A stretch of 64,000 nucleotides of DNA from Heptranchias perlo (lineage: Eukaryota): the NCBI RefSeq assembly GCF_035084215.1, contig NC_090343.1:30070001-30134000 (forward strand), in the 5' to 3' direction. Below are positions 1 to 64,000 of this stretch, in pieces. The translations under genes and the position numbers were made by a program. Below the pieces are notes generated by a model. That model was not told the DNA's origin. It did not search any database and saw nothing but the letters and a program-made list of their open reading frames with translations. Positions within the stretch are counted from its first letter, which is position 1. Every line of letters begins with the position of its first letter.

Positions 1-702
1 CTCTCTCACAGCACGATGTCACTGCCGTGGATGATCATTGTCTTCCTCCTCTGATGTCTTATTGAATACATCCATTGTGCCCCCCCACCGATCCTGAACT
101 TGTCAGTTTGAAAGGCTCCAAAGTTCTGCAAAGGCTGTATGAACACAAGAGCTTTCTGCCAAACATTTGTCAAAGGGAAATGAGACACCAGTTGTTATCA
201 CTGAGCCTTAATTCACATGGGGCAATCACAACTTTAAATAACCCCATGAACTGTGGCTCAATCTCGCCTTTGTCTCACTGGTGAGATTCACTAGCCCCGG
301 GAAACCCGTGCTGGAGGAGTTAAATTTGAAGGTTTGTTAAAATCAATTTAAAAAGATGTAATTAATGTCACATAATGATATTAAACCCGGAAGTGGGCAC
401 AAGGGAGCTGGGTTGCAGTCGCACTGCAAAAATCAATTATTTTAACTTCCCACCAGCCCCCAATTAAGGGTTAAAATTCCCCCCAATCTCTCTGAAGATG
501 TTGGATTTGGTGGTTGTTATTAACTTGTCATCCATACTGCATCAAATGAAAACTCATTGGAACTGAATATTGCTACTCTCAGCTCTGCCAGTCCTCTAGG
601 ACCAAAGAGATTAATCTGGAATCAACTTACACAAAAATGCTTTTCCATACTTAAAATCTACTACACTATCTAAAATCTAGTCTAAATGCATATGCTTACA
701 GC

Positions 703-3240
703 ATAAGAACATAAGAAGATAAAAAATAGAAGCAGGAGTAGGTCATATGGCCCCTCGAGCCTATTCCCCCATTCTACCTCAATTCCACTTTCCCGCCCTA
801 ACCCCATATCCCTTGATTTCCTTAGTGTCCAAATATCCATCGATCTCAGTCTTGAATATACTCAACAACTGAGCATTCCCATCCCTCTGGGGTAGAGAAT
901 TCCAAAGATTCACAACCCTCTGAGTGAAGAAATTTTTCCTCATCTCAGTCCTAAATGGCCAACCTCTTATCTTGAGACTACGACACCTAGTTCTAGACTC
1001 TCCAGCCCGGGGAAACAACCTCTCAGCATCTACGCTGTCAAGCCCTCTAAAAGAATTTTATACGTTTCAATGAGATCACCTCTCATTCTTCTAAACTGCA
1101 GAGAATATAGGCCCATTTTACTCAATCTCTCCTCATAGGACAACCCTCTTATCCCAGGAATCAATCAAGTGAACCTTCCTTGCACCCCCTCTAATGCAAG
1201 TATATCCTTCCTTAGGTAAGGAGATCAAAACTGTACACTGTACTCCAGGTGTGGTCTCACCAGAGCCCTATATAATTGCAGCAAAACCTCCCTACTCTTA
1301 TACTCCAACCCCCTTGCAATAAAGGCTAACATACCATTTGCCTTCCTAATTGCTTGCTGTACCTGCATGTTAACTTTCTGTGATTCATGTGCAAGGACAC
1401 CTAAATCCCTCTGACTACCAACATTTCTTAGTCTCTCACCTTTTAAAAAATATCCTGCTTTTCTATTCTTCCTACCAAAGTGGATAATTTTACATTTCCC
1501 CACATTATACTCTATCTGCTACCTTCTCACCCACTACACTAAACCTGTCCATATCCCTTTGCAGTCTCTTTGCGTCCTCCTCACAACTTATTTTCCCACC
1601 TAGCTTTGTATAGTCAGCAAACTTGGATACATTACATTCGGTCCCCTCATTTAAGTCGTTAAGGTATATTGTAAACAGCTGAGGCCCAAGCACTGATCCT
1701 TGCGGCACCCCACTAGTTACACCTGCCAACCCAAAAATGACCTGTTTGTTTCTACTCTCTATTTTCTGTCTGTTAACCAATCTTCAATCCATGATAATAT
1801 ATTACTCCCAATCCCATGAGCCCTAATCTTGTGCAATAACCTTTTGTGTGGCACCTTATCGAATGCCTCCTGAAAATCCAAATATACTACATCCATTGGT
1901 TCCCCCTTACCTACCCTGCTAGTTACACCCTCAAAAATTTTTAATAGATTTGTCAAACATTATTTCCTTTTCATAAAACAGTGTTGACTCTGCCTAATCA
2001 TATTATGATTTTCTAAGTGCCCTGTTACTACGTCCTTAATAGCATTTTCCCTACTTTTGACGTCAGGCTAACTGGCCGATAGTTGCCCATTTTCTCTATC
2101 CCTCCTTACTTGAATAGTGGGGTTACATTTGCTACCTTCCAATCCACGGGGATTGTTCTAGAATCTAGAGAATTCTGGAAAATCAAACCCAATGCATCCA
2201 CTATCTCTGCAGCCATCTCTTTTAAAACCCTATGATGTAAACCATCAGGTCCAGGGGATTTGTTGGCTTTTAGTCCCATTAATTTCTCCAGTACTTTTTC
2301 TTTACTAATCTTAATTACTTTAAGTTCTTCACTGTCATTAGAACTTTGGTTCCCCATTATTTCCAGTATGTTTTTTGTGTCTTCTACTGTGAAGACAGAT
2401 ACAAAATATTTGTTTAACATCTCTGTCATTTCCTTATTCCCCGTTATAATTTCTCCTGTCTCTGCCTCTAAGGGACCCACATTTACTTTTGCTAATCTCT
2501 TCCTTTTTATATACTTGTAGAAGCTCTTACAATCTGATTTTATATTTCTTGCTGATTTATTCTCATGTTCAATTTTCTCTCTCTATCAATTTCTTGGTCA
2601 TCCTTTGCTGATTTCTAAAACCCTCCTAATCCTCAGGCTTACTATTCTTTTTGGCAACACTGTAAGCCTCTCCTTTTAATCGAATACTATCCTTAACTTC
2701 TCTGGTTATCCACAGTTGGATCATTTTTCCTGTGGACTTTTTATTCCTCAAGGAATGTATATTTGTTGAGAATATTCTTATCTACCATCATATCTTTTAA
2801 TCTAATTTCCCAATCCCTCAGCCAACTTGTCCCTCACACCTACGTAATTGGCTTTGTTTAAATTTAAGAGTCTAGTTTCGGAATTAACTACATCACTCTC
2901 AAATTCAATATGAAATTCTATCATATTATGATCACTCCTCCCCAAAGGATCTTTAGCTATAAGATTACTAATTAACCCTAACTCATTACACAATACTAGA
3001 TCTAAAATAGCCTGTTCCCTATTTTGACCCTGGACGTATTGTTCTAAAAAACTGTCTCGAATGCATTCCATGAACTTGTCCTCCAAACTATTTTTGCCAA
3101 TTTGATTTGCCCAGTCGATATGAAGATTAAAGTCCTCCACGATTATTACCCTTGTTACATGCTCCTCTAATTTCTGATAAACTACTCTGACCAGTGTTTT
3201 CTGCCCCTTGTTATTTCTAGCTCCACCTATACTGATTCTA
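703..3240 (-). mobile_element. CR1 (HER1-type) LINE, decayed APE-RT ORF2 fragment with 3' tail
   Basis: Collinear minus-strand ORF pieces: DFNLHIDW/ILDLVL/SDHN (APE), [64 protein letters not shown]. (CATAAGAA)n-type tail at ~703-720. Confidence 0.93.
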
Positions 3241-3304
3241 CATCCTGATTTTCTGAGCTAAGATCCTTTCTCACCACTGCCCTTATCTCATCTTTTTTTA
3301 TCAG

Positions 3305-3412
3305 GGCTACCCCACCAAACCCTCCACCCTCCCTCCCCACGCCCCTTCCTCGCACTCCTGCATCCCTCCCTCCCCTCCCATCCCTCCCCTCCTTTCCCCT
3401 CCCATCCCCTCT
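3305..3412 (-). repeat. C/T-rich low-complexity tract (G-rich on minus strand, G-quadruplex potential)
   Basis: Many CCC runs separated by 1-4 nt. Confidence 0.5.
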
Positions 3413-4759
3413 GATATGTGTGGAGGCATCATGTAATAATGTCACTCTGGTATGCATTGGAATTTGCAATGAGCCACTTACATTGAGGATTATCAGTCCA
3501 ATAGTGAATGTCTAGAACAGCAGCCACAGAAGAATGGGATGCTACTTTCCCAAGACCTGCAGAGGGACCAACAGAGTGTTGAGTAGCAATGCTCCAAGCC
3601 ACCCTGGAGGAGGATATTAGTTTCATTGATTTGATTGATTAGTGGATTGATTAGAGAGTCAATCTACCCCCTAGCTGGGATCAGTCTATTTGTACAATAT
3701 TATACACCAAAAGATGATCATTTTCAGAAAAGAGTTTGATATGGTAGAGGATTTCAAAATGGTAGAGAAATGTTCAACATAATCTTTGAGAAAAGGGAAC
3801 TATTGGATTTTCCAAATAGACAGCTAGTAATTCAAATAGCCCAGTTTACAGTTGCGGGAATACTACAGAATAAATAGCCCATTAAGCTATGCATCTAGAT
3901 AAAGTAGGGTTCTGCACATAGCAAAAGGGCTTGTTATACTACAATGTCTGAAAACTGTGCGATGTTTTACTATTGACCTTCCTCCACTTTATAGGTGCGA
4001 CCTTTAGGAGAAGCAGAAAGTGGAGAGGATCGAATTCTCTCTTTCTTCACTCATTACAAATTAGTACTTGTATCAATATAGGGTTCAGTAGCGCATAGCC
4101 TTTCTAACAATAAGTACGTATCATTGCTAATATCGCCAAATGTTACAGTGCATGAAAGAGAATTGTTTATTCAACTCAAGCTGCCTTGCTTGATGCTATA
4201 CAAAGTGAAGACTGCTGAAAAGGCTTAATTATAAGTATTATTAAGTTTGGTTCCAGCATGACAAATTATCTAATTGATTGATAATCTATTTCTCCAAGTG
4301 GTTTAGCATTATCCAAAAGTGATAACAAGCAAAGAATCTGAGTCTTTGTTCAGAGTGGAGTTGGTGAGGACCTGTGTTACACCAAAATATTAGCTGGTCC
4401 TTGGGTATTGGATCAGCCACCTACCACCCTATTTTTGATGCCCTAATGCTGCTTTTTAATCTGTTACTTTGTCTGAAATGTCCTTATGTCGACTACAGTC
4501 ATGAAATATATTTAGGCCAACCTTTCCTTACTTTGATGATCGATACATGATTCCCTTTCCCGTTTAGTCCTTATTTTGTTGTGGCTTAAGTTACTCATGT
4601 ATTTTGTTGAGGGAGCTGTTGTTAAATTCAGTTTCAGTAACAACTACGGTGATTACATACTGAGAAGTTGAGTAATGTTGCTTCAGCAAAAGGGATGATT
4701 CACCAAGAGATATAATTCACAGTGTCTTGAATGAGATAACCACAAGTTAACTACAAAAA

Positions 4760-7712
4760 AACTAGTATCAGTAATGGTAGCCATGAAACTACCGGATTGT
4801 CGTAAAAACCAATCTGGTTCACTAATGTCCTTTAGGGAAGGAAACCTGCCGTCCTTACCTGGTCTGGCCTATATGTGACTCCAGACCCTTAGCAATGTGG
4901 TTGATTCTTAATTGCACTCTGAACTGGCCGAGCAAGCCATTCAGTTGTAAAATCTCGCTAAAAAAAGTCATCATAAGAATAAAACCGGACGGACCTCCCG
5001 GCATCGGACCACTGAGCATCGGACACGACAAAGGCAAAACAAGCCCAGTCAACCCTGCAAAGTCCTCCTCACGAACATCTGGGGACTTGTGCCAAAACTG
5101 GGAGAGCTGTCCCACAGACTAGTCAAACAACAGCCTGACACAGCCATACTCACAGAATCATACCATTCAGCCAACATCCCAGAATCTTCCATCACCATCC
5201 CTGGGTATGTCCTGTCCCACCGGTAGCAAGGGCACAGAATGTACTCTGGGTGGGGGACGTCAACGTCCATCACCAAGAGTGGCTCGGTAGCACTACTACT
5301 GACCGAGCTGGCCGAGTCCTGAAGGACATAGCTGCCAGACTGGGTCTGCGGCAGGTGGTGAGCGAACCAACATGAGGGAAAAGCCTACTTGACCTCGTCC
5401 TCACCAATCTACCTGTCGCAAATGCATCTGTCCATGACAGTATTGGTAGGAGTGACCCACTGCACAGTCCTCGTGGAGACGAAGTCCCATCTTCGCACTG
5501 AGGATACCATCCAACGTGTTGTGTGGCACTATCACCGTGCTAAATGGGATAGATTCAGAACAGATCTAGCAGCTCAAAATTGGACATCCATGAGGCACTA
5601 TGGGCCATCAGCAGCAGCAGAATTGTATTCCAGCACAATCTGTAACCTCATGGCCTGGCATATTCCTCACTCTACCATTACCAACAAGCCAGGGGATCAA
5701 CCCTGGTTCAATGAGGAGTGTAGAAGAGCATGCCAGGAGCAGCACCAGGCGTACCTAAAAGTGAGGTGCCAACCTGGTGAAGCTACAACTCCAGACTACA
5801 CGCATGTTAAACAGCGGAAGCAACATGCTATAGACAAAGCTAAGCGATTCCATAACCAACGGATCAGATCAAAGCTCTGCAGTCCTGCCACATCCAGTCG
5901 TGAATGGTGGTGGACAATTAAACAACTAACGGGAGGAGGAGGCTCTGTAAACATCCCCATCCTCAATGATGGCGGAGTCCAGCACGTGAGTGCAAACGAC
6001 AAGACTGAAGCATTTGCAACCATCTTCAGCCAGAAGTGCCGAGTGAACGATTCATCTCGGCCTCCTCCCGACATCCCCACCATCACAGAAGCCAGTCTTG
6101 AGCCAATTCGATTCACTCCACATCATATCAAGAAACGGCTGAGTGCACTGGATACAGCAAAGGCTATGGGCCCCGACAACATCCCGGCTGTAGTGCTGAA
6201 GACTTGTGCTCCAGAACTAGCCGCGCCTCGAGCCAAACTGTTCCAATACAGCTACAACACTGGCATCTACCCGACAATGTGGAAATTTGCCCATGTATGT
6301 CCTGTCCACAAAAAGCAGGACAAATCCAATCCGGCCAATTACCATCCCATCAGTCTACTCTCAATCATCAGTGTAAAGTGATGGAAGGTGTCGTCGATGG
6401 TGCTATCAAGCGGCACTTACTCATCAATAACCTGCTCACCGATGCTCAGTTTGGGTTCCGCCAGGACCACTCGGCTCCAGACCTCATTACAGCCTTGGTC
6501 CAAACATGGACTAAAGAGCTGAATTCCAGAGGTGAGGTGAGAGTGACTGCCCTTGACATCAAGACAACATTTGAGTGTGGCACCAAGGAGCCCTAGTAAA
6601 ATTGAAGTCAATGGGAATCAGGGGGAAAACTCTCCAGTGGCTGGAGTCATACCTAGCACAAAGGAAGATGGTAGTGGTTGTTGGAGGCAAAACATCTCAG
6701 CCCCAGGACATTGCTGCAGGAGTTCCTCAGGGCAGTGTCCTAGGCCCAACCATCTTCAGCTGCTTCATCAATGACCTTCCCTCCATCATAAGGTCAGAAA
6801 TGGGGATGTTCGCTGATGATTGCACAGTGTTCAGTTCCATTCGCAACCCTTCAGATAATGAAGCAGTTCCTACCCGCATGCAGCAAGACCTGGACAACAT
6901 CCAGGCTTGGGCTGATAAGTGGCAAGTAACATTCGCGCCGGACAAGTGCCAAGGAATAACCATCTCCAAGAAGAGAGAGTCTAAACACCTCTTCTTGACA
7001 TTTAACGACATTACCATCGCGAATTCCCCACAATCAACATCCTGGGGGTCACCATTGACCAGAAACTTAATTGGCCCAGCTGCATAAATACTGTGGCTGC
7101 AAGAGCAGGTCAGAGGCTGGGTATTCTGCGGCGAGTGACTCACCTCCTGACTCCCCAAAGCCTTTCCACCATCTACAAGGCACAAGTCAGGAGTGTGATG
7201 GAATACTCTCCACTTGCCTGGATGAGTGCAGCTCCAACAACACTCAAGAAGCTCGACACCATCCACGACAAAGCAGCCCGCTTGATGGCACCCCATCCAC
7301 CACCCTAAACATTCACTCCCTTCACCACCAGCGCACCGTGGCTGCAGTGTGTACCATCCACAGGATGCACTGCAGCAACTCACCAAGGCTTGTTCGACAG
7401 CACCTCCCAAACCCGCGACCTCTACCACCCAGAAGGACAAGGGCGGCAGGCACATGGGAACAACACCACCTGCACATTCCCCTCCAAGTCACACACCATC
7501 CCGACTTGGAAATATATCGCCGTTCCTTCATCGTCGCTGGTTCAAAATCCTGGAACTCCCTTCCTAACAGCACTGTGGGAGAACCTGCACCACACGGACT
7601 GCAGCGATTCAAGAAGGCGGCTCACCACCACCTTCTCAAGGGCAATTAGGGATGGGCAATAAATGCTGACCTCGCCAGCGATGCCCACATCCCATGAACG
7701 AGTAAAAAAAAA
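4760..7712 (+). mobile_element. CR1-group LINE of the tRNA-headed family, near full length. Head is 5'-truncated, APE has a ~200-bp internal deletion, and there are a few frameshifts.
   Basis: APE start LLTNIWGLVPKLGEL (~5065), [48 protein letters not shown]. Stop at 7647-7649, short 3' stem-loop (GGGATGGGCA...TGCCCACATCCC) and A tail at 7704-7712. Confidence 0.93.
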
Positions 7713-8029
7713 GTATTAGGACAATGCGTACTTAGCTACTGAGCAAGTATGAATAGGGTTCAATGGCCACATGATAGGGTTTTACCTTTTATCTTCATTA
7801 GATAAATGGATGGGATTAGTGGCAGGACAATTTGTACTTTTCATACGTGCTATTAATGTGGGTTGTGGTCTTTCAGTTTTATTTCAGCTTTGAAAGTTAG
7901 TTTTTGGCAAGAATCTAGATAGACTGATGTAATCCAAGTTGTTTCAAGAACAATAGTGCAGAAATCCCCAAAACACCTACCATGACATATAATTAACTGG
8001 TTCAATAGGGAAGATATGGAGAGAGCTTT

Positions 8030-8944
8030 TACACCTACTCTGATGACATCCAGCTCTACCTTTCCACTGCTTCTATGTTCTCAGACAGCTTATCTGACTT
8101 CCAGTCTTGGCTGTGATGCAATTTCCTTCAGTTAAATATTAACATAACTGAAGCCACTGCCGATGGCCCTCCACAAAACACGCTCCATACCCTTATGACC
8201 AATTTCATCCCCTTCCCCGACCACTGTGTCAGGCTGAACCAGACTGTTAACAACCTCAATGTCCTTTTCAAACCGAAACTGAGCTTCCCATCCCTTATCC
8301 TGTTCATCACAAAAACGAGCTACTTCCACCTCTGCCATGTCCCTTGCCTCAGCCCATCTGCTGCTGAAACCCTCTTTTATGCCTTTGTCATCCACAGACT
8401 CAACTAATCCAATGTTCTCATGTCTGGCCTCACATCATCCACTTTCTGTAAATTTCATCTCATCCAAAATTCTGCTGCCTTTATCCTATCCAAGTCCCAC
8501 ACACCATTCACCCAGTCTCCTCACTGATCTACATTGGTTCCAGTCCTACAATGCCTCAAATTTTTAATTTTCATCCTCCTGTTTAAATCCTTTCATGGCC
8601 TTGCTCCTCCCTATCTCTGTAACCATCTCCAGCACTACAACCTTCCCCAGAACTCTCTGTTCCTCCACCTCTGATCTCTAATACAACCCTCTTCCCTTTG
8701 CCTCACCATTGACGGCCATGCCTTTAGCGCCTGGGCCCATGTTCTGGAATTCCCTCCATCAGCCATTCTGCCTACACCTCCCTCTCCTTCTTTTAGGATC
8801 GACTTATTTGACCAAGCTTTTGGTTACCCTTCCTAATAGCTCCTTCTTTAGTTCAGTATCCATTTTTACTGATTAAACCTCTGTGAAGTGCCTTGCGACA
8901 TTTGTCTATGTTAAAGGTGCTCTATAAATGCAAGTTGTTGTTGT
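8030..8944 (+). mobile_element. L2 LINE 3' fragment
   Basis: Degenerate AAETL..AFV..RL.Y and LHW motifs. Ends AAAGGTGCTCTATAAATGCAAG(TTG)n, the same 3' end as the SINEs in this window. Confidence 0.8.
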
Positions 8945-9681
8945 GGTATAACTATTTGTTTTAAAATACCTTATTGTTTGCTAAAAGGTCTGCATAAGTC
9001 AACATAATTTTGATTTGAATGTTTTGTAAGGCATTCTTGGTGTGCAGAATATTCCTAATTCAGGTTAAATATGTCAAGGATTCTTTGAAAGAAGATATTT
9101 TGAAATTAATGGCAGAGGTTCTGAACCATATTTCTACACAGCAAAGCATAGACAGAGACAGATAAGTTGTACAATAATTGAAAAGATCACTGGGAAATAA
9201 TATTGATTTACATATTTCCTTTTGAAATTATTGATTTTGCTATCATTGTCCAATTTTGTACAATGTTACCACATAAATGTTATTCTAATAATGTCTGTTT
9301 AGTCATTAATGCCAGAGAAAATTAATTTTAATTTTATGGATATGGATTACATAAAGTTTTAATTTGTTTACTCTTTTTTTCATCATTCTTTTTCTCCCAA
9401 GTGAGGATAGATGTAAGATACAGTACATCATTGCTATTGCTTTAAGAATGTCCTGGGATTATTATAGGTAATTAACATGCTTTGTTTCAATATGTAACTG
9501 GAGAGATCAGATTTAAACTGGTGCAAGAAGCATTAATGATGGTGATCAAAGGTATGATCAAAGAGTTAAGCTTTAAGGAGGCTTTGAATGGAGGGAGAGA
9601 GGTAGCAAAGTGGAGGGATTTAGGGAGAAAGTTCTGGAATGTGGGATTGAGACAGCTGAAGGTATGCCACCAAAGATGAAG

Positions 9682-9892
9682 TGGAGATGCCGGTGATGGA
9701 CTGGGGTTGACAATTGTAAACAATTTTACAACACCAAGTTATAGTCCAGCAATTTTATTTTAAATTCACAAGCTTTCGGAGGCTACCTCCTTCCTCAGGT
9801 GAACGATGTGGAAGGAGGTAGCCTCCGAAAGCTTGTGAATTTAAAATAAAATTGCTGGACTATAACTTGGTGTTGTAAAATTGTTTACAATT
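9682..9892. mobile_element. Penelope-like element remnant (inverted pseudo-LTR) with 13-bp TSD
   Basis: Perfect 83-bp inverted repeat 9712-9794 / 9810-9892 with a 15-nt spacer. TSD ACCAAAGATGAAG at 9669-9681 and 9893-9905. Inserted in an old L2-like fragment. Confidence 0.85.
9765..9803 (-). ncRNA. Minimal type I hammerhead ribozyme motif
   Basis: Minus strand reads TTCAC-CTGAGGA-A-GGAGG tag CCTCC-GAAA-GC-TT-GTGAA: CUGANGA and GAAA cores, stem I TTCAC/GTGAA, stem II GGAGG/CCTCC, palindromic AGCU stem III. Confidence 0.75.
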
Positions 9893-10545
9893 ACCAAAGA
9901 TGAAGAAAGAGGGGGGAAGTGATGTGTCAAATGTGTTTCAAGAGGTGATATAGCTTCTTGGCTCAAATTTCAAACAATGCATTTTGTCACACTGAGGCGT
10001 TTGATGAACGAGGTGTATTAAACAATGTTACTACAATTGCAGCAGCAGGATAATGCTTATCCTAGCCAATGGCTTTCTCGTTTCTTTCAATGACGGTATT
10101 GCATGGACTTACTGAAATGCAAACTGTATAGCAATCCAAGAAGTAGTAACCAGAAAAAAAAGATGTGTTTGTAAGTCAGTGGTTTCATCAAGTGAATTTG
10201 ACTTACTGCTCCTTTAGGATTTTAACACCAGATTATTGAATCTGAGACGGATTTGTTTTGGACAGCACTGATCACTGCATTGTTTACACTGTGGGGATAA
10301 TAATGTGGGGAGTGAGACTTGCAGAAATACATCTCTGGGAATCGTGAATGCCGAGCCCATGGTGAAAATCATGACCTTTGCATTCCCCAAGGCACTCTCT
10401 CTGGGGGTGCCGGATTATGAAATCACCCTTTGTCCACTTTGAATTTAATTGCTTGTAAAATAAGTGCAATTGATTTGCTTAAATCACAAGTCTGTGATTC
10501 GTGCTTTATAAAGAATTGGCAATTGGTTAAGGAATTCAATGTATT

Positions 10546-13500
10546 ATAGAATGGTTACGGCATGGAAGGAGGCCATTCGGCCCATTAAGTCCATGCCAGC
10601 TCTCTGCAAGAGCAATCCAGCTAGTCCCAATCCCCCACCCATTCCCCTAGCCCTGCAAATTTTTTCCCTTCAAGTACTTATCCAATTCCCTTTTCAAAGC
10701 CACGATTGAATCTGCTTCCACCACCCCCTCAGGCAGTGCATTCCAGATCTTAACCACTCACTGTGTAAAAAAAGAAAATTCCTCATATCACCTTTGGTTC
10801 TTTTGCCAATCACCTTAAATCTATATCCTCTGGTCCTTGACCTTTCCACCTATGGGAACAGTTTCTCTCTATCTACTCTGATTTTGAATACCTCTATCAA
10901 ATCGCCTCGCAACCTTCTCTGCTCTAAGGAGAACAACCGCAACTCCTCCAGTCTATCCACAAAACTGAAGTCCTTCATCCCTGGAACCATTCTAGTAAAT
11001 CTCTTCTCCACTCTCTCTAAGACCTTCATATCCTTCCAAAAGTGCGGTACCCAGAACTGGACACAATACTCCAGTTGTGGCCGAACCAGTGTTTTATAAA
11101 GGTTCATCATAACTTCCTTGCTTCTATTTATAATGCCAAGGATCCTTTTTTAACCGCTTTCTCAACCTGCCCTGCCACCTTCAATGATTTGTGCACATAT
11201 ACCCACAGATCCCTCTGTTTCTGAAACCCGTTTAGAATTGTACCCTTTAGTTTATATTGCCTCTTCTCGTTCTTCCTAACAAAATGTATCACTTTGCACT
11301 TTTCTGCGTTAAATTTCATCTGCCACGTATCCGTCCATTCCACCAGCCAGTCTATGTCCTCTTGAAGTCTATCACTATCTCCTTACTGTTCACTACATTT
11401 CTAAGTTTTGTGTCATCTGCAAATTTTGAAATTATGCTCTGTAGACCCAAGTCCAAGTTATTAACATATATCAAAAAAAGCAGTGTTCCTAGTTCCGACC
11501 CCTGGGAAACACCACTGTACACCTCCCTCCAGTCCGAACAACAACTGTTCACCACTACTCTCTATTTCCTGTCACTTAGCCAATTTCATATCCATGCTGC
11601 CACTGCCCCTTTTATCCCATGGGCTTCAACTTTAATTACAAGCCTATTATGCGGCACTTTATCAAACACCTTTTGGAAGTCCATATATACCACATCAACC
11701 GCATTGCCCTCATCAATCCTCTCTGTTACCTCATCAAAAATCTCAATCAAGTTATTTAAACACAATTTGCTTTAAGAAATCCAAGTTGGCTTTCCTTAAT
11801 TAATCCACACTTGCCCAAGTGACTATTAATTTTGTCCCGGATTATCCTTTCTGAAAGTTTCCCCGCCACCGAGGTTAAACTGACTGGCCTGTAGTTGTTG
11901 GATTTATCCTGACATCCTTTTTAAACAAGGCTGTAACATTTGCAATTCTCCAGTCCTCTGGCACCACCCCCGTATCCCAGGATGATTGGAAGATTATGGC
12001 TAGTACCTCTGCAATTTCCACCCTTACTTCCCTCAGCAACCAACAATGCATCCCTTCTGGACCGGGTGACTTATCTACTTTAAGTACAGCTAGCCTTTCT
12101 ATTACTTCCTCTTTATCAATTTTTAGCCCATCCAGTATCTCAACTACCTCTTCTTATATTGTGACTTTGGCAGCATCTTCTTCCTTGGTAAAGACAGATG
12201 CAAAGTGTTCATTTAGTACCTCAGCCGTGCTCACTGCTTCCATGCATAGATCTCCTTTTTGGTCCCTAATTAGTCCCACCCCTCCTCTTACTACCTGTTT
12301 ACTATTTATATGCCTATTGAAGACTTTTGGATTCCCTTTTAAGTTAGCTCTATCATACTCTCTCTTTGCCCTTCTTATTTCCTTTTTCACTTCTCATCTG
12401 AACTTTCTATATTCAGCCTGGTTCTCGCTGGTAATATCAACCTGACATCCGTCATAGGCCCCTTTTTTCTGCTTCATCTTACTCTCTATCTCTTTCATCA
12501 TCCAGGGAGCTCTGGCTTTAGTTGCCCTACCTTTCCCCCTTGTGGGAATGTACCTGGACTGTACCTGAACCATCACTTTAAAGGCTGCCCATTGTTCAAT
12601 TACAGTTTTGCCTGCCAATCTTTGATTCCAATTTACCCAGGCCAAATCTATTCTCATCCCACTGAAACTGACCCTACTCCAATGGAGTATTTTTACACTG
12701 GATTGTTCCTTGTCCTTTTCCATAGCTAATCTAAACCTTATGATACTATGATCGCTGTTCCCTAAAAGTTCCCCCACTGACACTTGCTACACTTGGCCCG
12801 CCTCATTCCCCAGAACCAAATCCAGCAATGCCTCCTTCCTCATTAGGCCGTGTAGCACCCGTTGTTTTGGCGCTACACGGCCTCTCCGGCATCCAAGATG
12901 GTGTCTTGGATGCGCATGCACGTTTCCAGCGTGACATGTGCCAGACGCCATCTTGGTATAGGAGTTAGAGCAGGCGCAGATAACGAACGCTGGAATCGTG
13001 TAAAGTAGGGAGGAAATGGCTTCATTAAGTGTGCAACGCTGATTTAAAGTGATAGACATAATTTTGGGGGACTTAACGCTCAATTCAACGCAGTCTTAAC
13101 CCCAACCATCTGAACGTGTCTTACGTGCCTGGAAGACCCGCTACCAGTGCTATTTAAAGGGACCATGCAGGATTTACAGGTTAGTGGCTGGATTATTACT
13201 TCTGGCTGCAGAGACATTTGTAACTGTTTTTGGAGGTCTCCTACACTTAAATACTGGGACATGGGGACATGGCCTAACATTTAGAGCCAGGAAGCGCAGG
13301 AGTGAAGTTAGGAAATGCTGCTACACGCAAAGGATGGGAGATGTTTGGAACGCTCTTCTGCAGACAGCAGTTGAGGCTACCTCACTTGTGAATGTTAAAT
13401 CTGAGATTGATAGATTTCTGTGAACCAAGGGATATGGGGCTAAGGCAGGTATATGGAGTTAGGTCACAGGTCCACCATAATCTCATTGAACAGGGGAACA

Positions 13501-14350
13501 GGCTCGAGGGGCTAAATGCCACTGCCACTTGCTGCCTCTTGATATGCGCCACCTTCTCCTGCAAGAAAGCGGGATGTGTGTCTGGGTGATGTGCCTGTCA
13601 TTGTTGAATAGCTGCCAGTGTGTGTGGCCTGTGAGTTGTGGGTGGGCGGCTTGAAACAGTGGTAATGTGAAAGGGTGAGAGGAAGCATCTGATTGGAAGA
13701 GTTGAGTACTGATGAAAAGAGTTTGTTGGTATGTGGGAGATGGGGGGTGCAGTGCGTGATGCAGTTGGTAGGAGACACCACTTGACAGTTGACCTCACTC
13801 ACCTTTACCACTCATGTCAAAGAATTGAACTTCTTCCTACACTGCATCCATGTTCATGATGCTGTCCGCCTGGTTTTTGAGCCAGGTCTCCGTTATCGCC
13901 ACAACATTATATTCCCATGAGGCTAATTGTGCCTGCAGCTCAGCACCCTGGTTTACTATGCTTTGTGCCTTTACACACACGCACTGTAAACCTATCTTAG
14001 ATCTTCTTGTATTCCTTCTTATTCTGATCCCACATAATACTGTACTATTTCTTTCTCTAGTGCTATCTGTCACTCCCAATCGTTGTGTTCCTTGTTTCTC
14101 CTTTCCAATGTTACATCCTGGTGCCCATCCCCCTGCCAAATTAGTTTAAACCCTCCCTCACAGCACTAGCGAACCTTTCTGCGAGGACATTGGTCCCAGC
14201 TCTGTTGAGGTGCAAACCGTCTGGCGTGTATAGGTCCCACCTCCCCCAGAACTGATCCCAATGCCTAAGAATCTAAAGTCTTCCCTCCTGCACCATCTCT
14301 CCAGCCACACATTCATCTGCTCCACCCTCCCATTTCTATACTCACTAGCA
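10546..14350 (-). mobile_element. CR1 LINE (ORF1 esterase end plus ORF2), interrupted at 12842-13873
   Basis: ORF1 SGNH-esterase end (WDLYTPDGLHLNRAGT, ~14145-14350), VAITETWL, LLDLVLGNE, SDHS, GVSQGSELG, FADDTKL, YKTLVRPQLEYC. CR1 tail near 10546. Confidence 0.92.
12842..13873. mobile_element. Harbinger/CR1 composite element, copy 1 (both termini lost)
   Basis: Collinear with 23672-25537 and 39292-40909. CR1 3' piece at ~13244-13518, Myb/SANT exon remnants on the minus strand. Confidence 0.85.
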
Positions 14351-15242
14351 TATTTATGCTTTATAGACTGATTGTCAAACCAAAATATATGTACCAGTAG
14401 TCACTAAAAATAGCATAATTGCTAACAATCTGACTTAAATGTAAGGTAATAGATTTCTGGAGTGGAACCTCATTAATATAAATTTTGTTGTTTGACCCTC
14501 TTGCTTCTCAGTTCTTTTTATTGGTCCCAGCTGGAGCTGTTTTAATAGTTAACAAAGGAGCCAGAATCTTAATAAGGTGAATCCTTAATAAGATGAATCA
14601 TTTTGCCAGTCTCTGCAAGTTTGCAATAATGAACTTTCCTTGTATATATTTATTTGCTCTGGTACCTTATCTAGGTACAATTTTCCTTATTCAGGCACAG
14701 TTTTCTCATTTCTACTTGATCCTTTGATATTTCACTTGATAAACATACTTCCGCTGAGTTATTGCTTTCTAATACTCAGATAAATATAAGTTATCACTTG
14801 ATTAATTTGCTGCAGTTGACTTTCAGCCTGTGTTAATGAAGCCAGCAAAGCCTTTTACTCAAAGGAGTTACTTCTGAGAAAGGTTTGAATAATTTGTCTT
14901 TAACTGTTTCTCAACCAGCTGTTCTCCTGTATGATTGTTCTCACTGCAAAATTTCAACAATATTAGTGGTTCTTTTATTTGACATCTGTTTACACTTGTT
15001 ATCTTTTGATTGCATTTATGAACAAAATGATTTTAGGACTATGTAATGACTGACCTGGGCAATGTCATAAATGAAATTTTGAAGGGGTGTAAATAGTTGA
15101 TTCACAATTAGTGGACTAGTTTGTGGTTGATTAACATTTGGTTGATAAAATTTGCATTTTAAGCAAATTGGCGCTGTAATTAACACTGTATTTGAATACA
15201 TTATATTAACATCAGCTTTCTGTGCAATGTGTTTGAGACCAT

Positions 15243-15486
15243 GGGGGTGATTTTAAACCCTAAGAACGGGTGGGTTGGGGGCGGGTGGGAGTTAAAAATA
15301 GTTGTTTTTTTGGGTCGCAACCACAAATTTTTCGGACTTTGCATTCCCAGTGGGAAGCCTGTACTTTTACGCACCGACGTTAAACCCGGAAATAAAGCCG
15401 GGTTGCGGTCGAGACCCAAAAAACAACTATTTTCAACTCCCACCCGCCCCCAATCCATCCATTCTTGGGGTTTAAAATCACCCCCC
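15243..15486. mobile_element. Harbinger-type MITE with ~80-bp TIRs
   Basis: GGGGGTGATTTTAAACCC...GGGTTTAAAATCACCCCCC arms. 3-bp TSD CAT at 15240-15242 and 15487-15489. Confidence 0.85.
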
Positions 15487-16337
15487 CATGTCATTTTAGT
15501 TGTTTCCTCTGGAATGGTTTGTAGAGACAATGAGGACGTATAGGAGGATCACTCATGAAACAGTGATGTAATTGGTTAAAATTGTCAGACAGTTTTGGAA
15601 GTTGAATATATTCTGATTTCCTCAGTAATTTAATCAAGAAAATATTAATACTCAGCTCGGAAAGGAACTGGGAATAATATCTTTTATTTTTTTTCTATTC
15701 ATACAAGTCAAGGAGCTAAGCCACAGTATTAATATGCACGTTTACTATAGAAGATTTCATTTTTTATTATGCGTGGTATCAACTTCCACATCTCCATCAA
15801 TGGTTCAACTCATTTACTAATACAATCAAAATTGTAACAGTGACATGACTAGGTACAATGAACTGTAGAAGGGTATTGTAGCCGATATGAAGGCTTTCTT
15901 CATGGAAAATAAATTGAATCTTTTTTTAAAAAAACAGAATTGAGAAATGCAGTGTGTGTACACTGATTCATTACAAAAATGCCACAACCTTTCATTATAA
16001 TCCACTTCAGTTTCATATTTCTGAAATCAAATTTGAACCGATCTGTGTGTTCTTGGAGGGCTAATTCAGCAGTGGGACTGTAAGTTAACAAATCACTACA
16101 ATGAAACATAAATATATCTGAATACACAATTGTTTGAATTAAATTCAGGAATCCAAACTACAAAAGGCCAATTTGGCATGCAAAGCAAGTAATTGCTGTC
16201 TGTGGTTGAAGCTACAACACTAAAGATTGGGAGATTTTTTTTATTTCATTGTAACTTGCCTGGTCTGATGCAAGGACATCTGACTCTTTGTGGTCTGATA
16301 TCTGGGAAGGAGAATGTTATCCCTTTTAAGATTTAAT

Positions 16338-18504
16338 GGGCCAAATTTTGCTGTAAAAATCACAGTGAAGCTAATGGCGCACACCATTATTTATGCGCAA
16401 ATGGTACAACAACTTCAGGCGAGGAGCAGATACGTGGTTAAATGCCAATATCCACAAGTTGTTCTCCGAGTTGCACCACGCTGCTGTTAGCTTCACAAAA
16501 AATGTTTGCCTCACCACTGACATGCATTGAATGGCGTGACGTTGCTGTATTTGTGCGATAAATACGAACTAAACTCGCCGCAGAAAATTAGGTGAGACAA
16601 AAAATGCTTTTTCTGCTAGGCACCCCACTGTTTCTGCTTTTACTGTACACCATGGAAGGCCGATGCAGGGAACAACAACAAGGAGCCAGGCACCATGCCT
16701 GGAGGCTCAACAATAGGAACAATTACCCAACCCCGAGAGTCTACAGGGAGAGGCTGTCTTTCGAGATGATGTTTGAAGGGCCTTTGTGTGAGGAGGCTAC
16801 GTTTTAGTAAGGAGGCAATCGGCTGCCTCTGTGAAATGTTAAAAGAGGAACTTCAGCCATGTTCTAACTTCCGCAGAGCCTTGTCAGTGGCAATGAAGGT
16901 AACTACAGCCCTCAAATTTTAGGCATGCACATCATTTCAGTCAGATACCAGTGACATGTGCAACATCACCCAAAGTACTGCGAGAGTGTGCATTCACTAG
17001 TTCACGGATGCCATATTCCGCAGAGCTTCTGACTTCATCACCTGTGAAATGTCACCAATGAGGCAAAGGGAGAGGTCTGTCGCATTCCACAGGATTGTGG
17101 GCTTCCCCAAAGTGCTGGGGACTGTCAACAGAACCCATATGGCATTGAAGGCACCCAGTGATGCACCTGTCACATACAGCAACAGGAAAGAATACCATTT
17201 GTTAAATGTGATGATCTTTTGCGATGTCCAACTGCGGATCATGAATATAAGTGCAGATCATCAGGCAAGTGCTCACGATGCCTTCGTCCTTCAACACTCA
17301 AACTTACATGATGCCTTCACCAGAGCATGGCAAGGATCTGGATGGATCTTAGATGACAAGGCCTACCTGCTAAAGCCGTGGCTGATGACACCCTACCGCA
17401 GGACCAATAGTGCAGCACAGGAAAGGTACAACCGTGCACACATGCATGTGCCAAGTAATGGGGAGGACAATAGGGGTGCTGAAATCACGCTTCCGGTGCC
17501 TGGACAGTTCAGGAGGTACTTTGCAGTACTTGCCTATCAAAGTGTCAAGGATTGTGGTGGTATGCTGCGCATTGCACAACTTTGCCTTGTGGGAAGGACT
17601 GACTCACAGTCAGGCAAACGAGATGCTGGTGGAAATGGACGATAACCAGAATCCCAACCCGGATGTCAGTGGAGCCATGGTTTGTGCCCCGCACACCCGC
17701 ACTGCCCACCCCCCCCTCCCCCCCAAGGATGTCACAGCTGCAGTGGGCAGGGCGGCTAGAGAGCAGCTGGTGCATTTGGACAATGATGAAAGTGGCAAAA
17801 TGCCTCCCTCCCCAGGAAAGCACACAAAAGGACGGACAAGATTGAAAATCAAACAGTGAACTTTTACTGCAGCAGTTTAAACAACAATTGAGGTAGTTAG
17901 TGCAAAACTTTAAATAAAAATTGAGGTACTTAGTCATTTTCTACTTTGGAAACAGTTGTAACATAAACATGGTTGAGATTATTACAATTTTGAGTTCCAA
18001 ATGACTTCTGACAATGATTTAAGGACAGCAGCAACAACAACAATTATAATAGAAATAATCAAGAGAAATATTAATATCATAAAAACCACAACAATTGAAC
18101 AAGAACAAACCGCAACAAATTTAGCATACTTGCGCCTTCACAGGTGTTACTTTGGACTGCTTTTTATAAACTGTTCATGCATTGCCTTTTTATAAAATGT
18201 TTTAAAAAGATTTTTAACAATTAAAGTAGCTTTTTAGAGTTAGTTTTAGGTAACTTCAAGACACAGTTCATTACTCACCTCTCTGTAACACTCCTAACTG
18301 TATCTTCACTATTAAGAGTGCCATGTGGTCAGACCTCTTTCATTGTCAACTCGAGACGTCGTTCCGATGCCCTGTTGCCAGCGCCGCACTGCTTCCATCT
18401 CACACTTCCAGCAACTTGCCATGCAAAAAGTCATTGCGATTAAATGTGCAAGTCTAACTAACGGCTGGCGCCATTAAATGCCCTCCTACAGCAAACTCTG
18501 GCCC
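16338..18504 (+). mobile_element. PIF/Harbinger DNA transposon with both TIRs
   Basis: TIRs GGGCCAAATTTTGCTGTA and GGGCCAGAGTTTGCTGTA (rc). TSD AAT at 16335-16337 and 18505-18507. Contains a transposase pseudogene. Confidence 0.92.
16652..17640 (+). pseudogene. Harbinger DDE transposase (HARBI1-like), frameshifted
   Basis: GFPKVLGTVNRTHMAL, YSNRKEYHLLNV, SAHDAFVL, GWILDDKAYLLKPWLMTP, RTIGVLKSRFRCLD, CCALHN. Stops and frameshifts present. Confidence 0.9.
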
Positions 18505-18929
18505 AATGTTTTTCCATTTGCCCAGTAGTCTAGCGATGGTTGAAGGTTTCCACTTCCATTTTCCCTTTACATGGAGTAGATTTGGTGTATAAATTGTGCC
18601 TCAATTGTGGAATCTTTGTATTTGCAATTCATATAACTGACAGGTTTGGCATAACAGTACACCATTTTGAAAATGTCTACAAGTTCTTTGAAAATAGTAG
18701 ATGTGGAGAACTTTCTAAACCCCTCCACAATAATCTACAAGTTATGCAAAAAACAGATCCATAAAAATTAAACTTCAGAGAACAAAACAGCCATTATTCA
18801 CAACTATGAATGTAAAGTCAAGTAGAAAAGGCTATACATTTGGGGTTCTCTGGATGGTGAGGTGAAATTTTATGCTCATCAAAGAGTTAGCGGATTTCAA
18901 CCGGCCAACAGTAGATACTACATGTAATC

Positions 18930-19555
18930 TCACAGGCCCTGAATTAGCAAAAATTGGCCAAGGTTCCTGCTGCCAATTATTATCCAGCGACCCCTGCTGG
19001 AAGTGTCTGCATGTAGCTGTCGGTTTGGGACAGGATCATAGTCAGCTTTGATGCCCTCTGCATCAAATAGCTTGTTGGCATTCACTGTGAAGGCTCACCC
19101 ATGATTAATGCCAATGTCATCAAGGCACCAGAGGTCATGACACTGTCCATAGACCTATGTACCTTTTAAAAGGGAACTGGACAAAAATTGGTGAGAAAAA
19201 AATACTTCCATGATGATTTATTGAGTAAATAAACCATACATTGTATTCTGAGCCATGCAGAACAGGAAGGTTTGATCCCTGGTTTGTGCAGAGTTTAGTT
19301 GATCTCATCCAAGGTGATAGCGGACTCTTTACAATTAACCTCATCATTCCAGGGATAGGGAGGGGGAGAAACTGACCATGTTTTCAGCTCCTGATTACTA
19401 TCTAGTTACTTCTGTTGGAAGTGACTATTTGTGGCTAGGTGAACATGGGGTCAGAGGTGCAACTGTGATCGTCCATGATCAGTTAACTGTCAATGCTCAA
19501 ACAATGCTCGACATGAAGAATGGACACTTAAGCAAGATACTGGAGGGCCAATGTA
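18930..19555 (+). repeat. Two diverged adjacent copies of a SINE-like repeat (18930-19135 partial, ~19215-19555)
   Basis: Shared blocks (TCCTG..TATC.AG..AC..CTG.TGGAAGTG). B-box-like GGTTTGATCCC at ~19269. Confidence 0.5.
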
Positions 19556-21299
19556 GCTTGTAGACCAAACCCCAAAAGTCACTAAAATCAAGAGAGGATG
19601 ATGGAGAAAAATAAACAAAGGAGATTGACTGAAAACAAGAAGTGAAGATGGCTTACAGTTAATAGATAGCAGGATTAATACAACAAAATAAATTATAGAA
19701 CATAAAAATGACAAATGATCATTTTAAAAAATATATTTCACAAATGAGAATAATAAAGGGCATTGAGTCAATGTGCTACTGTGAAGTGATAAATTGAATG
19801 AATATATTTTTTTAGTACTTGTAGGTTCTTGAACTCCCAAAGGCCTCTTTGAATCTAGTAATGAGTGCATACTAGTTAATCCTGTATCTACACCTGGCTG
19901 CTTTTCTTCTTTTGATGAGGATATTCTCTCTTTTTTTTCTCTCTGTTCTCCCCTTTTGGTCTTCCAGCAACACAGTGTAGCTGCTCCCAGCTGCAGAAGC
20001 TACAGAGTAATAGATCGCCTTCCAGTTTTTCCTTCTATGAGGAGAACTATGAGAAAACAACTGGTTTTTATCTTACACTCCTCCTCAGTAAAAAAAGAGG
20101 AACTCAGCAAAGTGAACGATCAAATCAATACCAACTATTGCATGGCGCAATGTGTTGGTGCTCCAGTGTACTGCACCGTCGAGTTACTTCCTGTCAAGTT
20201 GCTATTTTTAAAATATACCTGCTTAAAAAAGCATTTTGGTAATTTGTAGCTAAGGGCCTGATCAGATGAACAAATATCTTTAATGGTGGTTGAAACTGTT
20301 CAGGCGTTGGTGAGTATTGCAAATGTTATTGATGGAAGTAAAATGACTTGTAGTATCTGATACATACACTTTCCAGTTTAATGTTGATCATTAATAATCC
20401 ATATCAAAGCAAGAATTAATCTAATGAAAACTGAATACGATCCTCTCTTTTTTTTTTATCAGGTGTTAATATGGAAAATGAAAATGTTTGTGAATGCCGA
20501 TTATAATGAGGCAAAACTTTTATTCCTGAAGACTGGTATTGCATAATTATATCTGTTTTATTTATTGCATTATTCTAGTATTTGAGTTTCAATGCAATTT
20601 CACACATGGTGAGTAAAATTAATCTCTCCATTGTTAAAATGGCACTTGATTAGTGTATTCTCAATTTGGTCAATAATTGTGATTTGGAGCCAGAGGCACC
20701 ATTGCAAATCTTGCCTCGCACAATCCAATAGATCACAGATAAGACTGCTTGTTTTACTTACTTTTGGTACTTCATTCTGCTTGGGTTGCCCAAGTAGCAG
20801 TTAGATACAGCAGAAGTAATCAAGTCTTGGGGTATCATGGCTTAGAGGCATTGCATTTGGAGTTGTGTTGAAGTTATGCATTCACACATGTATTCTGTGC
20901 TGCAGAAGCTTAATAGAGTTTCTGTTACTAATTTTAGTAATGTTAGTACGAGTTTCATCAGGATGAACAATCACCAGCTTATAGAATTGAGAGACACGAG
21001 AAGCATGTTCTAATTTTTAACTGCTTAACGTCAAGATTCATAACTTTCAACCAGAATGTAATACAGAACAATTAACTTGAAAAGAAAATTATTAAACATT
21101 AAATTTATCAATTTGCATAAATTTCAAATAGACTGAAAAGCATTATTTTAAACATTTCTCTAAACATTAATCAGGTGCCTTTTGATTTGTAGCTGATTAG
21201 ATTTGCTACTCTTTGTACTCTTGCCAGTATCACCAACATCCTGAGAACAAACAATTTTTAAAAAACTGCTCCAAATTAACTGGGCAGAAAAGTTAGCAA

Positions 21300-23100
21300 A
21301 CAGATTGATTAATTAGCAGTAGGAAATCTTCACATAAGGGATTACTAAAGAACAAAATAAATATGTTCCTATAAGGTGAAAAGGCAATGCCTCAAAGAAT
21401 CCATGGATACCTGAAAAATTAAAACAAGAACTGAAACTTAGGAGGAACGTATATAGAATCATAGAAGTTACAACATGGAAACAGGCCCTTCGGCCCAACA
21501 TGTCCATGTCGCCCAGTTTATACCACTAAGCTAGTCCCAATTGCCTGCAATAGAATCATAGAATATATGATAAAATTAAGGTTTACAATATTAAAGAAAA
21601 CCATAAGGAGTATAGAAAGTGTAGTGGGGAGGTGAAAAAAGTGAAGAGGTTGTTGAAAGAAGCCAGAGAAGAGATAGTAGAAGCTCTGGCCATAGTTTTA
21701 TCAATCCTTCTTTAAATATGCAAGCTGTGGCATGGGTTTGGAGCATAGCCAATTTAAAACCTTTTCAAGAAGACAGAGAAGGATAGTTAAGTTTAACCTC
21801 AGTTGTGGATAATCTCTTTGAATCCATAATAAAGATGTAATTAGTGAGCATTTAAAAATGGATGGGTTAATCAAGATCAGCTGGCATTGAATTGTTAAAG
21901 GCAAGTCATGATTGAAAAACTTAAAAGCTTTTTGAAGAAGTGACCAAATGGATAGATAAAATGAATGCAGAGGCTGTAGTGTATATGGATTTTCTAAAGG
22001 TGTTTGGTAAGGCATCTCACAAGAAGCTTGTTAGAAAAACTCAGACATGTGGCATGAGGAAAAATGTAAGTGCATGGATAGAAAGTTGAGTAATGAACAA
22101 GAAACAATGAGTCAATGGTTGCTGTTGGGATTTGAGATGGATTGGAAGTGGTGAGTCTACTTTTGTTCATGATATATATTATTTGGACTTGGCATAGAGA
22201 GCACAATCTCAAAAGATGATGACACAGAAGTAGAGGGTTTTGTAAACAACAAGGAAGACTGCAAAAGACATCAGGAAAACTTAGACAGCAGAATGGGCAG
22301 ACTGATGGCAGATACAATTTAATGTGGATAAGTGTGAGGCAATTCATTTTGGGAAGAAAAATGAGGAGTTGGAGTACAAACTTAATGGAAAGATACTTAA
22401 AGGTGTGAATGAACAGAGGGCTTATGAGTTCAAATATATAATTCCCTAAATGTGTGAGTGCAGGTAGATAAAGCCATAAAAAAAGGCCAAAAGCATTTTG
22501 GGTTTTATAAACTGGGGCATACAGTATAAGGGTAAAGAAGTTATGATAAATCTGTACAAAATGTTAATTAGACCACAGTTACAATACTATGTGCAATTTT
22601 GGGTGCCCCATTATAGAAAAGAACATTAAACCCATAGAGAATGTACAGCATAGATTCATCAGGATGATGCTTGGGATGGGAAATTATCATTATGAGGAAA
22701 GACTTGAGATACTAAGACTATTTTCACTGGAGCAGCGAAGACAAAGAGGTTTTCAAAATTATATAGTGTTTTGGTAGAATCTATAAGGGAAGACTCTCTT
22801 TCTGTTTGGTGAGTCAGTGATAACGGGTAATGAATTTAAAATGGTCACAGAGAATGAGGAGTGAGGTTCAGATAAATTTCTTTGTGCAAACTATTGTTGG
22901 AGCAGGGAGTGTTTGAGGCAGAGACCATTGCATTTTTTGAGGATAAACTGAATAAATATATGTAGGCGAGGAAGATACAGGCCAATAGGGAGAGTGTGGG
23001 GCAGTGGGATTAGTTTTGGATTGTGCTAGCAAAGGGCCAGGACAGATGAGATGAACCAAATGATCCACATTCTGTGCTGTAAACTTTAATAGTTCTATAG
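21300..23100 (+). mobile_element. Old CR1 LINE ORF2 fragment with 3' tail
   Basis: Degenerate VYMDF.K.F.K, CEAIHFG, LYK.LIRPQLQY motifs. CR1 tail at ~23040-23100. Confidence 0.85.
21453..21563 (-). mobile_element. Young CR1 3'-end insertion
   Basis: ATAGAATCATAGAAG tail. Nearly identical to 24958-25053. Confidence 0.8.
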
Positions 23101-23671
23101 CTCAAAGCCATTCTTCCTTAAGCGTATTATTTTACGTACATAAATACACAGTGCCCTTGAAAGTTCCAGCCACTTGTCTAGTATAAATCCTGTCTCAGTT
23201 CCTTGATTGTTGTGATAACTCTTGGTCTAGAGATACTAGTAAAATGATATATTGCACTTTTAAGAATAAGTTCTCTCTTTAGACAAACATTTTACCCTTC
23301 TACTTAGATTTTTTTGAACCAACTCATTACAGCCACCGAGTGGCTCATTTACTTTTAATTATTACTTGGATTTAATTGACAGCTGATTTTAGCCAAATTG
23401 AATGCAAATGCTGTGGAATCGCACAAGTTGAACTAAATCTGAATTTAAGAAATTGAAGCAACTCACTATGATTCAATAAGAATGTATTACAAGGGGGTAC
23501 AAGACAACAAGGACCATTTGAGGCCAGAAAAATGAGCTTCCCATGGTTTTTCAGATAAGTTGACAGAGATGTAGTTATATGATTAATTCAATACAGATTC
23601 TACACTTTCTGAACAGTAACACAGTAGGCTACAGTAATTAGCCATAAGATCATTTCAAAGGAAAACATTAT

Positions 23672-25537
23672 GGGCGTTAAATTGGGCTGTGTAGCGCCCG
23701 TTGTTTCGGCGCTACATGGCCTCTCCGACATCCAAGATGACGTTTTGGATGCGCACGCACATTTCCAGCGTGACATGTGCCAGACGCTATCTTGGTATAG
23801 GAGTTAGTGCAGGCGCAGATAATGAACGCTGGAATCATGTAAAGTAGGGAGAAAATGACATCAATCAGTGTGCAACGCTGATTTAAAGTGATAAGTCCCA
23901 AAATGGTGTCTAACACTCAACTCAACGCAACGCACAGTCTTAACCCCGACCATCTGAATTTGTCTTAGCATGCCTGGATGAACCCCCACCAGCGTTATTT
24001 AAAGGGACCATGCAGAATTTACAGATTAGTGGCTGGATTATTTCTTCTGGCTGCGAAGACATTTGTAACTGGTTTTTGGAGGTCTCCTATACTTGAATAC
24101 TAGGACTAGGGGACATAACCTAACATTTAGAGCCAGGTCATGTGGGAGTGAAGTTAGGAAATGCTTCTACACCAAAGGGTGGGAGAAGTTTGGAACGCTC
24201 TTTTGCAAATGGCAGTTGGTACTAGCTCAGCTGAGAATTCCAAATCTGAGATTGATTGATTTCTGTGAACCAAGGGTATTCAGGGATATGGGGCTAAGGC
24301 AGGTATATGGAGTTAGGTCACAGGTCCATCCTGATCTCACCAAATGGTGGAACAGGCTCAACGGGCTAAATGCCATTGCCACTTGCTGCCTTCTGATATG
24401 TGCCAGCTTCTCCTGCAAGAAAGAGGGACATGTGTCTGGGTGATGTGCCTATCATAGTTGAATAGCTGCCAATGTGCGTGGCCTGTGAGTTGTGGGTGGG
24501 AGGCTTGCAACAGTGGTAATGTGTAAGGGTGAGAGGTTGAGTACTGATGGAAAGAGTTTGTTGGTATGGGGGTGTAGTGTGTGGAGCAGCAGATGCAGCT
24601 AGTGGTGTAGTTGGTAGGAGGTGCCACTTGACAGTTGACCTCACTCACCTCGACCATTCATGTCAAAGCATTGAACTTGTTCCTGCACTGCATCCATGTT
24701 CATGATGCTGTGTGCCTGGCATTGGTTATATGCCTTTTGGTTATATGCCTGGAGGGTCTCTTGCACACCCCCCACCCCACCCAGTGGATATAGGATGTCC
24801 CTCCTTTTGTCCACCTCTTGCACCAAGGTCTCTGGTGCATCAGCAGAGAACCTTGGTGCGCACCCTCTCGCAGGCTTGGTACCAACTCAGATCGGCAGAT
24901 TGGTGAGGTCTGGCATACGGATTGGAGGATGTGGGATTTAGTAGTGTGCAACCTTTCATAGAATCATAGAAGTTACAACATGGAAACAGGCCCTTCGGCC
25001 CAACATGTCCATGTCGCCCAGTTTATACCACGAAGCTAGTCCCAATTGCCTGCACTTGGCCCATATCCCTCTATACCCATCTTACCCATGTAACTGTCCA
25101 AATGCTTTTTAAAAGACAAAATTGTACCCGCCTCTACTACTGCCTCTGGCAGCTCGTTCCAGACACTCACCACCTTTTTGTTTTTTTGTTGGCAACACTA
25201 TTCAATGTTTTAACATAACTCATCAGTTTGTAAACATGGGGATGGGAGCTGCAACTGTTATGCATGTGTGATATCTGATCTCCATTTTCAGCAAATAACA
25301 GGTACTAGCTACCTTTCAGAGATTTCTAACAGGCAGCCTGCCTTTAAGAGATTGGAGCTGCTGGAAAGTGTGAATTGCATGGAATCCTCATTCAACGCTG
25401 ATTTCCAACGCAGATTGCAGATAAGTCCTCAGGCCTGACAAAAATCTTGTCCTGCCTGCGCAGGGACCATTGGGTGTGGGATAATAGCAGACCATGCTAC
25501 CCCCGCCCAAAAACAGGCCCTATCCAATTTTTCCCCC
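23672..25537. mobile_element. Harbinger/CR1 composite element, copy 2 (complete)
   Basis: Termini GGGCGTTAAATTGG...CCAATTTTTCCCCC. TSD TAT at 23669-23671 and 25538-25540. Myb/SANT remnant on minus strand, CR1 piece at ~24091-24371. Confidence 0.88.
24958..25176 (-). mobile_element. Young CR1 3'-end insertion nested in composite copy 2
   Basis: Tail ATAGAATCATAGAAG. Absent from the matching position of copy 3. ACCTTT occurs on both flanks. Confidence 0.85.
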
Positions 25538-25599
25538 TATATGTTATGCAATGGGAATGCAGCCACCGTATGGGTCTCTGAGCCTGTCAAAAATGTGGC

Positions 25600-27390
25600 T
25601 TACTCTACAAAATTGGAAATGGCAGATAATTTAGCAAGCAGCTGGAAAGGCTTTAGAAGAATATAGGATAACATTGAAATTGCATCGCATCTTGCCTAGT
25701 GGCAGAAAGATCTCAGAATAGCTACACTGATTACTAGTATTTGCAAAGAGGCACTAAAAATATTTGATGGTCTCTAGTTTGAGACCGATGAAGACAAAAC
25801 TGATGCTGTGTTTACCAAGATAGAGCAATCTGAGACTGAATATTGTCCTGGGGGCTGCTGGAAATTATGAAAGAAACTCACCTGTAAGTATCTTCGAGAT
25901 GCTCCCAGGTCTTGGTGCAAGTCTCAATGCCAGGTTTTTTGGGGTGCCCCTTCATTTCAGTGCCCAATGGGCCAATGAGCAAAGGAAGGCAGGGGAGGGC
26001 AGAGAATTTTGCCTCTTCCTCCCTACCCCCCCCCCCCCCCCCCACCACCATCTTATTACCATCCTTATGCTAAGCCTGCACTACAGCAGGCCCAGTACGG
26101 TCCACAGAGGGGAACCCTGGAAATACTAGAGTAATATGGTGGAGGCAGAGATCGAACTCAGTGGGTCTCCTTTCCCATTTCCTCTTCATGGTGCCTGGGA
26201 ATTGAGCACTCCCTAGGTGCAATAAAAAGGGAAATAACTCTAGATGTAAAACCGAAAAAGGTTTTGAAAACTCTGAAAATGATGATGAAATATTGTGGAA
26301 AACATGATGTCAGAAAGAAAGATGCCTACGTTGTCTGTGTTTGAAAGTGTAAAACTTCCAGAGAAAGTCCCAGAACTCGGAAGAAAGGCAAACTCCAGTT
26401 ACATACTGCAGATAAGCTGTTAGTGAAGTTTGCATTTTCTTGCTTGAAGTTATTGAATCTATAGAAAACCAGTATGCCAACAAATAATATGGCAACATGC
26501 TCAAAAACAACAAGCAATTCAGATTTCGGCTAGACTGTGATACTACTGTCAATGTTTCACCTGAGAATTAATATTGTAGGCTGAAGCAGAGAATTTCAGG
26601 ATTTTATCACTTCACTGCTCCTATTCAACAAGTCAGAAATCCAAACATTGGGAAAAGAAAAGTTAATGTTTAAAAACCCTAAGAACAACAACAACTTGCA
26701 TTTATATAGCACGTTTAACATAGTAAAACACCCCAAGGCTCTTCACAGCGGTGATTATCAAACAAAATTTGACACCGAGCCACATAAGGAGATATTAAGA
26801 CAGGTGACCAAAAGCTTGGTCAAAGAGGTAGATTTTAAGGAGCATCTTAAAGGAGGAGAGAGAGGCGGAGAGATTTAGGGAGGGAATTCCAGAGATTAGG
26901 GCCTAGGCAGCTGAAGGCACGGCTGTCAATGGTGGAGCGAAGAAAATCGTTAAGTAGAGCACTGGATTTTAAATAGCAGCATGTGGATACAGACCTGTTC
27001 TAGGGGCTAGAGTCTTTCAACATATGCAACTTGTAACAGTTTTTTGTTGGCAACACTATCAAATTGAACTAGGATAACATGAAGTTCAAGAAACAAGTAA
27101 AATAAACCAGAGTTTGCAGGGCTTAAAATGCCCCTCCTACCAACAGCAAACAAGTTATCCAGAGAATCCTTGGAACGATTATCCATCTGCATTCATTTGC
27201 TCCAGGGTTGTCAGAGATAACAGCTTTTCTTGTTGATGAGGCGAGGGCACATGGCCGGTGTGGAAAAGCACCATTAACAAGTCTGACTGACCAGACGCAG
27301 AAAATCTTGCCGGGGGACGAGCATGGGACAGAAAGTGAAGCCAGTGACACTGCGATACAGAGCACCGCAGTGTCACCCAGTCTTTGGAGG
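25600..27390 (+). mobile_element. Highly decayed Ty3/Gypsy gag-pol relic
   Basis: My translations: gag NLASSWKGFRR..EIAS..LRIATLITSICKEALKIFDGL (~25620-25830); protease FRLDCDTTVNVSP (~26518); RPVLGA; RT thumb PPTNSKQVIQRILG..FAPGLSEITA (~27130-27225); RNase H start KPVTL (~27338). Confidence 0.75.
26684..26950 (-). mobile_element. L2 3' fragment inserted in the Gypsy relic
   Basis: (CAA)nCTTGCATTTATATAGCAC is the reverse complement of the L2 end at ~8915-8944. Confidence 0.8.
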
Positions 27391-27435
27391 CCTGAAAGTT
27401 AAGTATAATAGTAGCCATATTACTTTTAATTTTAT

Positions 27436-28068
27436 GGGGGCTGAATTTCCACCGATCACGATGCTGGGATTGTGGTCACTGCTGAAAGATTCAGGATTGG
27501 GAGAGGGCATGCAAATTGCATCAGTCTTGGGCATCTGACTAATGGGAAATCAAGTGTCTCCGTCCAGTCTGAGCACTCCCCACCCCAACTAAAAACAGAA
27601 ATTGGTTCTCTAATGGCCGCCTATTGTAAGGGAGCTGCAGTTAGAAAAAGTAGAAAAAAAAGTGTTGCCGTACAATATTTGGCAGTCCTAGCTACTACGT
27701 CCTTAGCATACTGGTCTCCAACTATATGCCAGATCCCTGTGAGCTTGGGGTATTGGAACTGTCTGCTCCAGCCCCACTTTCCCCCTTTATAATAATGGCA
27801 ATGCAGGGATAGGCAGAGGCTCCGCTCCCACAAGGCTGTGCCAGAAACCAAGAGCTAAGGCTGAGAGCTGGCATATCTGGGTCCTGCGGAAGTTACACCA
27901 GGTGGTTAATTTTGACTTTATGCGATAATGTAAAATGGGTGATAGTGAACGGCATCCTGTTTTTACATCTCTCCCGATTTTTATTTCCATTGACCCGTTT
28001 TACACAATTGCACAAAGTCAAAATTGCTCCCCAGGAGTCTGATGGAATAGCCAAGAAATTTCAGCCCC
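27436..28068. mobile_element. Non-autonomous Harbinger-like element with nested palindromic MITE (~27901-28032)
   Basis: TIR GGGGCTGAATTTC...GAAATTTCAGCCCC. Inner MITE arms AATTTTGACTTT.TGC....TGTAAAA.GGGT. Confidence 0.65.
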
Positions 28069-30228
28069 ATTGGGTTTAAAAGTAATACCCAGGTATGACA
28101 ACCAAGCATGTTTGAAATGGTGTGCCAAACTGTAACACCAGAAATAAGTGACAAACAGGAAGTGCATGGTAGATGTAAGACTTTATAATGAGAGAGAAAG
28201 AGAAACTTCAGCAATGTAATTCAAACCTGTAATATTTCTCTGGGCTCAAATGATAAATTTTACATCATCATCTAAATCCCTTTTTGGATTACAATTTACA
28301 ACATGCTTCCACCTTCTGTTCTGCACACATGACCCATGGATTAGGAAAATTCAAACCTCCCTTGTATGTAATGGAATGTGCGCTATACATTGTCACTTGT
28401 GCTTCAGCTTCCTTGCTGAGCTTTTCAGTGTAAGGTTCGATGACTCTATGGGGGAATTGTGATAGTATGTATGCAGTGACATACTGTAATGCCTACAGTG
28501 GTATCAATATTAAAATTTACAATCTTACCATTTATCTTCAGATCTACTTACAAGAATTTATCTGTCGTCATCACATATAATTGACTCTGAAAGAATGACT
28601 CCTGAACCTGTGATTTATCACTACTGATCACTGCTTTAAAAGCTCAATGTGACAGATTATTTCAAAATGCTCCAATTAATTACATCTCTTGCACTTTTGA
28701 TTACATGCTGGAATGTTTATCCTTTTGACTCTGTCTACGATTGCACCGTGCCAAAGCACCGTTTTTGGCTTGGTGGAGCTCTCTCTCCATTTCTTTTCCT
28801 CCATGCACCTCAACCATGGATTTTGCACAACCTCATCTAGTTCTCCAGTTGGCATCTGACCTGCTAACTGGCATTTTATCACCTCCAGAGCACTATGCAA
28901 TTTTGACAGCTGTATCAACAGTCAGGTCTGAACTCATTTATAGCTTCTGTGTTAGGTCTTTGTCAGCAATGTCAATCATAATTCTGTCATGAATCTGCTT
29001 ATTTTGCTTGACCAAAATTCATTTTTCAGTTGGTTCACGGGGAAATTTCAAATGATGCTACAGTTTCTCCTGCTTTCTGACAATGCTGGTAGAAGAGAAA
29101 TCTTATCATAAATTAAGGAGGCTTTGGAACAAGATTTTCATGGTCTAGAACCATGACAAAGCTTCACAAAGAAGACAGTGATGTATAGATTAGTACTTCT
29201 TTGCATGCTGACTCTAATAATGGCTCAGCTGAAGTTAAAACATTATGGTGAGTTAAATGTAGATATGCTGAGACATTCTGTTCTCCACAGTACAGTTTTA
29301 GACTGTACTACTATCACAGAGCTCTATGAACTTCTGGCAGTAAATGTCTCTCTCTTCCTCTATCTCTCTTACCAGAAGCTTCTCTCTTCACACAGACATT
29401 TCATTAGTAATCTCTAATTCTCTTAAAATGAAATTATTAGTCAGCACTTATTAAAATAAATGAAGATTAAAAATGGCAGCTGTACAACACGCTTCACTGT
29501 AAGGCTCCTAGTGTGAATTTCAAAATACAGTGTCATCCTGCCATTCAGGTAGATGTTTCACTTTCTCTACAAGTTTGGCTCTTGACCCAAACTCTCGACC
29601 TTTCCCATAGATCGTTTGCAGAGGACTTTTTTTTTAAAATTGCCTAAATACCATGTTTTGTTCTTCAAGCATTGTCCAGCACTCCGACCATGAACAGTGG
29701 CTCCTTCACTGGCTAGATGATGAGGTGCCAATATCAGCAAAAGAGGAAAAACCCTGCCACAAACAACAGACAAGAGGACCATGATACTTTGAAACTTTTT
29801 CTGGGTGTGATCGCACCAGATCAACCCTGAACCACCTCTGACTGTATTCAGGATTTTCTTTTCTTAACCACCAGTAGATCCTGGACTCCTTTGACCACTA
29901 TCTTGCCTTGTTCTGTGTTCACCATTCTCGATGAAATATATCACCAGACTTGCAGTCATGCACAAGTCAGCTGGTTTGTACATGCATCACAAGACCACTT
30001 CTCTATATCCATTGCCCCAGACCTGAGACCCCACTCCCCCAGTTTACTGTCCTTTGAACTGAACTGTCCCTGCCTCCTTCTCCCATTCCTCTTCTTGGTC
30101 TTTCGAAGGTGATATAAACAGACAGTTAGTAAAGTTTAAGAAAAAAAATCAACTGATTCATTTGTCTTACCAAAATAAAATATTTCATTAGTTTAATTTT
30201 ATCTTAACAGTCTCTTTGAAATCGAAAG

Positions 30229-30678
30229 GAAGAACTTGCATTTCTAAAGCATCTTTCATGATCTAAGGATATCCCAAAGCGATTCACAGCCAAGTGTGAA
30301 GTGTAGACTGTTGTAATGCAGGGAAATGCGGCAGTCAATTTGTGCTCGGCAAGGTCCCACAAACAGCAATGAGATAAAATACAAGTTAATCTGTTTTTTT
30401 TAGTGATGTTGGTTGAGGGATGACTATTGCACAGGACACCAGGAGAAATTCCCTGCTCTTTGAGAGGTGCCACGGGATCTTTTACGACACCACAGACAGC
30501 AGATAGGGCCTTGTTTAAGGTCTCATCCAAAAGACAAAACTTCCAACACTGCAGTACTCCCTCAGAACTGCACTGCAGTGTTAGCTCCTGGTACATGCCC
30601 AATCTCTGGAGTGTGGCTTGAATCCACACCATTCTAATTCAGAAGTGAGATTGCTACTGCTGAGCCAAGGCTGACACC
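30229..30678 (-). mobile_element. tRNA-derived SINE (SacSINE1/DeuSINE-like)
   Basis: Reverse-complement homolog of 37388-37856 with L2-type tail. Family name recalled from the consensus, not searched. Confidence 0.8.
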
Positions 30679-30844
30679 ATGAATATTAGCTATCTTTGTC
30701 TGTCTTGTTGAGAACAGGAAAGCTCTTGTCACTAAATTAGGTATATATATATATATATATGAAAAAAAATTACAATTCTGACGTGTGAGAAGATAAGACC
30801 AACTTTGTTTTTGGACTTCCATCGGTCATTGTCATTGTCTTCTC

Positions 30845-31560
30845 ATAAGGAGTAGGCCATTCAGCCGTTCAAGCCTGTTTCACCATTCAATTAGATCGTG
30901 GCTGATCTGTACCTCAACTCCTTTGTTCCATATCCCCTGAAACCCTTACCTAACAAAAATCTAGCTATCTCAGTCTTGAAAATTTTATTTGACCCCCAGC
31001 ATCTACTGCCTTTAGAGGACCAGATTCCAGATTTCCATTACCTTTCGTTTGAAAATGTTCTTCCTGAATTCACTCCTAAATGGCCTAGCTCTAATTTTAA
31101 GATTATGCCCTTCTGTTCTGGATTCCCCCACCAGAGGAAATAACTTTTTTGTATCTACCCTATCGAATCCCTTAATAATTTTAATACCGCAACCATCTAA
31201 ATTCAAGGGAGTACAAGCCAAGTTTATGCAACCTGTCTGCATGATTTAATCCTTTAAGCCCTGATAATCATTCCGGTGAATCTGTGCAGTACCCCTTCCA
31301 AGGCCAATATATCTTTCCTGAGGTTTGGTGCCCAAAGCTGAGTGTCATGCTCCAGATGGGGTCTGACCAAGGTTCCGTACAACTGAAGCATCACTTCCTC
31401 ACTTTTGAATTCCAACCTCCTTGAAATAAAGGCCAATATTCCATTAACCTTTTTGATTACTTTTTGTACCTGTGCACTAGCTTTTAGTGATTTGTGTTCA
31501 TGAACACCTAAATCCCTTTGTTCCTCCACAGTTCCTAGTCTCTCACCATTAAGAGAATAA
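30845..31560 (-). mobile_element. CR1 3' fragment
   Basis: QRDLGV, LYGTLVRPHLE, RTEGHNLK motifs. Tail at ~30845. Confidence 0.88.
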
Positions 31561-32025
31561 AGGAAAAAAACTAAAGAGAACAATATTTCACATTCCTCTT
31601 TCCGAAGTTAAAAATTTAATCAATACATTAAGCACAATATATATAAAGTGCACTTTGTTAAAAATTATCTTTACAAAGAACACATTATCTGCAAAGAATT
31701 GTGATAGTCTTGTGTTATATCTATATAATTGCACATTGTCTGAAATAATTATATTATGGCTCCATTACCCAACCTTTGATTTGACTTTCTTTTTTTCACT
31801 GACTAAATATATGCCAATTTTCATACTACCAGAGCTCTGGTACATTTTCCCAATGCGAGTAAATCATTTGCTCATTTATAATGTTGAAAACTACACTTTG
31901 AATGCAAAGGAAAACCATCTGTCACAATTAACTATCGAGATAATGCTGTTTGTCCTACTGATACCACCTTGTTCTTGTTGAGGCTTGATTCACCATGGTG
32001 ATGTTCCTTTTTCTATATGTCTCAA

Positions 32026-32475
32026 GGTGTCAGCCTTGACTCAGTTGTCGCACTCTTGCCTCTGAGTCAGAAAGTTTTTGGTTCAGGCCCCACTCCAGGT
32101 ATTTGAGTACATAATCTTGGCTGTAATGAGGGCGTCCTGTATTATTACTGGTGCTGTCTTTTGGATGAGACATTAAACTGAGGCCTTATCCGCCTTCTTA
32201 GGAGATGTAAAAGATCCTATGCCAGTATTTGAAGAGGAGCAGGGGAGCTGTCCTGGCCAATAGTTATCCATTAACTAACATCACCAAAATAGATTATCTC
32301 ATCATTTATTTCATTGCTATTTAAGGGACCTGGCTGTGCGCAAATTGGCTGTCATGTTTTCCTATATTACAACAGTGACTACACTTCAAAAGTAATTTGT
32401 TGACTGTGAAGTGCTTTAAGATAGCCCGAGGTCATGAAAGGCATTATATAAATTCAAGTTCGTCGGTCTTTCTTT
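32026..32475 (+). mobile_element. SacSINE1/DeuSINE-like SINE
   Basis: A/B-box head (TGACTCAGTTG, GGTTCAGGCCC), body homologous to 37388-37856. Confidence 0.8.
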
Positions 32476-33519
32476 TCATATTTCCAGGTGTTCGGCTATG
32501 TGTGTAAGTGTCACAGGTATAGCTTGCCACTGACTGTTTTTGCAATGAATAATTAAGCAGAATTAGTAGAATGTACAGATCTTCTAAGCATCTCTTTGTC
32601 TATCAGCCCTCTATGGATGAAATTCTGAACAGTTAAGACACTGTTCTGATGAGAGGAGGATGGGAAGGTAATGTGATGCTGGTAACATGATGATGGCATC
32701 AGCTCATTCTTACTGAGTAGCAACATGATAAAATAACTTGTTTACAAAGACGCTACACATGACAACTGGAATACAGAACTGTAAAACTGACAGCACAGAA
32801 GGCGGTTTTTCAGCTCATTATGCCTGTGCCAGTGCTAACTCTTCAACTGGAGCTAATCCCATTACCCGATCTTTACCCATTTCCTTTAAAATTCTTTGTT
32901 TTCAAATACTTCCCCAATTCCCTTTTAAATGATGTTATTGTCTCTGACTCAGTCACTCATGTTCATTCGTGTTCAGTATAGAATGGGGAGCCAGGGGTGG
33001 GCATTTCTACACGGGGAATTGCCACATCTCTAGCCTCTCGGTAACTAAGCAGATCACTGGCTACCAAGTGTACCAACCCACCAAATGGTGGTGGTGGGGC
33101 CCACCTGGTGATCAAGTCTTGGGTCATGGCCTGGACCCCAAAACAGCTAAATTTAAAAATAAAATTTGGTCCCCTTACAAAGGATCCAAGGGAATACCTC
33201 TTACCTCTTTCTGAGAGGGGCATCTATCACTCAACTGCCCCCACTCCCCTGGACCCAGCAGCCAACACTGCAATTTGAGCCTTACTTTGGTGGGCAAGCA
33301 CTCCAGATGCAATCCTAGTGGCTCAGACAAATGTTATTGGCATGCAAAGGAGAGAACTGCCACCTGACCCCGGAAAGTCGTCTTGTATCAATGGCAGAGG
33401 TTGCTGGCGGGCACATCCCAGCACTTTCGCAGGGATGCAGCTTTCTTCAGCCCCCTTCCCGTTTAGCGTATTTTTTGTCCAAATCTTTTCCTCAAAATTT
33501 AACGTCACTTTTTTTTGCA

Positions 33520-34860
33520 TCATACTGTATCTACCACCTGTCTGCCCACTCTGCTAATTTGTTTATGGCCTGTTGCATTCTTTCTCACGCTTTGCCATGA
33601 CTTCTAATTTGATATCAGCAGGAAATTTCAAAATCTTTGTCAAACTTCAATATCATTCTTTTTTGTGTTTATGCTAAATCATTCATGGAAATGGATAACA
33701 AGAGGTCCCAGCACAAATCCTTGGGGCACTACCCACATCCTGTCATTCCAAAAGATACATGCGTACTGCTACTTTTTGCTTTTGTCCTCAGCCTTCCGTC
33801 TATTAATTCCCCTAAATACAGTATACTTCAGCTTTTGTTACCTGACTCATATGTGGTAACTGATCAAATGCCATCTACAACATTCATCACATTCCCTTTA
33901 TCTATCAACTACGTTTTAGACAAGCATGACAAACCCTTTATATCGCCATGCTGATTGTTTCTGATTAGTCCATACAACTGAAGTAAGAATAATTAGCATG
34001 CAATTTCCTGTCTTTCCCTTTTTATTTTTATTTTCTTTTTCTTGAACGGGGTATAACATTTCCACCTAAAATCCTTTGGCACAATTTCCATTTCCAAAGA
34101 TCTTTGTATAATTATGTTTGGTGGTTTGTTGTCTCTTTCCCTCCCTTAACCTTCTTCAGTATTCAGGAATGCATACTGTCTGTCTCTGGTGACTTTTTTC
34201 TATTTTTAGTCCTATTTGCTTTCTTAATAAGTATCCTTTTGAATACTTATCTCCAGTAATGGCTCTTCCACATCTCCCTTGGGTACTCCTATTTTGATCT
34301 TCATTAGAGTTTTCATCTGTATTATCTATCAATATACATCAATCTGTATTATCCCCCCTTATATCAATCACGTGCCTCTTCTTTTTTTTACAAAAGAAAA
34401 TGTTTTTACTCTAATTTTTCTATTTATCCATTGAACTCCTCCTTTGACATTATACTTTACTTGTAGTCACAATGTATTTAATGTGTATCTTATCCATCTT
34501 GTTATTAAATATCTCCCAGTTAGCTATATGATCGGCCATTTTTCCCAATCAATTAGCCTGAGGTTGCCTCTGAAATTAGCTCATTTCCCAGTCAACATCC
34601 TTATGTTGGATTCCTCTTCTTCTTTATTTATAGTAAACCTAATTAGTTATTGACAATATTTCCCAACTATTCTCTGACTTTCAGGTCTCTTACTTTTCTT
34701 TCTTTAGTTTCCAGAACTTGATCCAGCACTGCATTCTTCCTTGTAGGGCATCCAATATACAGTTAAAGAAAACAATTCTGGATGCATTCCAAGAACTCCT
34801 CACACTTTGACCATGTATTTAATAGCGAGCTAATTATTTAAATCAGCCCAATCAACATTT
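33520..34860 (-). mobile_element. Very old CR1 ORF2 fragments
   Basis: Degenerate PQG..LGP (rc at ~33705-33730) and APE-like remnants. Confidence 0.55.
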
Positions 34861-36642
34861 GCAAAACTGCCAGTTAAAAATTATAATTTAAAAACTTACT
34901 GCAGTTTGGGTCAAACTCCTTCTAATCACTGAGCTGCCATTTCACTCTCTCAACTTTTGCCCCCACAAATTTAAGAATCTGGTTTGAAGATTTCCTCTGT
35001 TCTCCACTTGTAGCAAAATTGTGAGTGTGTTCTTTGTACATGAGTTTATAATCTTGCTACAAAAATAAAGGAAATCTTCCCTGAGGATTCAAAAATGTTA
35101 TGGTAATACTAGAAGCATGCTTGCCTATCTGCTAGACCAGACTGCCAGCTCCTTTGTAAGCAGGAATTTCTGGTGTGCAAAATAGTAATGATCCATTCTT
35201 TTTAAGTTGTTGTGGCTTTGGTGGTTTCTTGTAGGGGGGATGATTCTTTGAGGCCTTATAAGGAGGAGTCTTACCATTAGTAATCCTTTCAATAGGCAAA
35301 GGTTATCATTTATTTTCTCTCTATTGATTCATTTTTTAAAGAAAACCCTTTTTTATGTTGAATAAGTGCTAATGAGATCATTGGGAATACTGGGACAAAG
35401 AAGTTACAGCCTGACAGTAAGACTTTGGACTCATGCAAGTCAAGCCCCTGGTGATATAATTAGCATTCATTGTTTAAACGGAACGATTCAAAGATCTATA
35501 GGTATAAACTAGAAAAAACATGTTAAAATTAATCACAAACCTTTATAATGGTTTGATATTTAGAGACCCTAATTATGAGATTTTTTTTCACTGGATTTTC
35601 TTTATCACAATTTGATAATATGACAGAGTTTATGTCCAAAACTAGATATAAGAAACTGGTTGAAAGAATCTGAAAAAAAATCTACTTTTTTTCTTTACAA
35701 TTATTACAGTGCAAATGTCTGAAAATAATTAAAATATGCAATAGTTTTACATATTTTTGTATGAAGCATAGATTTATTATTCTCCTGTGCTGTTGGATTT
35801 TTTTATGCTTTGTGATGTCTTTCACTTTATTGTGCTCCTGGGCTCCCCTGTCCAGCCTACCGAGCAGTGTACAAAATGGGATTCATAAAAAAAAGTAATA
35901 AAACAGATAAATAACGTTACAAAAAAAAATTCAGCTCCAGCTATTTTCCATTTATATTTCCTCAATGAATCGTATAAAGTGGGTCCATGTTAGTATCGTC
36001 ATTGCAGGGAAGACTGCAACTCTATATCTAATGGTTCCTGCTTGTACTATCACAGTCCATCTCGAGCTGTTACAATGCCACATGAAGCATAGCAAAAAAA
36101 CTGATGCATTGAACAGTTCATTAAGTACAAATTTTCATTTCATATCACCTTCTTGATTTGCACAGACTCTTTCTAGGGGACTTACTCTGAATATCTTCTT
36201 TAGAATAATTCCCTTTCCAGCTAGCCGTTTCACTGTGACTCGTTAATGCATCATTTACTCAGCCATGTAGAATAGTTATTATGGGAGATTGCTTATACTT
36301 TCACCTCAATTTACTTTTTTGTTAAAAATTGCTAAATGGCTCTCAATCCTTATACTTTTAAATTATGTAGACCATATGGCATTCCTGCTCTTCCTCAAAC
36401 AGCAGCAATGCAGAACTAATTGAGTTATTTGTACTAACTACCGTGGCAGACATGAATAATCTGCTCTCCGTAAAATATCACAGATGAAACATTTCCTGCT
36501 GTGTATGGCAAGGGTGAGCCGTTTCTTAACTTCATCTGTTTGTATACAATGTTAGTCTTCACTAAGGGTTTGTCTACCTCAAATGGGTAAGAATCGAAAA
36601 AGAAATGACATATGGCATGGGACTGTATTTTCACTGTCCAAA

Positions 36643-37205
36643 GAACTTGCATATTTATATAGCATTTTTCACATCCTCAGGATATCCCAAATATAGCCAA
36701 TGAATTACTTTTGAAGAGAAGTCACTGTTGTTTTGTAAGCAAAGGTGGAAGCCAATTTGTACACAACGAGGTTCCACAAAGAGCAATGAGATGATCTGTT
36801 GTTGGTTGAGGGATAAATACTGCCCAGAATACTTGACAAGCTCCCCTGCTCTTCTTCAAATAGTGCTATGGAATCTATTATGAGAGGGCAGATGGGGGGG
36901 GGGATGGGTCATTTTTAATTTATCACTGGAGCGTAAAACCGGCATTGCGAAGTCGGCACCCATATTAGAAATTGCCCATTTTCTATTGTGCCCTTTCTAT
37001 AATGGGTGCCTGACCCACAATACCAGTTTTACACCCTGGGTCTCAGTTTAACATCTCATCCAAAAGACAGCACCTTGGACAATCTAACACTCTCTCTGTA
37101 CTACACCGAATTGTTAGCTTAGATTATGTACTCAAGTCCTGGTGTGGGCTTGAACCCACAACCTTCTGTCTCAGATGTGAAACTGCTACCAACTCAGCAA
37201 GGTTT
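36643..37205 (-). mobile_element. SacSINE1-like SINE interrupted by a palindromic MITE (~36905-37040)
   Basis: Tail AACTTGCATATTTATATAGC, head rc at ~37140-37205. Insert has arms GTAAAACCGGCATTGCG / CACAATACCAGTTTTAC. Confidence 0.75.
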
Positions 37206-37299
37206 AACCCTTCTAACACCATGAATCTCATTCCAAGTTTGAATGAAATGCTTTGAAGAAGTCATAGACCTATAAAATGAATTGCATTGTTATTTTACT

Positions 37300-37387
37300 T
37301 TTCCTACTTTACAACAGTGACTACACTTCAAAAGTACTTCTTCATTGGCTGTAAAGCACTTTAGGACATCCTGTGGTTGTGAAAGGT
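37300..37387 (+). mobile_element. 3' fragment of a SacSINE1-like SINE
   Basis: ACAACAGTGACTACACTTCAAAA...TTGGCTGTAAAGC matches 37750-37825. Confidence 0.75.
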
Positions 37388-37856
37388 GCCAGCCATGGCT
37401 CAGTGGTAGCACTCTCCCCTCTGAGTCAGAAGGTTGTGGGTTGAAGTCCCATTCCGGAGACTTGAGCACAAAATCTAGGCTGACGCTTAGCTACAGTACT
37501 GAAGGAGTTCTGCAATGTCGGAGGGGCCGTCCTTCGAATGAGACTTTAAACCGAGGTCCCGTTGCCCTCTCAGGTGGATGTGAAAGATCCCATGGCACTA
37601 TTTTGAAGAAGAGCAGGGGAGTTCTCTCCCGTGTCCTGGCCAATATTTATCCCTCAACCAACGGCACTAGTACTGAATATCTGGTCATTTTCTCATTGCT
37701 GTTTGTGGGACTTTGCTGTGTGCAAATTGGCTGCCGCATTTCCTACATTACAACAGTGACTACACTTCAAAAAAACTATTTAATTGGCTGTAAAGCGCTT
37801 TGGGATGTCCTGAGGTCGTGAAAGGCACTATATAAATGCAAGTCTTTTCTTCTTTT
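37388..37856 (+). mobile_element. Full-length SacSINE1/DeuSINE-like SINE
   Basis: A box TGGCTCAGTGG, B box GGTTGAAGTCCC, conserved body, L2-type 3' end TATATAAATGCAAGTCTTT. Confidence 0.88.
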
Positions 37857-37928
37857 ATAAATTACAAGGCTTTCTTTTTGTTTGTGTAATCAATAGGATT
37901 TTGGATTTGTCGGAAAATTTATGTAAGA

Positions 37929-38088
37929 CGTAACAAAAACAAAATACTGCGAATGCTGGAAATCTGAAATAAAAACAGAAAATGCTGGAAACACTCAGCA
38001 GGTCAGGCAGCATCTGTGGCGAGAGAAACAAAGTTAACATTTCAAGTCGATGCTGCCTGACCTGCTGAATGTTTCCAGCATTTTCTAT
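37929..38088. mobile_element. Second Penelope-like inverted pseudo-LTR remnant
   Basis: Inverted repeat AGAAAATGCTGGAAACACTCAGCAGGTCAGGCAGCATC / GATGCTGCCTGACCTGCTGAATGTTTCCAGCATTTTCT. TSD TTTATGTAAGA at 37918-37928 and 38089-38099. Confidence 0.75.
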
Positions 38089-39291
38089 TTTATGTAAGAA
38101 GTACATGTGACAAAATAACATTCCATGAGAATTTAAAATTGAACAGAGATTTGTCCTTTTTAGCTGATATAAAAACTATATTAAATCAGTAAAGAGAACT
38201 TTAATGAGGCATAATCGCTTGGTAAGTAAATTGCAAGACACTTTACCATGTTTGTATATAAAAATGCATGATGTGATAAGACATTGGGTCATTTTTGTAC
38301 TCACTTATATAAATTTTTAGTTTTAAAACAATGAATATTAAAACGTGCATATTGTTCCTGGCTGTGTTTGGAACTGAATTTACCTGAAAATTCCCCAATA
38401 ACATAACAATAGAGTCTACTTTTGTAAAGGCAAACCATTTATGTATGTTACAATCTTGGAAGATTAAATGCTTGTCTTGAACATAATATTATGACTGGTA
38501 ACATGTGGAAAGGACTTAACACACCAATGAATTTTATAATTAGAATTTATTCACCTACAAGAATTACGGTGATGCATATAAATGTTGTATGACATAGTCA
38601 TCTTTTCTCATTGATTGCTGTATTAAATCTGAAATAAAGTCTAAGGTAATTAACTTGTAACAAATCATCATGAAATCAATAAAATATTAATTTAAAGAAC
38701 AAGTTCTACAAGTATAATTTATACGAATCACAACTTAGTGTTGTAATGATTGTTGTGATGAATTTCAAATAATAATTGGTTTTTAACTTATCATGGAAAT
38801 AGATTTGGGAGTCACTTTTCAGTTTAATATCACAATTCCAATCATTAACACTCAACATTTTTCCAAAAAAAATGTGGTGCTTAAGAGGATAATTTTCTTG
38901 TATATAAGAAGGCTTTGATAATGAACAACAAATGAGGCAACAAATGCTGGAAAATGCTCTGATCCTGATTGAGGAGAATGCTTCTGTTTTGGGGAATTAA
39001 GCTGGACGCAATGCAAAATTGTAGAGGATGCGTCCATTTTTACAAGACCATTTTCAGAAACTTACTCAAAGCTTCACTGTGGCATGAAATTAAACACCAC
39101 TTAAAATATGTATCAATGAGCATACACATACTTACATGTGTCAGCCTTGGCTCAGTAGTAGCATTGTTGTGCCTGAATTAGAAAGTGGCAGGTTCAAGCC
39201 ACTCTTAGAGTATATCTTCTCCCTTCTTTATTTCTCTGCCTCTTTCTCTCTTTCTCTTCCCCCTCCCCCCTCCACTTATCAGGGAGAGGAT

Positions 39292-40909
39292 GGGTGCTAA
39301 ATTGGGCCGTGTAGCGCCCGTTGTTTCGGTGCTACACAGCCTCTCCGACATCCAAGATGGTGTCTTGGATGCGCACGCACGTTTCCTGCGTGACGTGCGC
39401 CAGACGCCATCTTGGTATAGGAGTTTGCGCAGGCACAGATATTGAACGCTGGAATCATGTAAAGTAGGGAGAAAATGGCTTCAATTGGTGTGCAATGCTG
39501 ATTTAAAGTGATAAGTCCTAAAATGTTGTCTACGCTCAACTCAATGCACAGTCTTAACCCCGACCATCTGATTGTGTCTTAGAGTGCCTGGACAACCCCC
39601 CACCAGCGCTATGTAAAGGGACCACGCAGGATTTACAGGTTAGTGGCTGAATTATTGCCTCCGGCTGCCGAGATATTTGTAACTGTTTTTGGAGGTCTTC
39701 AACACTTGAATACTAGGACGCGGGGAGATAGCCTAACATTTAGAGCCAGGACGTGCAGGAGTGAAGTTAGAAAATGCTTCTACACTCAAAGGGTGGGAGA
39801 CGTTTGGAATGCTCTTCTACACACAGCAGTTGATGCGAGCTCAATTGTGAATGTTAAATCTGAGATTGATAGATTTCTGTGAACCAAGGGTATTAAGGGA
39901 ATATGGGGCTAAAACAGGTATATGGAGTTAGGTCACAGGTCCACCATGATCTCATTGAATGGTGGAACAGGCTCGAGGGGTTAAATGCCACGGCCACTTG
40001 CTGCCTCTTGATATGTGCCACCTTCTCCTGCAAGAAAGCGGGACGTGTATCTGGGTGATGTGCCTTCCATGGTTGAATAGCTGTCAGTGTGTGTGGCCTG
40101 TGAGTTGTGGGTGGGTGGCTTGAAACAGTGGTAAGGGTGAGAGGAAGCATCAGATTGGAAAAGTTGAGTACTGATTTATTGGTAGTTGGGGGATTGGGGG
40201 TGTAGTGCGTGGTGCAGTTGGTAGGAGACGCCACTTGACAGTTGACCTCACTCACCTTGATCACTCATGTCAAAGCATTGAACTTCTTCCTGCACTGCAT
40301 CCACGTTCATGATGCTGTGCACCTGGCATTGACTTCGTCCCCTGCTGCCTCCCACTGTCTTTTGAGTATATGTCTGGAGGTCCTCTTGCCGCACTCCCCC
40401 CCCCCCCCCACCCCCTGCAGATATGGGATGTCTCTCCTTCTGTCCACCCAAGGTCTCTGGTGCATCAGCAGAGAACCTTGGTGCATGCACTCTCGCAGGT
40501 GTACCAACTCAGATCGGCAGATTGGTGAGGTCTGGTATGCAGATTGGAGGATGTGGGATTTAGTCGTGCGCAACCTTTTATTCAATGTTTTAACATAACT
40601 CATCAGTGTGTAAACATAGGGATGGGATCTGCATCTGTGTTTTACGTGTCTGATGTCTGATCTCTGTTGAGACTCCATGCAGACAGTACACTATTATTTT
40701 CAGCAAATAACAGGTACCATCTACCTTTAAGAGATTTCTAAGACAGATCCTCCGTTTAAGAGATTGAGCTCTCTCTGGTGATGGAAAGTGCGAATTGCAT
40801 TGATTCCCTGTGCAAGGCCTGGAAAGGAACATTGATTGCAGGTAAGTGCCCCCTTGGGTCAAAACTTGCGAACACCGCCCAAAATGGACCCTTATCGAGT
40901 TTTTCCCCC
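39292..40909. mobile_element. Harbinger/CR1 composite element, copy 3 (complete)
   Basis: Termini GGGTGCTAAATTGG...GAGTTTTTCCCCC. TSD GAT at 39289-39291 and 40910-40912. Minus-strand Myb/SANT exon (APRFS..WEAAGDEVNARC..WMQCRKKFN) with GTGAGT donor at 40255 and TTGCAG acceptor at 40028. CR1 piece at ~39702-39987. Confidence 0.9.
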
Positions 40910-43859
40910 GATGTCTTATTCCCATCAGTCTGGAGATAGAAATAAGAATGTTGTGTTAACTAGTTCCATGATGACATGTAGGGGTAGATTTTCAACTTGC
41001 CACCTGGATGTAAAACGGATGTTGCAGATCAGCTACGTGTTAGAAACTGCTCGATTTTCATTTCCATTGTCTTCAAAAGCATGAGAGTATCACAGCAGAC
41101 CTTTAAAATATTAAGAAAATTTATTGCACAAATAATAAAATACAGCTATATATTTATGGTAGAAATTCCCTTATCTAACTCAGACAAAATGATAAAAAGA
41201 TCACAACCAAAAGAACTAATCTAAACTTTTATGAATGACTTTTAAATACACAAAGTATTTATCTTTCAGGAATATCAATATCAACCTGTCTCTTCTGAGA
41301 ATTTTTAACCTTATGACTTCTTTGTGATTTCAAGAGCTACCTTTCTCAGAATTTTCCAATTATCCTCTACTGACCAAAGAAGCACTTTTTTGATAACCTG
41401 GAAAAGAGTTAACGGGACATCCTGGATTTTAAATATCTAAACTCTCATTCAAAAGGGAACTGTCAATCAAATACAAACTGAATCAATCATAAAGACTGTA
41501 TATATCTGAGAATTAAGTGTTCCTTCGCAAGCCTGTTACCATGGAGACTACAACAACAAACCTTTCATGGTTGTATCAGGACAGACGTGGTACAAGATGC
41601 TGAATTAGCTGGCTGTTAAATTCCCTGCACAATAACTGAGTTCAAAGATATAGCTACGAAATTACTGCAATTAAGGGCAGAGCTGAAAAACGAAACAATA
41701 TAGAAATAATTTTGCATAACCCTTTCTATGTACAAAACAGGTACCTGTTTGAGATTGGCACCCATTTAAAACAATGTGGGGGCGTCAAATCTATGCTATA
41801 CTACTGGCCAAGGAAAACAGGATTCCACTCACCATCACTCTTTGCATGTAAGTCTTTCCATCTCTCTCACTACTCCCTCCCTCTCTCTCTCTCTCTCTTA
41901 TTTCTCCTGGTCGTTCTGTACGCTCCTCATACTTTTTCTCTCTGCATTTCTCTCTACGTCTTTATTCTCTCTATTTGTTTCTTTCCCATTATTTCAATCT
42001 ACACATATTTAACACACTTTATTGCTCTTACTTTTTCTACGTCAATATTAGTCTTTTTCTTTTCTGTATCTTGTCACCTGCCATGGAGACCTGAAACCAG
42101 ACTTGGGGCTTCAACCCTACAATAGTGTGGCAGGTATGGAGGCCTCAAGCTGGGGTCGTGCTCAGGCCTGGGAGGGGGAGGGACGGAGGCCTGGCTGAGA
42201 TGCATCTCTACACCAGGCCGAGTGCTTTTTGTTTTGCTGTTACACTGGGCCCAGACCATTGGCCCTGACTGATGGTCCTGGTGCACTTGGGAGTAACTGC
42301 AGCACATGTGAGTGAGGAGGAAGCCTGTGGAGCATGTAACCCTAGAAAATTTTACATTTTTACATTGCAAAACGGTGCATTGTGGATAATCGTAAACACT
42401 TTTATGCTTCAGTTGTTCATGCTGAGACTGTCCTTTTTCACTTTATTTCCCTCCGGTTTATGCTGTCATTCTCCCCTTTCATCCCCCACTGCCCCCACCC
42501 CCCCAGCCCCCTCAGGTTCATTTTGTTACTTTCCTTCCCCACACCCAACCCATGGTGCAAACATCTCCCTTCTTCTCACCCCCACCATCCAATGCCACTC
42601 CAGCTCACAGTTTTTCCCTTGTCTCCTCCCTAACACCCTTCTAGGGTTATTCTTTGACTCGTGCTGTTGCTTGTATAAGCTGAAGTATTGAATGCAGCTA
42701 CATAATCCTTAGCGTGTGAGAATTCTTATCCACTGTATGTAGCCATGTTCAATCATTTCAGCTTACAACAACAAAAGGACTTGGGTACAATCCTCAAATA
42801 ATCACTGAGGGGAGAAGGGACTGGTGCATACTGATTTACATCTGCAGATACAGACATGGGAGCCAGGGTCCCAAAGTGCTGACTGTCCATGTCAAATGTA
42901 GATGATTGACATTTATGTAGCATGGGTTATTACCTCACATTTACCACCAAAATATCTTTAATGGCTACGGATTAGTTGATATTTCTACATTTTACAAAAA
43001 GTAGTGTTGGTCTTTCTCCATAGTATTGCCATGGATATCACAAATCTTCAAAAAGTATTGTTTCTGAAGGCTGAGTTACATTACTGTGACCTTTAGCCCA
43101 AGGTAAAGCTTTCAGTTTGTGCTAAGTGCTTAAATTAGTGAATTGTCTGAGGTACTAAAATATGTCCTCACTTCATGAACCTGACAGTCAGCAATTCTAT
43201 TCAAACCAAGCATCCACAGTGAAGTACAGTAATAATATAAATATATAACGATGGAATTTAAAATGTTGGTGACACTCAAGACCCATAAGGCTTCAGGTTA
43301 TGTAACATTATCAGTATTGCTTCTAAGTTACAAAATAAGTGACGCCATTTCACACCACCACATATGGCATAAAAGATACACCAGCAACCATTACATTTTA
43401 TCTCTGAGTGAAGCTGACAAAAATAAAACACTCACAAATGTAATGTTTTAATAGAATCAATTCCTTACATGCCTAGGTTATGCTTCAAATCTAAGCCACA
43501 AAACAACCTTTGTGAACTTGCTATATCCCAGAGGCATGGAGAAACACCTCGTAGATTGCTCATAGTAATTTATTTGTGTTTAAACATGTTTCTGTCGCAC
43601 ATAGCTGTTGCTGTCATGCAATTCAAGAAATATTTTCCATTTTGTATTTTGAGGTCATAGGATCAAACTGCATATCTGTGTTCTAAAATGTGGTGATTTT
43701 GAATCTGGCTACAAACATTCATTTCAAATTTAAACTAATTTGATCCTGAACTATAATATTAAATTATTTAAGAAAATTATGATAAATTCAACAAATGCGC
43801 ATATTTTTCATCTAAACTACAGAAGCAAAAAATAATCTGAAACAATGTATTATGTGCAT

Positions 43860-44522
43860 AGCTTTGTAGTAGAGCACTGGGAAATGCTAAAATTTGAAAT
43901 GGAGTGCATGAACAGATGCACCTTCTAGTTTAAAGATGGCAGCAGAAGTAGGTGAGGCCACTTAATAAAGACAACAGAATCTATGCCTTTAGGTAGTTTT
44001 ATACCTACAGGCATAGAATACAAAAGCAAGGAGGTAATTCTGAACTTGTACATTAGTTAGGTCACAGTTGGAATATTGTGTACACCTTCAGGTACCCATT
44101 ATAAAAAGGATATATAGGCAATGGGAAAAGTGCAGTGTAGATTATCTAGGATGTTACCAAGGATGAGGGGTCAAGAAAGATTTAAGAATTTTAAGGGATA
44201 ACTTAATGGATGTCTTCAAGATTATGAAGAGTTATGATAAGTTAAATATGGGAATGAGGGGCACAAAAAGGATTAGAATGGTTAAGGGTTAGGAAAATGT
44301 CTACACAGAGTAGCTATAATGCAGAATTACCTGCCACAAACTTATTGAAGCAGTCCATAAATTATTTTAAACGGAATTAGTTGACTTAAACAAAGAACAT
44401 TAAGGGGTATAGGGAGCAAAAAGGAGAGAGGAATTAAACTGGGTGGCTCTTGTAAAGGAAAACACCAGTGTGGCCTTATCTGGTCAAATAGCTTATTTCT
44501 GTGCATTCTATGATTCTATGTT
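43860..44522 (+). mobile_element. Old CR1 3' fragment
   Basis: IEYKSKEVILNLY and LVRSQLEYCV remnants. (ATTCTATG)n tail at ~44505-44520. Confidence 0.8.
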
Positions 44523-44737
44523 AAGTGAAATGCAGTATCAAGAGAGGCGATCATAAGTGGAATGAACATTGCCCATAAAACAGAAGCATGTTAGTTTTAA
44601 CTATTTACATTTAAGAACTGAATTATGTTTTTAACAACTGATATTGCATTTCTTTATTGAAAGGGCAAGTCTATTCTTCTTTATTATTAGAAAGCTGCTG
44701 ACAGGAGGCACAAAAAATTTATGGACAAGGGTGATAT

Positions 44738-45210
44738 TCACAGAATCCTACCTTTTCAGCCAATGTCCCAGACTCCTCCATCACCATCCCTGGGTATGTC
44801 CTGTCCCACCGGCAGGACAGACCCACAACATTGACTCCGGACCCCATGAAGTCTCATGGCATCAGCTCCAACACTGGTAAGGAAAATTCCTGCCGATTAC
44901 CACCTACCGCCCTCCCTCACCTGATGAATCAGTCATCCTCCATGTTGAGCACCACTTGAAGGAGGCACCGAAGATAGCAAGGACACAGAATGTACTCTGG
45001 ATGGGGGACTTCAATGTCCATCACCAAGAGTGGCTCAGTAGCACCACTACTGACCGAGCTGACCGAGTCATGAAGGACATAGCTGCCAGACTGGGCCTGC
45101 GGCAGGGGTGAGAGAACCAACACGAGGTGAAAACCTAGTTGACCTCGTCCTCACCAATCGACCTGTCGGAGATGCATCTGTCCATGACAGTATTGGTAGG
45201 AGTGACCACC
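44738..45210 (+). mobile_element. APE-domain fragment of the tRNA-headed LINE family
   Basis: Homologous to 5150-5460 and to the reverse complement of ~46675-47195. Confidence 0.85.
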
Positions 45211-47714
45211 GCCTTGGCGAGTTGCTGCAGTGCATCCTGTGGATGGTACACACTGCAGCCACAGTGCGCCGGTGGTGAAGGGAGTGAATGTTTAGGGTGG
45301 TGGATGGGGTGCCAATCAAGCGGGCTGCTTTATCTTGGATGGTGTCGAGCTTCTTGAGTGTTGTTGGAGCTGCACTCATCCAAGCAAGTGGAGAGTATTC
45401 CATCACACTCCTGACTTGTGCCTTGTAGATGATGGAAAGGCTTTGGGGAGTCAGGACGTGAGTCGCTCGCCGCAGAATACCCAGCCTCTGACCTGCTCTC
45501 GTAGCCACTGTATTTATATGGCTGGTCCAGTTAAGTTTCAATTTTACTAGGGCTCCTTGGTGCTACACTCGGTCAAATGCTGCCTTGATGTCAAGGGCAG
45601 TCACCTCACCTCTGGAATTCAGCTCTTTTGTCCATGTTTGGACCAAGGCTGTAATGAGGTCTGGAGCCGAGTGGTCCTGGCGGAACCCAAACTGAGCATC
45701 GGTGAGCAGGTTATTGGTGAGTAAGTGCCGCTTGATAGCACTGTCGATGACACCTTCCATCACTTTGCTGATGATTGAGAGTAGACTGATGGGGCGGTAA
45801 TTGGCCGGATTGGATTTGTCCTGCTTTTTGTGGACAGGATATACCTGGGCAATTTTCCACATTGTTGGGTAGATGCCAGTGTTGTAGCTGTACTGGAACA
45901 GCTTGGCTAGAGGCGCAGCTAGTTCTGGAGCATAAGTCTTCAGCACCACAGCTGGGATGTTGTCGGGGCCCATAGCCTTTGCTGTATCCAGTGCACTCAG
46001 CCGTTTCTTGATATCACGTGGAGTGAATCGAATTGGCTGAAGACTGGCTTCCGTGATGGTGGGGATATCGGGAGGAGGCCGAGATGGATCATCCACTCGA
46101 CACTTCTGGCTGAAGATGGTTGCAAACGCTTCAGCCTTGTCTTTTGCACTCACGTGCTGGACTCCGCCATCATTGAGGATGGGGATGTTTACAGAGCCTC
46201 CTCCTCCCGTTAGTTGTTTAATTGTCCACCACCATTCACGACTGGATGTGGCAGGACTGCAGAGCTTTGATCTGATCCGTTGGTTGTGGAATCGCTTAGC
46301 TCTGTCTATAGCATGTTGCTTCCGCAGTTTAGCATGCATGTAGTCCTGAGTTGTAGCTTCACCAGGTTGGCACCTCATTTTTAGGTACGCCTGGTGCTGC
46401 TCCTGGCATGCTCTTCTACACTCATTGAACCAGGGTTGATCCCCTGGCTTGTTGGTAATGGTAGAGTGAGGAATATGCCGGGCCATGAGGTTACAGATTG
46501 TGCTGGAATACAATTCTGCTACTGCTGATGGCCCACAGCGCCTCATGGATGCCCAGTTTTGAGCTGCTAGATCTGTTCTGAATCTATCCCATTTAGCACG
46601 GTGGTAGTGACACACAACACGTTGGGTGGTGTCCTCAGTGCGAAGACGGGACTTCATCTCCACGAGGACTGTGCGGTGGTCACTCCTACCAATACTGTCA
46701 TGGACAGATGCATTTGCGACAGGTAGATTGGTGAGGATGAGGTCAAGTAAGTTTTTCCCCTCGTGTTGGTTCGCTCACCACCTGCCGCAGGCCCAGTCTG
46801 GCAGCTATGTCCTTCAGGACTCGGCCAGCTCAGTCAGTAGTGGTGCTACCGAGCCACTCTTGGTGATGGACATTGAAGTCCCCCACTCAGAGTACATTTT
46901 GTGTCCTTGCTACCCTCACTGCTTCCTCCAAGTGGTGCTCAACATGGAGGAGGACTGATTCATCAGCTGAGGGAGGGCGGTAGGTGGTAATCAGCAGGAG
47001 CTTTCCTTGCCCATGTTTGACCTGATGCCATGAGATTTCATGGGGTCCAGAGTTCAATGTTGAGGACTCCCAGGGCCACTCCCTCCTGACTGTACCGCCA
47101 CCTTTGGTGAGTCTGTCCTGCCGGTGGGACAGGACATACCCAGGGATGGTAATGGAAGAGTCTGGGACGTTGGCTGAAAGGTATGATTCTGTGAGAATGG
47201 CTATGTCAGGCTGTTGCTTGACTAGTCTGTGGGACAGCTCTCCCAATTTTGGCACAAATCCCCAGATGTTAGTAAGGAGGACCTTGCAGGGTCGACTGGG
47301 CTTGGTTTGCCGTTGTTGTGTCTGGTGCCTAGTGGTCCGTCCGATTTTATTCTTATTATGACTTTTCGTAGCGAGATTTTACAACTGAGTGGCTTGCTAG
47401 GCCATTTCAGAGGGCAATTAAGAATCAACCACATTGCTGTGGGTCTGGAGTCACATTTAGGCCAGACCGGGTAAGGACGGCAGGTTTCTTTCCCTGAAGG
47501 ACATTAGTGAACCAGATGGGTTTTTACGACAAGTTTCATGGCCGTCATTACTGATACTAGTATTTTAATTCCAGATGTTTATTTAATTAATTAAATTAAA
47601 TTAATTAATTGAATTTAAATTCGCCAGCTGCCGTGGCGGGATTTGAACTCATGACTCTGGATTTTAGTTTAGGCCTTTGGATTACTAGTCCAGTAACATA
47701 ACCACTATGCTACC
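45211..47714 (-). mobile_element. tRNA-headed CR1-group LINE, 5'-complete. RT core is deleted at ~45540 and the 3' end is missing.
   Basis: Head with A box (47712-47702) and B box (47650-47638), ~430-nt leader, APE (PDIAILTESYL, GDFN, SDH), 366-aa ORF 45563-46663 ending ALDIKAAFDRV, then a jump to the LNWTSHI region. Confidence 0.93.
47638..47714 (-). promoter_or_regulatory. tRNA-derived internal Pol III (type 2) promoter at the LINE 5' end
   Basis: TAGCATAGTGG fits the A box (TRGCNNAGTGG). GAGTTCAAATCCC fits the B box. About 51 nt apart. Confidence 0.75.
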
Positions 47715-47727
47715 TACACTATGCTAA

Positions 47728-49449
47728 CTACACAAAAACAGCAGGCTGTGAAAACAGCACCGCAGGAAAAGGAACGTTTCATTTTTTTGGCATGAAGAAG
47801 TTTTGGAAATTTGGGGGGTAGAAGTGGAGGCAGTTTTGGGACTTTTCTCTCTCTTGCTTCCTCGCCTACTCTCGTCTTCACTTATCCTCACCTTCACAAC
47901 AAGAACCGAGCACTCCGCCTGGGGTGGAGAGAAGAAACCACCACAAGAAGCAGAGCTTCGCTCTTCAACTTTATGGACGAACCTCAAACTGAGACTTGAA
48001 TACTGCACAGCAGTACGGAACCAGGCGACATGTTTTCTACAAGGGGAAGCAGCAAGAAAGTGAAGGGACAATCTGGGTGAGCATTGTCCAAGGAGTCATA
48101 CCTAGCACAAAGGAAGATGGTAGTGGTTGTTGGAGGCCAATCATCTCAGCCTCTGGGCATTGCTGCAGGAGTTCCTCAGGGCAGTGTCCTAGGCCCAACC
48201 ATCTTCAGCTGCTTCATCAATGATCTTCCCTCCATCATAAGGTCAGAAATGGGGATGTTCGCTGATGACTGCACAGTGTTCAGTTCCATTCGCAACCCCT
48301 CAAATAATGAAGCAGTCCGAGCCCGCATGCAGCAAGACCTGGACAACATCCAGGCTTGGGCTCATAAGTGGCAAGTAACATTCGCGCCAGATAAGTGCCA
48401 GGCAATGACCATCTCCAACAAGAGTCGAACCACCTCCCCTTGACATTCAACGGCATTACCATCGCCGAATCCCCCACCATCAACATTCTGGGGGTCACCA
48501 TTGACCAGAAACTTAACTGGACCAGCCATATAAATACTGTGGCTACGAGAGCAGGTCAGAGGCTGGGTATTCTGCGGTGAGTGACTCACCTCCTGACTCC
48601 CCAAAGCCTTTCCACCATCTACAAGGCACAAGTCAGGAGTGTGATGGAATACTCTCCACTTGCTTGGATCAGTGCAGCTCCAACAACACTCAAGAAGCTC
48701 GACACCATCCAAGATAAAGCAGCCCGCTTGATTGGCACCCCATCCACCACCCTAAACATTCACTCCCTTCACCACTGGTGCACTGTGGCTGCAGTGTGTA
48801 CCATCCACAGGATGCACTGCAGCAACTCGCCAAGGCTTCTTCGACAGCACCTCCCAAACCCGCAACCTCTACCACCTAGAAGGACAAGAGCAGCAGACAC
48901 ATGGGAACAACAACACCTGCACGTTCCCCTCCAAGTCACACACAATACCGACTTGGAAATATATCGCCATTCCTTCATCGTTGCTGGTTCAAAATCCTGG
49001 AACTCCCTTCCTAACAGCACAGTGGGAGAACCGTCACCACACACACTGCAGCGGTTCAAGAAGGCGGCTCACCACCACCTTGTCAAGGGCAATTAAGGAT
49101 GGGCAATAAATGCCGGCCTCACCAGCGACGCCCACATCCCATGAACGAATTTTAAAAAAAAGTCCACATCCTTAAGACCACCGGTATTGTGTGAAGGGGT
49201 GTTGTGTGTTCCCAACGAAGTCATAGGGGTTTAGTGGGAAGGTTCTGCTTCGTGACGTAGTGTACTGTATTGTCTTACGCCACCATTTTTTTGATATATT
49301 GAAGACGGCGGTGTGTGTTAACCTTAATAAACACTGTACGATTGAGTCCGAAAAAGCTTGTCCGTGAGTCAATTCTGTTCACCGTAATTCCCGTCGTCTA
49401 GAACTGTGTAAGGGGGGGTGATTCGAACCACCCAGCCAAACCACTTACA
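47728..49449 (+). mobile_element. LTR-like sequence (47728-48090 plus 49167-49449) split by a LINE insertion
   Basis: GTCCA duplicated around the LINE. CpG-rich relative to the flanks, AATAAA at 49326-49331, ends ...CTTACA at 49449, no PBS after it. Confidence 0.45.
48091..49161 (+). mobile_element. 5'-truncated copy of the tRNA-headed LINE (RT core to 3' end)
   Basis: [26 protein letters not shown] tail. TSD GTCCA at 48086-48090 and 49162-49166. Confidence 0.93.
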
Positions 49450-63520: not shown

Positions 63521-64000
63521 GTCAGTGAGTCGTAATACATATAGTATGTGTTGGTTTTTTGTGGGTTTAATTTTCCTGTTGCGATTCTATGGTGTTGTAA
63601 AACACATTTCATTGTAATTTAAGACCTCAGTTTATTCCATTACTTTTTAATCTCCACGTTATTATCGTAGCAGCTGCTGTTCCCTGTTTTAAGGTGTATT
63701 GTCATCATATCATTTGGGAGCATCGAGATAAAACTTTTCGAGACTGTACAGGCCTTGATTTTCTATGAGCATGACCATGAGAGATCGACTATTAACTGTA
63801 AAATATAATTATGAATTTTTTTTTTAAATGGTCAAGAAACTCACAGCAATGGGGCTATGGCTGAAAATTGCACCATGTCTGGGGTCCTGGTAAGAGTTGC
63901 GGCAAGTGGGCAATAAGGGGTCTGCAGCCCTAATGGGTTGGGTGCAGTGTGGGCAGTGATAGCAGAAGCCCCTTTAGAGAATCACGTTCCTGAACTCTGA

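What the first reader, a model, noticed from the sequence alone, without database searches (positions are those of the whole stretch)
45211..47714. Candidate RNA polymerase III-transcribed, protein-coding LINE (tRNA head fused to APE-RT, no T4 terminators)
Seen: the 5' end of this CR1-group LINE is a tRNA-like head (A box TAGCATAGTGG 47712-47702, B box GAGTTCAAATCCC 47650-47638). A ~430-nt leader follows and leads straight into the endonuclease domain. The independent copy at 4760-7712 has the same leader-ORF junction, so the fusion belongs to the family. Reading by eye, I found no TTTT on the sense strand of 4760-7712, of 45211-47714 (even in the AT-only stretch 47578-47620) or inside 48091-49149. 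The only T4 runs are at the 3' end of copy 3 (49150-49153) and in the older fragment (44753-44756, where the sister copy has TTT). The ordinary CR1s here have many sense-strand T4 runs. Known: Pol III uses internal A/B boxes and terminates at T4 or longer; LINEs are normally Pol II transcripts. Inference: an autonomous retrotransposon made by Pol III and selected against terminators, effectively a SINE that encodes its own RT. My rough estimate is that about 3-5 T4 runs would be expected by chance per copy. The copies are closely related, so they are not independent tests. I cannot confirm novelty without a search.
Basis: partly seen in the sequence, partly recalled or inferred. Interest (0 to 1): 0.92.

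Follow-up and report, generated by a model that had tools for sequence, protein, structure and literature searches.

The report
Shark LINE with tRNA-type promoter
This is a dead copy of an abundant shark and ray jumping gene that encodes its own reverse transcriptase, starts with a tRNA-type promoter and avoids the T-runs that stop RNA polymerase III, so it may be a protein-coding retrotransposon copied by a polymerase thought to make only short non-coding RNAs.

Summary
The locus is a broken copy of a young, abundant 3.33-kb LINE, elasmobranch CR1-Zenon: one APE-RT ORF, no ORF1, poly(A) tail.

Full-length copies start 8 nt before a tRNA-type A box. Of 30 copies picked on ORF sequence alone, 19 reach the head and 11 are cut at scattered points. 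All 7 published Zenon consensuses from 5 sharks and rays begin with it, unremarked; hagfish and coelacanth Zenons do not.

Sense-strand T4 occurs once in 118,530 nt of 36 copies. None of 127 homologous LINE ORFs is T4-free, and a same-genome CR1 of similar T content is not depleted. In the youngest copies, substitutions creating T4 number 0 against 5.9 expected, while those creating T3 or antisense T4 are not depleted. The ORF has no AUG before codon 250. SINE-sized internal-deletion derivatives exist.

Best reading: RNA polymerase III makes the transposing RNA (about 0.75), probably also the translated RNA (0.55). No transcription data test this. The family is published; I found no report of its tRNA head or terminator avoidance.

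The parts
47629..47714 (-). tRNA-derived head of the Zenon copy (element nt 7 to about 92; the first 6 nt are missing here), with a tandemly duplicated anticodon-arm-like segment
   Evidence: the older single-arm version scores above the Rfam tRNA cut-off
47702..47712 (-). A box (element nt 9-19)
   Evidence: matches the A-box pattern in 33 of 36 long copies
47638..47650 (-). B box (core at element nt 72-81)
   Evidence: matches the B-box pattern in 35 of 36 long copies
47379..47628 (-). Leader (SINE-body-like), 28% T yet without T4; folds back on the head in the predicted structure
   Evidence: fold z -3.2
47410..47420 (-). 11-nt segment complementary to the end of the ORF in full-length copies (possible 5'-3' helix; the partner is lost in this copy)
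   Evidence: E 0.25 on its own, untested by covariation
47397..47405 (-). In-frame AUG-GCC-UAG mini-ORF 27 nt upstream of the long ORF
   Evidence: also visible in the published consensuses
45537..47378 (-). 5' part of the single APE-RT ORF (basic N-terminal stretch, endonuclease, linker, start of RT); broken by stops and frameshifts in this copy
45211..45539 (-). C-terminal ORF segment (element nt 2683-3011) after an internal deletion; the 3' tail is absent
44734..45212 (+). Older antisense fragment of the same family (element nt 548-1081, 82% identity)
48092..49161 (+). 5'-truncated sister copy (element nt 2263-3333) with poly(A) tail
4756..7712 (+). Sister copy truncated at element nt about 155 (no head), with an internal deletion of nt 629-840 and a poly(A) tail

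Best explanation
The locus is a dead copy of the elasmobranch CR1-Zenon LINE. An ancestor of the family in sharks and rays acquired a tRNA-derived SINE-type head. SHOWN: the head is the fixed 5' end; the element has one 973-codon APE-RT frame with no ORF1 and no 5' AUG; it ends in poly(A); its sense strand is purged of T4 and thinned of T3; internally deleted SINE-sized derivatives keep both ends. INFERRED: TFIIIC binds the A and B boxes, and Pol III starts about 8 nt upstream of the A box. It transcribes all 3.3 kb because no T4 stops it, and ends at the first T-run in the flank, as for Alu. The uncapped RNA is translated inefficiently by non-canonical initiation, either near-cognate or by re-initiation or read-through from the in-frame AUG-GCC-UAG. 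The protein binds the 3' tail and inserts RNA by target-primed reverse transcription, often in trans. That would explain why young copies have near-neutral protein changes but no new T4. In effect this is an autonomous, protein-coding SINE.
For: Head: 39 of 39 head-selected loci continue into the leader, 37 of them into the ORF; 19 of 30 ORF-selected loci reach nt 1-19; 7 of 7 elasmobranch Zenon consensuses start with an A/B-box head, 0 of 3 hagfish and coelacanth ones do (by eye, first 400 nt). T-runs: 1 T4 in 118,530 nt; ORF T3 6 vs 13.0 after codon permutation (P 0.0025), Phe TTT:TTC 4:15; Phe 2.0%, below all 118 homologs; 0 of 127 homologous ORFs are T4-free and their lowest T3 observed/expected is 0.77 vs 0.35-0.46 here; control CR1 with 21.9% T has T3 22 vs 22.2 and 2.2-4.4 T4 per kb in 30 of 30 copies. 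Threshold: pieces at least 97% identical show T4-creating substitutions 0 vs 5.9 (P 0.003), T3-creating 45 vs 40.7, antisense-T4-creating 39 vs 25.4; the deficit fades in older pieces. TTTT terminates Pol III and TTT barely does (PMC8466645 passages). Pol III transcripts retrotranspose without ORF1p (PMC2666806 abstract).
Against: No transcription, cap or Pol III occupancy data; the run search listed no holder on record as RNA. T4 absence in the ORF alone is borderline (P 0.05-0.06). TVTTT-creating substitutions are not avoided (13 vs 14.4), though TVTTT terminates 20-50% in mammalian cells. The control CR1 also shows a mild deficit of T4-creating changes (27 vs 36.1, P 0.07), so part of the signal may be mutational context. 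An AATAAA lies about 45 nt before the tail, compatible with Pol II 3' processing. Lack of ORF1 and poly(A) are general Zenon traits, not head-linked. Low Pol III processivity is the stated reason that autonomous elements are assumed to use Pol II (PMC10886601). A/B boxes alone are only an indication (PMC3531059). No start codon or IRES has been identified.
Confidence: 0.55

Rival explanations
1. Split system. Pol III makes the RNA that is reverse-transcribed, but the protein comes from separate capped Pol II transcripts (read-through or splicing from host genes into rare intact copies) and acts in trans. The 3.3-kb Pol III RNA then behaves as a giant SINE.
For: Explains all the T-run evidence. 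Private variants are near-neutral for the protein (192 synonymous, 427 missense, 26 nonsense vs 173/444/28 expected) yet never create T4, so templates need not be coding. Avoids having to translate uncapped RNA. The family fills about 5% of sampled DNA, so host-driven transcripts must be common.
Against: Variants shared by 3 or more copies are enriched for synonymous changes (50 S vs 41 N), so source lineages are under protein selection together with the head. An ORF and a head kept together across five species imply some cis advantage. No splice-in or AUG donor was identified.
Confidence: 0.2
2. Ordinary Pol II LINE that captured a SINE as its 5' UTR. The head is passive or serves as a Pol II promoter, and T-run avoidance reflects base composition, mutation bias or another RNA-level constraint.
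For: LINEs are defined as Pol II transcripts. AATAAA sits before the tail. The element is T-poor overall (20%). TVTTT gain is neutral. tRNA-like sequence occurs in RTE-1_DAn (PMC5786205).
Against: Depletion persists after composition and codon controls and is strand-specific: 21 A4 runs vs 0 T4 in the majority sequence. It acts at 4 Ts, not 3, and is absent from a CR1 of similar T content. The leader holds two AATAAA and ten upstream-region ATGs, and the ORF has no AUG, which is poor design for a scanned capped mRNA. The box variants across species stay within the A/B consensus while the spacer changes (by eye).
Confidence: 0.17
3. The head acts as an RNA element. A tRNA mimic is cut by RNase P out of host read-through transcripts and so fixes the 5' end, as HDV-like ribozymes do for R2, RTE and Ingi.
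For: The 5' end falls at about tRNA position 0-1, where RNase P cuts (A box at nt 9; tRNA numbering from recall). Self-processing 5' ends are known in other single-ORF LINE clades (PMC5786205).
Against: It does not explain T4 avoidance. The young head has a duplicated anticodon arm and mismatched T-stem, scores below the tRNA cut-off, and is predicted to pair with the leader instead of forming a cloverleaf, while the promoter boxes stay intact.
Confidence: 0.08

Closest known systems
Elasmobranch CR1-Zenon LINEs (Stuart et al. 2026, PMC13343379: CarCar, HypSab, RhiTyp, ScyCan, SquAca Zenon; also 'CR1-Zenon like' in whale shark, 10.1101/443036)
   Same: About 3.3 kb, no ORF1, APE-RT, poly(A). 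The first 400 nt of the published consensuses match this element by eye, head included. Nearest named homologs are crustacean, as that paper reports for elasmobranch Zenon.
   Different: Nothing in the family itself. The paper's main text has 0 hits for tRNA, polymerase III and promoter, and its supplement has 0 for tRNA, so the head, terminator avoidance and missing AUG are not described there.
Other Zenons (hagfish, coelacanth, lepidopteran Zenon and its internally deleted derivative Persaeus)
   Same: Single ORF, poly(A), and generation of bipartite deletion derivatives.
   Different: No tRNA head. Hagfish and coelacanth 5' ends carry T4 or longer runs. Persaeus lacks tRNA homology and a Pol III promoter (PMC6740152).
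tRNA-derived SINEs (SINE2), including those with bipartite LINE bodies (Bov-tA, AfroSINE, SINE2_Gav; PMC5786205) and the shark SINEs HE1 and SacSINE1
   Same: tRNA head with A and B boxes, body, LINE tail and poly(A). The 480-nt derivatives here are structurally such SINEs.
   Different: The full element is 3.3 kb and encodes its own APE-RT; 'SINEs cannot encode a protein'. HE1 and SacSINE1 are reported with other partner LINEs; no sequence comparison with them was possible.
RTE-1_DAn and relatives (Repbase)
   Same: A LINE carrying a tRNA-like sequence (one sentence in PMC5786205).
   Different: Different clade. The position of the sequence, its promoter function and T-run content are not described in what I read, and I could not examine the sequence.
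R2 retrotransposons (recalled) and TRIMp3/Cassandra (PMC10886601)
   Same: R2 is a single-ORF LINE made by a non-Pol II polymerase and translated without a cap or standard AUG (recall). TRIMp3 are retroelements with small-RNA-derived Pol III promoters.
   Different: R2 is co-transcribed by Pol I from the rDNA promoter and has no promoter of its own. TRIMp3 are short, non-coding LTR elements.

Membership tests
CR1-Zenon (elasmobranch lineage) | Single ORF with APE endonuclease and RT | tested here: met
   973-codon frame with PF03372, PF14529 and PF00078 above cut-off
CR1-Zenon (elasmobranch lineage) | No ORF1 | tested here: met
   349-nt leader with no frame over 100 aa upstream of the ORF
CR1-Zenon (elasmobranch lineage) | Poly(A) tail | tested here: met
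   A-rich tails in the long copies, except two or three with damaged 3' ends
CR1-Zenon (elasmobranch lineage) | Sequence identity with published elasmobranch Zenon consensuses | tested here: met
   By-eye match over the first 400 nt and equal length; not aligned by program, and the cells are cut at 400 characters
CR1-Zenon (elasmobranch lineage) | RT phylogeny within the Zenon clade | not tested
   The tree has only unnamed homologs; no reference Zenon proteins were available
tRNA-derived SINE (SINE2) | Head homologous to tRNA | tested here: met
   Older head L260 scores 31 bits vs cut-off 29; young duplicated heads score 18.7-18.8 bits, below cut-off; source isotype not determined
tRNA-derived SINE (SINE2) | Internal A and B boxes | tested here: met
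   33 and 35 of 36 copies (patterns recalled)
tRNA-derived SINE (SINE2) | Short (under 1 kb) and non-autonomous | tested here: not met
   3.33 kb with its own APE-RT; met only by the deletion derivatives
tRNA-derived SINE (SINE2) | Transcribed by RNA polymerase III | not testable with these tools
   Only indirect sequence signatures
Canonical LINE | Pol II transcript from an internal promoter | not testable with these tools
   No cap, CAGE or inhibitor data
Canonical LINE | First ORF opened by an AUG | tested here: not met
   First in-frame Met is codon 250, past the endonuclease domain

The most novel reading that the evidence does not exclude
Elasmobranch Zenon is a self-sufficient retrotransposon whose 3.3-kb coding RNA is made by RNA polymerase III from a tRNA-type internal promoter and translated without a cap or AUG. 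It would be an autonomous SINE, kept across sharks and rays, that has reshaped its codons and amino-acid use to avoid terminators and that repeatedly spawns true SINEs by internal deletion.
Probability: 0.55. Interest if true: 0.92.

Novelty: new variant of a known kind. Interest (0 to 1): 0.82.

Why it matters
The LINE/SINE divide rests on Pol II plus coding versus Pol III plus non-coding. If true, this element sits across the divide. It would be a natural multi-kilobase protein-coding Pol III transcript, a testable case of cap- and AUG-independent translation in a vertebrate, and a direct route for SINE birth (deletion from a headed LINE, rather than fusion of a tRNA to a LINE tail). It is not a rarity: the family covered 10.6 kb of 200 kb of evenly picked genomic DNA. 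A compact ORF1-less, Pol III-driven retrotransposon would also be of interest for RNA-templated gene insertion.

Tried and rejected
ARAGORN finds no tRNA in the window. The dinucleotide-shuffle test on single copies was not significant and was replaced by family-level tests. A first metagenome scan with the single protein found no relative. No tRNA-headed relative was seen among 160 distant loci: a B-box-like match upstream in 3 of 127 ORFs, many with truncated 5' ends, so this does not show absence. One search used wrong coordinates and is discarded. A search for a distinct older sister family returned mostly the same family. The source tRNA isotype was not found: the 7 tRNA loci checked were Cys or Thr and were not aligned to the head. 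Run search: no RNA holder listed; the four runs laid are contigs and show only presence along all 30 bins in four coded organisms, not starts, strand or expression. Target-site duplications: one clear case (L022); 8 other matches of 7 nt or in repeats among 39 loci; not pursued. The idea that the head is a one-off SINE insertion at this locus is rejected. The idea of endonuclease self-target avoidance is rejected because the antisense strand is rich in T4. I first took the family for Daphne from recalled motifs; one search corrected that. Two papers sought by DOI were not held. No structure or complex prediction was run, as it would not bear on the question.

Full report
OBSERVATION. The A box (47712-47702) and B box (47650-47638) are at the stated places on the minus strand. 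Sense-strand T4 is absent from 45211-47712 and 4756-7706; the 48-kb copy and the 44.7-kb fragment have one each. For single copies this is P about 0.02 against base shuffles but P 0.11-0.16 against dinucleotide shuffles, so the window alone could not decide. The window copy maps to element nt 7-2226 and 2683-3011 and is broken; the copy at 4756 lacks the head.

THE FAMILY. The host genome is 3.25 Gb and evidently a shark; the closest named protein hit is annotated in Heptranchias perlo. A search with the head and leader scored 40 of 2888 candidates. I fetched the 39 that are not the window. All share the same 5' end within a few bases; 37 run into the ORF and 2 jump to the 3' tail. The 36 long ones are 0.7-2.5% from their majority sequence of 3334 nt; 3 of 36 hold the unbroken 973-codon frame, which carries endonuclease and RT domains. 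To avoid head-biased sampling I searched with an ORF-internal stretch: of the 30 loci returned, 19 reach element nt 1-19 and 11 stop at scattered points from 149 to 787, with flanks unalike by eye (one locus is the query's own and two are the same insertion). In 20 evenly picked 10-kb stretches, 16 pieces in 12 stretches cover 10,640 nt; this is a rough 5%. Contigs of four runs from four coded organisms cover all 30 bins of the element.

IDENTITY. Stuart et al. 2026 (PMC13343379; abstract, passages, sections 15 and 23, supplement search) describe Zenon elements from five elasmobranchs: over 84% identical, no ORF1, poly(A), and not deposited in repeat databases. Their supplementary consensuses, visible for the first 400 nt, match this element. 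All 7 elasmobranch entries begin with the tRNA-type head and show no TTTT in that stretch by eye; the stingray B box lacks one base. The 3 hagfish and coelacanth entries have no such head and carry T-runs. The paper has no hit for tRNA, polymerase III or promoter in the main text or for tRNA in the supplement. So the family is known, the head predates or crossed the shark-ray split, and it was not remarked on there.

THE HEAD. The young head scores below the Rfam tRNA cut-off because the anticodon arm is duplicated; an older single-arm head scores 31 bits against a cut-off of 29. A and B boxes match recalled consensus patterns in 33 and 35 of 36 copies, at nt 9-19 and 72-81. The predicted fold pairs the head with the leader instead of forming a cloverleaf, which favours a DNA promoter over an RNA mimic.

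TERMINATOR AVOIDANCE. (a) The 36 copies hold one T4 in 118,530 nt, at a tail; the majority sequence has 0 T4 and 7 T3 against 21 A4 and 53 A3. (b) In a natural intact ORF (L026), T3 is 6 vs 13.0 under within-amino-acid codon permutation (P 0.0025) and 18.3 with neutral third positions; T4 is 0 vs 2.3-2.5 (P 0.05-0.06); Phe TTT:TTC is 4:15. (c) Phe is 2.0%, lower than in all 118 homologs of 700 aa or more (of 120 listed). (d) Of 160 homologous loci, 127 gave an ORF of 600 aa or more; none is T4-free and the lowest T3 observed/expected is 0.77, against 0.35-0.46 here; most of these are T-richer, which limits the control. (e) A CR1 from the same genome with 21.9% T shows T3 22 vs 22.2, TTT:TTC 15:7 and 2.2-4.4 T4 per kb in 30 of 30 copies. 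(f) In 63 aligned pieces at least 97% identical to the majority (136 kb), substitutions that would create T4 number 0 vs 5.9 expected (P 0.003); those creating T3 are 45 vs 40.7 and those creating antisense T4 are 39 vs 25.4. At 94-97% identity it is 3 vs 7.6, and below 94% it is 7 vs 7.7. This is what one expects if templates had to be read through by an enzyme that stops at four Ts and later decay is neutral. TTTT is an effective Pol III terminator and TTT is not (PMC8466645 passages). Against: TVTTT-creating changes are neutral (13 vs 14.4), although the majority holds only one TVTTT vs 4.3 expected; and the control CR1 has a mild deficit of T4 gains (27 vs 36.1, P 0.07). Tests (a), (b) and (f) use overlapping copies and are not independent.

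TRANSLATION. The frame opens at nt 350 after a stop, and its first Met is codon 250. The two best homologs begin with Met and a similar basic stretch before the endonuclease. An in-frame AUG-GCC-UAG lies 27 nt upstream in 31 of 51 matched sites, with sense codons in place of the UAG in 16; a second stop precedes the frame in the young subfamily. Initiation must be non-canonical whichever polymerase is used; this fits an uncapped RNA but does not prove it. Private variants are near-neutral for the protein while variants shared by 3 or more copies favour synonymous change, suggesting much mobilisation in trans. Pol III-made RNAs retrotranspose with ORF2p alone (PMC2666806, abstract only).

SINE DERIVATIVES. 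Of 12 loci retrieved with a leader-tail junction, 9 join element nt 357 to about 3208 and 3 have other junctions. Older headed short forms at 74-82% identity exist, and leader-tail joints appear in other organisms' contigs. At least one old form (L260) keeps LINE-leader sequence and a long LINE 3' part, so deletion from a headed LINE has recurred. Whether the very first head came from a pre-existing SINE is not resolved.

PRIOR ART. Ten full-text searches returned no paper whose title or abstract start describes a Pol III-transcribed autonomous LINE. [quoted passage not shown] Kojima 2024 (PMC10886601, passages) and SINEBase (PMC3531059, passages) state that non-LTR retrotransposons use Pol II. 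A review passage allows an 'atypical pol II (or pol III) promoter' in non-LTR elements (PMC3894237); an old claim of Pol III dependence for human L1 is recalled, not read. Passages only were seen for PMC7245038, PMC3747384, PMC5381603, PMC6740152, PMC11481361, PMC5499810, 10.1101/788562 and 10.1101/443036. Repbase, Dfam, most subscription journals and bioRxiv supplements could not be searched, so a prior note on the head may exist. Two earlier AI notes from other genomes report the same architecture; they are not independent support.

VERDICT. The feature is real. It belongs to a known family, and the property appears undescribed and is well supported by sequence. Probability that Pol III makes the transposing RNA is about 0.75; that the same RNA is the mRNA, about 0.55. 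Interest 0.82.

Noticed in passing
family-wide, e.g. window 47399 (T of CCTAG); element nt 162, 329, 412, 522, 955, 1185, 2214: The T of sense-strand CTAG is hypermutable to G, C and A: T>G 8.3% vs 0.14% background, while the A of the same palindrome shows A>C 2.7%. It recurs across the tree (74 steps for 89 alleles at CTA sites) and is absent in the control CR1, which has few such sites. It may reflect RT misreading a modified U in the element RNA.
   Followed up: partly
window 47410-47420 and 49085-49100 (sister copy 3' end); L211:1376-1705: An 11-nt leader segment is complementary to the ORF stop region and forms a helix in the predicted fold of the SINE derivative. Possible 5'-3' pairing of the full-length RNA; not tested by covariation.
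   Followed up: partly
window 47397-47405: Conserved in-frame AUG-GCC-UAG-CAA upstream of the long ORF; a candidate for re-initiation or read-through.
   Followed up: partly
P0085: A public gene model named aldo-keto reductase carries over 200 residues of this LINE's ORF; probably an annotation chimera.
   Followed up: no
window 47715-47728; L034; L214: Partial duplications of the head's first 15-25 nt directly upstream of some full-length copies, suggesting template jumps at the end of reverse transcription.
   Followed up: no
L011, L015, L020, L044 flanks; window 44734-49161: Copies often sit inside or beside other copies of the same family, and most lack a clear target-site duplication.
   Followed up: no
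window 17001-17859 and 57090-57554: ORF remnants that resemble Harbinger/PIF-type transposase nucleases (by recalled motifs).
   Followed up: no
window 30226-30682, 32022-32464, 36640-37851: A second repeat family of about 460 nt, several copies about 70% alike; resembles a Deu-type shark SINE by recall only.
   Followed up: no
L130-L209: Eukaryotic LINE ORFs inside prokaryotic MAG assemblies, many from symbiont bins, pointing to host contamination.
   Followed up: no
G000:C23: Large dispersed array of near-identical tRNA genes, 6 of 7 checked loci overall being tRNA-Cys, many spaced about 2.35 kb.
   Followed up: no
L149: A distant homolog (34% identity) that is also T-poor, with 2.2% Phe and only one T4; its 5' end is missing, so a head could not be checked.
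   Followed up: no
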